In this document: positions 1 to 64,000 of the stretch, piece by piece | Layout: each line of letters starts with the position of its first letter | Position numbering within the stretch: the first letter of the stretch is position 1 | Origin: a virus | Direction: 5' to 3' (one strand) | DNA length: 64,000 bases | Virus record (IMG/VR): IMGVR_UViG_3300044695_007092 | Span: 11,321 to 75,320 of that record | Made by a program: the position numbers and the translations under genes | The notes under the pieces: generated by a model | Told to the model about the DNA's origin: nothing | Seen by the model: only the letters and a program-made list of their open reading frames with translations | Databases searched by the model: none

Positions 1-2
1 CA

Positions 3-752
3 GAACTGGCGAAGCAATTCGCCGCAAGGACGGGTCTTCCATTACTGAAAATGGATTGTGCCAATGTGACCGAGGCGTCGCAATGGTTCGGTCGATTAGA
101 CATGAAGAACTCTTCGTTGGAGTATCTCGAAGCCCCATTCTCTAGAGTCGTAGCAAGGGGTAACCATGTTATCCTCTTGGACGAGATAAACCGCGCCTCT
201 CCCGAGGTGCTAAATGTTCTTCTTCCGCTTCTTGACACCACTAGAAGCTCATTTGTTCAGGAGCGAAAGCCAAGTCCAATTCTCCGCGATGGGGGCGGCC
301 TTATCTGGTTCGCAACTATGAACGAAGGCTCCCAGTATACTGGGACCATGAGGTTAGACCGTGCTCTTCGTGGCAGGTTCTCTAATGTAGTGGAATTGAC
401 TTATCTGTCAAAGCCAGACGAGGTAAACCTACTTGTTCAGAGAACTGGAATAGATGTAGAGAATGCAACCAAGCTTGTAGAAATTGCGGACACTATCCGC
501 CTAAAAGCTAAGGGCATTAATAGTATCTACACTCACGTTCTCTCTACTCGAGAGTTGCTTAATGCAGCTAAGAAGTTCGTAATGGGCGGAATCAAGACTC
601 TAAGGTTCACTGTGTTGAATCACTTCGACGGAAGCAACGGTGCAGACTCCGAACGAGGTCATGTGTTAAAAATGCTTGAAGGTAAGCTGGGTAATATTGA
701 CGGAAAGGCTGAGAAGCCAAAGTCCGCTAGCGATATGATCGCTGGCTCCTAG
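3..752 (+). CDS. MoxR/CbbQ-NorQ-type AAA+ ATPase (5' truncated by window edge)
   Basis: Frame is open from position 3 (ELAKQFAARTG, typical of the segment after Walker A). Walker B ILLDEINRA, FATMN sensor, LDRALRGRF arginine finger and LSTRELL C-terminal motif are present. Confidence 0.85.
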   Translation, partial: ELAKQFAARTGLPLLKMDCANVTEASQWFGRLDMKNSSLEYLEAPFSRVVARGNHVILLDEINRASPEVLNVLLPLLDTTRSSFVQERKPSPILRDGGGLIWFATMNEGSQYTGTMRLDRALRGRFSNVVELTYLSKPDEVNLLVQRTGIDVENATKLVEIADTIRLKAKGINSIYTHVLSTRELLNAAKKFVMGGIKTLRFTVLNHFDGSNGADSERGHVLKMLEGKLGNIDGKAEKPKSASDMIAGS

Positions 753-765
753 TTTAATGTTCTTT

Positions 766-797
766 GGCGGCAGGGGTAGCTCTGCCGCCTACTTTTT
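766..797 (+). terminator. Intrinsic terminator-like hairpin
   Basis: GGCGGCAGGG/CTCTGCCGCC stem followed by TACTTTTT. Confidence 0.55.
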
Positions 798-808
798 AAG
801 GGGCTAAG

Positions 809-2869
809 ATGTCATCAGAGTCATCAGGATTTAATAGATGGTTTTCAAAACCAATATACGAAGTCGAGAATAATAAGACGTACTGGAACTCCTGGTCTAA
901 ATGGAGTTACCTAGACGATGGTATGGATGATTGGGGAATTGTAGATAAAGAAGGCGATAAGATAAAAGACAAGAACTCAGATAAGAGATTATGCGAAGAG
1001 GCTCTAAGGGCTATCAGCAGATCGGCAAACGTTATCCTTAACTCCACAGAGTCACAGGAAAAGCGTCTTACTATTAAGTTCTCTGACGGTAGTGACGTCA
1101 ATACGCCAGACTCTACAAATATATATTTATCTCCTGATAAGTTGGTATCCTGCAGTACTAGAGAAGAAAAAGATGAGGTAATAGACAGTATGTCAGGGCA
1201 GTCAATGCTTACAGCTCAGCTAAAGAGGCAGATTCCTGTTGACGTGTATGATCTGTTCTCTGCGTCTGAAGACCGAGAGATTAGGGCTCTATGGAGCGCC
1301 ATCGAGACTGCCATAGCCAGAGGAGATATTATTTCTGACTGGTCAGGCTTCAAACCTTACTTTGACATTTATGCAAAGTTCTCTTCTAAGGTTACAAGCA
1401 CTGTCATAAAAAGGCAGCTAAGTAAGCATAACGGATCCAGCCCAGAAAAACCTACTAGCGCCTCCGCTCTAGTTATGGGTCTCGCGTGGAATCTGTATCA
1501 TTCCCATGATCCAGTTAAAATTCCAGAAGTATACAAAGATGGAAAGATGCTTATAGCAAACGCTCTAAAAGATGCAGATACTTGCGAAAAGCGCTGGAAT
1601 ATGTGTTCAGAGGTAGTAACGGCGCTTAGATCAATGTACGATGCGCCCACTCCTCCAGAAGCTTCTACTCCACCGCCTCCAGGTAATCCTTACGGCGGAG
1701 ATCTCGAAGAGATAGATACAACAGAGCTAATTGCCGGGCTTCAAGATATAGAAGACCAAGCAAACCCTGCTGCCCCTAAAAAGGTAGTAAGAAAAAAAGG
1801 CTTTGATAAGTTCACAGGAGTGGACGAAGCTTTATTCGGTGTCGGTGCCGTAGATAATAAAAAATGTAAGGCTGCTGCCGATATCGAAGGTATCAGCGGC
1901 GACTCTACTACTGAGCTTAGTGACTCCGTAAGCGCACCAATGGTCCCTGGCGGTTCTGCTAGAACTACAGGAAGATCCGTAAGTAGAGGTGTGGCTTGCT
2001 GGGTAGATAAAGACTTACCTAGTAAGATGACAAAAGCTCATTACACAAAAGACAAGATCAGTGAACTTGATAAAATAGCCGAAGCTATTAAAGACAGCTT
2101 TGGGTTTACTGATAAGGTTGCTAAAAGAAAATTATACGGGCTTAAAGCAGGAAATCTTAGAATTGAATCGCTATACAAGCTAGAGATGGGGTCAGACGAC
2201 GTCTTCTTTAAGAAGACTGAAGTAGACGTCGACAAGGTTTCCGTGTGCCTACTTATAGATCAGTCAGGCAGCATGAGCTGCGCTAGCGAATCAGGCGTAG
2301 AGAGAGTTATAGAAGCATCCGAAGTAGCGTACGTCCTAGCTAAGCTATGCAGGGATATTAAACATATTGACCTTTCAGTAATAGGTTTCTCTGCGCAGGA
2401 GAGTTGTAAGGAAGCACGTGAGAAACTTAAAGGAGAGGATATTAACTCCGAAGTTAATATGCGTCTGATCTATGACTCCATGGACGGTGCTCACAATAAA
2501 ATAGAGGATATTTGCAATATCCGGTCTCACGCAAATAATCTTGACGGCTTTAGTCTATGGTTTGCAGCCAAACATATGGCGGAGACTAGAGCTGAGAGAA
2601 AGAGAAAGGTCTTGATCGTTGTTTCTGACGGATCCCCTAATGGTAGAGGATACGGCGGAGAAGAGGCAACCAAACATGTAGCTACATGCAGAAAGGATGC
2701 TAAATTTAGATTTGGAATTGATACCTTCGCTATAGGCATATCAAGTGCCTACTCACAGCGAGAGGGAGATGACATGTACGGCACCGGCAACAACATCGTT
2801 ATTAGCGATGTAAAATCCAGTGTCGGTTATCTCTCTCGATTCTTAAATCAGGTATCACAGATAGCCTAA
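809..2869 (+). CDS. vWA (MIDAS) domain protein, CobT/NorD-like partner of the AAA+ ATPase
   Basis: LLIDQSGSM (DxSxS) and IVVSDGSP motifs in the C-terminal third; adjacent to a MoxR-type ATPase. Confidence 0.85.
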   Translation: MSSESSGFNRWFSKPIYEVENNKTYWNSWSKWSYLDDGMDDWGIVDKEGDKIKDKNSDKRLCEEALRAISRSANVILNSTESQEKRLTIKFSDGSDVNTPDSTNIYLSPDKLVSCSTREEKDEVIDSMSGQSMLTAQLKRQIPVDVYDLFSASEDREIRALWSAIETAIARGDIISDWSGFKPYFDIYAKFSSKVTSTVIKRQLSKHNGSSPEKPTSASALVMGLAWNLYHSHDPVKIPEVYKDGKMLIANALKDADTCEKRWNMCSEVVTALRSMYDAPTPPEASTPPPPGNPYGGDLEEIDTTELIAGLQDIEDQANPAAPKKVVRKKGFDKFTGVDEALFGVGAVDNKKCKAAADIEGISGDSTTELSDSVSAPMVPGGSARTTGRSVSRGVACWVDKDLPSKMTKAHYTKDKISELDKIAEAIKDSFGFTDKVAKRKLYGLKAGNLRIESLYKLEMGSDDVFFKKTEVDVDKVSVCLLIDQSGSMSCASESGVERVIEASEVAYVLAKLCRDIKHIDLSVIGFSAQESCKEAREKLKGEDINSEVNMRLIYDSMDGAHNKIEDICNIRSHANNLDGFSLWFAAKHMAETRAERKRKVLIVVSDGSPNGRGYGGEEATKHVATCRKDAKFRFGIDTFAIGISSAYSQREGDDMYGTGNNIVISDVKSSVGYLSRFLNQVSQIA

Positions 2870-3984
2870 AGGTAGTCTTCGACCTTAATAGCGTTGTAAG
2901 ACGCTTGCTTGTAGGCGGTCTTTACACCAAGGCTGTCTACAAGTGTGTCGAAAAGATTAGCATCGCCTCTTGGCAAGGTTGCTAGTTCTTCAGCTAGCTT
3001 CTCTGCGTCTACAAATAAGCCGCCGCTGGAAACTCGGTCTGCGAAATCATTTCCAAACAAGTCTTTGATTTCGTCAAGTTTGATGCTTTCCAGCTCGGCC
3101 TTTTTATATACAGAACCACTAGTAAGTTGTACGTGGTCGTTAATTATATCACTGGCTTCTTTGACTGTAATCGTGTAAAGGTCGTTTACAGACCCAAGCG
3201 ATTTAAACTTATATTGAGCGTCTACGGCGCTTATAATAGATGCAGCCTTATCAACTGTATCTGTTGAATTGCTACTAAGTACACGTTGTGCTGTCTTTAC
3301 AAGCATAGACTGGATATCAGGATCTTTTTTCAAGGTCTTAAGGGCTTTAGCCCTATCAAAAAGCATGTTTGCAACTTTAGTTCTAGAGACCATACCGTTT
3401 GCGGCATACTTCGTAATTTCAGTCTCATTAGAAAGAGCTACTCCAAACTCTGCTGCCTTATCTATGATCTTGTTTGCAATAGTCTTTCGGTCGGTAAAAT
3501 TAAGATCATTAGCGTATTTGTTCATCCAGTCTGCAGCCGCCTTTACTTCCATGGCGTTGCGAATAGGATAGGTTCTAGTCTTATGTCCTGTTTCAAACTT
3601 TACTACGATAGCGAAGTCATCATCGCTAAGGTCTTCTTCTGAATGCTTTTGCATAGAGGCGTGTTTTTCTACAAGCTGTTCTAGCTCTGGCCTGACTCCA
3701 AAGAAGTCTCCGGCCTTTAGGATTCTGTCCTTAATTACAGAAGCGACCTTGCCAAACTCATTTGCTTGGTCTAAAAAGTAAGCCATAGACATATAAGTTG
3801 AGGATGGGGTATGGCATGGAAACTTCAAAGTTCTTGGGTCAGCATAGGCTGATGATGGTAACGAGGACTCCGAGCCTACTAAATCTTCATGTGAAGCAGA
3901 CTTTACGAATTCTGGGATATCGTAGAGTTTTGTAAAACTGTGTAGTTTAACCCCAGCTTTGTCATTAACCTGGTCAATAATCAT
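2866..3984 (-). CDS. Hypothetical protein rich in K-x-A motifs, possibly head-associated
   Basis: Long ORF; GGAG RBS before ATG at 3984; 15 K-x-A tripeptides. Confidence 0.6.
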   Translation of the reverse strand: MIIDQVNDKAGVKLHSFTKLYDIPEFVKSASHEDLVGSESSLPSSAYADPRTLKFPCHTPSSTYMSMAYFLDQANEFGKVASVIKDRILKAGDFFGVRPELEQLVEKHASMQKHSEEDLSDDDFAIVVKFETGHKTRTYPIRNAMEVKAAADWMNKYANDLNFTDRKTIANKIIDKAAEFGVALSNETEITKYAANGMVSRTKVANMLFDRAKALKTLKKDPDIQSMLVKTAQRVLSSNSTDTVDKAASIISAVDAQYKFKSLGSVNDLYTITVKEASDIINDHVQLTSGSVYKKAELESIKLDEIKDLFGNDFADRVSSGGLFVDAEKLAEELATLPRGDANLFDTLVDSLGVKTAYKQASYNAIKVEDYL

Positions 3985-6466
3985 GTCATCTACTCCAATA
4001 ATGGTGCTTAACAGCAAGGTTCAATGGAACACGGTACTTGATCTGGCTAATGTCACGCCTGATTCAAACTTCCTTCCATGCAATTGCACGTGCCCTAATT
4101 GTAGCAATAATCTTACCATATATAAAGACATTACATCAACATCGACACAGTGGTTTTACTGTAAATCGTGTGAGCTGACCGGTGACACCATAGAACTACT
4201 GGCAGCATATATGAAATTAGGGCTTATGGATACGATTAATTTCCTGGTTTCCAGGGAAATTATAAGTAATGACCATGAAGATTACCCAAAATGGGTAGCC
4301 CACTACCTGTATAGACAGGTGGGGTATAGGAATAAGGTATTATCGTTTTGGAGAAAAATAAAGGGCTGCGAGGAGCGGATAGTAAAAGAACACATGGATA
4401 TACTTTCTATTCTAAATATAAACGGTGGGCATGCCGACATAGAACCTGTTAGAAACATCTTTGGGTTTAGCAATAAGTTAGAAGTCCTAAAAAACTTAAT
4501 AGTAGGTAATTCTACTGCCAGCGTAGACGGTGGGTCTAATAGGGTATTTGTAGGCAAAGCTTGGAAAAATGTTTGTTTGATTCCATCGTTCGACATGCCA
4601 GGTAGAATAAAGTCATTTCTAATCTTTGGTAATATAGAGGCCGGAAGCGTATCGGTCATAATAAGACACATAGCCTATAAGACTTGGAACCAGTTTGATA
4701 AAGAGCCTGGGCTTCTGTTCTTGGAAGAAGCAGTTAAATACGACGATAGGTCAAAGATAGTAGTAACTGACACAGTTCAGGGGCTCAATATCATAGTAGA
4801 CTATCTAGACAAGTACAAAAAGTTTCCACCTATATTAGTAACCACACCAGACAAAGATAAAATAACTAAAGCGTGGAAGACTATTGTAGAAGAAGGTAAA
4901 GACGTAATAGTTTCAGGCCAAAGAGCTGTTGAAATTGTGTCTTTAGGCTCAGATGCTTATATAAGCGAATTTTCTGATGTGTGGGATAGCCCGTGGGTAG
5001 GTTCAAGTAAATGGATACTAAAAACTATAGAGAACAAGAAAAAACAAACGTTAGTGGAGACGTCTCCAAAATTGGATACAAGAAAGCGAGTTATATTTGA
5101 TAAAAGAGTTTACGAGGAAAAGAAAGAAGGCACAACTAAAAACGACTCTATAGTCATGGATGCTATTCTTAAAATAGATGAAATATCATTAGAGCGCTCA
5201 ATTAGATATTACACAGGGACACTAACAGCTGCCTCCAGTGGTATTTCTGTTAAGTTTAAAGAGAAGGCAAGAAAGCTTGACCGTAGGTTTTGTACTTGGC
5301 TTGGAGAGATAAGTACAGAAAAAAATATGGGGCATATAATGTGCAAGCAAGGCTTTTCTCAAGTAGCTGTAAAAGTAGCTGTATTACTTAATCCTCCCAA
5401 GTCCGTAGTTTATAATAATCCGATCGAAAATCCAGACTATCCATTATATAAGTTTTCAAAATATAAAATAACAAAGAATGGAGAAGTAATAAATGTTGTA
5501 AATCCTGTTAAAGGAAGAGATGGAGAACTGTGCAGCGATGAGAGGATTGACATATTTGAAAAGGATGTACTAGGCGACGAAAACAATGGATTTGCGTGGG
5601 CAGTTATAGTTAGCTGCATTTCTAATCTTATGTCAAAGGTAACAAATAAGCCTAGGGTAGGCGTAGGTGTAGAGCCTGAATACTTTGATGATGCTAGAAA
5701 AGTAGCACTTCTGCTAGGCTCGTACGAGATTAGGTTTGGATCAGGTAATATTAAAATGCCTGTTATAAGCAAAGTAATAGAGAACGAGTCCAGACTAAAC
5801 CTCCCAGTCTTGTTGATTCCGTGCAGGCATTACGCTTCAATACATAAGTACGAGATAGAGCAAGCTCCTGGTAATAGGAACTGCATAATAAAAATGAATG
5901 AGATGTCACTGTACGGAGCCCGAACAATAACAAGATGGGCTTATATAAGGGGCAATACGGCTCACGTATTAACTAACTTACTTGAGTCTGCTTGTAAGAA
6001 AATAAGCATAAATTTTCTTACATGGTTAATAAAGTCTAATTACAAGCCTGAAGGCGCTGATAGTATAAAAAAGGCTATAGATGCGCTGTCAGAGTGGTGT
6101 AGGCAAAGTGGAATAACGCTAGATGGCCTACATAAAGGAATTAACCTTATAGACCATGACCTTGATAAGACAGATGACAGGTCTAAGGCTGACGCATTTA
6201 AAACACTTATGGGTAGGTTTATGAATATGGACGGGTTTGTAAGTAATGGAAAAAACGCATGTAAAAAAGAGGTAACCTGGATAGCGTGTAGAGACTTCTA
6301 CAATATGTGTAAAAAAGGTCTAATACCTATTACCGACAGGGGTACATTAGCCAAAGCGCTGTTAGATACAAAAACAATTAAAAGCTATGAGATATATAAA
6401 GCAAACGGAAAACCAAGCTGGATGATAGCTAATTCCGAACTAGAGGCTTGGGAAAACAAAATATAA
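3983..6466 (+). CDS. Large protein with an N-terminal primase-like zinc-binding domain
   Basis: CPNC...WFYCKSCELTGDTIELLA resembles the DnaG CHC2 zinc finger; a downstream segment is weakly TOPRIM-like but lacks the acidic motifs. Start may be 3983 or 4001. Confidence 0.5.
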   Translation: MSSTPIMVLNSKVQWNTVLDLANVTPDSNFLPCNCTCPNCSNNLTIYKDITSTSTQWFYCKSCELTGDTIELLAAYMKLGLMDTINFLVSREIISNDHEDYPKWVAHYLYRQVGYRNKVLSFWRKIKGCEERIVKEHMDILSILNINGGHADIEPVRNIFGFSNKLEVLKNLIVGNSTASVDGGSNRVFVGKAWKNVCLIPSFDMPGRIKSFLIFGNIEAGSVSVIIRHIAYKTWNQFDKEPGLLFLEEAVKYDDRSKIVVTDTVQGLNIIVDYLDKYKKFPPILVTTPDKDKITKAWKTIVEEGKDVIVSGQRAVEIVSLGSDAYISEFSDVWDSPWVGSSKWILKTIENKKKQTLVETSPKLDTRKRVIFDKRVYEEKKEGTTKNDSIVMDAILKIDEISLERSIRYYTGTLTAASSGISVKFKEKARKLDRRFCTWLGEISTEKNMGHIMCKQGFSQVAVKVAVLLNPPKSVVYNNPIENPDYPLYKFSKYKITKNGEVINVVNPVKGRDGELCSDERIDIFEKDVLGDENNGFAWAVIVSCISNLMSKVTNKPRVGVGVEPEYFDDARKVALLLGSYEIRFGSGNIKMPVISKVIENESRLNLPVLLIPCRHYASIHKYEIEQAPGNRNCIIKMNEMSLYGARTITRWAYIRGNTAHVLTNLLESACKKISINFLTWLIKSNYKPEGADSIKKAIDALSEWCRQSGITLDGLHKGINLIDHDLDKTDDRSKADAFKTLMGRFMNMDGFVSNGKNACKKEVTWIACRDFYNMCKKGLIPITDRGTLAKALLDTKTIKSYEIYKANGKPSWMIANSELEAWENKI

Positions 6467-8269
6467 CTAAGCGTTCCAGCCTTCTAAACCAGCCTCCTGG
6501 GCTTGCTCTCTTGTAATAGAGTACCGCTCAGTTTTAAACTCAGGCCATGCACCTGTCATGTGCCACAGGCAAAGTGCTCCGATATTTACGGACTGGGCAA
6601 AGTCGTCAGAAAGAGCTGGGTTTCTTTGTATAGTGTAAATGTCTGAGCCTGAGGCTGTTGTTGCCTTATTTTCTACTAAGGCTAAAAAATCTTGGATAAG
6701 GCCTGGATCCTCTGAGCTAACGTAGTCGTAGGCAAAGAATCTTATCTTTTTAGTTCTAATCGCCATGCATGTGGATAAAAGACTTCTGGTCTTATCTGCT
6801 CTGTAGTGCGCCCTTGGATTAGTAGGCGAAGCAGGAACATAAGTGAACATAGCCTTACTGGCTGCCCTTACGTACTGCACTGGTAATAGGTATTTTAATG
6901 ATACGCCGGATTGAACAAGGACAGTTTCCCTTATTGATCCTGCTCCGGAGTAGTCATGAGTTATAAACTCACACTTGTACATTCTGTAGATCTTAAGGCA
7001 TTCTGCGGCCTCGGCCATATGGTCATGCGGAGTTAGAAGTCTCTTAGACCACACCACCTCGATATTACCTGTAGCGGTAATACCCATAACTGCTAGAACA
7101 GTTAGGCTTACGCCTTTTTCTCCGCCACCACCCCAGTCCACTGCCAGTACCCTATGGGTGTACCTTCTGAGTATTTCGTCTGTACAATTTTTAGACGGAT
7201 TACGGGGGTCGTTCTTAAGATCAGGATTAGAGGCGGCCTGAAGCTCTAGAAGAGATACAAGCTGAAGACCGCTACCTGAACTTTCTCCTAATACTTCATT
7301 GAGAAACCTTTCATGTGTATAATTACCCATTCCTTCCTTCTTTGCATTCAGCTCTGCCCACTTATCTCTGCGGGCATAATGAATATGCATAATTGGTTGA
7401 GGTATATGATAACCGGCATAGTTAAATCTTCTTTCAGGATGCTTATGTATCCATCTTCCATTTGACGGATGTATTACTCTATCACACTTTGCGCATACTG
7501 TTCCTGGATTATTTTCTGTAATGTCGTCTCTTATCGGCCCTATCATTCTAATTAAATCATGAGATACACAGGAGATGTTCATGTAGTTGCAGGCTTCGCA
7601 AGTAATGGCCCACTCTGCCTGTGAAGAAGACAACCACTCACGCTCAATAGTATTATCAAGAGTTTTTGGAGTACCTGCTATCTTCATGGTGCCCCACTCA
7701 CTGGCGGACATTGTCTCACGAATAACCGGAATGTGATCACCATCCATATCCTGTACTTCGTCTATAACAACTTGATCCGCCCGTATACCACGAACCCTGT
7801 CAGCGTCCAATAGGGCAAAAGAAAACTGCATCATGCTGTTGTTTCGAAAGCTTCGCTGCAAAACGCTGTTTTCTGTCTCGGGTCCGATCAATAAGGATTT
7901 GATTGGGGACTGCTCTATGAAAGGTCTTATGTAGTTGCTAGATAAACGCCTAACCTGTTCAAAGAGAGGAGTTATGTACAGGTTGCGAAAATAAGGTATC
8001 GTAGCACAGGTGATAACACCGTGCGCCGATATAACAGTGCTTTTTCCTACTTGACGCCCAGTCTTAAGGACTGTCCTTCTGGGCATGTGTATATTAAATA
8101 GAGGTTCAAACTGATAATGCTTTGCAAGCCCATAAGGCTTGCCATCGAGGTTAAGGATAGTTGGCAGGAGTGGAGAAAGGTTAGGCAACTTACCTTTCTT
8201 AAGTTTTAGAATAACCTCAGAAACAAGTTCCTGGTCTTTAGCATCAGTTTGAATATTATTGGAGTTCAT
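6467..8269 (-). CDS. Terminase large subunit (GpA-like)
   Basis: KTGRQVGKST Walker A, RVRGIRAD/VVIDEVQD Walker B, AGTPK coupling motif, CxxC...CxxC insert, AVDWGGG nuclease motif. Confidence 0.9.
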   Translation of the reverse strand: MNSNNIQTDAKDQELVSEVILKLKKGKLPNLSPLLPTILNLDGKPYGLAKHYQFEPLFNIHMPRRTVLKTGRQVGKSTVISAHGVITCATIPYFRNLYITPLFEQVRRLSSNYIRPFIEQSPIKSLLIGPETENSVLQRSFRNNSMMQFSFALLDADRVRGIRADQVVIDEVQDMDGDHIPVIRETMSASEWGTMKIAGTPKTLDNTIEREWLSSSQAEWAITCEACNYMNISCVSHDLIRMIGPIRDDITENNPGTVCAKCDRVIHPSNGRWIHKHPERRFNYAGYHIPQPIMHIHYARRDKWAELNAKKEGMGNYTHERFLNEVLGESSGSGLQLVSLLELQAASNPDLKNDPRNPSKNCTDEILRRYTHRVLAVDWGGGGEKGVSLTVLAVMGITATGNIEVVWSKRLLTPHDHMAEAAECLKIYRMYKCEFITHDYSGAGSIRETVLVQSGVSLKYLLPVQYVRAASKAMFTYVPASPTNPRAHYRADKTRSLLSTCMAIRTKKIRFFAYDYVSSEDPGLIQDFLALVENKATTASGSDIYTIQRNPALSDDFAQSVNIGALCLWHMTGAWPEFKTERYSITREQAQEAGLEGWNA

Positions 8270-8466
8270 AAAATGTATAAGATTACCGAACGTGTAGAAG
8301 AAGAGTATGGTCCAGCTGATTATGGTAAAATAGCAAACGTTCTTGAACCATTTGGCATAATTTCCACTATGTCGATTGTATTCATTATTATATACGTGTC
8401 CTTCTTTTGATAAGATGAGACTGGTATATAAAGTAATGTTATAGCCTAATCAGGAGGATTAATACA

Positions 8467-8676
8467 ATGCCAAGCCGCTCATCTAGAAGGTTTTTAGAAA
8501 GATCAGGGTTAATAGTTACACAAAGGCTCCCTCAATCAAGGGTTGCGATCGGTAACTTAAATTCCCTAAAGTATCCTTTAAGCCCCCCATACCCTTCAGA
8601 CCACAATCGACCTAATGAAGGCGATCCTCCACCTGATAGGGGCGTATCTAGAGAGTGGCCGTACGGAGACGCATAA
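8467..8676 (+). CDS. Hypothetical protein
   Basis: Strong AGGAGG RBS; stop overlaps the next start (TAATG). Confidence 0.55.
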   Translation: MPSRSSRRFLERSGLIVTQRLPQSRVAIGNLNSLKYPLSPPYPSDHNRPNEGDPPPDRGVSREWPYGDA

Positions 8677-8966
8677 TGAGCTATGGAAGTTACTCAGCAG
8701 AGGATGATAAAAGAACAATAGCTTTTTGGATACTAGGAGGCGGGCTTCTTGCCTCTATAGTTCTATTATCGCCTTTTTTCTTTATCTTCGCTCTGGCGGT
8801 TACTTGTGCAATAACTAGAGGACTTGAAAATATAGATGCTAAAAGGCCTGTTTACATGCCAGGTAAGCACTATAGACATTTTCAAGATTCTGTAGAAAGA
8901 GCAGTATCCAGTAAACCTTATAGTAAAATCTATAGGCGAAGGATAAAAAAGAGCCGTTACTATTAA
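8676..8966 (+). CDS. Hypothetical membrane protein
   Basis: Long hydrophobic stretch IAFWILGGGLLASIVLLSPFFFIFALAV; followed by a terminator. Confidence 0.6.
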   Translation: MSYGSYSAEDDKRTIAFWILGGGLLASIVLLSPFFFIFALAVTCAITRGLENIDAKRPVYMPGKHYRHFQDSVERAVSSKPYSKIYRRRIKKSRYY

Positions 8967-8976
8967 TAAATAGAAT

Positions 8977-9011
8977 AGGGCCTTGTCGCTCGTCGCGGCA
9001 AGGCCTTTTTG
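8977..9011 (+). terminator. Intrinsic terminator
   Basis: GGCCTTGTCGC/GCGGCAAGGCC stem plus T-tract. Confidence 0.7.
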
Positions 9012-9032
9012 TACCTGAGCAAAGGAGTTCTC

Positions 9033-9356
9033 ATGATCGATGTTTTAATTGCAACTTTCTTGGCTGCTGTGGCAACTAAAGCGGCCTTGGATGCCTGGTT
9101 TGAAGGAAACGTGTTTGCACTAGCTAGAGCCTATGCAGAAGCATGGAAGTCTTCTGACAGAAAGGTTGTAAGCTTATTTGGAGAGTTGTTATCCTGCCGG
9201 TTCTGTTTAGGGTATCACGCTTCATTTGTATTCTCGATTATATGTTGCCTACTATTAAATAATTGGCTATTTGTACTTCTGGTTGCTTTTGCAGCCCGAG
9301 GAATGGAATACGAGATGGAAAGATACTTAAGGAGCAAATATGATCCCAAAGAGTGA
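9033..9356 (+). CDS. DUF1360-like membrane protein
   Basis: GELLSCRFCLGYH motif between hydrophobic helices; AAGGAG RBS. Confidence 0.6.
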   Translation: MIDVLIATFLAAVATKAALDAWFEGNVFALARAYAEAWKSSDRKVVSLFGELLSCRFCLGYHASFVFSIICCLLLNNWLFVLLVAFAARGMEYEMERYLRSKYDPKE

Positions 9357-9729
9357 CGATATCAAACCAAGACATATGGAAGTTACAGATGCCTTAAGGG
9401 ATGCTGTTAACAACCTATTAGAGGGGGTCCCCGAGCTTAGATCGGTAGGGATAATACTGGACTGGAACATAGGGAAGAGCGAATTCCCGTTTGGAATGAT
9501 GATAGGAAGAGAAGGCATGGTAAGGTCGGCAGATGAGCTGTTCTCTATTATGGAGCAGACTGCAAAACTTAGCGGCTTTCAGGCTAAGTCTATAGTAGAA
9601 ACACTAGTAAGTATAGACGGTAAGGCTACTGAACTTACTAAGAAGGTAAAAGAAATGAAAGAGCAGATGAAAGAGTTAGAGTCTAAAAAGGATCAAATTA
9701 TCAATGAAAGGAATTCAGATGAAAAATAA
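9340..9729 (+). CDS. Hypothetical protein with C-terminal coiled coil
   Basis: AGGAG RBS; K/E-rich heptad tail. Confidence 0.6.
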   Translation: MIPKSDDIKPRHMEVTDALRDAVNNLLEGVPELRSVGIILDWNIGKSEFPFGMMIGREGMVRSADELFSIMEQTAKLSGFQAKSIVETLVSIDGKATELTKKVKEMKEQMKELESKKDQIINERNSDEK

Positions 9730-9937
9730 AAGGCAAGTGAAAGCAGAAAAGGTTATAATGATTTGTAGCCGAAGGATGATATCCAAGGTGTTGGGTATTG
9801 ATCCTAAACAGATCAAGGATAATGTACTTTTTAACGACGAAGGGGCTTGTGCGATGATACGGGAGTTGTATCAGATTAACCAAAAGCAACCTGACAGGTT
9901 GACCAGGGCGTACGACTTGGCAGACCTAGTCCGGTAA
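9719..9937 (+). CDS. Hypothetical protein
   Basis: Overlapping operon position. Confidence 0.45.
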   Translation: MKNKRQVKAEKVIMICSRRMISKVLGIDPKQIKDNVLFNDEGACAMIRELYQINQKQPDRLTRAYDLADLVR

Positions 9938-9948
9938 GGAAGGAGGTC

Positions 9949-10101
9949 TTGAAAAAGGCTAAAGTTACTAAGCTCGAGCTTTTGAAGTTTAATAAGTACC
10001 TTGTTAAGTTATCATGTGGTCATTTTTTCATAAATGACACAACGGTAACAAAGATAAAAGATATGGCGCAGTTTGTAACCTGCACCAAGTGTAAAGAGTA
10101 A
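9949..10101 (+). CDS. Small zinc-ribbon protein (50 aa, below ORF-track cutoff)
   Basis: AGGAGG then TTG start; LSCGH...CTKC. Confidence 0.55.
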   Translation: MKKAKVTKLELLKFNKYLVKLSCGHFFINDTTVTKIKDMAQFVTCTKCKE

Positions 10102-10147
10102 TACAGTAAGGATACTAGCTGTTATGCAGCTAGAGATGGCAGGTAGG

Positions 10148-10179
10148 GCCGCTACTCTCGTTGAGTAGCGGCTTTTTTT
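10148..10179 (+). terminator. Intrinsic terminator
   Basis: GCCGCTACTC/GAGTAGCGGC perfect stem plus T7. Confidence 0.85.
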
Positions 10180-10203
10180 GTTATAGTGCTAGGAGATTTA
10201 ACT

Positions 10204-10362
10204 TTGAAAGTTAAAAAAAGTAAATGCCCAAAGTGTAAAAACGAGACTGCTAAAGCCCATCACTTGGCGACATTTGAAGATAGATTATGCTTCACGTGTC
10301 TAGATAAAAGAGTTAAGAAGAAAGGAAAATTCAAAGAAATAGACATGAGCTCCGATGAGTAA
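10204..10362 (+). CDS. Small zinc-finger protein (52 aa)
   Basis: GGAG RBS, TTG start, CPKC...CFTC. Confidence 0.5.
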   Translation: MKVKKSKCPKCKNETAKAHHLATFEDRLCFTCLDKRVKKKGKFKEIDMSSDE

Positions 10363-10636
10363 AAAAATTGAAATACCTAAGCATGTTATCGAGAACGTTA
10401 AGTCATTACTAGATGTTATGGAGTTTAAAGGCCTACTAGATATGTTCCTAAAAGGAATGTGCAGACATACTGTAATAGAAACAGGAGGTAAGTTTGAGAT
10501 AGTAGCTCTGTCTATAAATTGCGTTGGTGATAGACTTTTTGAGTTTAATTTTGGAATAACTCATGAATGCGAAGATGATCGTTCTTGGTGGGTGCTGGAC
10601 TCAGCTATAACGGTAACAAGGAGTAGTAAACAATGA
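10355..10636 (+). CDS. Hypothetical protein
   Basis: Coupled ORFs (ATGA overlap with the next gene). Confidence 0.55.
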   Translation: MSKKIEIPKHVIENVKSLLDVMEFKGLLDMFLKGMCRHTVIETGGKFEIVALSINCVGDRLFEFNFGITHECEDDRSWWVLDSAITVTRSSKQ

Positions 10637-10887
10637 AAAAGGAGCTAACTATGGACAGGGCATGGTCGCCTACAGATAATGATAGAAATTGGCTAAAGGG
10701 CCTATTCTATCTGATGGCAGATAGAGCTGTATGGAGTGTGCCCGCTACTGGGCAGACATTCGTAAAAAGAGGCGATGCCCTGGTTTGGACTAACGAAGAG
10801 ATAGGAGATCACGCAGAGATCTTTGCGAGATCAAAGATGATAGGGCATGAAGTAGGAATAGACGTTATAAAAGAAAGTGAGCTATAG
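10633..10887 (+). CDS. Hypothetical protein
   Basis: AGGAG RBS; coupled to neighbours. Confidence 0.55.
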   Translation: MKKELTMDRAWSPTDNDRNWLKGLFYLMADRAVWSVPATGQTFVKRGDALVWTNEEIGDHAEIFARSKMIGHEVGIDVIKESEL

Positions 10888-11379
10888 GTGAATATATTTG
10901 TGTTGTCTCTAGAGCCAAAAGAGGCAGCGCAATGGCATATGGACAGGCATGTTGTTAAGATGCCGCTGGAGTCCGCGCAGATGCTATGCACAGCGCTTTA
11001 TCACCACGGGTACTCATCTCCTTACAAACCAGCGCATAAGAATCACCCTTGTACATTATGGGCTGCCAAGTCTAGATCCAACTTTATATGGCTCTGCCGG
11101 CTAGGATTAGAGCTTTGCGGAGAGTACACTTTTCGATATAAAAAAGAACATAAGTCAGGAGAAGTAATAAGTTTCTGCAAGGATATGAGAATACTAATAC
11201 CTGATGGCCCGCTTACAAGCTTTGCTCAAGCCATGCCTGATGAGTATAAAGATGCGTGTCCTTTGAAAGCCTACAGAGAGTATTACAGAAAAGGTAAGTC
11301 TCATCTTGCTAGTTGGAAAGATAGAGAAGAGCCTTGGTGGTACAAGGACGACAGTAAGAAAGCCGTATTAGGAGATTAG
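10888..11379 (+). CDS. Pyrimidine-dimer DNA glycosylase / endonuclease V family
   Basis: MNIFVL...DRHVVKMPLESAQMLCTA...HKNHPCTLWA...FAQAMPDEYK signature. Confidence 0.85.
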   Translation: MNIFVLSLEPKEAAQWHMDRHVVKMPLESAQMLCTALYHHGYSSPYKPAHKNHPCTLWAAKSRSNFIWLCRLGLELCGEYTFRYKKEHKSGEVISFCKDMRILIPDGPLTSFAQAMPDEYKDACPLKAYREYYRKGKSHLASWKDREEPWWYKDDSKKAVLGD

Positions 11380-11380
11380 C

Positions 11381-11671
11381 ATGGAGCTTGAACCCGATAT
11401 ACAGTTTATTAAAGAAGCCATAGATGAGATGAATATTGAGTCTATAGTAGAGACTATGATTAGAGGCCACGTTCTTAACATAGCCGGAGAAGATATGGAT
11501 TTAAATGCGATTATAAAATCTGTATCAGTAAGCGATACTGACGATATAAACATTAGAAAAGCTAACATAATTATAGATTTACTAGTAAGAGTAAAGCCTG
11601 AGCTAAAGCTCAGGTCAGTGGAGCATGTTCTGTTGTACCCAAGTTATGAAAGGAATGGTAATGAAAAGTAA
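11381..11671 (+). CDS. Hypothetical protein
   Basis: GGAG RBS; operon position. Confidence 0.55.
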   Translation: MELEPDIQFIKEAIDEMNIESIVETMIRGHVLNIAGEDMDLNAIIKSVSVSDTDDINIRKANIIIDLLVRVKPELKLRSVEHVLLYPSYERNGNEK

Positions 11672-12068
11672 AGTTAAAAAGACAATCAGTAAGAAAACTA
11701 AGACTGCACCTATTAAATACGTAAAGGCATTACTCACTATATCAGAGCTAAGAAAGGTTCGTTTAACTAGGTTATCTGAGATGATGGAGATTAAAAAATA
11801 TGAACCAGAAAAAATAAATAAAATGAGGATAGATAGTAAATCTATTCTTAGAAAGAAGAATGGTAAGTACCAGCTTTTAAAGTGTAATTTAGACGAGTTA
11901 ATGCAGTGTCTGGTTCACCAGATACAGCTTAAAGACAGAAAATACAGCAAGCCATTAGAGATCAAGGAGTTTAGTATTGATTTAACGTACTCCTACGGCG
12001 GTAAGGTTGATATGAGGCAAATGGTTAACGGGTCTCAAAAAGAATCATGGAAAAGGCCTGAAGATTAA
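11661..12068 (+). CDS. Hypothetical basic protein
   Basis: Lys-rich ORF followed by a terminator. Confidence 0.5.
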   Translation: MKSKVKKTISKKTKTAPIKYVKALLTISELRKVRLTRLSEMMEIKKYEPEKINKMRIDSKSILRKKNGKYQLLKCNLDELMQCLVHQIQLKDRKYSKPLEIKEFSIDLTYSYGGKVDMRQMVNGSQKESWKRPED

Positions 12069-12096
12069 TGCTAGGCGCGGTTAGTAGTTTTAACAT

Positions 12097-12132
12097 AGCC
12101 AATTGTGGAGTTGTTTCCACAATTGGCTTTTC
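12097..12132 (+). terminator. Intrinsic terminator
   Basis: AGCCAATTGTGGA/TCCACAATTGGCT stem plus T-tract. Confidence 0.75.
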
Positions 12133-12151
12133 TATTTAACAGGAGAATAAA

Positions 12152-12328
12152 ATGGCAATTGAAGTTAGCACGACGAATCAAGATTCATCAAAGATAGAGG
12201 TAACTAAAAACTCTAAGGGATATACATGGGTTATAAGACTGACGTGTAAGGACGGCGAAGAGCAAAATACTATCGATAGGATTGAAGCTATAAACACTGA
12301 CCTAACCAGAAGATTTAAATCAGAATAG
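12152..12328 (+). CDS. Small hypothetical protein (58 aa)
   Basis: AGGAG RBS; MAIEVSTTNQDSSKIEVTKNSKGYTWVIRL... Confidence 0.6.
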   Translation: MAIEVSTTNQDSSKIEVTKNSKGYTWVIRLTCKDGEEQNTIDRIEAINTDLTRRFKSE

Positions 12329-12338
12329 GAGAAATAAA

Positions 12339-14591
12339 ATGTCAAGAGAACATGTAGTCGAGATACTAAGCGTAGCATCCGCTAAAAAATACGCAAAGAG
12401 CGCAGACAGGCACTTTAGCTTTGCAAACCTTAAAAGTCTTGAAAAGCCGGACACATTAAGATGGCTTACGTCGCATAACCCTGAGTGCTCTGAAAAGATG
12501 AGTATAGGGTTTGGAGATAGATTTACAATAACTAAAGATAATAGACTGTACATTAAGGACCTGCACACAGTAGAGCTGCGTATATGTGGAGATATAGAAT
12601 TAGATTATAACGAGACGTTAGAGTTTATGCATGAGCTGGCCTGCTCTCAGATAAAATCTATTGAGTTTTGTAGGTCAGCTGCTATTCATATATTAAAGAC
12701 CATAAACACCAAGCCTATAGACGACGCAGCGCTTATTGAAATGATTAGTAGGGTTCCATCTAAGAGTCCTCCTATCTACGATAAAATTATGATCGAGGGC
12801 GCCTATAGTTTTAGATCGGGTAATGAGTGCACCATAGTAACCACTCACGACCACGCTCCGGCTATTAATAGGATACTTGTTGATGTCGCTTGTACAGGCG
12901 ACGGTATGAGCATAAGACGGCATAATCATTATGCTAGCACTTCGGAGCAGGTGGTTGAAATAACTGTAAGAACAGATATAGCAGCCGCAGTAGTTGGAGA
13001 CTCCCTCCTACTTACAGAAACGCATAAGTCCGTGGCTAGAGAAAAGATTAAAGGATTCTTTAATATGATAAAGCGCTCTATCATGTTTAAAGAAATAGCT
13101 ACTGGCAGGTGCTTATTTAAAACAATCGATATGGAGGACTTAGATAGGGCTTCATCGGTAGGTTCATTTATAAAAACAGTTAATACTAATAAACTAGCTT
13201 TGCATGTATCTGTCGCTTTTAATACTGAAGAGGCCTACCTCAGCTCTACGTACCTAAGGGAAGCCATGGCTGTTGAAGGCGGAGAAGACATGGTGTCAAG
13301 GTTCGTAAGGGATGCTGAGAGTATTAGAGCTCAAGCACGCTGCTATGGTGTAACCGGCAGAGACTTATTTAGAGAAAAAGGTATTAGAAAGCTAATAAGC
13401 CAAAGAATACAGGATATTAATTTTATTAATAAAGCGCTGGCAGAAGAATGTAAACTTCTTTCTGAGGATATAGAGGAGGCTGTTAAAAATAGAAGGCCGT
13501 TTAGCCATGAGCGTAATGCCTCTACCTCTGTATTTTCTTGCACAATCAACGATGATATATATGACAAAGAGTTGGTAGACTATTTAACAAAAAATGTTAC
13601 AGGCAAACTTGTTGTAAGACAGGGCTTAAGGGCTATCCCATGCTTAGACAGCGACAAGTTTACATTAATAGATGACATCGGTATAGAAGTAAAAAAGGAA
13701 GTATTGAATGGTCCTTTTAATTTTAAAGAGTTCAAAGGAAAGAATATAGTACTTGGAAATATAGACCCAAAGAAAGTAGTTCCAGGCGATCTATCTCGTT
13801 TAATATCTAACTTAAGAAAAAGCATTTATATAGTAGGAGATACGGAAGAAACTCACGGAAAAAGCGAAGGCGTGCTTATGTTCTGCGAGTACTCTACTAT
13901 ACCTGACTATATATTTGAAGAGCTTATGATGTCTATGGCCGGGATAGAAATTAAAGATGGAAGAATATATCCTAGCTTTCTAGACGACGCCAGAGGCTTA
14001 TCTTTAAGTAAACAAAATTACAACGATATAGATATCACTATATTCATTCCTGATACATGTAAGATTAGCGCTAAGTGGGCTAATAACCTACATATGTTAA
14101 AGCTTAAAATACAAAAGTCCGTAGACGAGGCAAGAATAGTAATTCAGCCTCTAATTAACTGCTTTACTAAAAACATAGGCGTTAGCGATATAGATATAAC
14201 CTCTGATATAAATAGTGGTGTGGCGTATAGTAAGAGGTGCAGGCTAACTCCTACCAGCACTTGTTCAGCAACCTTTATTGATAGTATCTTTATGGGGTAC
14301 GATGAACTAGGAATACCTTTATACGGAGCCTGCGGCCCCTCCGATGGAGTGGCTGAGACTGCTAGAGGTGGTAACCTAAAGGAGTTATATCCAGAATTAG
14401 AAGATAAAAATGGAATGTTTGGTAAAATAACGGCCGTAGGAAGAAAAAGAATTAGAAGAGGATCTCATAATATATGCATATATATTAGAGGTTTGACTAA
14501 AGAGTCAGCGCTTATAAGGTCTTCTACTTTAGAGTTGGCTAAGATAACTGAGTCTTTAGTTCCTAGCCTAGAGGCAGCTATGTCTTTTTAA
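12339..14591 (+). CDS. Large hypothetical protein (750 aa)
   Basis: Long ORF with AGGAG RBS; no motif recognised. Confidence 0.7.
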   Translation: MSREHVVEILSVASAKKYAKSADRHFSFANLKSLEKPDTLRWLTSHNPECSEKMSIGFGDRFTITKDNRLYIKDLHTVELRICGDIELDYNETLEFMHELACSQIKSIEFCRSAAIHILKTINTKPIDDAALIEMISRVPSKSPPIYDKIMIEGAYSFRSGNECTIVTTHDHAPAINRILVDVACTGDGMSIRRHNHYASTSEQVVEITVRTDIAAAVVGDSLLLTETHKSVAREKIKGFFNMIKRSIMFKEIATGRCLFKTIDMEDLDRASSVGSFIKTVNTNKLALHVSVAFNTEEAYLSSTYLREAMAVEGGEDMVSRFVRDAESIRAQARCYGVTGRDLFREKGIRKLISQRIQDINFINKALAEECKLLSEDIEEAVKNRRPFSHERNASTSVFSCTINDDIYDKELVDYLTKNVTGKLVVRQGLRAIPCLDSDKFTLIDDIGIEVKKEVLNGPFNFKEFKGKNIVLGNIDPKKVVPGDLSRLISNLRKSIYIVGDTEETHGKSEGVLMFCEYSTIPDYIFEELMMSMAGIEIKDGRIYPSFLDDARGLSLSKQNYNDIDITIFIPDTCKISAKWANNLHMLKLKIQKSVDEARIVIQPLINCFTKNIGVSDIDITSDINSGVAYSKRCRLTPTSTCSATFIDSIFMGYDELGIPLYGACGPSDGVAETARGGNLKELYPELEDKNGMFGKITAVGRKRIRRGSHNICIYIRGLTKESALIRSSTLELAKITESLVPSLEAAMSF

Positions 14592-14602
14592 TTAATAGAA
14601 AT

Positions 14603-14634
14603 AGAAAAGGAGGCGGTTAAGCCTCCTTTTCTTT
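14603..14634. terminator. Bidirectional terminator between convergent genes
   Basis: AGAAAAGGAGGC/GCCTCCTTTTCT. Confidence 0.75.
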
Positions 14635-14652
14635 ACTAAATACTACCGAATA

Positions 14653-14892
14653 CTAACGAAGCCTATTAAGAAGCCTGTTAGCCCTGCCGCGAATCTTCTC
14701 AGAAGCGGAACAAGAAGATTTACAAGAGGATTCAACCTTTGTTGAATTTTCAACCTTTGGGGCTGGCTTAGATTCTACTTTGGCCGGAACTGCTGAGCAG
14801 GACCCACCAGAGCAAGAACCTGACTTCTTAAAAATGCCGTCAACGGCTTCAGACCCGAAAGCAATACCTGCGATAACAACTAACTGAAACAT
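14653..14892 (-). CDS. Small secreted or membrane-anchored Cys/Ser-rich peptide
   Basis: GGAGG RBS; hydrophobic N-terminus; SCSGGSCS; Arg-rich C-terminus. Confidence 0.6.
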   Translation of the reverse strand: MFQLVVIAGIAFGSEAVDGIFKKSGSCSGGSCSAVPAKVESKPAPKVENSTKVESSCKSSCSASEKIRGRANRLLNRLR

Positions 14893-15051
14893 ACTAACCT
14901 CCTGTAAAGTCTATCTACCAGCCCTATTGCTGGAGATGAAAGTTTACAGATGTTAAGTACTTCGACAAGTAATCGCTTAGATATTTATAAACACAATCTA
15001 TATAAACCCTTTACATGTAAAGGTTTATAAATTTAAAAAAGAAAGGAAATC

Positions 15052-15468
15052 ATGAAAAGCAAATACAAGTACACATACCACAAAGGCCATTACACGATCT
15101 ACAAGTTCATAATGAACCATAATAATAAAGGCGTAAAAGTCACAGATTTGGATATTGAAAAAGGCACGCGCCTTGGAAAATCTACTGTGTTAATATACCG
15201 CACTAAGCTTATGAGAGACGGCGTAATAGCAAGAGACGGCTCTGACAGTAGGTCAGGTAGGGTAAGGAAGGCATGGAAATGCATTAAACCCTTCAAATTA
15301 GAGAGATCTGTCGCTAGTAAGGTCAAAGTACCAAAAATTAATAAAGCCTCAAATTATAGAAAAGAAAAGGTGTTCTTAGGCACCGTTCTGGAAAAGGTCT
15401 TAGCAGAGCTTAGCCTTAACAATAATCTACTGGGGCAGGTAGCAAGACTACTTAGTGTAGACTATTAA
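15052..15468 (+). CDS. Winged-helix DNA-binding protein
   Basis: DLDIEKGTRLGKSTVLIYRTKLMRDGVIAR...GRVRKAW helix-turn-helix plus wing pattern. Confidence 0.55.
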   Translation: MKSKYKYTYHKGHYTIYKFIMNHNNKGVKVTDLDIEKGTRLGKSTVLIYRTKLMRDGVIARDGSDSRSGRVRKAWKCIKPFKLERSVASKVKVPKINKASNYRKEKVFLGTVLEKVLAELSLNNNLLGQVARLLSVDY

Positions 15469-15523
15469 GTAAAAGCGACTCGTAGTCGCTGCAAAAAATT
15501 AAGTGCAATACTAATGTACGGTT

Positions 15524-15577
15524 GTATACAAAAATGTTGCACTTAATTCATACTACTCCTAAAGGAGTAGTATAATA
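15524..15577 (+). repeat. Left arm of 54-bp inverted repeat
   Basis: Reverse complement of 15951-16004 with 2 mismatches; contains the palindrome ATACTACTCCT-AA-AGGAGTAGTAT. Confidence 0.95.
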
Positions 15578-15602
15578 TATTTTAAAACCAAGAAAGGTAA
15601 AA

Positions 15603-15938
15603 ATGCAGAACACAAAAATCATAAAACTATTAGTTCTTATTAATCATAGAAATAGAGAAATTGATATAAGGGCTAAAACTTCTCCTAACGTCTTTTGTGT
15701 AAGAATAAGATGCACTATTGACCAGTTCAGTAAAGGCGATCTGCACGAAAAAGCCTTATCAATAGGAAAAAAATACATTCATACTAAGATGAATGCATCA
15801 AGCGAAGATTTTGATCTTGTATGCTTTGATAAGTATGAAGGACATTTTATTAGCAAAAAGGTATGGAAATTACCTATGTGGAAGCAATCACAAGTATACG
15901 ATATCAGTAAAGACGAAGTTTCAAAACATGAAGAATGA
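15603..15938 (+). CDS. Hypothetical protein enclosed by the inverted repeat
   Basis: AAAGG RBS; fills the space between the IR arms. Confidence 0.6.
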   Translation: MQNTKIIKLLVLINHRNREIDIRAKTSPNVFCVRIRCTIDQFSKGDLHEKALSIGKKYIHTKMNASSEDFDLVCFDKYEGHFISKKVWKLPMWKQSQVYDISKDEVSKHEE

Positions 15939-15950
15939 TAGATGTAAATC

Positions 15951-16004
15951 TATTATACTACTCCTTTAGGAGTAGTATGAATTAAGTGCAACACCTTTGT
16001 ATAC
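15951..16004 (-). repeat. Right arm of 54-bp inverted repeat
   Basis: Reverse complement of 15524-15577 with 2 mismatches. Confidence 0.95.
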
Positions 16005-16140
16005 CTGCGTACACTATATACGCAGGTAATCTATTTACAGAATGCTCCAGTAATAGGACAATTGTATTAGCTACAGTTAATGCCATCTTGTCTTGTTACT
16101 AGGAGCTTCTATAGTAAAACTTAAAAGTAAGGGAGGTATC

Positions 16141-16401
16141 ATGAAGACTTTAGACGTGGATACCGAGCAAGAAACAGAAGAGCCCAAAAAAAGCAAAGCG
16201 GATAAGCTTGCAGGAAAGATCATAACTCATCTTAGGAAACTTCATAAGTTTCCAGAAAATGTAATAAAAGTAGAAGCAATAAACGTGTACACAACTCGAT
16301 GGAGAGTAAACGTGTGGACGTGGGGAGAGAATAACGCCAAGGTAGAAGCATCTTGGTTTGTAGTAGTAGATCTTAAGGGTGATGTAGTACAGGTGTATTA
16401 G
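16141..16401 (+). CDS. Hypothetical protein
   Basis: GGAGG RBS before ATG 16141; NVYTTRWRVNVW. Confidence 0.6.
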   Translation: MKTLDVDTEQETEEPKKSKADKLAGKIITHLRKLHKFPENVIKVEAINVYTTRWRVNVWTWGENNAKVEASWFVVVDLKGDVVQVY

Positions 16402-16412
16402 TTTTAGGAGAT

Positions 16413-16706
16413 ATGATGATTGAAAGAAAAAAAATAGAGTTTAATAATGATGACCATAGAGAAGAGGTTGTTGCTAAAGTAGTCTCTAGTTCAATAGAGG
16501 CCCTTCGTATGCTATCTCATACTCTTAATTCCGGCTCGATCAAAAGCTTTGAAGACTTTAAAAGATTAATAGAAGACCCAAAAAATACCGCTATCAGGGA
16601 GCTTCTTGATAGATCGAAGGAAGAGGTAAATAAGCATATTATAACTAAAGGCGAGTTTCTTAGAGAGACCGCTAAACAAGACCCTAAGCTGACTTGCTTA
16701 GACTAG
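16413..16706 (+). CDS. Hypothetical protein
   Basis: AGGAG RBS; followed by a terminator. Confidence 0.55.
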   Translation: MMIERKKIEFNNDDHREEVVAKVVSSSIEALRMLSHTLNSGSIKSFEDFKRLIEDPKNTAIRELLDRSKEEVNKHIITKGEFLRETAKQDPKLTCLD

Positions 16707-16719
16707 TCTTGATACACTT

Positions 16720-16764
16720 AATAAAGGGGTGGGGTATTTCCCCCACCCCTTTATTTTTTTAGCT
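16720..16764 (+). terminator. Intrinsic terminator ending T7-AGCT
   Basis: AATAAAGGGGTGGGG/CCCCACCCCTTTATT plus T-run and AGCT. Confidence 0.85.
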
Positions 16765-16797
16765 GTAAGCAAGTAAGAGTAAAAGTAAGGGGCTTCA

Positions 16798-17697
16798 ATG
16801 AAACAACAAAGGCTGGTTTATAGATTCTACAGAGCTTGCTTTTATAGACGTTTAAATGAACTAGTAAATAAAGGACCTAAGCCAGAAAGAGGGACCTTAC
16901 TACAAAGCTATATCTTGCGAAGGGCTAGAAAGATAAAGCTTTTTAAAAGGCTGTTCAAGCATGACCCGGTCTTAGGCGAGAAATACAAGTATCTATGTTA
17001 TTCTTTGACTAAATGTAAACTTCCAATGTACCTAAACGTTAAAGGTTACAAGAAACAATTAACTAAAAAAGACGTATCCGGTAATCCAGTATACTGCAGT
17101 AAGACAAGATTCTGCGGTCATTGCTGGATTAGAACTACGTGTAGGTCTTTTGTAAAAATGGTAAAAGCTATGCCGACTACTGACGGTTATATTTACGCCT
17201 ATAAGTCTAAAGTATCCCTAATAGACGCAGACGCAAGTACCTACTCTATAATTAATGAATGCCGTGATATGTTTACCAAACGTCATAAGTTCTCATCTTA
17301 CAAGCTAAAGAGGGCCGGTATTCTCGGTATAAGCGAGACCTTATGTGTATACCCTATAGTTGCAAATAATAAAAAGGTATTCGCCCTAGAGCTTAGGCAA
17401 ATAGCTTATTGTCATCCTGCATCAATTTTTGCTCTGGCTGCTACTTCAAAGTCTGATAAGATTTTTGGTTCAGCATCTATAGATTTTTGCAGCTTTCCAG
17501 CAAACTATATGAAGGCAGGAGTCGCCACTCAGATTAAACTTGATACAATTTTAAAAAGGATTAGGCTTACAAGAAGATCTGGAATAATGTACAACCCCGA
17601 AGGTGCAAAAGTGGATACGTCTCCACCAATTGATATCGACGGGGCCGGTGAGCCGGGACCACTAGGGTGGGAGGGGGTAGGCCCGCTAGGGCCTTAG
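16798..17697 (+). CDS. Degenerate rolling-circle Rep-like (HUH-fold) protein
   Basis: YCSKTRFCGHCWIR zinc motif, GILGISETLCVY, NYMK and RLTRRSGIM follow Rep_1 motif order; HUH histidines absent. Confidence 0.4.
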   Translation: MKQQRLVYRFYRACFYRRLNELVNKGPKPERGTLLQSYILRRARKIKLFKRLFKHDPVLGEKYKYLCYSLTKCKLPMYLNVKGYKKQLTKKDVSGNPVYCSKTRFCGHCWIRTTCRSFVKMVKAMPTTDGYIYAYKSKVSLIDADASTYSIINECRDMFTKRHKFSSYKLKRAGILGISETLCVYPIVANNKKVFALELRQIAYCHPASIFALAATSKSDKIFGSASIDFCSFPANYMKAGVATQIKLDTILKRIRLTRRSGIMYNPEGAKVDTSPPIDIDGAGEPGPLGWEGVGPLGP

Positions 17698-17761
17698 GAT
17701 TGGCCAGAGTCGACTCCGACAATATTAAAACCTTATGTTAAGGAAGATTAAGGAAAATAAT

Positions 17762-18211
17762 ATGGTAAAGGAAGTTAAGTTAAAGTCTTATATTATACTA
17801 GTTCCGCCTGTATTTGGATCCAAGGTATTCGTACCTTCGAAGTATCCAGCGCCAGGCGAAAGTTATAATCATAAGCAGATGGTAGACGTTCTTACCATAT
17901 TTGATAAGAGATGGAAGGCTGCGGGCTCTCCAGTAGATAGAGAGCCCTACGCCTTGTCTTCAAGTAAAGATGGTATTGTGGAAAATGATCCTTTAAGATT
18001 TACTCACGACCAGATTTATTCGGAAATGGCCGCAGACGCTTACATAGAGTCAGTTGCCGAAAAGGAGTCTTCAAACCTGCTACTTAAGGAATTACTTAGT
18101 TTAGACAACAGTTTTGATAGCGATGATGACATCGACATAGCGCCACATGGAGGTGGCAAAACGTGCGAAAGAAAAACAACAAACAAAAGAAGTTCGATAA
18201 GGAAAAAGTAG
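17762..18211 (+). CDS. Hypothetical protein
   Basis: AAGGA RBS; ORF. Confidence 0.5.
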   Translation: MVKEVKLKSYIILVPPVFGSKVFVPSKYPAPGESYNHKQMVDVLTIFDKRWKAAGSPVDREPYALSSSKDGIVENDPLRFTHDQIYSEMAADAYIESVAEKESSNLLLKELLSLDNSFDSDDDIDIAPHGGGKTCERKTTNKRSSIRKK

Positions 18212-18402
18212 ATAAGCATAAGAAAAGATATCCTAACGGCGGTGTAAAAAAATGTTTACGCTGCGATAAAGATTTTCTTTCTAGTGACGTTATTACCAAT
18301 AGGATATGCGTCGACTGCTCTAGGCATATAAGCAAAGAGTGGCTTCCAGACGTTTATAACTCTGGAGTTAATCCTTCACAGGACGTAGACGACTGGTTCT
18401 AG
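18163..18402 (+). CDS. Small zinc-finger protein
   Basis: GGAGG RBS, GTG start, CLRC...RICVDC. Confidence 0.6.
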   Translation: MRKKNNKQKKFDKEKVDKHKKRYPNGGVKKCLRCDKDFLSSDVITNRICVDCSRHISKEWLPDVYNSGVNPSQDVDDWF

Positions 18403-19062
18403 TCACCTATTGTGCCATAGGCTTTTATCAACAAGAAGACCGGCCATTGATATGGTCGTAGGGTCCTCTACTCCGCAGAACGCTGCTATCTTACCAACGC
18501 AGTCTTTAGTGTTTGTCATAAGGTCTTCGTAGGTTACAGAAAGCGTAGGTATGCCGAGCTCCTCGGCCCACTTTAAAGACTCTATCCTAGCTTCTTCATA
18601 CCTGCTTATTATTTCGTAAGCCCTGTCGTACTCTACCTTAATTACCTTTTTCATACTCTCAGACGACAGGTGCAAAGGTCTAGACGTGCTTATTATTTTA
18701 AGTTCGCATGTTGAAGTTAAGTACTTGTGTAAGGTACTTATAAGAAACACCATTCTAGGATCTTTTACCCCCCATAGCTTCTGAACACATTTTTTTCTTA
18801 CAAGGTTAATATATGCTGGTATTAGTAGGTCTTTATTTTTAGCAATAGGGTCGTCAAATAGATAAGGTATGGTTCCGTACATATGTCTGTGTATTTCTAG
18901 AAACTCCATATCTTCGTAAAAACCTTTTTCGTTATGCTCTCCTGCGACCATTAGTCTTGAGCCCATATTTACTCCTAACGAGTGAACAATGCCGGATAAT
19001 ACACTTGACCCTGACCTAGGTGTCGCTAATATAGCAAAACATGTACTGTTGTAGTCTGACAC
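18403..19062 (-). CDS. Sulfotransferase family protein
   Basis: ATPRSGSS PAPS-binding loop, NEKGFYED, WGVKDPR, VTYEDL. Confidence 0.85.
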   Translation of the reverse strand: MSDYNSTCFAILATPRSGSSVLSGIVHSLGVNMGSRLMVAGEHNEKGFYEDMEFLEIHRHMYGTIPYLFDDPIAKNKDLLIPAYINLVRKKCVQKLWGVKDPRMVFLISTLHKYLTSTCELKIISTSRPLHLSSESMKKVIKVEYDRAYEIISRYEEARIESLKWAEELGIPTLSVTYEDLMTNTKDCVGKIAAFCGVEDPTTISMAGLLVDKSLWHNR

Positions 19063-19074
19063 GGGAACTCCTTT

Positions 19075-19887
19075 ATGACCTTAAAAAGAATAGCATTATT
19101 TACCATAATTCAGAACGAAGACTTCTTTCTAAACATATGGTTAGAGTATTACAAGAAGTATTTTCCAATAGAGGATATATACGTTCTTAATCATAACTCG
19201 ACAATAGAGTCCTGTTTGAAAATTCTGAAGAGCGCAAAGGAATCAGGAGTAAACGTAATACCAGTACATAGGGACTTCAGCTTTGATCATGCTTGGCTTA
19301 GGACTACTGTTGAAAACTTTCAAAGATTTCTTCTAAAAAGTTATGACTATGTCATGTTTGTTGAGATAGATGAAATAGTTGCTCCAGACCCATCTCGTTA
19401 CAAATTAGGAATACACCAGTACATATTAGACGCATTCAATGACAGTTCTGTTAATGTATTGAGGTGTGTCGGATTTAACGTAGAACACACTCCAGCTACT
19501 GAGCCTGATATGGATCTTAACTCTTTAGTATTATCTCAAAGATCAAAGTGGCGTAGGTCTTATATATACGATAAGCCACTAATATCTAATATTCCTCTTG
19601 AGTGGGTCAACGGTTTTCACTGGTTGACCACTATGAAGACACCACCAGTAAGACCAGATCTTATTCTTATTCATCTGCACAAGATGGATTACGGCCTATG
19701 CAAGAAAAAACATGCAGAGTCTGCAAAAAGAAAATGGAGCAAGTACGATATTGAAACCTTACAAGGCGAGCATAATCGAATCGATAGCGGGGCTGAATTT
19801 GAGCAATTCTTTTTTGGAGGTAACCGTCATCAAGAGGTTGATAACTATCTTGTAGACATACCTCCTCATTTTAAAGGAGTAGTGTAA
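19075..19887 (+). CDS. Glycosyltransferase (GT-A, GT2/GT92-like)
   Basis: FTIIQNEDFFLNIWLEYY, VEIDE DxD-like, YDKPLI, WVNGFH, LIHLH. Confidence 0.75.
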   Translation: MTLKRIALFTIIQNEDFFLNIWLEYYKKYFPIEDIYVLNHNSTIESCLKILKSAKESGVNVIPVHRDFSFDHAWLRTTVENFQRFLLKSYDYVMFVEIDEIVAPDPSRYKLGIHQYILDAFNDSSVNVLRCVGFNVEHTPATEPDMDLNSLVLSQRSKWRRSYIYDKPLISNIPLEWVNGFHWLTTMKTPPVRPDLILIHLHKMDYGLCKKKHAESAKRKWSKYDIETLQGEHNRIDSGAEFEQFFFGGNRHQEVDNYLVDIPPHFKGVV

Positions 19888-21155
19888 TGGCGTCGGCATT
19901 AGACAAGGTTTTAATTTCTAACAAATGCATTGCAGGTACTCCTTTTACTTACGCGTCTCTTGTCATGCCTACATGTAGGTTAGATGCAACTGTTAACTTT
20001 TTTAGAGAGTGGTCTGAAAGCTTTAAAGATAGTCTAAACACCATACACATTGTGTACGACGGCCCCTCCTCGTCTATACCTGATAAAATTATACAGGACA
20101 TAAAGTCATACAATATCAATACTTATATACACTCTTGGGACGCCTTATTCATAGGCGATAAAGTTGAAGATGATGTTGTACGTAAGATGCCTGCAACTTT
20201 AGAAAGTCTAGAGGCCTTAGGTATTAAATGCTTTAGCAGAAAAGACTCAGCAATAAGGAGCTATGGTTTTCTCGTAGCTGCTACTTATGCAAAATTAAAG
20301 TCACATAATCGTCTACTTCCTGAAGACCATATCATATACACACTTGATGATGACTGCATGCCGCTATGTGACATCTCCGAAAATAAAACAAGTTTCTTTA
20401 ATAAGCATGCAAACAACTTATTAAGTTTTGGATCCTGGTCTTCAACAGTTCCCGGAGTAAGGGTAAGAGGGCTCCCGTACTATACTAAGAACAGATATAA
20501 CTACAGTGTTAAAGATGTAGTAATGAGCATGGGTACTTGGAAGGGCATACCGGACTTTGACGCAGCTCAGAGACTATCTTTAGGAGAAGGATCTGACAAA
20601 GTCGAGCTTCCTCTGCTAATCGAATCAGTTATGGCTCACCCTGGAGTTTTATACCCTATATGCGGTATGAACCTAGCATTCAGGGCTAGCATGCTTCCTG
20701 CTGCTTTATTTGCTCCTATGGGTACGGCTTCTAATTACAAAAGATTTGATGATATATGGTTTGGTATATTTGCACAGGCTGTGTTATCGATATCTAAAAA
20801 TAACTGGTGTTACGGCCAGCCTCTCATATATCATGCTAGGTTAAGCGGAGCCATGGATTGCTTGGTTGCAGAAGCGCCTGGAATAAGGCTCAACGAATCT
20901 CTATGGATGTACGTTAGGGACTCTATAGATAATTATGCAAAATGTGGTAATAGCTTTAGCTCTAATTCTATTATCAAAGCAGCTGAGTACGTAGTAAAAG
21001 CCATGTCCCATTACAAAGACACGGCTAATACTGTTTTTGAAAAATACGATAAAGAGTGCACAGACTACATAACACTATGGTGCGAGTGCTTAAGTAACTG
21101 GCTCTCTCTCACTGATAGATATGTTTTTTGTGATAAAGGCGTCATTAGCGCATAG
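19887..21155 (+). CDS. GT75 reversibly glycosylated polypeptide / UDP-arabinopyranose mutase-like protein
   Basis: KDSAIRSYGF, YTLDDDC, VRGLPY, GTWKGIPDFDA, YPICGMNLAF, RFDDIW and GQPLIYH match plant RGP motifs in order. Confidence 0.85.
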   Translation: MASALDKVLISNKCIAGTPFTYASLVMPTCRLDATVNFFREWSESFKDSLNTIHIVYDGPSSSIPDKIIQDIKSYNINTYIHSWDALFIGDKVEDDVVRKMPATLESLEALGIKCFSRKDSAIRSYGFLVAATYAKLKSHNRLLPEDHIIYTLDDDCMPLCDISENKTSFFNKHANNLLSFGSWSSTVPGVRVRGLPYYTKNRYNYSVKDVVMSMGTWKGIPDFDAAQRLSLGEGSDKVELPLLIESVMAHPGVLYPICGMNLAFRASMLPAALFAPMGTASNYKRFDDIWFGIFAQAVLSISKNNWCYGQPLIYHARLSGAMDCLVAEAPGIRLNESLWMYVRDSIDNYAKCGNSFSSNSIIKAAEYVVKAMSHYKDTANTVFEKYDKECTDYITLWCECLSNWLSLTDRYVFCDKGVISA

Positions 21156-21293
21156 CTCTCCTCTTGCTATCCTAACGTTTTTAGGAGCAGTTATTCCTAC
21201 TTTAACTTGGCTGTTACTTATCCTAGTAATAACTATAGATATATCGTTATTTATCCTTATGGTTTCTCCTAGCCGTCTTGAAACTACTAGCAT
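21090..21293 (-). CDS. csrA: Carbon storage regulator CsrA/RsmA
   Basis: MLVVSRRLGETIRIN...QVKVGITAPKNVRIARGEL; AAGGAGG RBS. Confidence 0.92.
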   Translation of the reverse strand: MLVVSRRLGETIRINNDISIVITRISNSQVKVGITAPKNVRIARGELCANDAFITKNISISEREPVT

Positions 21294-21390
21294 AAATCCT
21301 CCTTAATTGGTAATAGGGTTCTATATATTTTGTATCGATGTCATATAAAATTTCAACTAGTTATTTAACATATTTTTGATTGGAGATTGA

Positions 21391-22113
21391 ATGCGTAAAA
21401 TGCCAGCTAAAGCAAGACATCCTAAGCTAGACGAGGCTTGGGAAAAATACCAAAATTTGATCAGATGGTGGGCAGCTAAGCTAAATAAGTGGTACAGTAG
21501 ACTAACTAGAACAAAAGTAAATGACACAGGTTCGATAATATCGTATCTGTTCTTAAAGCTAAATAATGCTCTCTGGCTATGGGATCCTAAAAGAGGAATT
21601 AAATTCAGCACATACTTTTCAGCTCATATCCACTTTCAGTTCAGAATTCATTATCTAAGATTTGAATCAGACAAAGAAAGTGCCAGCTTTGTAAATAGAT
21701 TCTCGCGTAATAAAACATCATTCAAGTGCAGAGTATACCACGAAACTTTACTACTTCGCTATTGGGGCGAGGGTAGAAAAGAGTCAGGCTTTATTTCTGC
21801 ATATCTTGATATAGAGCACAAAGATAGAAAAGACTATTACAACTGGGTACACGATCTTATAGAAGAACTGGGAGGTGTAGAGAAAGCATGGAAAATCTTT
21901 ACTATGACCATAAATAAAAGATCGGCAGATATACTTCATCGTAGGTTTGTACTAGGTGAAACCCTAGAACAAATAGGCAGGCATTACAAGGTTACAAGAG
22001 AAAGGATACGACAACTAGAATTCTTAGCAATGATGTCTTTAAAGGACAAATTTAAAAACAACAAAAAGCTAGAGGCTCTAGTAAAACGGTACGGTTTAGC
22101 TATCAAAGATTAA
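21391..22113 (+). CDS. Sigma70-family RNA polymerase sigma factor
   Basis: Region 2 WDPKRGIKFSTY and region 4 TLEQIGRHYKVTRERIRQLE. Confidence 0.88.
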   Translation: MRKMPAKARHPKLDEAWEKYQNLIRWWAAKLNKWYSRLTRTKVNDTGSIISYLFLKLNNALWLWDPKRGIKFSTYFSAHIHFQFRIHYLRFESDKESASFVNRFSRNKTSFKCRVYHETLLLRYWGEGRKESGFISAYLDIEHKDRKDYYNWVHDLIEELGGVEKAWKIFTMTINKRSADILHRRFVLGETLEQIGRHYKVTRERIRQLEFLAMMSLKDKFKNNKKLEALVKRYGLAIKD

Positions 22114-22167
22114 TCCTAGTAATTGATTGTAAATACTGATATCACATACTTTTAAATTGGAGATTCA

Positions 22168-23328
22168 ATGACTGACCTTCTTAATAATATTAAGTTTACA
22201 TCAAAGCCCATAGCAGTAATTAGCTCAGACTGGCACATGGCCTTAAATGCCTGGAAGAAACATCCAGGCATAAAAGGAGATGCAGAGTTTTCTCTTTCTC
22301 AGACCGTAGACATAGCTACTCATCTTGGAGTTCCTATCATAGGGGCTGGAGATCTATTTGATGTTAAGACTCCCGATTCGTATTCCGTCAGCGCCGTAGC
22401 TAGACAGATGGCTAGAATGCACGAAAAAGGGCTTCCTGTCTATTACGTTCAAGGTCAGCATGAGATGTCTGACCCGGCATGGATGAGCTTGTTTCCAGGC
22501 TGTCATAATGCTCATGACAAGAACTTTACGATAGGCAGTATAAGCTTTTTTGGGTACGACTACTTTTTACCAAAGTCTGTAGAGGATTCCTACAACCGGT
22601 TCAAGCCGGCTGATATATTAATAACGCATCAAGTATGGTCCGAGCTTCTTCCCAGGCACGGCCAAAGCTTTTGTTGCTCATACAGCTTGATATCACAGAA
22701 CAACACATATAAAGCGATAGTCAGTGGAGACTATCATTCCCACTTCAAAGACACCATCTACAACACAGGGTGCCTCTTTGTATCTCCTGGCAGTTCATGT
22801 CTGCAAGACATGAATGAATCCCCAAATAAAGCCATATGGGTTCTAACTGAAAGCATGGAGTTTATCTCTGTACCTATAAAGGCAAGAAGACTGACCAATG
22901 TAGTTATACAGTCTGATAACGACTTATTTGTATCTGTCAGTCTTGCCGATAGCCTTGTGGAGGACGCCTTTCCTAACGGAATAGGTAAGCCTATCGTAAG
23001 GGTTAAATACAATACAGAAATAAAGAACGTTTACGCTGCCATGAATAATGCATACAAAGATAAAGCCTACTTAGACTTTAAGCCTATCATGGAGGACGAC
23101 ATCACGGACGAGCCTATTGAGCACCACCCGATAAAACTCATAACAAGCTCAGCAGATGAGATATTTTGCGAGTCTTTAGAGGAATGCCTTCCTTCTAATC
23201 ATAGAGGACTGTCAGACATAGTAAGAATATGGAGGACATCTAATCTTGATGAGCTAAGGAAAGAAATATCAACAATAGCCGATGAAATAAAAAATATTGA
23301 TAAAACTGAACAACTGGGGGCCAAATGA
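22168..23328 (+). CDS. SbcD/Mre11-like metallophosphoesterase nuclease
   Basis: SDWH, GDLFD, GQHE, THQ, SGDYH, SPGS. Confidence 0.88.
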   Translation: MTDLLNNIKFTSKPIAVISSDWHMALNAWKKHPGIKGDAEFSLSQTVDIATHLGVPIIGAGDLFDVKTPDSYSVSAVARQMARMHEKGLPVYYVQGQHEMSDPAWMSLFPGCHNAHDKNFTIGSISFFGYDYFLPKSVEDSYNRFKPADILITHQVWSELLPRHGQSFCCSYSLISQNNTYKAIVSGDYHSHFKDTIYNTGCLFVSPGSSCLQDMNESPNKAIWVLTESMEFISVPIKARRLTNVVIQSDNDLFVSVSLADSLVEDAFPNGIGKPIVRVKYNTEIKNVYAAMNNAYKDKAYLDFKPIMEDDITDEPIEHHPIKLITSSADEIFCESLEECLPSNHRGLSDIVRIWRTSNLDELRKEISTIADEIKNIDKTEQLGAK

Positions 23329-25460
23329 AACTTGAAAGACTAAGGCTAAAAAACTTCTGTCAGCACAGAGAACTTGATTGGTCTTTTCCAAATGGAATTG
23401 TAGCCATACTTGGGCCTAATGGTTCTGGTAAATCAAATGCGGTCAAGGCGGCTTACGCTGCCTTGACTGGTGATTTCAAAAGGAATGAAGGTGTTATAAC
23501 CGACAACATAAGTAAGACTTGTCTTGAAAAAGACGAGAGCTATGTTGAATTAACGTTTTCAACTAGTGGAAACGTCGCCACTATTACTAGGCATTTAAGA
23601 CCAAACAAAAGATCTTTGGTAATAAACGGAGGAAAGCCTATAACCTCCGAAAAAGATATAGCAGTAGCTATAGAGGGTCTAATAGGAATAAACAATGACA
23701 TACTAAGCGACTATATCTTCGTAGATCAGTGGAAGATGTTCGAAGTGTTTACGGCTTCAAAATCTGAGAGGATGTCAGCGCTTCAATCTTTATACGGTCT
23801 TGGCAGGGCAGAGGTATGCTATGACGAGATATCAAAGATATCTGGAAAAATAAACATACAGATGCCGTCTGAGTCCATAGAAGATATACAAGCACACATT
23901 AGAGAGAAGAGCCTGTTGCTAAGTTCTCTTCAATTATCCATAGCGCCTATAAGCCATGAGTCAATGGACGACTCGCTTCTGCAGAACCGCCTAAAGGTTA
24001 TAAGGCAGGTTAAATCGGACATGACTCAGATAGTTTCTATAAAGTCTAACTTAGAAAAAGCTAGCCTAAGGGTAAAGGAACTGGAGGACGCAGTTCTGTT
24101 AGAGTCAGCGGCATCCATTCTTGATGGCTTTGCAAATATGGATGAGTTAAACTCTGCCTTAACAGAAATAGATAACAGCTTACGCATATGGCATGATATC
24201 GATAGGAAAAACGCCAGGAGATCAGAGATAGAAGCAGCCATAGCTTACTCTACTAAGAAGCTGGAGGATTTAGGTCCTGAACCAGCAAAGCCGATTATGT
24301 ATTACCCGTCTCACGGACCCGAGTTTAATTCTTACAACTCTTTAATAGGATCGCTTGAATCCAAAGTTTCTTGTCTATCTGAACTTAAAGGTAAGAATGA
24401 ATGCCCTATATGCAAGTCGTCTGGTGACGTCTTGGTAGAAGCCACAAAGCTACTTAACGATTCAATAGAAGAATTAGCCCCTATTGTTGCAGCCATGAAG
24501 AAGGCATACGAAGACAGTAGAAACTATGACTCTATACTAAGAGTCTACAGCGAAAAGCACGCAAGACTTAAAGTCAGCGTGGACCGTGATAGTGAAGACC
24601 TAGTTGAGTTATCTAAAATAGAAATAGCTGAGCCAGTAAAAAGCAAAAACCTATGCATTTCTGAGAACGTTAGACTTACCACTATAAGAGGAAAGTACTT
24701 GTCAGCTCTAGAAAAGTTGTCAGAGCTGACATCCAATATAGCCTTTTATAAAGGGCAGGTAGACACTATGTCTGAGCAGGTAGCTAAGCTGGAGGTTGCG
24801 TGCAAAGGCTTTGATGATATCCAAGAATGCGCTGCGCTAGAGGAAAAGATAGTAGGCGATATAGCCACAGCTACGGCTAACAAAGAAAAGTACATAAGGT
24901 CTGAGGAAGCTATAAAGGGCTGTATTGAAACAATAGATATGTTAGAGAAAAGAAGGAACAGAATATCTTTGGACCTGGACGAGGCAAGGGTTAATATCGG
25001 TATTAAGGATCACCTAGAGACTCTAAAGGATGTTCTTCATAGATCTAACCTTCCTAGGAAGGTTGCCGTCAACTATCTAAAGCAGACCGTTGCTAAGATG
25101 AATGGTTACCTTGAAGATTTTAACGCAGTGTTCAGAGTCTACTCTGATGACGAGCTAGTATTCTGGGCTAAGTTTAATGACGGTAGAGAGTTGCCGGCCT
25201 CAAGGTTATCTGGTGGTGAGAACGGTTTACTGTCCATGGCATTTAGATTGGCAGTACAGTTTGGTGTAGCTGCTAGTGTAAATCTTTTAGTTTTGGACGA
25301 ACCCACTGTCGGACTTGATGATGATAACGTAGAATGTCTTGAGACTGCATTTAATAGACTGCGAGCTATGGCTAAATCATCTGGCATGCAGGTGTTAATT
25401 GTCAGCCACGAAAAGGCTATTGAGAGAATGTGTGACCATACGCTATCACTATATAGGTGA
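23325..25460 (+). CDS. SbcC/Rad50-like SMC ATPase
   Basis: GPNGSGKS, coiled coil with CPIC hook, LSGGE, LDEPT, VSHE. Confidence 0.92.
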   Translation: MKLERLRLKNFCQHRELDWSFPNGIVAILGPNGSGKSNAVKAAYAALTGDFKRNEGVITDNISKTCLEKDESYVELTFSTSGNVATITRHLRPNKRSLVINGGKPITSEKDIAVAIEGLIGINNDILSDYIFVDQWKMFEVFTASKSERMSALQSLYGLGRAEVCYDEISKISGKINIQMPSESIEDIQAHIREKSLLLSSLQLSIAPISHESMDDSLLQNRLKVIRQVKSDMTQIVSIKSNLEKASLRVKELEDAVLLESAASILDGFANMDELNSALTEIDNSLRIWHDIDRKNARRSEIEAAIAYSTKKLEDLGPEPAKPIMYYPSHGPEFNSYNSLIGSLESKVSCLSELKGKNECPICKSSGDVLVEATKLLNDSIEELAPIVAAMKKAYEDSRNYDSILRVYSEKHARLKVSVDRDSEDLVELSKIEIAEPVKSKNLCISENVRLTTIRGKYLSALEKLSELTSNIAFYKGQVDTMSEQVAKLEVACKGFDDIQECAALEEKIVGDIATATANKEKYIRSEEAIKGCIETIDMLEKRRNRISLDLDEARVNIGIKDHLETLKDVLHRSNLPRKVAVNYLKQTVAKMNGYLEDFNAVFRVYSDDELVFWAKFNDGRELPASRLSGGENGLLSMAFRLAVQFGVAASVNLLVLDEPTVGLDDDNVECLETAFNRLRAMAKSSGMQVLIVSHEKAIERMCDHTLSLYR

Positions 25461-25463
25461 TTA

Positions 25464-26465
25464 ATGACAAAGCTGATTGATAGTTCCTACTTGAAGGTGA
25501 CTTCAAACGAGGAAGGTGGTATATGGATTATAGATGGCGACAAGATGCCCAAAAAGATGGATATCAAAGTCGACGAGTTTGTAGAAGATGTTGTGGGCTC
25601 TAACAAATATAAATTTGTTAGAGTCCTAGCATCACCTGTTAACTATAACCTAATAACAAAGCTTTACACTTTGAAAGAGAAAGGACACGTCGAGTCCTTA
25701 CAACTGGCCACCCCAGCTCTTATGCAGTCAAATCGGCCGGAGAGTTCTTTACTTCGAATGAGGCTGTGTACTTTACCTGCTTCTCTTGGAGGCTTTCATG
25801 AGGCTACTGATGACGACTTCACTATATACACTATGGCCCGACTAGCTCGAATTCTAAGGTCTATAGAAATAAAGATGCTAGATTGCGGCAACCACATACC
25901 ATTAAAGTTAGAGAGAGAATACAAGAAGGTATGTTCTGTGATGATTGATACTTTAAATACTCATCCAGTATGGCAGTACATTAGTTTTATAGACTCTATA
26001 GATCCTGTGATAGCCGGAGTTGTTCTAGCAAACATAGGCGACCCTAGGTGGTTTGTTAACCCAGACAAGCCAGACAGGCTATCAAGGATGTACTCTTGGA
26101 TGGGCCTGGCAGGTGAGCATAACTGCCCTGACAAGATGTACAGAAAAAATTCAACCATGCTTTGTTGGTACGGCGGTAATTACGGTGGATTTGTTGAGTA
26201 CAAGGACTTTCCAACAATAGTAAAAGATAAACTTAGCGACCCAGCCTGTTTTATATTAAAGCACGCTTATGACACTTGGGGCCCAGAACATGCGGTATGG
26301 CCTAGAGAGAAGATATCTAAGTATTTGATTAAGTTCATAAGACTAGCGTGGCTTGATTGCATATACCCCTACCCAAATCCTTGGATGGAGGGTCTGTTTG
26401 ACTACCGTACTTTCTTTAAATCAAGCAAAGACCTTAAAGAGTTTACTAATTTTATTGAAAAATAA
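25464..26465 (+). CDS. Degenerate IS110-transposase/Nop-domain-like protein
   Basis: HPVWQYISFIDSIDPVIAGVVLANIGDPRWF...LSRMYSWMGL matches the Transposase_20/Nop helix-hairpin segment; N-terminus has RuvC-like strand order without recognisable DEDD. Confidence 0.6.
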   Translation: MTKLIDSSYLKVTSNEEGGIWIIDGDKMPKKMDIKVDEFVEDVVGSNKYKFVRVLASPVNYNLITKLYTLKEKGHVESLQLATPALMQSNRPESSLLRMRLCTLPASLGGFHEATDDDFTIYTMARLARILRSIEIKMLDCGNHIPLKLEREYKKVCSVMIDTLNTHPVWQYISFIDSIDPVIAGVVLANIGDPRWFVNPDKPDRLSRMYSWMGLAGEHNCPDKMYRKNSTMLCWYGGNYGGFVEYKDFPTIVKDKLSDPACFILKHAYDTWGPEHAVWPREKISKYLIKFIRLAWLDCIYPYPNPWMEGLFDYRTFFKSSKDLKEFTNFIEK

Positions 26466-26581
26466 ATAGACGTAACCTGTTACGTGTACAGGCCTTTTCA
26501 TCTCTTTACTAATAAACTTTAATTTCGCAGATTGACTGTTTAAATCTATCGAAATAGAATGCCAAACGAGACGAATATTAA

Positions 26582-26657
26582 AATAAAAATCCCCGACTGA
26601 AGGCAATCAGTCAGGGATCATTTAACACCGCATTACGGGGCGGTGCAGTAAACACTG
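26582..26657 (-). ncRNA. Candidate ~75-nt small RNA
   Basis: Minus-strand TTGACT-N16-TAGACT promoter (26690-26663), CACCGC/GCGGTG hairpin, and a G-U-containing terminator followed by TTTTTATTT. Confidence 0.45.
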
Positions 26658-26726
26658 CATCTAGTCTATAAACACTTTTGCCTAAGTCAATAGATAGCCC
26701 TTCTTAAAAATTTGAAAGGACAATTC

Positions 26727-28256
26727 ATGGAAGTCAATTTTACAATAGGTAATTCCCTATTGCAGGTATCTTCTCCTACCGGAGAGCTTCCCCTTGATCT
26801 AAAGAAAAGACTAGAGAGTAGGCTGAGTTATTCTCACGTATCCTTTAATCACACCGGAGCTTTCAGACGACAACCTGCCTTCTCTTCAGAAGTAAGGACA
26901 GTATTTAAATATGATCAAAAGAACAACCTTGTATGCCCTAGAGGTTTTACAAAGAGATTAAAAGCGGAGTTAAGCTCTTCTGGCATAACTGTAAACGTTA
27001 TCGACCTAGATGGTGAGTATCATAGCAGCCCTGCATTTTGTATAGACTTTGAAAGGCTTAATCAAACTATAAGCCTTAGGGAAAAGCAGGACGATTGTCT
27101 TGCGTCTATTATGTCTAGCAGAGACGGCTTAATAGTAGCCCCTACAGGGTTCGGCAAGTCATTCATGTTCTCTGCAATATGCATGGCCTATCCTGACGCT
27201 AAGATCCATATAGTTACACGTCGTGTAGACGTTATGAAAAGGCTGTATGGTTCCTTATCAAAGCTTATACCAACTGTAGGAATGGTAGGAAGCGGAAGTA
27301 ACAGATGGGGCAGGGTAACTGTAATTACTGCAGACAGCATGCATAGGATAAGCCACTCAGGGGAGCAGTGCGCTGACATACTTCTATATGACGAAGCGCA
27401 TGAAGCAGTAGCCTCCTCTTACCAGTCTGAGCTAGGTAAGTACTTAAAGACAAGGAAGTTTGGATTCACGGCTTCTCCGGACGGAAGAATGGACGGAGCT
27501 CATTTCCTTTTAGAAGCTATATTCGGTCCAAGAATATTCGAGATGTCTTACGACGAGGCTGTAGCATCTAATCTTGTGGTTCCTATAAAGGTTGAATGGA
27601 TTAACGTTGATTGCGTAAATCCATGTGGCGACCTTAATGGCGTTCCAAAGGAGCGCTGGGGTATATGGCGCAATGAAGTTAGAAACCTCGCTATATCTGA
27701 AAAGGCAAAGGAATACAGCGCAGATGATCAGGTACTTATAATGGTCAAATCTGTAGAGCACGCTGTTTATCTTAAGCAGGTGTTACCTGACTTTAAGCTT
27801 TGCTATGACACTATGGATACTGATGACTATCAAAGGTATGTAAAAAAAGGACTTATAGACCCAGCCGATGAACCTCTTATGGTGCCAGCCCGCAGAGAGA
27901 ATATGCGTGTTAAGTTTGAAAGGGGAGAACTTAAAAAGGTAATTAGTACAGACGTGTGGAGCACTGGTGTGGACTTTGCACAGCTAGCAGTTCTTATAAG
28001 AGCAGATGCTCGCGCCAGTAAGATAGTCGACATACAGGCGCCAGGTAGAGTAGCCAGAAAGCACGACCCGTCCGGAAAGAGCAGCGGTCTGGTAATTGAC
28101 TGCATGGATAACTTTGATTTCTCCTTTATGAATAGAAGCAGAAGTAGACGGCTTTCATACAAGAAGATGGGATGGGAAGAAATTCAAAATAAGCTTAAGC
28201 CTCCTATGGAATCTATTGAAGGCATAGACGTTATGGAGGAGGCCTTCGATGAGTGA
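26727..28256 (+). CDS. Superfamily 2 (DEAH) helicase, UvsW/Rad25-like
   Basis: APTGFGKS, YDEAH, TASP, QAPGRVAR. Confidence 0.88.
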   Translation: MEVNFTIGNSLLQVSSPTGELPLDLKKRLESRLSYSHVSFNHTGAFRRQPAFSSEVRTVFKYDQKNNLVCPRGFTKRLKAELSSSGITVNVIDLDGEYHSSPAFCIDFERLNQTISLREKQDDCLASIMSSRDGLIVAPTGFGKSFMFSAICMAYPDAKIHIVTRRVDVMKRLYGSLSKLIPTVGMVGSGSNRWGRVTVITADSMHRISHSGEQCADILLYDEAHEAVASSYQSELGKYLKTRKFGFTASPDGRMDGAHFLLEAIFGPRIFEMSYDEAVASNLVVPIKVEWINVDCVNPCGDLNGVPKERWGIWRNEVRNLAISEKAKEYSADDQVLIMVKSVEHAVYLKQVLPDFKLCYDTMDTDDYQRYVKKGLIDPADEPLMVPARRENMRVKFERGELKKVISTDVWSTGVDFAQLAVLIRADARASKIVDIQAPGRVARKHDPSGKSSGLVIDCMDNFDFSFMNRSRSRRLSYKKMGWEEIQNKLKPPMESIEGIDVMEEAFDE

Positions 28257-28950
28257 AAGCCTTGAAACACTGGCCCTAGAAGCCCGCAGGCTGTATTGCG
28301 CTTTTATGTCAAAGCACATAAAGAACACAAGCGGTATCGTAAGCGAATACGGCCGAGGAATAATGCCGCACTATGACGGTACGTCGACTGAAAAGCCGAA
28401 GCATGGTAAGGCCATAGTGCATAAAAGTGGAAAAGATTATAAGCCTGTATGGCCTAAGATAGCTAAGTCCGCAGTCTCTGGTACTCTTACTGTAATAGAG
28501 CTTATAAGAGCACAGTTTGATTCATCTGTAGGCGGAGCTCCGTCTGCAAATTCGTGTCACGGTAACAGGGCTGTAGGGTTAGCTCTATCTAGAAGGGAAT
28601 CCGCAATACAGGAAAGCGCAAACCTATTGAATTCTTTTAAGAAGACTATAGATATTGATCTTACCAACATGCATAAGTTACTAACATCAAAACAGGCTGT
28701 AGCAGATGTTGTTCTTCTTAGTAAAGTTCCGTCTATATGCAAAGTTAACATACTTATGCTTATGCAACTTGAAGATAGCATACCTGATGAAGTTATCTTC
28801 GATGCGGTAGAGGATTATATGCTAAGACCAGACATATATGATGCAGCTTGGGGAGGAGCACTCCATAGTTCTTTTATAGAAAAGGCAATAAGACAAATAA
28901 AAGCCAAAAGAATTGCGCTAGGTATAAAGACAGATAAAGTAATTTTATAA
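28249..28950 (+). CDS. Hypothetical protein (possible helicase loader, by position only)
   Basis: GGAGG RBS; lies between two helicases. Confidence 0.55.
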   Translation: MSESLETLALEARRLYCAFMSKHIKNTSGIVSEYGRGIMPHYDGTSTEKPKHGKAIVHKSGKDYKPVWPKIAKSAVSGTLTVIELIRAQFDSSVGGAPSANSCHGNRAVGLALSRRESAIQESANLLNSFKKTIDIDLTNMHKLLTSKQAVADVVLLSKVPSICKVNILMLMQLEDSIPDEVIFDAVEDYMLRPDIYDAAWGGALHSSFIEKAIRQIKAKRIALGIKTDKVIL

Positions 28951-28962
28951 CAAGGAGGTATT

Positions 28963-30624
28963 ATGGCCAGGTTAGACAACAATAGCTGGTCTAGAGAATC
29001 GTCATATAGGCTTGATATAGACTCTATCGATTTTATGGTCAGGCACTACGCAAACGACGAAGACCTTGTATCTGAGTGCTCCTCCCTCTTTAAAGATAAC
29101 TACTTCTCAGAAGACGAAAAGCACTACATGCTTATAATTAAGTTTATAAGGCTGTACAAGTTAGACTTCGGCGATAGACCAAATCCAGAAGCCTTAAGAA
29201 TAATGGTAAATGATAACGATTTAGTTCGTAACGGCTACACAATGGCCAATCAAGTTCCACTTAAGGATGCTTGCTACGATATTATAAAATCAATAGGTGC
29301 ATTTACACCAGAAGACATAGTAAAGAACAGAGTTATCTGTAGGGAAATAATAAAAAGGTTTCTAGTAGAGAGAGGGTTCCATGATGCGATATATAACAAT
29401 ATATCAACCATCAACTCAGCTCAGAGCGTAATAAAGGAACCCTCAAAATTCGTAGAAAGCATAACAAACGTTCTTAACGAGATACAGTCAGTAGAGTCCT
29501 CCGCTGTTTTCAGCGTAGTACCTGACGTGTGGAAGCCTAACATTGTGGTAGGTGATTCTATAGGAATACCTTATCTAGACATGTTCATGACGGGCGGGGT
29601 TAGAGCTGGCGATGTCTACGGCGTTCTTGGAGGGTTCGGTAGCGGTAAGACGTGGATAGGTATAAACGTTATTACCCACTTCTGCAAAAACGAGAACCAT
29701 AGAAAGATAAAATGTAAAATGTCTGGGGCTCCGTATAAGCCAAAGATAGGTGTGCTTGCACACTACGAAGATAGCTTAGACAGTATACGATTCCGATTAC
29801 TTGCTAGCATGGCCGATATGCCCATGAAACATGTAATGGAATATATCATCAATGGCACACCTTTATCTACTAGATCAACCTATAGAGAGTATGAACTAAA
29901 AAGATATGCCAGTATATCTAACGATTCTATTAAAAGACCCGAAGTAGAAAGGTTTGAAGAAGCAAAGGTAATTTTAGCCGATCACTGCAGGATCATATCC
30001 TTAAATGGAGAAAATCAGCAGCACAAAGGTAAAGGTTACATAGATGAGCTTACAGCCCAGCTAAACAGCTGCGTTAAGTCTTCTAGTTCGGATCTTGGTG
30101 TATGTGTTCTTGACTACGCTAAGCTTATGGCTGAGAGGCACGTAACTGGAGGAAAGGACGGCTTTCAGAACTTAAGGCATTATATAAAGGCTATACCTGA
30201 AAGGGTATCTCTTGAGATATGCAATAAGTTTAAGTGTTACGCCGTGGTACTTCAGCAACTTAGTGGAGCCTCAACTAAGACCAGGCCCGGCATGGCTATC
30301 CATCACTCTGAAGCTTCAGAGTGTAAGGACTTTGCTGAAAACTGCCATAGAGTGTTCTGCTTAGGTAATAAGCACCCACAAAGTGGTGTTCAGAGGTTTG
30401 ACGCTTCGAAACTTAGAAATGACGAGTTTAAATCAAAGAACTATGCAGTAATAAGGTTCAATGGTGATACTTGTAATTATGAAGTAGATGACGATTGGGT
30501 AATAGATGATCACTCTGGCTTTGCTCCTGCTGGAATAGCAGGCGCATCGATGAGTGTAGCCCCTACCAGAAAAGCATCAACAGCAAGCCTGTCATCTCTA
30601 TCAGATATGGATGATGACTTATGA
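28963..30624 (+). CDS. DnaB-like replicative helicase
   Basis: GGFGSGKT Walker A, HYED, VLDYA, LQQLS, KLRN. Confidence 0.82.
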   Translation: MARLDNNSWSRESSYRLDIDSIDFMVRHYANDEDLVSECSSLFKDNYFSEDEKHYMLIIKFIRLYKLDFGDRPNPEALRIMVNDNDLVRNGYTMANQVPLKDACYDIIKSIGAFTPEDIVKNRVICREIIKRFLVERGFHDAIYNNISTINSAQSVIKEPSKFVESITNVLNEIQSVESSAVFSVVPDVWKPNIVVGDSIGIPYLDMFMTGGVRAGDVYGVLGGFGSGKTWIGINVITHFCKNENHRKIKCKMSGAPYKPKIGVLAHYEDSLDSIRFRLLASMADMPMKHVMEYIINGTPLSTRSTYREYELKRYASISNDSIKRPEVERFEEAKVILADHCRIISLNGENQQHKGKGYIDELTAQLNSCVKSSSSDLGVCVLDYAKLMAERHVTGGKDGFQNLRHYIKAIPERVSLEICNKFKCYAVVLQQLSGASTKTRPGMAIHHSEASECKDFAENCHRVFCLGNKHPQSGVQRFDASKLRNDEFKSKNYAVIRFNGDTCNYEVDDDWVIDDHSGFAPAGIAGASMSVAPTRKASTASLSSLSDMDDDL

Positions 30625-30639
30625 TATGAAAGGATTGTT

Positions 30640-31695
30640 ATGAACATGACTAGCGAGGAAGTCCTATGCCCTGAGCTTTACTATAAGTTAAAGAAGGTAT
30701 TCAGTAAAGTTTTGGTTTCAAATAGAGGCGTAGGCATGGTCCTAAGGCCAGACGGCGATGGAAGATCTGCACCGCTTGTAAGCGGGGAGCACTATAGAAT
30801 ATGCTGCCCCTGGTGTAATGATGACAGGTTTAGGTTGTATATAAATCATAGATGGTTTGAGAATAGGTTTATGGCAAACTGTTTCAACGAGACAGCTTGT
30901 ACAAAAGGAGAGCACGGTAAGGGAAGGCTTGATCAACTCCACGTATGGCTTTTTGGTACAACAGAAAAGATATTATTACCTGTAAGGCATGTAAAGGTAT
31001 CTGACTCTGAAGCTGCCGCTATGATGGAGTTTAGACCTCCGCAAGGATGTGTAGCTTTATCAAATCTGCCAGAAGAGCACGAAGCTTTGACTTACCTTAG
31101 AGGTAGAGGTTACGACCCTAGCCAGCTTGAGAAGTTTCTCGGACTAGGCTGGATAACTGACCAAGGGCTTCCAGCCCTGAAGAATAGGATATACATACCT
31201 ATATACCAGTCAGGTAAGCTTATGGGCTTCCAAGCTAGAATAGTAAAAGAAGATCCTGAGAGAGCACATCAGAAGTATATAAATCCAATGGGTATGCGTA
31301 AATCTACGTTGTTGTACAACTTAGACAATGCAATAAACCAGGAAGTACTGGTAGTGTGTGAAGGCCCCGCTGATGTATGGTCAGTAGGGCCTTCTGGTGT
31401 TGCCATATTTGGAAGCGACTGTAGCTATAACCAGCTTACTACTATAGGTAAGCATTTTAATGGAAAGACTATAGCCGTAGCCCTTGATGCAGATGCACAC
31501 GAAAAGGCTGATCAACTTGTTGTAAAGATACAGCAAGTAGTCCCAAGGTCCTTTGTAACAAAGATAGAAATGGCAGGAAACGAAGATCCTGGAAGCCTTA
31601 AATTAGAATTGTGGAGACGTCTCTACAATAAGCTGACCAGCAGTGGATTAGAAATACCAAAAGCAACAATGGAGTGGCCTTTACACCATGCATGA
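30640..31695 (+). CDS. DNA primase
   Basis: CPWC...CFNETAC zinc finger, YLRGRG, FQAR, KYIN, CEGPAD, LDAD TOPRIM. Confidence 0.88.
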   Translation: MNMTSEEVLCPELYYKLKKVFSKVLVSNRGVGMVLRPDGDGRSAPLVSGEHYRICCPWCNDDRFRLYINHRWFENRFMANCFNETACTKGEHGKGRLDQLHVWLFGTTEKILLPVRHVKVSDSEAAAMMEFRPPQGCVALSNLPEEHEALTYLRGRGYDPSQLEKFLGLGWITDQGLPALKNRIYIPIYQSGKLMGFQARIVKEDPERAHQKYINPMGMRKSTLLYNLDNAINQEVLVVCEGPADVWSVGPSGVAIFGSDCSYNQLTTIGKHFNGKTIAVALDADAHEKADQLVVKIQQVVPRSFVTKIEMAGNEDPGSLKLELWRRLYNKLTSSGLEIPKATMEWPLHHA

Positions 31696-34600
31696 AAAAC
31701 TAGATTTAACTAGCCACTGCACGTTTACGAATTTTGTGCAGCTTATAGAAAAATCTGGGCCTCTTTTACCGTGGCCCTTTATTTTTCCAAGTCAAGTAAC
31801 GACTATATTTAATAAACCAGGACCTGACTTCTTTCAGCTGGCCAAGGTTATGGCTAACTCTGAAGAGAAGCTAATAATAGATGCTTATCTAGATTTCCTA
31901 CACTTCAGGGCTCTTTACGACAGCAACTTTATGTTGCCTGTAATGTTTAACGGAAACATACTTGAAGCTAGGACTGTCCCTGGAAGCGGGTGGATGGCTG
32001 ATTGCAGGGTAGGCCCGTTCCGAAAGTATAAGTACATGGTAGTAGGTAAAGCTCCTACTGATGAGGACATATTCAAAGGTAAGATTACTTTTGGATCTAA
32101 CGCTTCTCTTCTCTGGGATATGCTATCTGTACACGGGTTTAACAAGTCAGACTTCTATCTAACCTGTGTGGTTAAACATAAGACACTAGACCCTTCGTCT
32201 AATGGATTAAAGTCTGCGTGGGTAAACAACTGCGCGGCTATATTAAAGCTTGAGATGATGCTAGCAAAGCCAGACTTTATATTGCTAACAGGCGACGAAG
32301 CCCTTAAAGCTGTTGCTGGAAGAGACAAGAAGCTTTCAGACGCAGTAGGAAAGGTATTTGATGTTCCTATCGCCTGTTTAGACGGTTCGGTTCATATAGC
32401 TAAAGCCGTAGCTGCTGTAAATCCTGCTTATGTTATGAGGTATCCAGAGCACTTAGACAGACTTAGGTCTTCTGTTTCTCATTTTGCAGCTCTGTGCAAA
32501 GGAGAAGAGTTTCTTTCAAATGAAACAGATATACAGCATTTCGATATAAGATCTGGCAGTGAGCTTGAAATAATAAAAAATGAAATACTAAAGGAAAGTA
32601 ATCCAGTTATAGCCATAGATCTAGAATGGCATGGAGACTGGCCTACGGAAAAAGACGCATACGTAAGAACTTTACAGCTTTCATGGAAGCCAAAGTTTGC
32701 CTGCAGCATAGTTATAAATAAAGCTGGAGGAGGACTGGTATTTGATAGCCCATCCCCTAATGGAATGGAAACTCTTAGAAGGATTCTAAACTCCATATTC
32801 TTTCCAGAAGATGGCAGGAAGGTTAGAGTGGTAGGTCATTACCTTACTGCAGATCTTCCCTGGCTTAAGTCTTTAGGTGTAGACCTGTCTAACCTGTTCA
32901 CGGCGCCAGACGACGATGACTTTAAAAATGTTAAGACTAATGCAGATATGGCTGCATATAGATTTGGTTTTGAGAAAACAGAATATGAAGGCGGATTTGA
33001 TACTTTACTGGCTGCCCACGCTGTAAATGAGACGGACATATTCAATCTAGAGGAGCAGGCAGTAAGATACTGCGGCGTTCCTAGGTGGGAAGGTCCTTTA
33101 GTTGAATGGCGTAAGAGGTACTGCAAAGAGAAGGGAATAAAAGACTCAGCTCTAGGCGGTTATGGGGATTGCCCAGATGAAGTATTAATTCCTTATGGTT
33201 GCTACGATGCCGACGTAACCAGAAGGTTATTTGACTATTATAACGGCACTCCTTCAGAGGAGGGCAAGCTCAATAAAGATAAGTACGGCAATAACTGTAG
33301 AGTTCCTTTTTGGACATCTATGAGAGCTTATCCTGCTTTTATAGAGATGAGGCAAAAAGGCATACTAATTGACCAGGCTAGAGTCAGAGAGCTTACTGAG
33401 TTGTACGAGGCTTTATATGAGAGCCTGCTTACTAAACTCAGAGTAATGATTAAATGGCCTGAGTTTAATGCTTCAAGTACGTTTCATAAGAGAGAGCTGC
33501 TATTCGGAGAGAAGCTCTCAGGAAAAAGAGATGCGGACGGTAATCCTGTTAGGCAGAGGCCTAATGAAGCTGTATGCCTTAACATACAGCCTTACAAAAG
33601 TACCGGAACCGGATCTAAAGGAAAACTATGGGCTGAGTTAGCTGCCAGAGGTACAGAGCATCTCTATACAGCGGCTACTGACAAGGAGTCTCTAACCATA
33701 TTGTCTGAAGGAAATCCTGTCGTAACAGCGCTTAGAGACGTAAGAGCTCTACACTATTTGAAGACTACTGTCCTAAGGTCCCCAGAATGTGATAAGGATG
33801 GAATAGAGCTCGTAGATGATGACGGAGAGCAAGTGTACGAGAAAGGCTTACTATCGTATATCAACTCAGACAATAGAGTTCGTTCTATGTTTAGTCAGGC
33901 TAAGGAAACCGGAAGGGCTTCTTCATCAAGACCAAACATGCAGAATCTAGGTAAGACTATAGAGGATAGGTATAAAGCTATCTTTTCAGCTCATGGAGCA
34001 GATCTGTCTCTTGAGTACTCTTACCCTCTCAGATCTGCCATTAGCGCTAGACCTGGGACTGTACTGGTAGAGGCTGACTACACTGGCGCTGAGCTAGCTA
34101 TTATGGCTTGGCAGTCTGGCGACAAGAATATGATTGATCATGTACGAAGGGCCAATCTTCCTGAAAATGACCCTGAGTACTACGACATTCATAGCAATGT
34201 TGCCGTTAGCACTTTTAAACTATCATGCCCTCCTACAAAGAAAGGACTAAAGGATGCAGGAAAGGGCGGGCTACGAACAGCGGCAAAGGCTGTAGTGTTC
34301 GGATATGCTTACGGCCAAGGAGCAGAGTCTACTGCTCGAAAAGCCAAGCAAGAAGGTGTAGAGATTACAGTAGGAGAGGCACAAGATCTTATCAACGGTC
34401 TTGTAGCCATGTATCCTGCCCTGCCTATATATTTCCAAGAGTGTAAGCTAAGGGTAAAAACTCCAGGATGGGTGTGTAATGCTTTCGGCAGATTCAGAAG
34501 ATTTGCCCCTAGTAACGACAGAGCTGTAATAGCTGAATATGAACGACAGAGCATGAATTTCCCTATTCAGTCATGCGTAGCTGACGCTGTATCGAGATCA

Positions 34601-34915
34601 TTAGATCATATATACAACTATAGAAAAAATGCACCAAAAGGAATGACTTACGATATCATCCTACAGGTTCATGACGCGGTTATTTTAGAGGTTCCTTACG
34701 AATGCGTACCTTGGGTAGTAGATGAAGTGCTGCCTACGTGCATGAGTAAGAACGTTAGTATATATTCTTGTAAATTAGACGGAACTAAGAGGCCAGGAGA
34801 CAGCGGTCCTTATAATCTAGGTATAGCGACTGAAGTATTTACCAAGTGGTCGATACCGCTTACAAAGAAGGACTGTGAAATTATGGGTATACCCGAGAGG
34901 TTTGCTCAACATTAG
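31688..34915 (+). CDS. Family A DNA polymerase with N-terminal UDG-like domain and 3'-5' exonuclease
   Basis: UDG-like VVGKAP; exonuclease IDLE and YGCYDAD; TGRASSSRPNMQN, ADYTGAEL, RTAAKAVVFGYAYG, QVHDA. Confidence 0.93.
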   Translation: MHEKLDLTSHCTFTNFVQLIEKSGPLLPWPFIFPSQVTTIFNKPGPDFFQLAKVMANSEEKLIIDAYLDFLHFRALYDSNFMLPVMFNGNILEARTVPGSGWMADCRVGPFRKYKYMVVGKAPTDEDIFKGKITFGSNASLLWDMLSVHGFNKSDFYLTCVVKHKTLDPSSNGLKSAWVNNCAAILKLEMMLAKPDFILLTGDEALKAVAGRDKKLSDAVGKVFDVPIACLDGSVHIAKAVAAVNPAYVMRYPEHLDRLRSSVSHFAALCKGEEFLSNETDIQHFDIRSGSELEIIKNEILKESNPVIAIDLEWHGDWPTEKDAYVRTLQLSWKPKFACSIVINKAGGGLVFDSPSPNGMETLRRILNSIFFPEDGRKVRVVGHYLTADLPWLKSLGVDLSNLFTAPDDDDFKNVKTNADMAAYRFGFEKTEYEGGFDTLLAAHAVNETDIFNLEEQAVRYCGVPRWEGPLVEWRKRYCKEKGIKDSALGGYGDCPDEVLIPYGCYDADVTRRLFDYYNGTPSEEGKLNKDKYGNNCRVPFWTSMRAYPAFIEMRQKGILIDQARVRELTELYEALYESLLTKLRVMIKWPEFNASSTFHKRELLFGEKLSGKRDADGNPVRQRPNEAVCLNIQPYKSTGTGSKGKLWAELAARGTEHLYTAATDKESLTILSEGNPVVTALRDVRALHYLKTTVLRSPECDKDGIELVDDDGEQVYEKGLLSYINSDNRVRSMFSQAKETGRASSSRPNMQNLGKTIEDRYKAIFSAHGADLSLEYSYPLRSAISARPGTVLVEADYTGAELAIMAWQSGDKNMIDHVRRANLPENDPEYYDIHSNVAVSTFKLSCPPTKKGLKDAGKGGLRTAAKAVVFGYAYGQGAESTARKAKQEGVEITVGEAQDLINGLVAMYPALPIYFQECKLRVKTPGWVCNAFGRFRRFAPSNDRAVIAEYERQSMNFPIQSCVADAVSRSLDHIYNYRKNAPKGMTYDIILQVHDAVILEVPYECVPWVVDEVLPTCMSKNVSIYSCKLDGTKRPGDSGPYNLGIATEVFTKWSIPLTKKDCEIMGIPERFAQH

Positions 34916-34925
34916 GAGGTTAGTC

Positions 34926-35423
34926 ATGGAGTATCGTAAAATAGCAACTGGAATGATTGAGGCTACATATGAGGCTTTTAAGGAGTGGAAAAACCCTACT
35001 CGTAAAGCTACAATTTTTGATAACGATAGTGACCTAGAGTATGAGCTTAATAAGCACGGCGATATACCTGTATGGTCTAAGATGGACACCGATAGCAAGT
35101 GTGCGGCAATAGAGTACGTTTATAAAAATAGAGATACCCTAGAGCTGCACTCTGGTTGCGTGTCCAGTATGGTTCAGGCCACTGCTTACTTTATGATATA
35201 CGATTTTGTTACAAACATAATTTTCTCAAAAGACGACTCAGGCATTCCAGAGATAGAGATGTTCTTTGATGATTTAGATTTTATGAGCCACGATGAATAT
35301 AATACCGAGGAAGTTCTTGTCTTTCCAGCAGACGGGTCAAAAGCAGGACCGGAGGCTAACAACTTTGACTCTAGTATGTCTAAGTTGTGTGATAAGGCTG
35401 TGGCTGAAGACCACCCAAGCTAG
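34926..35423 (+). CDS. Hypothetical protein
   Basis: AGGAGG RBS before ATG 34926. Confidence 0.6.
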   Translation: MEYRKIATGMIEATYEAFKEWKNPTRKATIFDNDSDLEYELNKHGDIPVWSKMDTDSKCAAIEYVYKNRDTLELHSGCVSSMVQATAYFMIYDFVTNIIFSKDDSGIPEIEMFFDDLDFMSHDEYNTEEVLVFPADGSKAGPEANNFDSSMSKLCDKAVAEDHPS

Positions 35424-35445
35424 TGCCAATATTGGCTGTTTTGCC

Positions 35446-35480
35446 TATGATCACGAAAGCAATTTCGTGATCATATCTTT
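35446..35480 (+). terminator. Perfect 13-bp hairpin with GCAA loop (terminator or operator)
   Basis: TATGATCACGAAA-GCAA-TTTCGTGATCATA. Confidence 0.6.
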
Positions 35481-35559
35481 AATTAATTTAACTAGGAGAT
35501 GAGTACTCTAAGGTATCTAGTTGCTTAATTCATGATAGTTTAGACTGCTTTAGGAGAAG

Positions 35560-35880
35560 ATGATGGAGACTAGAAAGTGTAAGTTTTGTAATGAAGATGT
35601 TATCTATAATAACATCTCAGGCAGGCATATGAACATAGATGGAAAATCATATCATTCTAAAACTTGCAAAAACTCTATGGAATACCATAAAGCACGAGCA
35701 GCAGAAGTAGCAGAAACTAAAAGAAAATCTAATACTAAAAAGGCTAAACGCAGAAAACCCCAAGATGAGATTGACCGACTAATATGGGAGGGTGATAGAA
35801 TAATCGACGGACACGCCGCTGACTGGGGGCTAGTAGAGGACTCAGACGATTATAATGCTGGCTGCAGGGACGACTATTAG
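35560..35880 (+). CDS. Hypothetical zinc-binding protein
   Basis: CKFC...HSKTC; AGGAG RBS. Confidence 0.6.
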   Translation: MMETRKCKFCNEDVIYNNISGRHMNIDGKSYHSKTCKNSMEYHKARAAEVAETKRKSNTKKAKRRKPQDEIDRLIWEGDRIIDGHAADWGLVEDSDDYNAGCRDDY

Positions 35881-35902
35881 GACTTTTTTGTAAGGATACT
35901 AT

Positions 35903-36091
35903 ATGAACTTCTCAAAGCATATAACAGCATTTCTATTAAGGCAGAGAGGGCAGAACGGCCCTCTCTGTGCAGAGATAGAGGAAAAACTGTCGCCAGAAGG
36001 ACAGGAGAGACTATTTAAAATATTACAGGATATGGACTTAGAAATAGGTAGAGCAAAACGCAGGCAACCTTGGCTGCCGGGGCAAGTGTAG
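35903..36091 (+). CDS. Hypothetical protein
   Basis: AAGGA RBS. Confidence 0.5.
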   Translation: MNFSKHITAFLLRQRGQNGPLCAEIEEKLSPEGQERLFKILQDMDLEIGRAKRRQPWLPGQV

Positions 36092-36132
36092 CTAACATAG
36101 CTAGTGATTACCTTATAGATAGGAATTATAAG

Positions 36133-36612
36133 ATGATAGCTTTTTGCGGTCATGGCAGGTCTGGAAAAGATACTGCGGCTTTGATGTTCTCTAAACTAAC
36201 TGGCTTAGCGTACTCCGGAAGCATGTCTTGGTCAGGTAAGGGTGTTGTAGCTAAAGCTCTGGGTATACCAGAGCAGATAGCATGGGACACCCGACATCAG
36301 AGAAGGTTAGAGTGGTATAACATACTTAAGGACTGTAGAGATAACGATCCTACTTGGCTGGTTAAGTTATGCCTTAGCCAAGCTGAAGTAATATCTGGAA
36401 TAAGAGATCTTATAGAATTAAAGTCTAGTCTAGAAAAGGGTTATGTCAAATACGCTATATGGGTTGATAGACCGGGTATTGACCCTGATCCGACAGTCAC
36501 ATACAATTCCTCAGACTGCACGCATATCTTGAAAAATTCTGGTGATTTAAATTTTTTAAATAATCAGATTTATCAGTTGGCGGAAGAGCTCAATTTAATA
36601 AAAAGAGCATAG
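36133..36612 (+). CDS. Deoxynucleoside monophosphate kinase-like P-loop protein
   Basis: AFCGHGRSGKDT, ISGIR..E, IWVDRP, ILKNSG. Confidence 0.7.
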   Translation: MIAFCGHGRSGKDTAALMFSKLTGLAYSGSMSWSGKGVVAKALGIPEQIAWDTRHQRRLEWYNILKDCRDNDPTWLVKLCLSQAEVISGIRDLIELKSSLEKGYVKYAIWVDRPGIDPDPTVTYNSSDCTHILKNSGDLNFLNNQIYQLAEELNLIKRA

Positions 36613-36672
36613 TGTTAATTTTTCTTTGTGGCCAGGTCGGTTATCCGACCGAAATTTTACTTGGAGGTTTTT

Positions 36673-38022
36673 ATGCAAGGTTTTCGAATGCCCAGTGAAA
36701 ATGCATCCCGTGAGTCAAATCGCGGAGATCATATTTTGAAGCCGGGCTCTGGTATGGTTAAACGCCCATCGTGGGCCAAGTCTGATCCCACTGTGATACG
36801 TATCTTTCCCTGTATCCAAGACGGTAATTTTCAACCTACTCGGTACACCGATACGGATTTTAGTGGATGGTTCTATGCAGCATCTATGGTATTGGGCTTT
36901 GGTAATCCACAAAAGTCTTGGATCGCATACGATCCAGAAGACCGACATTACGATACTCGTAATAATCCTGCTGTAATTGTATACGATTTGGCTAATCAAG
37001 TAGCTAATGGTAAGGTACGAGGACCTCAGGAATGGGCTCTTATGCTAAAAGGCGGGCAGGGCAGATCTGCGCTTATTTCAAGGCCAGACACTGCGCTTAT
37101 TGTTAGGTGTGCTGTTTATGAAAATAAAGGGCAGCCAAACAACCCACCAGACGGGTTAGCTCCAAACCATCAGACTGTCTTTATGCTTTTAAAGAAGTCA
37201 GCTTGGTCAGCTATGAATAAAGAGATTAATTCCTCAAGTGGAGTTAGTTCTGAAAACTCTAATCTAAGGTTTAAGCACGGAGACGTGGTAAGCCTAGCCG
37301 ACGGTTCTTACTTTTTATTCTACGAAATGGGGTTCCCTCCTAGAGGCTATGAACACCTAAAAGATGCACCAGCTATGGCTTCTTATTCTTCAAAGATGAA
37401 GCCCATCGGATATGACTGCATCGTAAGCAAAACGTATAGAGGCCAGCCAGCTACGTTTAGTCAGGAAGAAGTAGGCATGATCGCCAGGAGAGTAGCTTCT
37501 CCTATTAGGGACTGCCTTAATTTTCCTACAGACGAAGAGCAAGTGCGCTTCATAGTGGACAGCATGAGAGATAACTCAGCTTCCGCAGGGCTTGTAGTAC
37601 ATGCCCTCAGAGACAGATACGAAAGAAGCATCCCAGCTGACTTCGTGAACTTTGGCAATGAATTCTTGAGACAGGTTGGTCTTATGGCCACCTCTGTATC
37701 CAATCCAGGATTCACTCAAGCTTTGCCTACGTATCCTATGCCTACGTACCAGCAAAATACTGCCGGCCTAGCTCCTGTAGTAGCACCAGTAGGAGTTCCT
37801 GTACCTCAGGCTATTCCTTCTAACTACCCACAGGTAGCGGCTCCAGCTATTCCTCAGCCGGTGCCTAGCCCTAATCAGGTTCCCATGATGCAGAATATGG
37901 CTGATATCCAAAGTATGATCAGCAAAAACATATCTGAAGTATCTGAGAACCCAGACAAGATTAGAGACGAGCTTAAAGATATGCTTGCAAGAAATAGAGC
38001 AGGTCACAACGTACCTGAGTAG
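36673..38022 (+). CDS. Putative single-stranded DNA-binding protein (gp32-like) with Pro-rich tail
   Basis: TVIRIFP motif; lies upstream of the RecA-like gene; strong RBS. Confidence 0.45.
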   Translation: MQGFRMPSENASRESNRGDHILKPGSGMVKRPSWAKSDPTVIRIFPCIQDGNFQPTRYTDTDFSGWFYAASMVLGFGNPQKSWIAYDPEDRHYDTRNNPAVIVYDLANQVANGKVRGPQEWALMLKGGQGRSALISRPDTALIVRCAVYENKGQPNNPPDGLAPNHQTVFMLLKKSAWSAMNKEINSSSGVSSENSNLRFKHGDVVSLADGSYFLFYEMGFPPRGYEHLKDAPAMASYSSKMKPIGYDCIVSKTYRGQPATFSQEEVGMIARRVASPIRDCLNFPTDEEQVRFIVDSMRDNSASAGLVVHALRDRYERSIPADFVNFGNEFLRQVGLMATSVSNPGFTQALPTYPMPTYQQNTAGLAPVVAPVGVPVPQAIPSNYPQVAAPAIPQPVPSPNQVPMMQNMADIQSMISKNISEVSENPDKIRDELKDMLARNRAGHNVPE

Positions 38023-38113
38023 TAATTAATAATTGATATGCCTCTTGTTAAGGCGAGAGGCATGTCTATCTTCACGTATTTACAATAATTTACATATACA
38101 TATAGAGGGCATC

Positions 38114-39304
38114 ATGGCCAAGAAGAAAGTAGACTTAGCACAGAGCACATTCACTGATTTTTTCTCCACACAGATTAGTTCATCTCAGAACAATATAGGA
38201 AGAAGCGACATATACATGGGCGACGAGTCCCAAGCTGTCGTAATAGGTATTCCTCTTAAGGCTTTTAGCCTTAGGTACTTCTTTCAAAATGATTGTTTTC
38301 CTTTGTCCAGAATGACCGAGCTGTATGGGCCTAGCGGTTCATGCAAGACGGCATTACTGTTTGAGATGTTCAAGTGGCATGTGGATTTTTCTGGAGGTTA
38401 TGTCTACAACCTTACTGAAGCCAGGGATACCCCTGACCTTAGATCAAGTATAATAGGTCATGAAAAAGATAAAGGGTTTCCAACAAACCTATGCGGGTCT
38501 GTAGAAGAGTGGCAGAGAAGTATTACCTTGTGGCTGAAGCAGGGTAGAAAACTATGGCCTAATCTTGGAGGCTGTCCTTTTCCAGTTGCTATTGGGGTAG
38601 ACTCCTTGACCGGAGTAACAACCGAGTCAGACATCAGCGACATATGGGAAAAGAACCACGCCTCTATCGGATTTGCAAAAGGTGCTAATCTTATTAACAC
38701 TTACTGCAAGTTCCTATTCAACGAGCTAAGAGTATGGCCGTTCAGCTTCATAGGCATTAATCACGTAAAGGTATCTAAGGATGCAAGAGGGTTTACCATA
38801 AAAAGGGTACCCGGCGGCGATGCCTTGACATACCATGCCACCATGAAGATATATACAAATCTTAAAGATAAGATAGAAAAGCTTAAAGAGTCTGTAAGAG
38901 TTGTAGAGCTCTCTATGGAAAAGAACTCCTTAAGCAACGCAGGAGAAAACAGAGTCATAACCGTATCCATGAAATGGAGCGTTGATGATGAAGGTAAGCA
39001 ACATACTTTATGGGATTGGCACGAGGCTACAATAGCAACCATACTCTCTATGTCAGCTACCTTGAAAGGTAAAGCTTGCGACCTCCTAGGTCTTGATAAC
39101 ATAGACAAGTCTAGGAAAACAGCAGACTGCTCAGCTCTAGGCCTTACTAAGGCTAGCTGGACAGAGATAGGACAAGCTATAGAAGACAACAATGATTTAA
39201 GAGAAGCGTTAGATAAGATGCACGGTATCAGAAAAAGAACTCCATTTAAAATTGGAGTTCCATACTGTGATCAGATGTCTGGCGATTACGAAAGGGATGA
39301 GTAA
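38114..39304 (+). CDS. RecA/UvsX-like recombinase
   Basis: TELYGPSGSCKT, GVDSL, FIGINH, PGGDALTYHA, MEKN. Confidence 0.85.
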   Translation: MAKKKVDLAQSTFTDFFSTQISSSQNNIGRSDIYMGDESQAVVIGIPLKAFSLRYFFQNDCFPLSRMTELYGPSGSCKTALLFEMFKWHVDFSGGYVYNLTEARDTPDLRSSIIGHEKDKGFPTNLCGSVEEWQRSITLWLKQGRKLWPNLGGCPFPVAIGVDSLTGVTTESDISDIWEKNHASIGFAKGANLINTYCKFLFNELRVWPFSFIGINHVKVSKDARGFTIKRVPGGDALTYHATMKIYTNLKDKIEKLKESVRVVELSMEKNSLSNAGENRVITVSMKWSVDDEGKQHTLWDWHEATIATILSMSATLKGKACDLLGLDNIDKSRKTADCSALGLTKASWTEIGQAIEDNNDLREALDKMHGIRKRTPFKIGVPYCDQMSGDYERDE

Positions 39305-39863
39305 TATGTTAGACGAAAAGAATGAATTCTTTAAAGACAGGCCATTCGGCATAGACTCAGAGGACACGTCCTCTGAGCTTGCCGTAAGTGTTCTTCTTAA
39401 AAGATTTCCTACAATAGGTTCCCTCAAAGAGTTAAAAACCGCCTGTAAATCCCAAACGTCATCCTCTAGGGTGACGTTATCATGGCTTTCTGAAGAGTTT
39501 CCTAGTTTCCCAGTAAGGATGGCTTATAAGAAAGTTCCGTGGGTGAGGGATATGTGGGATGGTCTTTATAATAGGTTTAAAAAGACAGATCTTTATTCAT
39601 CATGGAAGGAGGAAGAAGATAACTGGAAGTTATTGTCTGAAGAAGAATACTTGGTCAAACCGATGGCTGTAGTTTTTAATTGGCCAAAATGGAAGATGTG
39701 TTGTATGCATAACTGCGAATCAACAAGATTCGGCGGTGTTTTATTAAACTCTTCCTATGGCAAGACAAGCGACGTCCTAAAGATAGTCAGAGTAATATCT
39801 GGAGAAACCTTTGTTATCGAGCCGTTCGATCAGTTTCTCGGAAATGTAAGTTGGTCTAAGTGA
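39297..39863 (+). CDS. Hypothetical protein
   Basis: Coupled ORF. Confidence 0.55.
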   Translation: MSNMLDEKNEFFKDRPFGIDSEDTSSELAVSVLLKRFPTIGSLKELKTACKSQTSSSRVTLSWLSEEFPSFPVRMAYKKVPWVRDMWDGLYNRFKKTDLYSSWKEEEDNWKLLSEEEYLVKPMAVVFNWPKWKMCCMHNCESTRFGGVLLNSSYGKTSDVLKIVRVISGETFVIEPFDQFLGNVSWSK

Positions 39864-39878
39864 CTAGAAAGGTCAATC

Positions 39879-40271
39879 ATGCAAGACAATAAGAATCTAT
39901 CAGTGCAGCTTTATAAGTCTCTTCATCTACCCTGCACGGCTGATAGCTCGCAGACTACTAACGTTACTAACTCAGATCGATACCTAGAAGTTCAGGTAGT
40001 TTATCTTCCTGACTGCTGCCCCAAGCTTTCTTCAGAAGAAAGGCTGAGACGGGAAAACGTAGATAGGGACTGGTTTAAAACATTGATGGATCTCAATCCT
40101 AATATTGATAATCTATCAAATGTTGTAGACGCAGCTGCTAAGGCCTTCATAGAAACCGTTAAGCCTATTAACCTAGGTATCTCGGTGGTGCTTAGCGGCA
40201 CTGCTGACAAGAATGAGTTTTGTACTAAGTCCGTTACCTATAATTGGGACAGGGATGTAACAGATGCATAG
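39879..40271 (+). CDS. Divergent QueF-like T-fold protein
   Basis: LPC...D.YLEVQVVYLPD and AFIETVKPINLGISV resemble QueF SLCP..PDFATIYISYIPD and DLIELMDPRYIEV. Confidence 0.35.
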   Translation: MQDNKNLSVQLYKSLHLPCTADSSQTTNVTNSDRYLEVQVVYLPDCCPKLSSEERLRRENVDRDWFKTLMDLNPNIDNLSNVVDAAAKAFIETVKPINLGISVVLSGTADKNEFCTKSVTYNWDRDVTDA

Positions 40272-41436
40272 ACCAGACGGAAGTAACTCGGATTCCTTAG
40301 CTGTTTCAGTAAAAGGACTTATGTTCAATAGTACTGAATACAATAAGCTTTTAGATTTCCTAGCAGATCAGGAAAGGGTTACTGAGTCTTGGCTTATAGA
40401 CGACGAGTCTCAGATAGCTCTTACTCGAAAAGGTAAGACTGTAGGAGGCGATAAGATGTCCTGGTTGGCGCTACGCCAGATCTGTAAGAATCTATCTTCA
40501 GGTCTGGCGTCTTCTTTATCCGATCTTATAGGCCTTAAAAGGGCCGTAGACGATATGGATAGGCCTCCCAAGATGATAGCAGACCCTGATGATGACTTCA
40601 CAATAGGTGAAGCGGCTACTCTTTACAACCTTGCTCTGAAAAAGAGATTTGGAAGGCTCTTCGGCTTCCAGGTAGTCAGGAATACAGAGACAAAGGTAAT
40701 AGAGGCAGTTGTAGGTGCAAAGTATAGACGAATATCCAATAACGACTTTCTATCTGCCGTTTCTAACATCATAGAGTCTTTGGACCTCAAGTTTCAATTC
40801 AGGTCTGCGTCTATGTACGACAGAAAAATGTCTATGATATATACGTTAAAAGATTACGAAGACTGCGCCCTAACTCCAGGCCTGCTAATAAGTAACAGCG
40901 AAATAGGTGATGCGGCTATAAAGGCAACTATAGTACTGATCGACAGTACAGATGCTATTATGTCAGCACCCTATGGTAAACTTGGTCGTGTGGCTCATTC
41001 AGGAAGAGATTTATTAGGTAAGCTGTCTCAACTCATAACTGGTGTAACATCCAGACTCACTAATAACACTTTTACCAAAGACGGCCTTAATAAGCGTGTG
41101 GAAAGCAATAAGGCTAAGTCTTTAGGGTTTAAGGGAGAAGGCGAGGACGAGGAAAGATTTAAACAGCTAATAGAATTCCTAACTGATAGATGTGACATGA
41201 ATTATATGACGGCCAAGAGGTGTCTTGCTAAGACCCTTGCTGGAACTGATTTGGAGAAAGGCACATTCTCCATGTTAGAACGGTCTACGACTTGGCCAAA
41301 GAGGTCTACTATGTGCTTGGTTGAGGTAATTACCAGAGAATGCAGAGATCATCTACTTTTGGGCTTCTTTCCTAAGGAAAGACTTGAAAGGCTAGCCTGG
41401 TCTCTGTTTTTCAATAAATTATCCGTACCGGATTAG
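40264..41436 (+). CDS. DUF932-like phage protein
   Basis: VRNTETKVIEAVVGAKYRRISN, GLLISNSEIG, VAHSG. Confidence 0.6.
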   Translation: MHRPDGSNSDSLAVSVKGLMFNSTEYNKLLDFLADQERVTESWLIDDESQIALTRKGKTVGGDKMSWLALRQICKNLSSGLASSLSDLIGLKRAVDDMDRPPKMIADPDDDFTIGEAATLYNLALKKRFGRLFGFQVVRNTETKVIEAVVGAKYRRISNNDFLSAVSNIIESLDLKFQFRSASMYDRKMSMIYTLKDYEDCALTPGLLISNSEIGDAAIKATIVLIDSTDAIMSAPYGKLGRVAHSGRDLLGKLSQLITGVTSRLTNNTFTKDGLNKRVESNKAKSLGFKGEGEDEERFKQLIEFLTDRCDMNYMTAKRCLAKTLAGTDLEKGTFSMLERSTTWPKRSTMCLVEVITRECRDHLLLGFFPKERLERLAWSLFFNKLSVPD

Positions 41437-41470
41437 CCGGATGGTAACTTTTTTCACATTGAGGTGTAAC

Positions 41471-42385
41471 ATGACAGATAAATTTGTGGCCTTAAGTAAA
41501 ACAACTACAGCAGCAGTTAACCCCCATGATATTGAGGATAAACTGAGCGAAGATGTATCAGAGCTTACAAAAGCTGAGCTTGATTTAAGAAAGAAAGCAA
41601 TAGATGGCATGGATGAAAATCTAAAGTCTATCTACGAAGAAGAGATGGAAGCGTATAAGAACCATAGGGGTGATATCGTTAGCTTCAACTATGATCGCGG
41701 CTTGGTAGCTGCAGAAGTAAATCGCAATCCCTCTTATGGCGCCGCAGCAGTTGATCTCTTATCCACTGCACTAGGAGTAGATCGTTCTACGGTTTATAAA
41801 ACCATTAGATTCAGCAATATGTACAGCACCAAGAACGACTTGGATAGCGTATTGAAAAAGGCTGAGGGTAATGGCATTACTCTTACATGGTCTCACTTTG
41901 CCACTGTCTTACATATTCCAGAGACAGAAGATTCGACAGATCCTCACGAAGATCGTCGTAAGATGATTGATACTGCTATAGAAAATAAGCTTTCTGTAAG
42001 GGCACTCGCTGCTGAAGTAAAGCTTGTTTACGGTAATAAGACCTCTAAGAAGGCAAGCACTGCTAGAGCTAATGTAAAATCTTTGTTTAAGCAGCTTGAG
42101 GGCGGTAACACAAGGTTTGCAGTAAAGATTAAGAAAAAGGCAGAAGAGCTCATTAATGACTTTGATGAAGCGGTAGAGACAGGCTCAGCTGAAGATATCA
42201 AGTCTTATCTTGAGAGGTCTGAAGGCCTTAGATCTAGCTTAGAAGGTTTAATAGACCTATTGGAAAGGGTAAAGTCCTTTATAGCAAAGTTTCCAGCCAA
42301 GATTCATGCCACAGCCTCCGATCGTAAAAAGATCGCTGATACAAGGGATGAGTCTGACACAAAGAAACATAAGATCTCAAAGTAA
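41471..42385 (+). CDS. DUF1016 N-terminal (YhcG-N)-like DNA-binding protein
   Basis: YGAAAVDLLS, LTWSHF, AIENKLSVRAL. Confidence 0.6.
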   Translation: MTDKFVALSKTTTAAVNPHDIEDKLSEDVSELTKAELDLRKKAIDGMDENLKSIYEEEMEAYKNHRGDIVSFNYDRGLVAAEVNRNPSYGAAAVDLLSTALGVDRSTVYKTIRFSNMYSTKNDLDSVLKKAEGNGITLTWSHFATVLHIPETEDSTDPHEDRRKMIDTAIENKLSVRALAAEVKLVYGNKTSKKASTARANVKSLFKQLEGGNTRFAVKIKKKAEELINDFDEAVETGSAEDIKSYLERSEGLRSSLEGLIDLLERVKSFIAKFPAKIHATASDRKKIADTRDESDTKKHKISK

Positions 42386-43077
42386 TGTCAACCACCATAT
42401 GCTGTTTAATTTACGGCGATTATCCAAAGCTCGCTGATAGGTGCCTTAGGCCTATCAGCGAGCTTTATAAACATGGCGTCGAAGTTAGGATTGGATGTAA
42501 TGACATGTCCAAGGCCACTGAAGACGTAATTAACCAACTGTTCTCTCCATCAGATAATCTAACGGTAATAAAGAACAGCCCTCAGATATATAAGTACCCA
42601 ATGATGAGAAAGCTATTTAATTGCAAGCCAATAGTGACCGACAAGGTTATGTGGTTTGATGATGATAGCTATATAAAAGACCCTAATCCAGTAGCCTGGC
42701 TCAAGTCTGTAGAGTCCCTAATGATAGACAAGAAGGCTGATATGATAGGGTCGCTATACCATATACCTGTATCCCCTAAACAAAAAGAGTGGAGACGTCT
42801 CCACTGTTCTTGGTTTAAGGTAGGCATGCATACCGGCAAGACATTGTTTGCTACTGGCGGATGGTGGGCAATAAGTACTAATGTGTTAGTACAGTACGAC
42901 TGGCCACATCCACTTTTAAAGCATAGAGGCGGTGATGTATTGCTAGGAGAGCTTATGAGGCACGCATCTTTGAACTTGGTAAAGTTCAACAACGGTGTAG
43001 CCATAAACGCGGATAACGACGGAAAAGAGTCAGCATCTAAAAGACGAGGATACGACGAGCCTCCAATAGGTTCCTAA
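42385..43077 (+). CDS. Glycosyltransferase (GT-A)
   Basis: MWFDDDSY DxD, FATGGWWA, GGDVLLG. Confidence 0.7.
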   Translation: MSTTICCLIYGDYPKLADRCLRPISELYKHGVEVRIGCNDMSKATEDVINQLFSPSDNLTVIKNSPQIYKYPMMRKLFNCKPIVTDKVMWFDDDSYIKDPNPVAWLKSVESLMIDKKADMIGSLYHIPVSPKQKEWRRLHCSWFKVGMHTGKTLFATGGWWAISTNVLVQYDWPHPLLKHRGGDVLLGELMRHASLNLVKFNNGVAINADNDGKESASKRRGYDEPPIGS

Positions 43078-43094
43078 TATGATTGGAGTTAATC

Positions 43095-44036
43095 ATGGCA
43101 AAAAAGGATTTAGAGCATGAAAAGATTAAAGTGTCTATCAGGAAGATACAGGACGTGCGTCAACGAGTTATTGATTGTCTTCGTCCTTTTATTGGCGGCA
43201 CTATTACTGGCGATATGTTTGATAGGGCTGTTGCTGCTTTATCGTTCTCTGTTCCAAAGTCCTGCCTCAACATTACCTGCAGTCAGGATATGCTATCAAA
43301 GTTCACAAGACAGCCTATTACTTCAAAAGATGTAAGAATGATGTCTGCAAGGATAGCCGGAAACCTAGACTTTATAATGCAGGGCAACCCCTTATACGAT
43401 AACGACTGGAAGTCTAGATCTGATTGGGGTCTTATGCAGGTATTTGGTGTAGAGAAGGCTGTGCGAACGTTTAAAGATGGTAACAGTCAGGCAGGGGCCT
43501 GGATGGATATAGACATACACTCTGGGCCAGCCAGCGGTCATAAGATAAAAAAGTTCTGGTCAAATGATATGTTTAGCTTTGCTAGATATAGACTTGGCTT
43601 CAGTTACCCTATTACATCTCCAACCTCTAGAGCTGTATGTAGTTATCCTTTTTTAGATGAGTCCTATGTATTCGGCTTATACTTTCTAGGCTACTTTGAC
43701 CATCTAGCGCTTAGAGGGGATAGACCAGAGTATACTAAATTTGTATGCACAGACTATTTAGTAGAGGCTAATAGAAAGCTTTTGAGGAAAAGGTTAAGGG
43801 CTATTCATAACGATGGAGACTTTAAATGCCCTATGAATATGCCTTCTTCAACTCATTGCCATAAGTGCCCTGCTGGAGTAGATAGGTGTGAAGCTGCGGT
43901 AAAACGTAAGTCATATATATCTGGAGACTGCAAAAAATGCGGGAAGTTATCATGGATAGATCCTGATAAGCCTGACTCTTGCATTAATTGTGTTTACTCG
44001 TTAAGCTTACACGTAATTCATAAGTCAAAAGACTAG
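43095..44036 (+). CDS. Hypothetical protein with Cys-rich C-terminus
   Basis: CP...CHKC...C, CKKC, CINC. Confidence 0.6.
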   Translation: MAKKDLEHEKIKVSIRKIQDVRQRVIDCLRPFIGGTITGDMFDRAVAALSFSVPKSCLNITCSQDMLSKFTRQPITSKDVRMMSARIAGNLDFIMQGNPLYDNDWKSRSDWGLMQVFGVEKAVRTFKDGNSQAGAWMDIDIHSGPASGHKIKKFWSNDMFSFARYRLGFSYPITSPTSRAVCSYPFLDESYVFGLYFLGYFDHLALRGDRPEYTKFVCTDYLVEANRKLLRKRLRAIHNDGDFKCPMNMPSSTHCHKCPAGVDRCEAAVKRKSYISGDCKKCGKLSWIDPDKPDSCINCVYSLSLHVIHKSKD

Positions 44037-44079
44037 AAAGACAGTATGCATCACTTTATAAGGAAAGGGACTACATAAC

Positions 44080-44577
44080 GTGGCTACCAATATATTGGGT
44101 CATGTGGACAAGAGAAGGTATAACCCAAGCCGAGACATAGCTTATTGCTGGCCCTGGATAATGAGGGCATCTATGGATAGGGTTACATCTGGAACAGGAG
44201 AGCCTTGGGCATTAAAGGTAATAGAAAAGTACAATATCAGTAATGAAGAGCTCGTAAAAGTGGCCAAATGCCTGGCCTCTTTTATGGCGCTATGCAATAA
44301 ACCAGAAGAATCTCCATCCAATCCAAAAGATGCAGTCGAGGCCAGCGGCCTTTTCGATTGCAGCGAAGAAGCCAGATTACTAGTTTTATCAGCCATGGGT
44401 GAAACCATGTTGGCTGCTTTCTTTTTAGCTATCAGAGACGTTCTGGTTGAGGATGAACCATCGCCTCTTAATGATAAAAGGTTTGCAGAACTAGTACAGG
44501 CTTCTATGGATAAACTTTGTTTAAGGAACGAATCATTTTTCAGACGTACTCTGAGAAAGATAAGGTCCTGGTTCTAA
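44080..44577 (+). CDS. Hypothetical protein
   Basis: GTG start after AAGGGA. Confidence 0.55.
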   Translation: MATNILGHVDKRRYNPSRDIAYCWPWIMRASMDRVTSGTGEPWALKVIEKYNISNEELVKVAKCLASFMALCNKPEESPSNPKDAVEASGLFDCSEEARLLVLSAMGETMLAAFFLAIRDVLVEDEPSPLNDKRFAELVQASMDKLCLRNESFFRRTLRKIRSWF

Positions 44578-44592
44578 TATGATTGGATAGTC

Positions 44593-45369
44593 ATGGATGA
44601 CGGTAGTATATGGTTATTGCAGACGATTTCTAAATTAGGCCCTCTACCTGTAAACTATTTAGTATTTGATATAGAGTCCACAGGGCTAGATCTCAAAAAC
44701 GACATAGTCGTTCAGCTTGGTTATGCAGTCGTAGTGGATAAGAAGCTTGTAGACTGCTCTTATTACATACCAGACTGGACGCACGACAGGGATCATCACT
44801 TCTGTGAGTGGCTTGAAAATAGAATGCTATCTACAAAGAAGAGCATGGACGCCAGAGCCCCTGGCCAGCCGTCTATGTATAAGCACAGCACTGCCAGAAT
44901 GAAGTCACACGGCGTCCCCGTACAGGAGGCCTTTAATAACTTCATGGATATCGTAAGGATATGCAAATCCCACAACTTCAGCCTTATAGCCCACAATGGT
45001 TTAAAGTTTGACCAACCTATGCTTAATAATAATATTAAGCAAGTACTTGGAGATCATGAGTCATTTGAGTTTGAAAAAATGGGAATAGGCTACTTTGATA
45101 CCATGGGCCTCGAAAGAGGGCTATATAGCAGAATACAGCCTTATCCTGAAGATAGTTGGATGAGCTTCACAGGGCGGCTTGTAAAAGAAGGAGGAAAAAT
45201 ATATTCTTCTTTGGATAGGCACTGTGCGAATAAGTACAATTTAATAAATAAATATAATATGAGTGGTAGTGCTCATGAAGCTGACTTTGATTGTAAACTT
45301 ACACACTATCTTTTTGAAGAATATAGAAGCATGTGCGAAAAGGCCAAAAGTAACTTACTGAAAGCATAG
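44593..45369 (+). CDS. DEDDh 3'-5' exonuclease (DnaQ-like)
   Basis: FDIESTGL, AHNGLKFD, AHEADFD. Confidence 0.88.
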   Translation: MDDGSIWLLQTISKLGPLPVNYLVFDIESTGLDLKNDIVVQLGYAVVVDKKLVDCSYYIPDWTHDRDHHFCEWLENRMLSTKKSMDARAPGQPSMYKHSTARMKSHGVPVQEAFNNFMDIVRICKSHNFSLIAHNGLKFDQPMLNNNIKQVLGDHESFEFEKMGIGYFDTMGLERGLYSRIQPYPEDSWMSFTGRLVKEGGKIYSSLDRHCANKYNLINKYNMSGSAHEADFDCKLTHYLFEEYRSMCEKAKSNLLKA

Positions 45370-45371
45370 AC

Positions 45372-46013
45372 ATGAAATTAAATGTAGAGAAGTACCCAGA
45401 AGAACTAGGCGAAAAGGTTTCTAATGGAAGAGTAGAAGGTACTAAGACCGTACTGGGATTAGACCTTGGAACAAACTGTGGTTACTCTTATTGCTTCATA
45501 CATAATAAGCTTGGTGATAAGCCTAGAATATATGCGGGGCAGCTAGACCTATCAGCCGGCCCTTATGACTCTGGAGCTATAAGGTTTCTAAGGCTAAGGC
45601 ATTTCTTATCAGCAATTAAGCCCGATCTTATAGCTTATGAAGATGTAAGATATACTCCTTCGGTAAAGGGGTTTATGAGCGCAGGTGCTCTACTAGCAAG
45701 AGCTGCTCCAGCTTGCGAGTGGTTCGGTGCATTAAAGGCTACCGTAAGCACATGGGCAGAAGAAAACGGAGTTCCGTGCACAGGTATACCTATTGGATCA
45801 ATAAAGAAAAGGGCCACAGGAAAGGGCAATGCTAATAAGGTAGATATCATCAAGGCCTGTAATAATGAATTCGGATTTGATTTTGATCACGAAGGCTATG
45901 AGTCCTCTGGTGCAGACAACGTAGCCGATTCTGTATACGTATGCACTCTTGCAGTAGAGTCATATGGTTTAGGGTTTAACCCAGAAAGAGAGAATGAGGA
46001 TGCACGTCAATAA
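45372..46013 (+). CDS. RuvC-like Holliday junction resolvase
   Basis: LGLDLGTNCG, IAYED, IKKRATGKGNANK, DNVADS. Confidence 0.85.
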   Translation: MKLNVEKYPEELGEKVSNGRVEGTKTVLGLDLGTNCGYSYCFIHNKLGDKPRIYAGQLDLSAGPYDSGAIRFLRLRHFLSAIKPDLIAYEDVRYTPSVKGFMSAGALLARAAPACEWFGALKATVSTWAEENGVPCTGIPIGSIKKRATGKGNANKVDIIKACNNEFGFDFDHEGYESSGADNVADSVYVCTLAVESYGLGFNPERENEDARQ

Positions 46014-46950
46014 TAGTAAGGTATCTCACGCAGTAAAAGATTCTTTAAGATCAGTCCTTATCGAGCAAGCTAACGGTCCCGGCAGCCTATACTTTATGGA
46101 TGCTCTTAAGCTGGCTAGAATGTTAGAGAAGGCCGCACTAGATGACATACAAGCTAAAGCTACGGCTATGGGCGCTAGTGCGGAGGCTGTTGATAAGCTA
46201 AAGCGCGATATAGTTTACATGGCTAAGTCGAATCCCATAGAAAACTATAGGATATCCAAAGCTTGTAGCAAAGCTTCAAAGTATCTATCCGACTCAGCTA
46301 GCAAAGAAGACGACATTGAAAAAGAAATTCCAAAGTGCAAGCCCCTGTATAACAGAGAAAAGTACATGCAGAGGTTTGATGCCGGGTTTGACAACGAAGA
46401 GCTGATTAGCTCTAGCGTACCTAATTTGTTTGTGGGTAAGAGAGAAGACTTAGATGTAGTTATCAGTTACATATTAGACAGGTGCGAGATCAACGAGAAC
46501 TGTTGTCTACATCTTAGTCTTAAGAGTTTCAACAAGAAGCTTAATAAGAACTACAAAAAGCTAAGGCCAGAGGAGTGGGAGGGTAAGCTAAAATCTAGAA
46601 ACTCATCAGGAATGAAAAGCCTACTTGCTATTGGTAGTAAGCTTAAACCTTTAGAAGTACTTGTAGTGGACGAACTGAGCGTAGGCTACGGCCCATCAGA
46701 AAAAGAATACTCTAATCTTAAAAAAGCACACATGTGCTATAACAATTGCAGCCTTAGCACCTGCGCTAGAGGGGTTGTTCTTTTGGCTTTCCAAGAAGCA
46801 GACTCAGCTGATAAGGTTAAAGATGCTGCAGCCATTACCTCAATGGTTGATAAGTCTAGATACTACGAATGCCTGTCAGACGGCAAGAATGTATTTTTGA
46901 GAGATAAAAACTGTAACGTAGTCCTGACAATATGTAAGGATAAGGAATGA
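45994..46950 (+). CDS. Hypothetical protein
   Basis: Long coupled ORF; VLVVDEL is Walker-B-like but no Walker A seen. Confidence 0.55.
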   Translation: MRMHVNNSKVSHAVKDSLRSVLIEQANGPGSLYFMDALKLARMLEKAALDDIQAKATAMGASAEAVDKLKRDIVYMAKSNPIENYRISKACSKASKYLSDSASKEDDIEKEIPKCKPLYNREKYMQRFDAGFDNEELISSSVPNLFVGKREDLDVVISYILDRCEINENCCLHLSLKSFNKKLNKNYKKLRPEEWEGKLKSRNSSGMKSLLAIGSKLKPLEVLVVDELSVGYGPSEKEYSNLKKAHMCYNNCSLSTCARGVVLLAFQEADSADKVKDAAAITSMVDKSRYYECLSDGKNVFLRDKNCNVVLTICKDKE

Positions 46951-47612
46951 AAAACCAAAGATTATCTCAAGAGATAGTAGAGAGCTACTTAGAATCTATA
47001 CCAGATGTAGAGCTCACAGGCAAAGTACCAGTCGAAGAAGGTATAAAAGACGTGGGGCTTGACTCTCCTTCCATGGAAGAGCTCAAGAAGATGCCCGCCC
47101 TTAAAAGGGTAGACCTTTCTGATTCTCTGTCTAGCCTGTCTAACGACTTTGTATTTTTTAACCATACTATGCTCTTTTCGAAAGGTGGGTTAGACTTCGA
47201 TCCGCTTACTGAATATCAGGGCTGGTGCGGAAAGGACAGTGTCGTAAATTACATGGTGTTCAATAGGCAGATATTTGATAATTTTGACTTTCCAGATAGA
47301 AGCGGAGGTCATGATAAACTGTTAGCTTTCACCTCCATTGAGCACTGGCCTGTAATAGAAAGGGCCATTGGTCATTTAACTATTCTTAACCGAAGTAAGG
47401 ATTACATGTTTCTTTGTGAGGCGGTTAAGGTTAAGATACCTGACCCTAAGAAGCCTACTATGTTCATAGAGCCTTATGTATGGAATCTAAAAGGATCGGT
47501 ATGCAGTTGGACGTGTTCTGGATATCCAGTACCTCGGCTGGTTAAAAAACCAGCTGATTATGAAGCAAAAAGATTAATGAGAGCTATAAATAATGAACCA
47601 CTTGACCCCTGA
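46947..47612 (+). CDS. Hypothetical protein
   Basis: ATGA coupling. Confidence 0.55.
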   Translation: MKNQRLSQEIVESYLESIPDVELTGKVPVEEGIKDVGLDSPSMEELKKMPALKRVDLSDSLSSLSNDFVFFNHTMLFSKGGLDFDPLTEYQGWCGKDSVVNYMVFNRQIFDNFDFPDRSGGHDKLLAFTSIEHWPVIERAIGHLTILNRSKDYMFLCEAVKVKIPDPKKPTMFIEPYVWNLKGSVCSWTCSGYPVPRLVKKPADYEAKRLMRAINNEPLDP

Positions 47613-47892
47613 AAGAAGACTGTTAAAGACGAAGACCTTCGTAGAGGAGCGTATCTACGAAAGGCCAGCTGGAGCGGCGCCAGACGATTGGCGTCTTGTA
47701 AAAGTCACTGATCCTATAGATGACACTATAAACGAATGGGTAGCAAATAATAGAGTTACCATCGTTAGCACCTCTCCACCGGGTATTAATAGCAGGTGGC
47801 TGGACAAGGACATGACTAGCAGGGCAGTTTTGATAGCCCTGACAATCATCTATGAAGGCGACAACAATGCACAATGGCCAGAACGAGTCTGA
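47593..47892 (+). CDS. Hypothetical protein
   Basis: Coupled ORF. Confidence 0.5.
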   Translation: MNHLTPERRLLKTKTFVEERIYERPAGAAPDDWRLVKVTDPIDDTINEWVANNRVTIVSTSPPGINSRWLDKDMTSRAVLIALTIIYEGDNNAQWPERV

Positions 47893-48211
47893 GCCCAGTC
47901 AGGAAGATATTACTGATAAAAAGTTTTATCTTATGATTGTGCCTGCGCACGGAAAGCCGGAATGCAAGGAGTTTACTTTAAAGGACGACCTTGTTTCCGA
48001 GCTTAGGGCCCTATCTAAGAAGAGGGTGTCCTGTCACGTATTTGAAGGTCAAAGGTGGCACATATCTTTGCCTCCAAGAAAACTCATTTCTCCAGACGGT
48101 ACGGTAGATGCGGACCTGTCGCACAACCCAGAGACGGTATCAATCGATATTGAAGGGTACCTTTTTGACGACCCAGAAGTAATCGATGACGACGAAGACT
48201 TTGATATTTAG
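47852..48211 (+). CDS. Hypothetical protein with acidic tail
   Basis: Coupled ORF. Confidence 0.5.
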   Translation: MKATTMHNGQNESEPSQEDITDKKFYLMIVPAHGKPECKEFTLKDDLVSELRALSKKRVSCHVFEGQRWHISLPPRKLISPDGTVDADLSHNPETVSIDIEGYLFDDPEVIDDDEDFDI

Positions 48212-48227
48212 AGACAATTCTTAGCCC

Positions 48228-48255
48228 TAAATTCGGGCCAAAAACGCGTCATAAT
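48228..48255 (+). promoter_or_regulatory. Repeated promoter motif, copy D
   Basis: TAAATT-N16-CATAAT with GCGT preceding CATAAT. Confidence 0.7.
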
Positions 48256-48298
48256 TATATGTTGTCTTATATATGACAACAAGAAAGGAAAGGGTGCC

Positions 48299-48544
48299 AT
48301 GGAGATACTAGGTCTCGCCCTGTTGTTAACCATAGCTTGGGCTGCTTATAGCATCCTCAAGCGGGGTAGAGGTCCAATGCGGCCTTACCTCAAGATAGAC
48401 GGACGACTTAGAGAAGTCGTCCACAGAAAGCGGATAGGCTCTTCGGTCGTGTGTACCGTAAAGCCTTTAGAGAAGGGGTCAAGTAGGCCCCGAGTAATCG
48501 TCCCTGCTGAAGGGGGCGATATTGTCTGGTTACCTAAAAGGTAA
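48299..48544 (+). CDS. Small N-terminally anchored protein
   Basis: Hydrophobic N-terminus; AAAGG RBS. Confidence 0.6.
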   Translation: MEILGLALLLTIAWAAYSILKRGRGPMRPYLKIDGRLREVVHRKRIGSSVVCTVKPLEKGSSRPRVIVPAEGGDIVWLPKR

Positions 48545-48565
48545 CCCATAAGGAGGAGTGGCACG

Positions 48566-49291
48566 ATGCTGCAGATAGAAGGAATTATCGAAAAGGGCGC
48601 TCTCGTTGAAGGCGCCGCTAAGACCCTATTTGGGGGTAAGTTTGACAATAACAGTTGGATGATGTGGTTACCCGACGACGGTCGGGAATTAACATTTAAA
48701 AGCGGAGATATATACTACGAAGAAGGGCTGCTAGCCCTAATAAGATATGGTAATAAAACCATATCGGTTTGGAAGGTAATAGATGGGGTCTTAGAGCCCC
48801 AGGTGGTGTTCATTCCAGCCAAGTTCGGGTTTGGAAAAAACAGAATAATTCCCACTGCCTCGGCGTACGCCGAAGTAGTGATGCAAAACGCAGAAGCTTC
48901 TGACATCTTGGATTTCCTTCCCCTTCCTAGAAGGGTGCTAGGCTTCCGAGAGGCAGATCTGCCAGACGTGGCGGATTTAGATCAAAAGGCCTTGGCCGGC
49001 ATGGCTAGATCTAGCGACCCCTCCAAAATGGAGGCGGCGTACAAAAAGTTCAAGAGGTCTGGGGACCTGGTATTCGTACCAGAAAGTCTGCTACCAGCGG
49101 ACTTTGTGGCTGATTACAATCAGCCATGGTGCCTCGACTTAGAGGGTTTTATAGACAGCGAGCGGTACCCAGTACCGCAGCTTGTATACCAAACCTCCCT
49201 GACGAAACACGGCCTCCATTACAGCGCCGCCACAAATGGCGCCCGTAAGGTAGGAGGAGGCCCAAAAACAAGGAAGAACGGACGCCCTTGA
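48566..49291 (+). CDS. Hypothetical protein
   Basis: AAGGAGG RBS. Confidence 0.65.
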   Translation: MLQIEGIIEKGALVEGAAKTLFGGKFDNNSWMMWLPDDGRELTFKSGDIYYEEGLLALIRYGNKTISVWKVIDGVLEPQVVFIPAKFGFGKNRIIPTASAYAEVVMQNAEASDILDFLPLPRRVLGFREADLPDVADLDQKALAGMARSSDPSKMEAAYKKFKRSGDLVFVPESLLPADFVADYNQPWCLDLEGFIDSERYPVPQLVYQTSLTKHGLHYSAATNGARKVGGGPKTRKNGRP

Positions 49292-49317
49292 TCAAGGCGG
49301 CTCGTTCTTTCAAGTTG

Positions 49318-49779
49318 GTGGTAGAGCGCACTCAACTCTACCGCGACGTCTAGGCCCGTTAAGACTATGTAATTCCTACTGCTAGCAAAAACGTATTAAT
49401 ACCTGCACTTGTAATAGGCGCCGTCTAGGTAGCCTATTAATTGCACGCGTATTTCATGGGATTATGCGACGCAAGGGTGTTAGATTCAGACGGGTCGAAA
49501 CAAAAGCTTGCCCTCACAAGCAAGTGCGTCAGAGTGGCCTAAACGGTACCCCACTCTTGTATATACCGGGTAACTGTTCGGTCTCAGGACCATGCACTCC
49601 CAGGAGTAGCGGGTTGTCTGGGCGGGTTACTGCCCCAAGAATATTGGGGAAAAAGAAGAGCGTTGTGCGGCTACAGCCGTGTTGCCATTAAATCCCCAGG
49701 GAGAGAATGGGATGACGGGTCTGTGCGGGCGTTCTTCTCCAACCAGGGCCGGGCCTAGCAATAGGCCTGGCTTTCTTTT
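49318..49779 (+). ncRNA. Candidate structured ncRNA (~460 nt)
   Basis: GC-rich region tiled with nested G-U-containing helices, ending in a GCAA hairpin plus T-tract. Confidence 0.5.
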
Positions 49780-49792
49780 AGGAGGAAGCTTT

Positions 49793-49978
49793 ATGCAAGG
49801 GATTCTGCAAGCAGAAGTTATCAGCGAGTGGCTTATCGACAAAGCTGTCGAAAGACAGTGTGTGTTGATGGCCCTTAAAGAGGCAGATAAAAAGGGCTGT
49901 GGAGACTTCAGAGTCTTCACGGCAACTGGAAATAATAATAATATAGAAGTGGTATACGTAAAAGTTTACCACGCATAA
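49793..49978 (+). CDS. Small hypothetical protein
   Basis: AGGAGG RBS before ATG 49793. Confidence 0.55.
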   Translation: MQGILQAEVISEWLIDKAVERQCVLMALKEADKKGCGDFRVFTATGNNNNIEVVYVKVYHA

Positions 49979-49983
49979 TACAT

Positions 49984-50032
49984 AAATCACAGTTAGCCTA
50001 GTTATGGCTATCTGTGATTTTTTTTTAGCTAT
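49984..50032 (+). terminator. Terminator ending T9-AGCTAT
   Basis: AAATCACAG..TAGCC/GGCTA..CTGTGATTT plus T-run. Confidence 0.75.
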
Positions 50033-50264
50033 TAGATATCTTTCTTTAATATTTCGTCTATTAAAAGTGGTATGCCGTAGCCCATCATATATACTGAGCA
50101 TACAATTAAAAACATATGATAGTAGATGTTTGTAAACAAGAAGTACCCTATGTGATCTAGGATACACAACATATCTTCTTCTAATCTCATGTTGCTTATT
50201 GCTCCAATAAACAGTAGAAAGTTACATTATAAGATATTGTCTCCATGTAAGCGAAAGGATAATC

Positions 50265-51023
50265 ATGAGCGGATACAGCGGATTGCAGTCAGTCACAAGC
50301 GGTTCAAACATAGACCCAAACAGAAAGACCACTAAAATAGTAGTAGACCCACACGAGCTGGACTCGTTTACTATAGATCTGAACGCTATGAAAGCTTCTG
50401 CTAACAAGTACTCTTTAAAGAATGATACCAGTGCCGAGCTAAGGTCTTTAAATGAGACTGATAGATCAAAAGTAATATCTAATAACCTAAGAAAGCTATC
50501 AAGTGATAAAGCAAATGAGGCTCCACCTAATCTAGGTACTGTTGCTGCTACCCTAGACGGAGCTAACCACGTACATCCTGCCGCCGCCTTACCTGAATCA
50601 GCTGTAACTCCTCCATCTGTAAGGGTTTACTTTGATATGCCAGGACTGGCCACACTGAATTCAAAATACCACGGTGTAACTGTTGTGCCAGGGTACTTAG
50701 TACTTACAACAGACCTAAGATACGCCGGATCAGGCGAGTTCTACCCTTTTACAAGTAAGCTTGCTAATGAGTCATCAGCCTATATTGGCGTGATGGTAGA
50801 AGGCATAGATAGCCTATTTCTAATCAGGCCGCCAGCTATTACTCACAAGTTTGGGCCCTATGAACACTGCCTAGTTCCAATAAGCCAAGAAAAAGATCTA
50901 CCAGAAGAGATTAAGAAGAACGTAGACGAGGTAGATAAAGAAGTGGAGACGTCTCCACAAACAGGTTATGATAATTATGAAGAATACACCAGCCCGCCTA
51001 GTGCCGATAGCGGTGTACTTTAA
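50265..51023 (+). CDS. Hypothetical protein upstream of portal
   Basis: AAGGA RBS; long ORF. Confidence 0.6.
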   Translation: MSGYSGLQSVTSGSNIDPNRKTTKIVVDPHELDSFTIDLNAMKASANKYSLKNDTSAELRSLNETDRSKVISNNLRKLSSDKANEAPPNLGTVAATLDGANHVHPAAALPESAVTPPSVRVYFDMPGLATLNSKYHGVTVVPGYLVLTTDLRYAGSGEFYPFTSKLANESSAYIGVMVEGIDSLFLIRPPAITHKFGPYEHCLVPISQEKDLPEEIKKNVDEVDKEVETSPQTGYDNYEEYTSPPSADSGVL

Positions 51024-51067
51024 TATATATAAGTATAGTACTATTTAAGCCTTAGGAGGCATATTGC

Positions 51068-52987
51068 ATGTCAGATTATTCAGAAGGAGCCCTAGGGCGC
51101 GGATGGGCCTTGAACAGCAGGGGTGACGAGCCTTTTCCAGATCCTTTCATGGACTATGCCTCTACGGTTATGCCTGAGAACATCAGGGACGCCTTGCGGT
51201 ATTGCGAATTTATTTTTCACTCAAACTCTATGATCAGAGAAGCAGCTAGAAGAGTTCTTAGTTACTTCATAACAGAAATTGAGATCAGAGCCGTCAACGG
51301 CAAGAATATGGGCGATGACGAAAAGCAAAAGTATTTGTCATTCCTCAACGACACTTTAGACATAAAAACCGTACTACATTCGGTCGGTCTGGATTTTCTA
51401 TGCTATGGTAATAGCTTCACAACTCTTATTATTCCTTTTAGACGTTATCTTTATTGCCCTAAGTGCTCTCTTGATGTGCCACTGAAGCAAGTAATCAATA
51501 ATCCTGCTTTTGGATTTAAATGGAAGATGCCTGATTTCCAGGCTAATTGCCCTAGATGTAAATACACAGGTACGTGGAAAAGAGTAGATAGACGTACTAA
51601 TGAACCAGAAGAGGTTAGAGTTCGTAGATGGCCTGCAGTCGAGATGGAAGTAAGATACGATCCTGTTAGGGATAACCGTGACTATCTATGGCGTATACCT
51701 GAAGACTACAGGATGCAAGTGCGTAGAGGAGACCCCCAAGTTTTAGAAACTGTTCCCTGGGAAATAATAGAAGCTATATCATCCAATGGCTTTTTATTAT
51801 TCGATAAGAAGGCGGTTCATCATATGTATGAGCCGACTCTGTCAGGGGTAAGATCTAGAGGTTGGGGTATCTCACGTACTTTAATTAACTTTCGTCATGC
51901 ATGGTATGTGCAGGTTCTTCACAGGTATAACGAGGCTATTGCCTTGGACTATGTGATACCATTTAGGGTTTTGACACCTGCTCCGCAGTCTAGCTCAATG
52001 CCAGAAGCAGGCGATCCTTTAATGAATATGGATCTAGGCGGGTTACGTGGTCAGGTGCAGGCTATGCTTAGAAAGAGACGAAGAGATCCTGCTGCTTGGC
52101 ACTTCTTAAGCACACCTATTCAATATAATATGATGGGCGGAGAAGCTAGAAACCTAGCCCCTACTGACTTACTTGAATCAGGCGTCAACATGCTCTTAAA
52201 CGGCTTTGGTATGCCAGCTGAATTATACAAAGGCACCCTAAGCCTTCAGGCAGCATTACCTGCTATTAGGTTATTTGAATCGAGCTGGCAGTATTTGATA
52301 CATTGCTTGAATAACTTTCTTACCGAAACAACTAAAGCAGTAGGTGACGCATTTGGCTGGGAGCCTGCCACTTGCCGTCTTATCAAACCTTCAATGCTCG
52401 ACGATGTTCAACTTATCATGTCCAAGATGCAGCTTATGCAGGCTCAGCAGGTCAGCCAGACCGGAGTTCTCAGAAGCATGGGTATGGACTTCAAAGAAGA
52501 ACAAAGGCAAATCCTCGACGAGCAAAGGTTTATGCAGGAAGAGCAGGCCAAGATGCAGAAGAGTATGGAAGACTCTTCTCTCATGGAACAGATGGCTCCT
52601 TCTGTCACCGGCCAGTTCATGCAGAATATGCAAGCGCAGGCTCAAGGCGGGCAGCCCGCGCCCCAGGGAGCTCAGCCTCCTCCTGGACCAGCACAGAGCG
52701 CTCCTCCTCAAGGGCCTGCAGGAATGGCTGCGCAAGGTATGTCTATCGCTACTCCTACCGGACCTAATGAGAAGGTTACACCGCAGGATATGCAGGCTAA
52801 AGCACAAACTATAGCAGACCAGATGCTGTCTATGCCTGAGTCGCAGAGACAGTCTGAGATGACTAAGCTTAAGTCTCAAGACCCAGTTATTCACAGTTTG
52901 GTTAAGCAGACAATAGGAAACATCAGGCAGCAGGCTCAAACTCAAGGAGCTCGCATGATGTTACAGCAGCAGTATGGTACTCAATAG
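51068..52987 (+). CDS. Probable portal protein with zinc-ribbon insert and Q/M/P-rich tail
   Basis: VGLDFLCYGNSF and VHHMYEPTLSG..RGWGISR portal-like motifs; LNGFGMPAEL. Confidence 0.7.
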   Translation: MSDYSEGALGRGWALNSRGDEPFPDPFMDYASTVMPENIRDALRYCEFIFHSNSMIREAARRVLSYFITEIEIRAVNGKNMGDDEKQKYLSFLNDTLDIKTVLHSVGLDFLCYGNSFTTLIIPFRRYLYCPKCSLDVPLKQVINNPAFGFKWKMPDFQANCPRCKYTGTWKRVDRRTNEPEEVRVRRWPAVEMEVRYDPVRDNRDYLWRIPEDYRMQVRRGDPQVLETVPWEIIEAISSNGFLLFDKKAVHHMYEPTLSGVRSRGWGISRTLINFRHAWYVQVLHRYNEAIALDYVIPFRVLTPAPQSSSMPEAGDPLMNMDLGGLRGQVQAMLRKRRRDPAAWHFLSTPIQYNMMGGEARNLAPTDLLESGVNMLLNGFGMPAELYKGTLSLQAALPAIRLFESSWQYLIHCLNNFLTETTKAVGDAFGWEPATCRLIKPSMLDDVQLIMSKMQLMQAQQVSQTGVLRSMGMDFKEEQRQILDEQRFMQEEQAKMQKSMEDSSLMEQMAPSVTGQFMQNMQAQAQGGQPAPQGAQPPPGPAQSAPPQGPAGMAAQGMSIATPTGPNEKVTPQDMQAKAQTIADQMLSMPESQRQSEMTKLKSQDPVIHSLVKQTIGNIRQQAQTQGARMMLQQQYGTQ

Positions 52988-52995
52988 AATAAAAA

Positions 52996-53532
52996 ATGAA
53001 AATAATCATGAGCACTATAAGTAATTTCTTTAAAATGCTTATGGACCTCAACCATGAAAGGGAAGAGGCCAAGGATGGCAGCATGATCCCAGAAGCAGAG
53101 ATTAGCGAACTTCTAGAGCTACACAACAAGACTAGAAGCGTTTATGATCTTCCGCCGTTGGAAATGGATAAAGACTGTGTTCTGGTAGCGCAGTCGCATG
53201 CAACTTGGATGGCTAATTCTCAGAATATATCCCATATGGGTTTTAGCTTCTTTGGTCCTTCTCAAAGGATGGCTATAGTAGGTCAAGACCCTGATAGGCT
53301 AGGAGAGTGCATATCTTTTTCAGTAAGCGGCGACGTCAAAGACCTTATGAAATCGTGGTTTACATCTGAAAGCCATAAAAATATAATCCTTGGTAAATAC
53401 GATAGAATAGGAATAGGTAGAGCCGTAGGCTATATGGATGCTAACTATTACTGGTGTGCAGTATATAGCACTAGTAAAAAGGCAAAAGGATCGCCAAAAG
53501 TACAGATGTCAGACAGCTTAGTCGACGTATAG
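52996..53532 (+). CDS. CAP/SCP domain protein
   Basis: LELHNKTR...LPPL...AQSHATWMA...SH...GE...WFTSESHKNIIL...IGIG...YW. Confidence 0.88.
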   Translation: MKIIMSTISNFFKMLMDLNHEREEAKDGSMIPEAEISELLELHNKTRSVYDLPPLEMDKDCVLVAQSHATWMANSQNISHMGFSFFGPSQRMAIVGQDPDRLGECISFSVSGDVKDLMKSWFTSESHKNIILGKYDRIGIGRAVGYMDANYYWCAVYSTSKKAKGSPKVQMSDSLVDV

Positions 53533-53543
53533 AAAGTCAGACA

Positions 53544-54305
53544 ATGATTAAAATAATGGCCTGTACGGTAGCCTCCCCTACTCCAAGAAATGAAGTATGG
53601 GCTTCTCTACAGTCTACATTTCTAGATAGAACTAAATTTGCAGAAGTGCATAAGCATGTAGTTATAAACGGAGCATCCCCGGTTCCGTGGTTAGATAACG
53701 GATATAAGATTATAAGCCACTGGGCTTATAACAAAGGGCACCTGCAAGGACTTAGATCAATAATAGACAACTTTAAAGTCAGTGAGTGCGACTGGTTACT
53801 TATACTAGATAGTGATGCTTGGCCCATAAGAGATGACTGGTTTGCAGTCTGTGACAAGCTTATGAGCGAAAAAGGAAAAGAAGGATGCGCCGCTATAAGA
53901 TGTGAGAACTTTGATACATTTCCTCATCCGTGCATATTTTTAGCAAACAAGTCGCTAATCAACAGAGGGGCAGAGTTCGACCTTAGAACTGATATTAATC
54001 TTTTAGGGAACATAGTAACTGATCTAGCTGTGTCCCATGTAGACTTTGATAACTATTTTATTCCTTTGCTAAGGAGTAACAAGGTAAATCATCATCCCCT
54101 GTTTGGAGGTATATACAATCACTTGTTCTACCATCACGGGGCAGGAAGTAGGCTTGCAGATTTAACTAGAGTAGGAATGTCAGGCATGCACGACCATTAC
54201 ATCAGTAATACATCTCATGCAGCAGTAGAGGCAGCGATGTATTCTTCCTTATCAACAGACCCAAAGAGCTATTTGAATAAGCTAATAGTCGGAGTTGCCC
54301 TATGA
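53544..54305 (+). CDS. Glycosyltransferase (GT-A)
   Basis: LLILDSDAWP DxD; FYHHGAGSR. Confidence 0.7.
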   Translation: MIKIMACTVASPTPRNEVWASLQSTFLDRTKFAEVHKHVVINGASPVPWLDNGYKIISHWAYNKGHLQGLRSIIDNFKVSECDWLLILDSDAWPIRDDWFAVCDKLMSEKGKEGCAAIRCENFDTFPHPCIFLANKSLINRGAEFDLRTDINLLGNIVTDLAVSHVDFDNYFIPLLRSNKVNHHPLFGGIYNHLFYHHGAGSRLADLTRVGMSGMHDHYISNTSHAAVEAAMYSSLSTDPKSYLNKLIVGVAL

Positions 54306-54913
54306 AGTATAAGCTGCAGCCTTTTCTTGAGTGGTACAAGGCCCAGGAGCTATCAAAGCCTTGGTTAGTAGTAGGTAAAGGGCCTAGCTTTAGCCATATA
54401 AATAAAGTTGACCTTGATAGCTACTCTGTACTAGCTCTCAACCATGTTATGTTTGAAATACCCTGTCTTTTAGGGCATGCCATAGATTTAGATGTTTACA
54501 ATACGTCGGATAATAAATTTTTATGCCAACATTTAGTAACACCATGGGAACCGCATATAAACTTTAAACCAGGTAACAAAAGCCTTTTAGATCTCATGTT
54601 CGAGAACAGGTTAGAGTACAGAAATATTCTTTATTACAACAGCAGCAGAACAAGAAATAAGAATCTAAAGTATAAAGGCCCAGATGTCAGGGTTAGGTTT
54701 TTTGGATCAGTGGCTGCCATGAACCTACTTGCTATGGCCGGAGTAAAGACTATACATACATTAGGCATAGACGGTGGCTCAAAGTATCATCCAAGCTTTG
54801 ATGAAGCTGACCTTTTAGCTAACGGAAGACAGTCATTTGATTCTCAGTTTTCTGAGTTTAAGCTAACTGAGAAGCGTTATGGTGTTACTATAAGTCCATT
54901 AAATTTAAAATAG
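54302..54913 (+). CDS. Maf/DUF115-like (sialyltransferase-like) protein
   Basis: LVVGKGPS, VLALN, AMAGVKTIHTLGIDG. Confidence 0.6.
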   Translation: MKYKLQPFLEWYKAQELSKPWLVVGKGPSFSHINKVDLDSYSVLALNHVMFEIPCLLGHAIDLDVYNTSDNKFLCQHLVTPWEPHINFKPGNKSLLDLMFENRLEYRNILYYNSSRTRNKNLKYKGPDVRVRFFGSVAAMNLLAMAGVKTIHTLGIDGGSKYHPSFDEADLLANGRQSFDSQFSEFKLTEKRYGVTISPLNLK

Positions 54914-54968
54914 GTAGTGATATTTATTTAATAAATAGGTATCATACCCCAAATTATTGGAGATAGTT

Positions 54969-55721
54969 ATGGCTACTGGCCCTATAAAGATTTTCGTAGG
55001 CACTGAGATTAAGACTAAAGTACCATTGGATGTTCTCTCTTATTCAATAAAGAGAAGAACCTCCCATGAGGTTAGTATAGTACCTATGATAGGTAGTGGG
55101 TGGGAAGTTCCAAAAGGGCTTCACCAAGGCACTGGATTCAGCCTTAGAAGGTTCATGATACCTAATGCATGCAACTACGAAGGCCATGCAATTTATCTAG
55201 ACGCTGATCAGTTATGTCTTGGGGACATATCAGAACTTTGGGGATATGCCGATAAGTTAGTAGGCAAGGCCGTAGCCTGTACATATCAGCCTGACAAGTT
55301 CAGCAAGACCCCATGGCCTAATACTTCTGTAATGTTGATAGACTGCCATAACGCAGGCTGGAACCCGGCTGAGCTGTGGGACATGCTTAGAAGAGGCTAT
55401 AACTATCCTAACTTTATGCATCTTACCTTTATGGATAGCATGCCTTTGATGATACCTACTTTCTGGAATCATCTTAATGTGCATGAGGACGCTACTACCA
55501 GAATTCTGCACTACACCAAGGAGCCTGAGCAGCCTTGGTATAAGCCTAGTCATTCTTTAGCCAGTCTATGGGAAAGAGAGCTTGTTCAAGCCATATCAGC
55601 TGGCGCTGTGAGCAAGAAAGACTTTGAATTTGCTTTAGACTTATGGCATAAACCTAAGCTAGATAAGAGGTTAACTCAAGGGCTTCACCCGCATTATAAA
55701 AAGTATCTAGGAAACTTCTAA
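54969..55721 (+). CDS. Glycosyltransferase family 8-like
   Basis: TGFSLRRF, IYLDADQ, TSVMLIDC, WNHL, LHYT..QPW. Confidence 0.8.
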   Translation: MATGPIKIFVGTEIKTKVPLDVLSYSIKRRTSHEVSIVPMIGSGWEVPKGLHQGTGFSLRRFMIPNACNYEGHAIYLDADQLCLGDISELWGYADKLVGKAVACTYQPDKFSKTPWPNTSVMLIDCHNAGWNPAELWDMLRRGYNYPNFMHLTFMDSMPLMIPTFWNHLNVHEDATTRILHYTKEPEQPWYKPSHSLASLWERELVQAISAGAVSKKDFEFALDLWHKPKLDKRLTQGLHPHYKKYLGNF

Positions 55722-56434
55722 TGCGCATAGGCAAGCTATATAACATTCACAAAGGTGAAGACATATACATAGTAGGCACAGGACCTACAGCTAGGATGCT
55801 TCCTAGCAATATACTCTCAGGCAGAATAACTATAGGGCTTAACCAGGCGTACAAGAACTTTAATGTACTGTATTCAATAACCGTTCATCCAGAGCTAGAG
55901 GTTGAGTACAGGGATGTTTTAAAGGCTAATCCTAGTGTTAGCACTAAGTGGATAGTTAAGCAAAAGCCTCCTACAAATCTACCTTTTGATGACCCGGGCA
56001 GATATGTATTTAAGACAAGCCCTGAATGGGCAGGGTTCATAGGCAAGGACAAGGATACCCTTTTCGTTGGAAGAGGTGTGCAGCAGACAGCCATAGATAT
56101 GGCTTGTAGAATGGGAGCAAGGGCTATATTTTTAATAGGCGTTGATATGTCAGATTTAGGTGGAGATCACCATTCTCATAACCAACACGTTAGATTTCAT
56201 GGCCTTCCCCATGAGGACGTTTATTCAGAATATAGAGCATGGACTTATAAATCTAGAAAATTGGCTCGAGAAAAGGCCAAAATTCCTGTATTATCGTTAT
56301 CACCACTTTTAGGGTGTGGCGGTGCGATCCACGATGCTGATTACGTTCAGCTTAGGGATGAGCTTGGCTTGGCTAAGTTGCCAGAGCCAAAAGACACTTC
56401 CGGATATTCCAGAAGTAAAATAGATAACCCTTAG
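55721..56434 (+). CDS. Maf/DUF115-like (sialyltransferase-like) protein
   Basis: HKGEDIYIVGTGPT, TIGLN, MGARAIFLIGVDM. Confidence 0.65.
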   Translation: MRIGKLYNIHKGEDIYIVGTGPTARMLPSNILSGRITIGLNQAYKNFNVLYSITVHPELEVEYRDVLKANPSVSTKWIVKQKPPTNLPFDDPGRYVFKTSPEWAGFIGKDKDTLFVGRGVQQTAIDMACRMGARAIFLIGVDMSDLGGDHHSHNQHVRFHGLPHEDVYSEYRAWTYKSRKLAREKAKIPVLSLSPLLGCGGAIHDADYVQLRDELGLAKLPEPKDTSGYSRSKIDNP

Positions 56435-56448
56435 TTAGGAGTATTATT

Positions 56449-57606
56449 ATGGCGAGCAGGTATGACAATTTGAATACGGCTATTGCAGCTACTGTGGACG
56501 ATAGCAAGAAGAACAAGCCATATCGTATTATCGAGATTGGCGTCCATAAAGCAGCTAGAGCTGTAATGATGGTTAAACTTGCAAAGAAGCTAGGTCGAAC
56601 AAACATAGAATACTATGGATTTGATCTGTTTGAGGACATGACTCCTAGCGTTAATCAAGATGAGTTTGGAAAGCCAGAATTAGCTCTTAGCAGGGAAGAG
56701 GCTAGGAAAAAGATAATTGAAGCCGGTGCTTCTAAGGTGCAGCTTGTAAAAGGCGATACAAGAGTAACCCTAGCGCAAGCTGTAAAGGATATTCCTATTG
56801 CCAATGTTGTATTCGTAGATGGGGGCCACACTATTGAGACTATCGCAAGCGACCTTGAGAACATTCTCAACTGCTGCGGTGAAAAGACTCGCATTCTTTT
56901 GGACGACTGCTATCCAAGCGTATATGACAGAGGGTGTGCATTCTTAGCTAAGTGTTTTAGTATTCTGAAAGAATACGGCATTACGATGGAAGAGCTACAT
57001 CCTGTAGACGTTTTTGAAAAGAATCCCTACGGCGAAGGTTCGCTCAACGTAAGAATTATGTCGTTAAGGTGCGCAGCTCAGTTAACTCCAGCAAAGCTTG
57101 AAGGTTTAGGCTCTAAGCTGATCTACGAAGCAAACCCTTCAGGGCCCGAACCAAAAGAATTCTTCCCTGAGAAGTCCTTCGTAGAAACGAAAAGCGAGGC
57201 CAGCGAACCTGCTGGAGAGACCTTTCAACCCGCTGATAGCAGCTGTGATACCGACGTACAACCAGTTCGAGTATGCGAGAATAGCTGTGGAAACCTTCCT
57301 GGAGAACACTGCGAACGGGCTAGTGATACTTGTGGACGATGGGAGCCCCCATTGGAAGCCAGAAGCGTGGAGCAAGTTCCCGAAGAACAAACTCCTGTTG
57401 TACAGGTTCCCGAAGAACGACAAGAACCTGACCAGATCGTGGAACCAGGGAATCCGCTTGGCCTTGGAGCACCATGCTCAAGTGATAATAGCGGGGAACT
57501 CAGACCTGAAGTTTCCCCAGAACTGGAGCAAGGGAATAATAGAGGCTCTAGAAGAAGGCGCAGGCGTGGTAGGGCCGATGACGAACGCTCCGGGCCACAG
57601 GCCTAG
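56449..57606 (+). CDS. Class I SAM methyltransferase (Methyltransf_24-like) with disordered tail overlapping the next gene
   Basis: IIEIGVH, YYGFDLFE, LVKGDT, FVDGGH, LLDD. Confidence 0.78.
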   Translation: MASRYDNLNTAIAATVDDSKKNKPYRIIEIGVHKAARAVMMVKLAKKLGRTNIEYYGFDLFEDMTPSVNQDEFGKPELALSREEARKKIIEAGASKVQLVKGDTRVTLAQAVKDIPIANVVFVDGGHTIETIASDLENILNCCGEKTRILLDDCYPSVYDRGCAFLAKCFSILKEYGITMEELHPVDVFEKNPYGEGSLNVRIMSLRCAAQLTPAKLEGLGSKLIYEANPSGPEPKEFFPEKSFVETKSEASEPAGETFQPADSSCDTDVQPVRVCENSCGNLPGEHCERASDTCGRWEPPLEARSVEQVPEEQTPVVQVPEERQEPDQIVEPGNPLGLGAPCSSDNSGELRPEVSPELEQGNNRGSRRRRRRGRADDERSGPQA

Positions 57607-57967
57607 ACAACACGTCAGTAGGTTCGTCAGCAGCTATGTTGTCGACGACTCTGATAGTTACATCTCAAAGATATCCAACCTTCTTTATAAAGAGAAGGTT
57701 GGATGCACTGAGAAAGGCCCTCTAAACGGCTTCTGTCTTGCAGCTAGGGCTGCCACATGGAAGGCAGGGGCTTACAGCTTATCGAACCATCACTTCTTTA
57801 ATCCTAAGTTCAAGATGACCCGCAATGAAGATGAGCTTATGGGTAGATTTAAGAAGCTAGGAATAAGCAGCCGCATAGCTTGTTCTAGTTTTGTGTTTCA
57901 TTACAGAGGTGTTACCAGACATCCTTCCGGAAGAAGCGCCGGCAAGGGTCATTTAAGGATAAAGTAA
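57233..57967 (+). CDS. Glycosyltransferase family 2 (start uncertain; possibly frameshift-fused to the upstream gene)
   Basis: LIAAVIPTYN, LVDDGS, WNQG, GNSD, VGPMTN, NEDE, FVFHYRG. Confidence 0.8.
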   Translation: MIAAVIPTYNQFEYARIAVETFLENTANGLVILVDDGSPHWKPEAWSKFPKNKLLLYRFPKNDKNLTRSWNQGIRLALEHHAQVIIAGNSDLKFPQNWSKGIIEALEEGAGVVGPMTNAPGHRPRQHVSRFVSSYVVDDSDSYISKISNLLYKEKVGCTEKGPLNGFCLAARAATWKAGAYSLSNHHFFNPKFKMTRNEDELMGRFKKLGISSRIACSSFVFHYRGVTRHPSGRSAGKGHLRIK

Positions 57968-58587
57968 TGAGGTACTGGAAACCTAGGAAGATAAGCCCAG
58001 ATTCCAAGGTTTGCATATCTGTGGTGACCTACAATCAAACAGACTGCCTATCCTCTTTGATTCACGCATTAAAAGCTCAAACCTTTAATAACTTCAGTGC
58101 GTATATACTTCACGATGGGCCATGGTCTTCTGCCGCCAATAGGTGTTATGTAAACGCCGTTGATGGTGACTCTAGATTTTTTCAAATGAATGGAGCCATC
58201 AGGCAGGCTAAGTTCGGTCACGCTTTAAGGCAGGTAGGGTTTGATAATGGTATAAAGAACGGCTGCAACTGGTTATGCACTATGAATGCAGACTGCTGGT
58301 ATGCCCCTGTATATTTTGAATGGATGCTAGGCTCAGCCCATGAAAATAAATCTAACTTTGTTTACTGTAACCTGGTTCACAGTCACAAGTTATGGAAACC
58401 AATGACCTCAGAACTAAAGAGAGGCTCTATAGACGCAGGTAACTGGATAGCGGATACTGGCTTAGTGGGTAGCACTAAATGGGAAAGCACCGACTTCGCT
58501 GCAGACTGGACGTACATAAGTAAACTTAAATCTAAACCCGACTTTAGGCCCAGTAAAGTCGATGGTTATATATTTACACACAACTGA
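57967..58587 (+). CDS. Glycosyltransferase family 2
   Basis: ISVVTYNQ, ILHDG, MNADCWY, AADW. Confidence 0.78.
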   Translation: MRYWKPRKISPDSKVCISVVTYNQTDCLSSLIHALKAQTFNNFSAYILHDGPWSSAANRCYVNAVDGDSRFFQMNGAIRQAKFGHALRQVGFDNGIKNGCNWLCTMNADCWYAPVYFEWMLGSAHENKSNFVYCNLVHSHKLWKPMTSELKRGSIDAGNWIADTGLVGSTKWESTDFAADWTYISKLKSKPDFRPSKVDGYIFTHN

Positions 58588-58589
58588 TT

Positions 58590-59630
58590 ATGAAGATAGG
58601 CTTCGATGTACAGTATAAACCTCACGACGCCGTCTACGCAGCGTTGAGGTTATCTGATTCATTGAGGTATCTTGGATACGATACAACTCTATTTAGTAAC
58701 AAGACCCCTAAACACAATTACGGTTGCGGCTGGGACAAGCTGGTCATAACTCCAAAAGATATGTCATATGATAAATGGCTACTAGGTCTTAGCCATGTAA
58801 TATGGCCTGTACCTCCTAATAAAGATGTTGTACAGAAAGTAGGTAAGTCTATAGTTACCATAGCTTTATCTCCATGGGACTGCCTTCCAGGTTATGTAAA
58901 GAGCTCTTTAAGGCTGTGTGCCCATGTAGTTACGCCATGCCTTGAGAACTCAGACACAGTAAGGAAAGAAGCCAATATTAGAGACGTCTCCACAATTGAG
59001 TGGGACAGCTCTATACCCATGACCAAAAAGGATTTAAATGATATAGATCCTAGCAGGCCTAAGGTTCTTATACCTTTGCACTCTAGCCAAGGCCTTAGAT
59101 GCGACTTGGAAATCCTATGCAACATAATATCAGGCATAGCGGAGAAAAGCCCTCAAGCTGATATAACCATATCTTATAGTCCTAAGAGTATGCCATGGGA
59201 GGTAAGGAAGTCTTTATTTAGTTACCTCAAGAAGCATAAGAATATAAAAGGCGTAATAGATGAGACAACTTGTACTAGTTCCTTACTGCTTTATGGGTAT
59301 AGTGATATAGTATTGTGGCCTGCTGAGATTGAAGGTTTTGGCTTAGTGGGAATAGAGTCTATCTACATGGGCACACCAGTAGTGGCCTATGACATACCCC
59401 CAATGTCAAATATAATAACAAATGGAGTTAACGGTATGTTAGTGCCGTGCGACGATGGAGGCTCTAAAGGCGGAGTTATGTATGCAGAGCCTAATCCATC
59501 TGAGTTTATAAAAGTGGCGACTGATGCCATAAATGAAAAAATACTGGCACTTAACAAGAATACTAAGGTAGGCAGGCGATCAGTTAGAAGCATGTTTTAC
59601 TCACAGTGGAAGAAGTTAATAGAGGGCTAA
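58590..59630 (+). CDS. Glycosyltransferase family 4 (GT-B)
   Basis: EGFGLVGIES...GTPVVAYDIP...ITNGVNGMLV. Confidence 0.85.
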   Translation: MKIGFDVQYKPHDAVYAALRLSDSLRYLGYDTTLFSNKTPKHNYGCGWDKLVITPKDMSYDKWLLGLSHVIWPVPPNKDVVQKVGKSIVTIALSPWDCLPGYVKSSLRLCAHVVTPCLENSDTVRKEANIRDVSTIEWDSSIPMTKKDLNDIDPSRPKVLIPLHSSQGLRCDLEILCNIISGIAEKSPQADITISYSPKSMPWEVRKSLFSYLKKHKNIKGVIDETTCTSSLLLYGYSDIVLWPAEIEGFGLVGIESIYMGTPVVAYDIPPMSNIITNGVNGMLVPCDDGGSKGGVMYAEPNPSEFIKVATDAINEKILALNKNTKVGRRSVRSMFYSQWKKLIEG

Positions 59631-59633
59631 CAC

Positions 59634-59999
59634 ATGGATGTTCTAGCTGTAAGACAAGAAGAGAAGCTGTGGGGCCGCAACCATATTATTCATTTGGATA
59701 ATTCCTTTCAGATCTGCCACATACATATCCTTAAAGGCGGATACTGCTCTAATCACTTTCATCAGAACAAGTGGAATCAATTCTATATTGTCTCGGGTAG
59801 ACTGATGGTCAGCTGCTATAACCCAGATGGTACTATAAAGAGCACCATCATTCTTAGACCTACCGAGTGCATCAAAGTACCACCTGGCTTAAACCATAAG
59901 TTTGAAGCTTTAGAAGAGACTGAAGCTTTGGAGATCTATTGGTCTGAGCTATCTGAGCACGATATTGTGCGTACAGACGTAGGCGGCATCAAGGCTTAA
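59634..59999 (+). CDS. Cupin, sugar isomerase-like
   Basis: KLWG, CSNHFHQNK, VPPGLNHKFEALE, DIVR. Confidence 0.8.
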   Translation: MDVLAVRQEEKLWGRNHIIHLDNSFQICHIHILKGGYCSNHFHQNKWNQFYIVSGRLMVSCYNPDGTIKSTIILRPTECIKVPPGLNHKFEALEETEALEIYWSELSEHDIVRTDVGGIKA

Positions 60000-60023
60000 T
60001 TCAACCCATAATAGTGTCATAAT
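59996..60023 (+). promoter_or_regulatory. Repeated promoter motif, copy A
   Basis: TTAATT-N16-CATAAT. Confidence 0.7.
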
Positions 60024-60224
60024 ATAGTGATACCGATAGGTATTAGCCCAATCGAGATAGCGGCTTTAAAGGTACTCGTAAGCCCAACTGACTGTTCCTG
60101 TCAGGTTGGTAATATGGCCTAGGAACCCTCCAGAGATAGACCAGCGTAATTGGTCTCTGGTGGAGGTAGAGCTGGTCTCCTCTATTGGTGGGAAGAATCT
60201 CCAAAGAAGGATGTAAATTCCTTC

Positions 60225-60251
60225 CGTCTTGAGCAGGACGTTAAACTGCTT
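60225..60251 (+). repeat. Pseudoknot motif copy 1
   Basis: CGTCTTGAGCAGGACGTTAAACTGCTT. Confidence 0.85.
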
Positions 60252-60272
60252 CATTTGTAGTTTATCGCTGGT

Positions 60273-60299
60273 GTCCTGAGTAAGACTTTAAACTGCTCA
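60273..60299 (+). repeat. Pseudoknot motif copy 2
   Basis: GTCCTGAGTAAGACTTTAAACTGCTCA. Confidence 0.85.
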
Positions 60300-60445
60300 T
60301 ATTTATGGCACCGGAGGTAAAGCCCTCTGGCCGTGCACGCCGGCAGCGTGGTAGGAAACCCACCAAGGAAATGGGGTATGGATGAAACTTCCATATATCT
60401 CCCTATACCCACGGGAGATATTGCTCGCACCTTGAGGGAAGGTGC

Positions 60446-60473
60446 CGTCCTGGAGCAGGACGTTAAACTGCTC
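60446..60473 (+). repeat. Pseudoknot motif copy 3
   Basis: CGTCCTGGAGCAGGACGTTAAACTGCTC directly before the T-run. Confidence 0.85.
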
Positions 60474-60495
60474 TTTTTTTAGCTATCACACACTC

Positions 60496-60523
60496 TTAAT
60501 TCAACTAATAAGTGCGTCATAAT
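60496..60523 (+). promoter_or_regulatory. Repeated promoter motif, copy B
   Basis: TTAATT-N16-CATAAT. Confidence 0.75.
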
Positions 60524-60594
60524 GATATGAAAGCGTAGGTATTAGGCAAGCTCGATAGCTTGTCACCTATGTGAGTATATACATGGAGGTTCTC

Positions 60595-60900
60595 ATGACT
60601 ACGTTAGTAAAATCCTTATTGCCTTGCGTAACGGTATCTCAGTCCCTGCGCAGAGAAGGTTTCAAAAGAGTGATAGGATATGGTTCGAACTCTGCAGAAA
60701 TCAGACCAAATAAAAGATTGTGCGGAGTAATGATTGATGTAGATGTACAGTCAGGAGTGTTCTCTTGTGTCCTGCTAAACGACTGGGACGATTCGTCCTG
60801 CATGTACATGAGCTCTAATTTGCAGCAAGACCAGTTCGCCAGCGAAAGCTGGAGTGAATTGGTACAGTGGATAAAGCAATCCCCAAGAAGGATTGCTTAA
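60595..60900 (+). CDS. Hypothetical protein (cassette B payload)
   Basis: GGAGG RBS. Confidence 0.6.
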   Translation: MTTLVKSLLPCVTVSQSLRREGFKRVIGYGSNSAEIRPNKRLCGVMIDVDVQSGVFSCVLLNDWDDSSCMYMSSNLQQDQFASESWSELVQWIKQSPRRIA

Positions 60901-60903
60901 TTT

Positions 60904-60953
60904 AAGAAACACATCATGCCTTCGGGTGTGGTGTGTTTCTTTTTTTAGCTATC
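60904..60953 (+). terminator. UUCG-capped terminator ending T7-AGCTATC
   Basis: 17-bp stem, cTTCGg loop. Confidence 0.9.
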
Positions 60954-60973
60954 ACACATCCTATCTCGTTATG

Positions 60974-61001
60974 TTAATTGGACTTATAAACGCGTCATAA
61001 T
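60974..61001 (+). promoter_or_regulatory. Repeated promoter motif, copy C
   Basis: TTAATT-N16-CATAAT. Confidence 0.75.
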
Positions 61002-61070
61002 AGTATGAAAGGATAGGTTATCAGTCATCTAACAGGTGACGCCTAATCTTAGTTGTTCATGGAGGCTAAT

Positions 61071-61334
61071 ATGAACATGAATATTGCGAATTATGTACTT
61101 TTAGACAAGCTCTCTAATTTGTATGCAGGTGATAACTGCGACGGGCTGGTATTCGTCGCAACTGTAGACCTTGATGGTGGTGATCGTTTTAAGTATGCTC
61201 CTTGGGTGCCAGCCACCAAGTCTCAAGAGGACGTCTATTGGGTCGCCCGTAAAAGTGCAGAGGATTTTGGTAAGGAGTCTTTCTGCGCTGAAACTGGTGA
61301 GTCATCATACCACTGCACCTGCGGGTGGCATTAA
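61071..61334 (+). CDS. Hypothetical protein (cassette C payload)
   Basis: GGAGG RBS; C-terminal HCTCGWH. Confidence 0.6.
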   Translation: MNMNIANYVLLDKLSNLYAGDNCDGLVFVATVDLDGGDRFKYAPWVPATKSQEDVYWVARKSAEDFGKESFCAETGESSYHCTCGWH

Positions 61335-61338
61335 AATG

Positions 61339-61365
61339 CGTCCTGAGCCGACGTTAAAGGGCTCA
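61339..61365 (+). repeat. Pseudoknot motif copy 4 (covarying)
   Basis: CGTCCTGAGCCGACGTTAAAGGGCTCA. Confidence 0.8.
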
Positions 61366-61388
61366 CAGCGTATGAGCGTATGCTGTTG

Positions 61389-61435
61389 ATCAACCTTACT
61401 CCTGGGCGGAGTGAGGTTGATTTTTTTTAGCTATC
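61389..61435 (+). terminator. Terminator ending T8-AGCTATC
   Basis: ATCAACCTTACTCC/GGAGTGAGGTTGAT stem. Confidence 0.88.
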
Positions 61436-61492
61436 AGACACTCCTATCCTAGGTTATCATTCAAGTAACTACTTTAATGAGGTGCCAACGAT

Positions 61493-61822
61493 ATGGAATG
61501 GCTTGTCATCCTTGCTGTCATTACGTTGTATGCATCATCTTTAATACTGTGCTATAGCGATTCAATAAGAAATGCTTGGTACTATCCTCTTCTATCTATA
61601 GCCATAGGCATAATAGTATCCACAATGTGGGTACTCGGTGTCAGGCTTGCAGACAATAAAGAACGAATATTCTTCTTCAGCCTATGCTGGGAATTTTCAG
61701 TTATCTTTATAGACTATGCAATACCTCTTGCTTTCTTTGGCTTAAATGTTAATAAGTATGTAATATTAGGTTCTCTTCTCGTAGCCACAGGATTGGTTAT
61801 AATGAAGTTGAACATGAGATAA
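61493..61822 (+). CDS. Four-helix membrane protein (SMR/DMT-like size)
   Basis: Four hydrophobic segments in 109 aa; C-terminal ILGSLLVATGLVIM. Confidence 0.55.
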   Translation: MEWLVILAVITLYASSLILCYSDSIRNAWYYPLLSIAIGIIVSTMWVLGVRLADNKERIFFFSLCWEFSVIFIDYAIPLAFFGLNVNKYVILGSLLVATGLVIMKLNMR

Positions 61823-61847
61823 GCGCTTTTAAAGAAAGGTTGTTTAG

Positions 61848-62225
61848 ATGGCTAATCTATCATTTTGGAAAGATTCAGTAGGATTTGGTGTTTATACCAA
61901 GGATGACCCTGATCTATTGTCATGGCTGTATGTACAATGGGTTAAGAAAGAAAGTCCTGATGAAGCTACCTCTGCAAGCGTTATTAAGTTCCTAGAGTTC
62001 TCAAGTAACCTTATTAGTCAAAAACCTGTTGTGGCCATGGAGTACATTGATAACGGAATTGCTGTTATTTTATCTACAGGGGAAAAGATTCCATTTAATA
62101 AGTCCAGTACAGTAAAGCAGCTAGTTACATCTGTAAACGTAATGGGGGCTTCAACCTCAATGGCTGGCCCTAGAGTAGACCCTCAAGTTGATACTTCTAT
62201 TCCTATAACAGGTGAGGCCCGATAA
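61848..62225 (+). CDS. Hypothetical protein
   Basis: AAAGG RBS. Confidence 0.55.
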   Translation: MANLSFWKDSVGFGVYTKDDPDLLSWLYVQWVKKESPDEATSASVIKFLEFSSNLISQKPVVAMEYIDNGIAVILSTGEKIPFNKSSTVKQLVTSVNVMGASTSMAGPRVDPQVDTSIPITGEAR

Positions 62226-62467
62226 TGAAAAAGACTAATACACATAACCTTAAGCTATACACCGGTGAAGAGACTGAATCATTCCTTGAGGGATTAGTAG
62301 ACGAATTTCTACATATTTCATTAAGTAAGAATAGAACATTAGCACCCGAAGAGGCAGAACTTGTTCAAAAGCACTTTGATGACTTTATTTCATTCTGTGT
62401 GGCCACTTCATCTGGTAAAATTGTATTAGATAACGGAAAAATGACACCATTTGTTAACCCTAGGTAA
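62225..62467 (+). CDS. Hypothetical protein
   Basis: TAATG coupling. Confidence 0.55.
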   Translation: MKKTNTHNLKLYTGEETESFLEGLVDEFLHISLSKNRTLAPEEAELVQKHFDDFISFCVATSSGKIVLDNGKMTPFVNPR

Positions 62468-62471
62468 CATA

Positions 62472-62750
62472 ATGAGCAAATATAATAAAAATGATGCAGT
62501 AAAGAAAATGGTAGACCTTCTTAACAAAGATGCTCATTGCGGCTGTGGCTGCAGTAGCTGTGTTAAGAAGGCTGCCATATCTACACTGGGGGCCATTGGA
62601 TCTAATTTTAAAAAACTTACACCGTCAGCCGTAAATGCAAATGATATTTCTGCTAAACCCATGCGGCAGAAGCAGTTAGGTCAACAACAAAATAATCCTT
62701 ATTTGAACAATTATAGCTCGCAAACTCCTATAAACACTGGTAGTATGTAA
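62472..62750 (+). CDS. Hypothetical protein
   Basis: ORF with HCGCGCSSC. Confidence 0.5.
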   Translation: MSKYNKNDAVKKMVDLLNKDAHCGCGCSSCVKKAAISTLGAIGSNFKKLTPSAVNANDISAKPMRQKQLGQQQNNPYLNNYSSQTPINTGSM

Positions 62751-62911
62751 ATTGTTAGCCCATCCAATCGACGTAAGTCCTTATGTGACTTCTACTTAGC
62801 CAAAATTTTATTAAAATTTTAAGCATTTTTTACTTATCATTGATTTAAATCAGGCTAAGTAATACAAATACATAGTTCCTAGATAGCCATGTTCATTACA
62901 AGGGGTTGATC

Positions 62912-63754
62912 ATGTCGAAGAGCAGTAAGTCGGTAACGGCAGAGGAGCTAAAGAACTTGTATCCTGGCCTCTCTTTGTTAGAGGGGTACGATGCAGCTCT
63001 TGTTGGAGTAGTCGCCTCAGCAGATAATTCGTTTATACCGGTATATGACACCTTTGCGATTATAGACATCATCTATAATATGGGCTTCGAATCAAAGGAA
63101 GACCTTAAAAGCTACTTCTTTAACCTAGTCAATGAGTCAAAGAAGGGCGGCATAGGTCCTATGTTCATTCAGTCTGCCAAGCTGCATACTAAGAATTCTA
63201 AAGGCCATAATAAACCACCAAAGCCCCCTATCTCCTTCGACCCTAAAGACACTGAGATATTCTCTGAAGAAGAAAACAAGATACTGGAAGAGGCATTAGA
63301 CTCTTTAGAGGCCATGGATACAGAAGATTCAGTATGGCACGATGAGGACGACAGTGACTTTGGAGCCTATGTTGACGATGAGGACCTTGATCCTCCATTT
63401 GGCTATAAATACACAGATAGCGCAGCGTACGACTCTGACTCTGATAGTGATGAGTCATTCAAGGCAGATAGCGATGACAGCTATGAGTATGGTGAGGAAG
63501 ATGACGAAGAAGAGGACGAGGATGAAGATGAAGATGAAAATAAAGAGTACGAAAGTTTGCTAGAGCTTGAAGTTTACCTAGGTAATAGTAATCCATATGA
63601 CTGCATACTTAGTAAAAATAAGAAAGACATAATGCAGGCTATAAGGCTATTCTTTCCTAATCTTGAAAACCTTAGAGATATAAAGCGAATACACTTTCTA
63701 TTCGATGGCGCAGAGATGGAAGAAGACGAAGAGGACGACCAAGAAGAAAATTAA
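62912..63754 (+). CDS. Highly acidic protein
   Basis: Long D/E tracts in the C-terminal half. Confidence 0.65.
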   Translation: MSKSSKSVTAEELKNLYPGLSLLEGYDAALVGVVASADNSFIPVYDTFAIIDIIYNMGFESKEDLKSYFFNLVNESKKGGIGPMFIQSAKLHTKNSKGHNKPPKPPISFDPKDTEIFSEEENKILEEALDSLEAMDTEDSVWHDEDDSDFGAYVDDEDLDPPFGYKYTDSAAYDSDSDSDESFKADSDDSYEYGEEDDEEEDEDEDEDENKEYESLLELEVYLGNSNPYDCILSKNKKDIMQAIRLFFPNLENLRDIKRIHFLFDGAEMEEDEEDDQEEN

Positions 63755-63790
63755 TGTAGACTAGATCCTGCAATACTATAGAATAACGCC

Positions 63791-63999
63791 GTGCTGATTT
63801 ATTACTTAGCCGAGAGTGTCGGCTGGTTAGGCGCAGTCTGGCATGGAAGCCATACTATACTGCGCAGGTACCCGCATCGTGGCGAAAGCTTTAAGATGTG
63901 GCAGGCGGGGTGGGCAGCTTACACTCATATATGCTGGCCCTGAGCTCTAAGAGCCGTAGGTCTTCGGGAAGGGGATCCGAAGAGGTATTAGATCAGCAC
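63791..63999 (+). ncRNA. Multibranched structured ncRNA (~210 nt), possibly manA-motif-like
   Basis: 17-bp closing helix 63791-63807/63983-63999, six internal hairpins, GAGTGT/ACACTC loop-loop complementarity. Confidence 0.65.
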
Positions 64000-64000
64000 A

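Follow-up and report, generated by a model that had tools for sequence, protein, structure and literature searches.

The four repeats between positions 60,225 and 61,365 of the window (the 64,000-nucleotide stretch of viral DNA, from IMG/VR record IMGVR_UViG_3300044695_007092, that was analysed here) are copies of a structured RNA that is widespread in tailed phages. Comparison across phages strongly supports a 26-29 nucleotide H-type pseudoknot in which both stems covary. The positions it occupies suggest, with a probability that we put at roughly 45%, that the motif is a boundary element at the 3' end of the upstream transcript unit.

All four copies lie on the plus strand and have in common a stem 1 of the form (C)GUC/GAC(G), a UUAAA linker and a variable stem 2 of 6-7 bp, as an earlier sequence-only reading of this DNA had described. 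Copy 1 (60225/60226-60251; C-GUC-UU-GAGCAG-GAC-G-UUAAA-CUGCUU) pairs CGUC with GACG in stem 1 and GAGCAG with CUGCUU in stem 2, and copy 2 (60273-60299; GUC-C-UGAGUA-A-GAC-U-UUAAA-C-UGCUCA) pairs GUC with GAC and UGAGUA with UGCUCA. The second stems of copy 3 (60446/60447-60474; C-GUC-CU-GGAGCAG-GAC-G-UUAAA-CUGCUCU, followed by U7 to 60481) and copy 4 (61339/61340-61365; C-GUC-C-UGAGCC-GAC-G-UUAAA-G-GGCUCA) are GGAGCAG/CUGCUCU and UGAGCC/GGCUCA, respectively. The stem 2 change from A-U to C-G in copy 4, which the same reading had taken to be compensatory, is a genuine two-sided change. The repeats are confirmed as real and beyond chance. An independent covariance model (R2), trained on 82 instances with the window and its relatives left out, finds exactly these four copies in the 64-kb window, scoring 35.6, 41.8, 28.0 and 21.9 bits in order of position (E values 3e-9 to 8e-4), with the next best hit at 8.6 bits. 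A structure descriptor gives four matches within 1.14 kb, against about 0.3 predicted for the whole window from the reversed-sequence control rate, and GACKTTAAA occurs eight times in the window against 1.3 expected. Nested folding of single copies is not significant (z -0.2 to -1.7), and support for the fold therefore rests on cross-phage comparison.

In an alignment of 92 instances, 93% of cells are paired and two-sided changes occur in 46 cells, against 9.5 in shuffles, which upholds the covariation proposed from the four copies. None of 500 shuffles reached the observed covariation score, and seven of the ten pairs show two-sided changes. The motif has the features of an H-type pseudoknot: two helices, each backed by compensatory changes, and loops long enough to span them. 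Stem 1 has 3-4 bp, usually GUC/GAC, and loop 1 has 1-2 nucleotides; stem 2 has 5-7 bp and is usually UGAGYA/UGCUCA, yet covaries. The fourth pair of stem 1, left free in both the search pattern and the descriptor, is CG in 51 instances, UG in 16, AU in 9, UA in 3 and GC in 2, and other versions of this stem include GAC/GUC, GAG/CUC, CUC/GAG, CAAC/GUUG and CAC/GUG. Several positions are invariant across the 92 instances, a conservation that is overstated because the sampled instances were mostly fetched via sequence patterns; in copies found without such patterns (L035 and L105), stem 2 varies freely. By analogy with solved ribozyme structures, the A-rich (N)UUAAA linker probably lies in the minor groove of stem 1.

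A structure-based descriptor scan of 1.37 Mb of fetched phage and prophage DNA returned 183 unique matches, against 7 in reversed sequence. The exact 25-nucleotide consensus is present in 42 contigs labelled Bacillota, Saccharibacteria, Thermodesulfobacteriota, Bacteroidota and others, and the motif occurs in named phages of Staphylococcus, Lactobacillus, Mycobacterium, Nostoc and Synechococcus. Phage carriers span Bacillota, Actinomycetota and Cyanobacteria, with phage-like contigs binned to Saccharibacteria, Thermodesulfobacteriota and other phyla. Their gene sets and hosts are unrelated, and no protein common to all carriers was identified. The whole window gave no match to Rfam at gathering cut-offs, and permissive scans gave chance microRNA and sRNA matches only, apart from GP20-b on copy 4. 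Since no family in Rfam 15 reaches its cut-off for the motif, the novelty suggested by the sequence-only reading stands: as judged from these model searches, this is a large structured-RNA family missing from Rfam, with GP20-b as a sub-threshold relative. The motif sequence was not found in the literature searched, a set that did not take in the Weinberg 2017 supplement or the Weinberg 2015 text, where an earlier sighting is possible.

In the window, the first three copies flank noncoding RNA. Module A (60040-60224, plus strand), which has neither an ORF nor a tRNA, lies downstream of a promoter-like TTAATTCAAC...GTCATAAT; copy 1 is 3' of this module and abuts its final hairpin. Copy 2 starts 21 nucleotides past the end of copy 1 and just 5' of module B (60304-60445, plus strand), which is closed by GGCACC/GGUGCC (fold z -3.1) and contains a AUGGAUGAAACUUCCAU hairpin kept in relatives. 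The region 60030-60480 folds with a z of -4.5. The two-copy arrangement is also retained in one relative (L170), and modules related to module B are present in L163, L165 and L170; the noncoding modules occur in shuffled order among relatives, and copies of the motif lie where they join. Sequences from four lake-water RNA libraries, which come from close relatives (95-99% alike), cover 60051-60250 and not the flanking genes; they are assembled contigs, a form of data in which RNA ends, strand and level are unreadable. They cross copy 1 into the following module, which counts against a 3' boundary at that position. An Illumina adapter abuts positions 60066 and 60078 in two of the RNA contigs, which at most suggests short fragments. 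Neither the window nor its relatives yielded a tRNA or tmRNA. The contig has no reverse transcriptase, and the noncoding array is therefore not established as a UG27-type template array. The ORFs that follow the window copies have no match in Pfam, PHROG or the PADLOC defence library, and BLAST of the region against GenBank phages returned no relative of this phage.

Copy 3 has the form of an intrinsic (Rho-independent) terminator, with a 7-bp stem, a 9-nucleotide loop and U7. Its stem 2 directly abuts TTTTTTT and is thus predicted to serve as the terminator stem; a consensus terminator scanner missed it because the scanner's loop limit is 8. As the sequence-only reading had noticed, this copy takes the slot held elsewhere by ordinary hairpin terminators, here at 60904-60941 and 61388-61422 on the plus strand (60904-60949 as a feature with the TTTTTTTAGCTATCACAC that follows the hairpin, and 61388-61430), and the same TTTTTTTAGCTATCAC sequence comes after it. 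Four relatives (L163, L164, L166 and L168) again have pseudoknot, U7 and AGCTAT 3' of ORFs. No U-run follows copies 1, 2 and 4, and the terminator form fits copy 3 only. Copy 4, correctly placed behind a stop codon by the earlier reading, lies in the 3' UTR of the ORF at 61071-61334 and begins 5 nucleotides past its TAA (61332-61334), with the second of the ordinary terminators about 22 nucleotides further downstream.

Across the family, the motif is on the strand of the flanking ORF in 159 of 183 copies (87%). The distance from stop codon to motif has a sharp peak at 6-7 nucleotides (43 cases) and is shorter in five cases only. The elements seen 3' of the motif are a U-run, a hammerhead or pistol ribozyme, a tRNA, or a short leader and the next gene. 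U-runs follow 38 of the 183 copies (21%), and motif plus U-run is the standard terminator among relatives of this phage. Type III hammerheads follow the motif in four intergenic regions of contig L150, two of them passing the Rfam cut-off, with the predicted cleavage site about 5-8 nucleotides past the motif. The same order recurs in five more IMG/VR contigs, and a sixth (L184) has the hammerhead core motifs in a differing order; no true case of a hammerhead followed by the motif was present among 34 pattern matches. In L135, a pistol ribozyme stands directly 3' of the motif. Ribozyme-adjacent copies are rare within the family. A tRNA begins about 1-6 nucleotides past stem 2 in 15 of 20 pattern matches, several of them arranged as ORF stop, motif, tRNA, against about eight true cases of the tRNA-then-motif order, which weakens the tRNA order as evidence for a 3'-boundary role.

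In the model that we favour, the motif would be transcribed together with genes and would sit as near as a terminating ribosome permits to the stop codon in front of it, or to the 3' end of a noncoding RNA. Where a U-run is present, as at copy 3, stem 2 would be the hairpin of an intrinsic terminator; where it is absent, the RNA would be cut a few nucleotides downstream, leaving at the new 3' end a compact pseudoknot that would hinder 3'-to-5' exonucleases. The cut could be made by a self-cleaving ribozyme, by RNase P at an adjoining tRNA, or by a host endonuclease in an unstructured spacer. Hammerhead or RNase P cleavage would detach the motif from downstream RNA, so at those loci its role would lie with the upstream RNA. 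In the window, copies 1 and 2 would punctuate an expressed array of noncoding modules, copy 3 would end the array and copy 4 would cap a small ORF. Of this picture, the fold (through covariation), the family, the strand bias, the spacing and the neighbours are observations; termination, nuclease protection and the cut sites are inferred. Two of the functions offered in the sequence-only reading, a nuclease-blocking cap and a processing signal, fit these contexts, and the third, an antitoxin mimic, does not. Since copy 2 is on the 5' side of module B, a purely 3'-end role leaves it unexplained, and, with an ordinary terminator so soon after copy 4, a further protective structure there seems redundant. 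A broader version is more doubtful, and we offer it tentatively: the motif may be a general phage 3'-end cap, a 27-nucleotide triplex pseudoknot built on the pistol and pseudoknot-hammerhead scaffold that would set the boundaries of cistrons and noncoding RNAs, serve also as a pseudoknot-dependent terminator and account for the placement of ribozymes, with the cut falling just behind the cap.

Several placements suit a role in the downstream gene equally well, as a 5'-UTR element that would insulate the ribosome-binding region, act as a standby site or enhancer, or shield a processed mRNA at its 5' end. Distances from the motif to the start codon have their peak at 15-24 nucleotides, and in many compact phages the motif is fixed at that distance from the next start codon or abuts its Shine-Dalgarno sequence, a regularity that weighs against a 3'-boundary role. 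In six T7-like-looking contigs (L058, L066, L015, L039, L042 and L084), the motif is followed by a G-poor, CA-rich leader of 19-28 nucleotides without a Shine-Dalgarno sequence and then by ATG, and in four others (L035, L092, L094 and L102) the Shine-Dalgarno sequence begins 0-7 nucleotides past the motif. Copies in Firmicutes prophages, which lie ahead of the highly expressed scaffold and capsid genes and 60-190 nucleotides 5' of the scaffold genes, also count against the 3'-boundary model; in Lactobacillus the motif comes directly after another terminator, and in Lactobacillus phiEF-1.1 and a Peptoniphilus prophage it is 5' of PF06810 Phage_scaffold genes, a family that we take to be the one once named Phage_GP20. 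A 5'-UTR function nevertheless seems unlikely for the motif: window copies 3 and 4 and the 38 U-run copies have no downstream gene on the same transcript, the adjacent type III hammerheads or RNase P would sever the motif from the RNA that it is supposed to serve, 51 copies are near a stop codon only against 18 near a start codon only, and copies 1-3 flank noncoding RNA. Alternatively, a conserved factor (a ribosomal component, RNA polymerase or a phage RNA-binding protein) might bind the motif, which would then serve as a temporal operator or act on the terminating ribosome through re-initiation or the blocking of Rho loading. A structure about 6 nucleotides past a stop codon in the A site stands at the entrance of the mRNA channel, where the minimum 6-nucleotide spacing would put the fold, and sequence conservation across phyla exceeds the apparent need of a mechanical element. 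That conservation is, however, inflated by the search patterns, as the free variation in the two pattern-free contigs indicates, the unrelated carriers have yielded no common protein, and copies beside noncoding RNAs or tRNAs have no ribosome nearby, which together make a factor-binding site distinctly improbable.

A catalytic or ligand-binding RNA, either a minimal relative of pistol and the pseudoknot-hammerhead or a terminator-embedded aptamer, would account for the invariant positions, for the genomic niche that the motif shares with self-cleaving ribozymes, and for the stem, pseudoknot, A-rich linker and CUGAG-type loops that it has in common with pistol. We consider it very unlikely, as the catalytic parts of pistol and the hammerhead CUGAUGA/GAAA core are missing, ribozyme and riboswitch families give no match even at E up to 10, and a catalytic motif would be redundant in tandem with complete ribozymes; we know of no natural self-cleaver as small as 27 nucleotides. 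There is slightly less to be said for a DNA-level linker for recombination or module exchange, in which the RNA fold would be incidental. The motif does lie at module borders, including the joints of the relatives' shuffled modules, and an identical 25-mer occurs in unrelated phages, but recombination linkers require identity rather than covariation, and a strand bias of 87%, together with compensatory changes in both stems, indicates that selection acts on a transcribed and folded strand. Phage phiTE is a known precedent for mimicry of type III antitoxins, and ToxI, CptI and TenpI are likewise small, repeated, pseudoknotted and phage-linked. These antitoxins are regular tandem repeats beside a toxin gene and are processed by the toxin, all features absent around the motif: the starts of the window copies are 47, 174 and 893 nucleotides apart, no gene resembling ToxN, CptN or TenpN and no defence-library match was found nearby, and the family, in phages of many phyla, lies between ordinary genes at positions tied to stop codons, terminators, ribozymes and tRNAs. 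With size and pseudoknot nature as the likeness, a ToxI-like mimic that neutralises a host abortive-infection nuclease is scarcely credible here.

The motif may bear on why small self-cleaving ribozymes occur in phages and on how stability is set cistron by cistron in long phage transcripts, a matter poorly understood outside T7 and T4. The motif is abundant and tiny, has two covarying helices and occurs in phages of many phyla; it is upstream of adjacent ribozymes and mostly upstream of adjacent tRNAs, an order that suggests a model in which the RNA is cut and a protected 3' end remains. If so, it would be a bacterial counterpart of the exonuclease-resistant RNAs of other viruses and a small part, usable independently of the host, with which synthetic transcripts could be stabilised or insulated. 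Should the 3'-end model fail, what is left would still be a large family of structured RNAs that Rfam lacks and that connects GP20-b with the pistol fold. Cultivable carriers exist among phages of Staphylococcus (Phietavirus prophages of S. aureus), Lactobacillus (phiEF-1.1), Nostoc (NMeng1) and Mycobacterium (Labelle).

The closest Rfam family, GP20-b (RF03003), is a candidate cis-regulatory RNA 5' of phage GP20/scaffold genes (Weinberg et al. 2017; mentioned in PMC10690425). It scores 14.5 bits on copy 4, against a gathering cut-off of 36.2, in an alignment that takes in a 3' AGCGUA, and has no match to copies 1-3 or to the consensus copies in L066; it was not detected in the motif-bearing Staphylococcus and Lactobacillus phage records or in three other motif-bearing genomes. 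Its consensus, gGuC-agc-ccgca-GgCgUAAAAg-ugcgg, shares the layout of the motif (GUC, a short loop, a 5-bp stem, GRCG, U(U/A)AAA and a return strand). GP20-b differs from the window motif by an additional hairpin and a conserved tail at its 3' end, and it lies 5' of scaffold genes, whereas the window has no scaffold gene downstream; two carriers (L120 and L140) do have one.

Pistol ribozymes are phage-associated (PMC4604425). In crystals of pistol and the pseudoknot-hammerhead, the loop of a short stem forms a 6-bp pseudoknot, and an A-rich linker binds in the minor groove of that stem through A-minor triples (PMC11300833). The remark in the sequence-only reading that pistol P1 is also followed by UUAAA was apt. 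Pistol (RF02679) has a stem, a CUGAG-type loop, the other strand of the stem and then (A/G)UUAAAUAG, as in the two examples seen, GUCG-ACUGAG-CGAC-AUUAAAUAG and CUCG-UCUGAG-CGAG-GGUAAAUAG; the linkers after the stem in pistol and the pseudoknot-hammerhead are UUAAA(UAG) or AUAAAA. The motif has the equivalents of P1, of the pseudoknot of the P1 loop and of the A-rich linker, with a stem 2 of 5-7 bp against 6 in pistol. It has no P2, P3, G-U cleavage junction or conserved catalytic purines, its linker leads directly to the 3' strand of the pseudoknot, and the pistol model gives no match to the window copies at E up to 10. The hammerhead core of CUGAUGA and GAAA with three helices is likewise absent from the motif, true hammerheads adjoining it instead; CUGAG(Y)A cannot be read as a hammerhead, since it does not conform at the essential G8 position. 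An acceptor-stem mimic that would serve as a substrate of RNase P was also rejected, as the 5' and 3' strands would exit the stacked helices at opposite ends.

Recoding signals resemble the motif in their spacing of 5-8 nucleotides to a codon-level signal. The distance behind the stop codon fits a recoding pseudoknot (5 nucleotides at copy 4, 6-7 as the family mode), but at copy 4 readthrough would add only three codons before the frame closes, and none of copies 1-3 comes after an ORF. No slippery site came to light in a non-systematic look upstream of the copies inspected. Compact triplex H-type pseudoknots of plant viruses (the luteovirus frameshift element and SBWMV2_UPD-PKb) are like the motif in size and architecture. 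The SBWMV2_UPD-PKb consensus GGCGUUC..ACGUUUAAACUGUAGG aligns to a variant copy in L165 at 19.1 bits; the match is below the cut-off of 39 and the viruses are unrelated, so this likeness probably reflects convergence. Phage T7 has RNase III sites and 3' stabilising hairpins between its genes, and lambda has sib retroregulation. The T7 and lambda elements are long, imperfect hairpins recognised by RNase III, whereas the motif is a 27-nucleotide pseudoknot. By analogy, the motif may nonetheless be their functional counterpart, a structured element that lies between cistrons or behind a gene and that would likewise define and stabilise the 3' ends of phage mRNAs.

The four repeats that a sequence-only reading had placed at 60225-61365 of the window are present with exactly the sequence it gave (copies 1 to 4, plus strand, 60226-60251, 60273-60299, 60447-60474 and 61340-61365), and GACKTTAAA is over-represented, with eight occurrences versus 1.3 expected. 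A pattern scan of IMG/VR pointed to a far larger family with, among the matches listed, the consensus GUCCUGAGYAWGACKUUAAACUGCUCA and often several copies per contig. Using a descriptor that requires stem 1, the A-rich linker, at least five stem 2 pairs and nothing else, we found 183 unique matches in 1.37 Mb of fetched loci, versus 7 in the reversed sequence. Pairing holds in 93% of cells over 92 instances, and 46 cells carry two-sided changes versus 9.5 in shuffles; shuffles and slid structures all fall far below. The fourth stem 1 pair, free in both search pattern and descriptor, is CG in 51 instances, UG in 16, AU in 9, UA in 3, GC in 2, GU in 1 and other in 10. Once left free in the search, stem 1 itself varies as GAC/GUC, GAG/CUC, CUC/GAG, CAAC/GUUG and CAC/GUG, and stem 2 variants include UGAGCA/UGCUCA, UGGACA/UGUCUA, UGAGAA/UUCUCA, GAGUGU/GCACUC and AUCACA/UGUGA(G). 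The covariance model that had been proposed as a check, from which the window and its relatives were left out, recovers copies 1 to 4 and has no other match in the window. Given the descriptor counts, the covariation, the stem variants and this independent model, the prediction of an H-type pseudoknot is well supported.

Judged from sequence, copies 1 to 4 belong to a large phage RNA family that crosses phyla and lies outside all Rfam families; no family in Rfam 15 matches the motif at its cut-off. Named phages carrying it infect Staphylococcus (83 records), Lactobacillus, Mycobacterium, Arthrobacter, Nostoc, Microcystis, Synechococcus, Moorella and others, and their copies almost invariably fall in intergenic DNA that lacks annotation. 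The exact 25-mer consensus is present in 42 contigs of species-representative genomes, the majority phage-like MAG contigs labeled Bacillota, Saccharibacteria, Thermodesulfobacteriota, Bacteroidota, Omnitrophota or Methylococcus. The sequence conservation looks too high because most instances were fetched by sequence patterns, and copies found incidentally in the fetched loci vary more. In Firmicutes phages (L118:2501-2540, L120:2506-2545 and many of the IMG/VR matches listed), the motif often has a U-rich run and a conserved AUGCA(C) after it, as in UUUUAUUAUGCAC; another frequent variant has GUUAAAAGGCUYA at its end. Both forms may be subfamilies with an added 3' element, comparable to GP20-b.

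Across the family, the motif sits consistently at the predicted 3' margin of transcript units. Copies lie on the same strand as the flanking genes in 159 of 183 cases, with 51 near a stop codon only and 18 near a start codon only. The stop-to-motif distance peaks at 6-7 nucleotides (43 cases); another 18 copies lie at 8-9 and just 5 closer than 6. By established ribosome geometry, about 6 nucleotides is the minimum distance at which a structure escapes unwinding by a ribosome whose A site holds the stop codon. A U run follows 38 copies (21%), and in relatives of the window phage the pseudoknot plus U7 and AGCTAT is a standard predicted terminator after ORFs.

Other copies directly precede ribozymes or tRNAs. 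Four successive intergenic regions of L150, a Firmicutes bacterium CAG:95 contig (2089-5670, minus strand), run from a stop codon through 7-13 nucleotides to the motif and, 1-2 nucleotides on, a type III hammerhead whose cleavage site lies about 5-8 nucleotides past the motif; two of the four hammerheads score above the Rfam cut-off. Their stem II is nearly identical, UCGC-UGAAAAUU-GCGA. Searching IMG/VR for this order added six contigs in which hammerhead sequences come after a complete motif, five with complete type III ribozymes and one (L184) with its core motifs arranged differently; for the reverse order, none of 34 pattern matches had the motif. On the minus strand of L135, a 5-kb contig where small RNA devices are densely clustered between short genes (3355-3448, 4541-4590 and 4851-4883), one of three motif-type copies is fused to a pistol ribozyme directly 3' (54 bits), with a type-P5 twister in a neighboring spacer; two of these three copies score below 30 bits with covariance model R1. 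The descriptor scan found one copy in Nostoc phage NMeng1, ending 3 nucleotides upstream of a tRNA-like gene, and in 15 of 20 IMG/VR pattern matches a tRNA starts about 1-6 nucleotides past stem 2, several in the layout ORF stop, motif, tRNA. A tRNA precedes the motif in about eight cases, five of them between two tRNAs. As a spacer within phage tRNA arrays (L241:11413-11480; L240, L245, L264, L276), the pseudoknot starts 0-1 nucleotides after the discriminator base (L240, L241) or about 20 after (L245, L264, L276) and ends 5-8 nucleotides before the next tRNA; abutting cases have no encoded CCA between tRNA and motif.

The window makes up the final 64 kb of an IMG/VR virus record from lake water, 75 kb long (CheckV completeness 36%); most of its large ORFs lie on the plus strand, and it carries a replication module comprising an SbcC-like ATPase, a helicase and a family A DNA polymerase-UDG fusion (31688-34915; 1075 residues, uracil-DNA glycosylase superfamily domain at 110-255, polymerase domain at 663-1022). 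Positions 59990-61440 form a predicted series of small transcription units, each starting with a promoter-like TTAATTCAAC...GCGTCATAAT and ending with a terminator followed by TTTTTTTAGCTATCAC. The promoter-like module, TTAATTCAAC-N-ATAA-N3-GCGTCATAAT (59998-60035, 60497-60530 and 60967-61003), was not called by a sigma-70 consensus scan of the window; it is kept in every fetched relative, and its second and third occurrences are preceded by TTTTTTTAGCTATCACAC, directly after the terminator. Copy 3 has U7 directly 3' and occupies the slot held by ordinary hairpin terminators in the two units that come after it. Copy 4 begins 5 nucleotides past the stop of ORF 61071-61334, with an ordinary terminator about 22 nucleotides downstream. 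Copies 1 and 2 separate two structured stretches (fold z-score -4.5 for 60030-60480) in which no ORF or tRNA was found.

Such noncoding modules, each roughly 100-180 nucleotides, form arrays in the window (60040-60445) and in three relatives (L165:3196-3830, L170:7775-8240 and L163:7880-8250); they match no Rfam family, tRNA or tmRNA. A GUGGAUGAAACUUCCAC hairpin is common to several, and related phages gain, lose and reorder modules, whose joints carry pseudoknot copies. In four lake-water RNA libraries, contigs span module A together with copy 1 (60051-60250), leave the flanking genes uncovered and run on into the next module of a relative. This coverage suggests that the array is expressed as RNA, abundant relative to neighboring mRNAs, although such contigs are blind to ends and strand and DNA carry-over is possible. 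In two of them Illumina adapter directly precedes 60066 and 60078, inside module A, possibly a sign of abundant short fragments beginning or ending there.

The reading that covers most of these contexts, to which we assign a probability of about 45%, is that the motif marks the 3' boundary of the RNA upstream of it. Where a U run follows, it would be the terminator stem; elsewhere, it would remain as a compact fold at a 3' end made by processing and could impede exonucleases that attack from there. After a cut by a type III hammerhead or RNase P, the upstream RNA would retain the motif within a few nucleotides of its newly made 3' terminus, the same geometry that a U-run terminator would give. 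Against this, copy 2 would sit on the 5' side of module B (60304-60445), and copy 4 has its ordinary terminator downstream. In compact contigs, a G-poor leader of 15-24 nucleotides separates the motif from the next start codon, or a Shine-Dalgarno sequence abuts it; the fixed distance to the downstream start would fit a 5'-UTR or insulator element, which we nonetheless think unlikely. A factor-binding site is less probable again, intrinsic catalysis or ligand binding is quite improbable, and a DNA-level recombination linker marginally more so. The sequence-only reading stands in its four copies and pseudoknot fold, and its interpretation is right in part; its antitoxin mimic, for which size is the one argument, is hardly to be credited.

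Among known RNAs, a plant-virus upstream-pseudoknot family has a sub-threshold match to a variant copy in a relative, a likeness we read as convergence. GP20-b aligns weakly to copy 4, and the motif did not qualify as a member of that family. The GP20-b consensus has the layout of the motif, and prophages of Lactobacillus and Peptoniphilus carry the motif upstream of scaffold genes of PF06810, a family once named GP20. On these grounds GP20-b, a candidate cis-regulatory RNA (PMC10690425), is probably a specialized relative. The fold is also the stem, pseudoknot and A-rich-linker module of the pistol and pseudoknot-hammerhead ribozymes, in whose structures A-minor triples form between linker and stem (PMC11300833). 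Two pistols found here have in common with the motif a CUGAG-type loop and a UUAAAUAG or GUAAAUAG linker; unlike these ribozymes, the window motif is without any catalytic part. By its fold, the family is a relative of the pistol scaffold and probably one of GP20-b as well.
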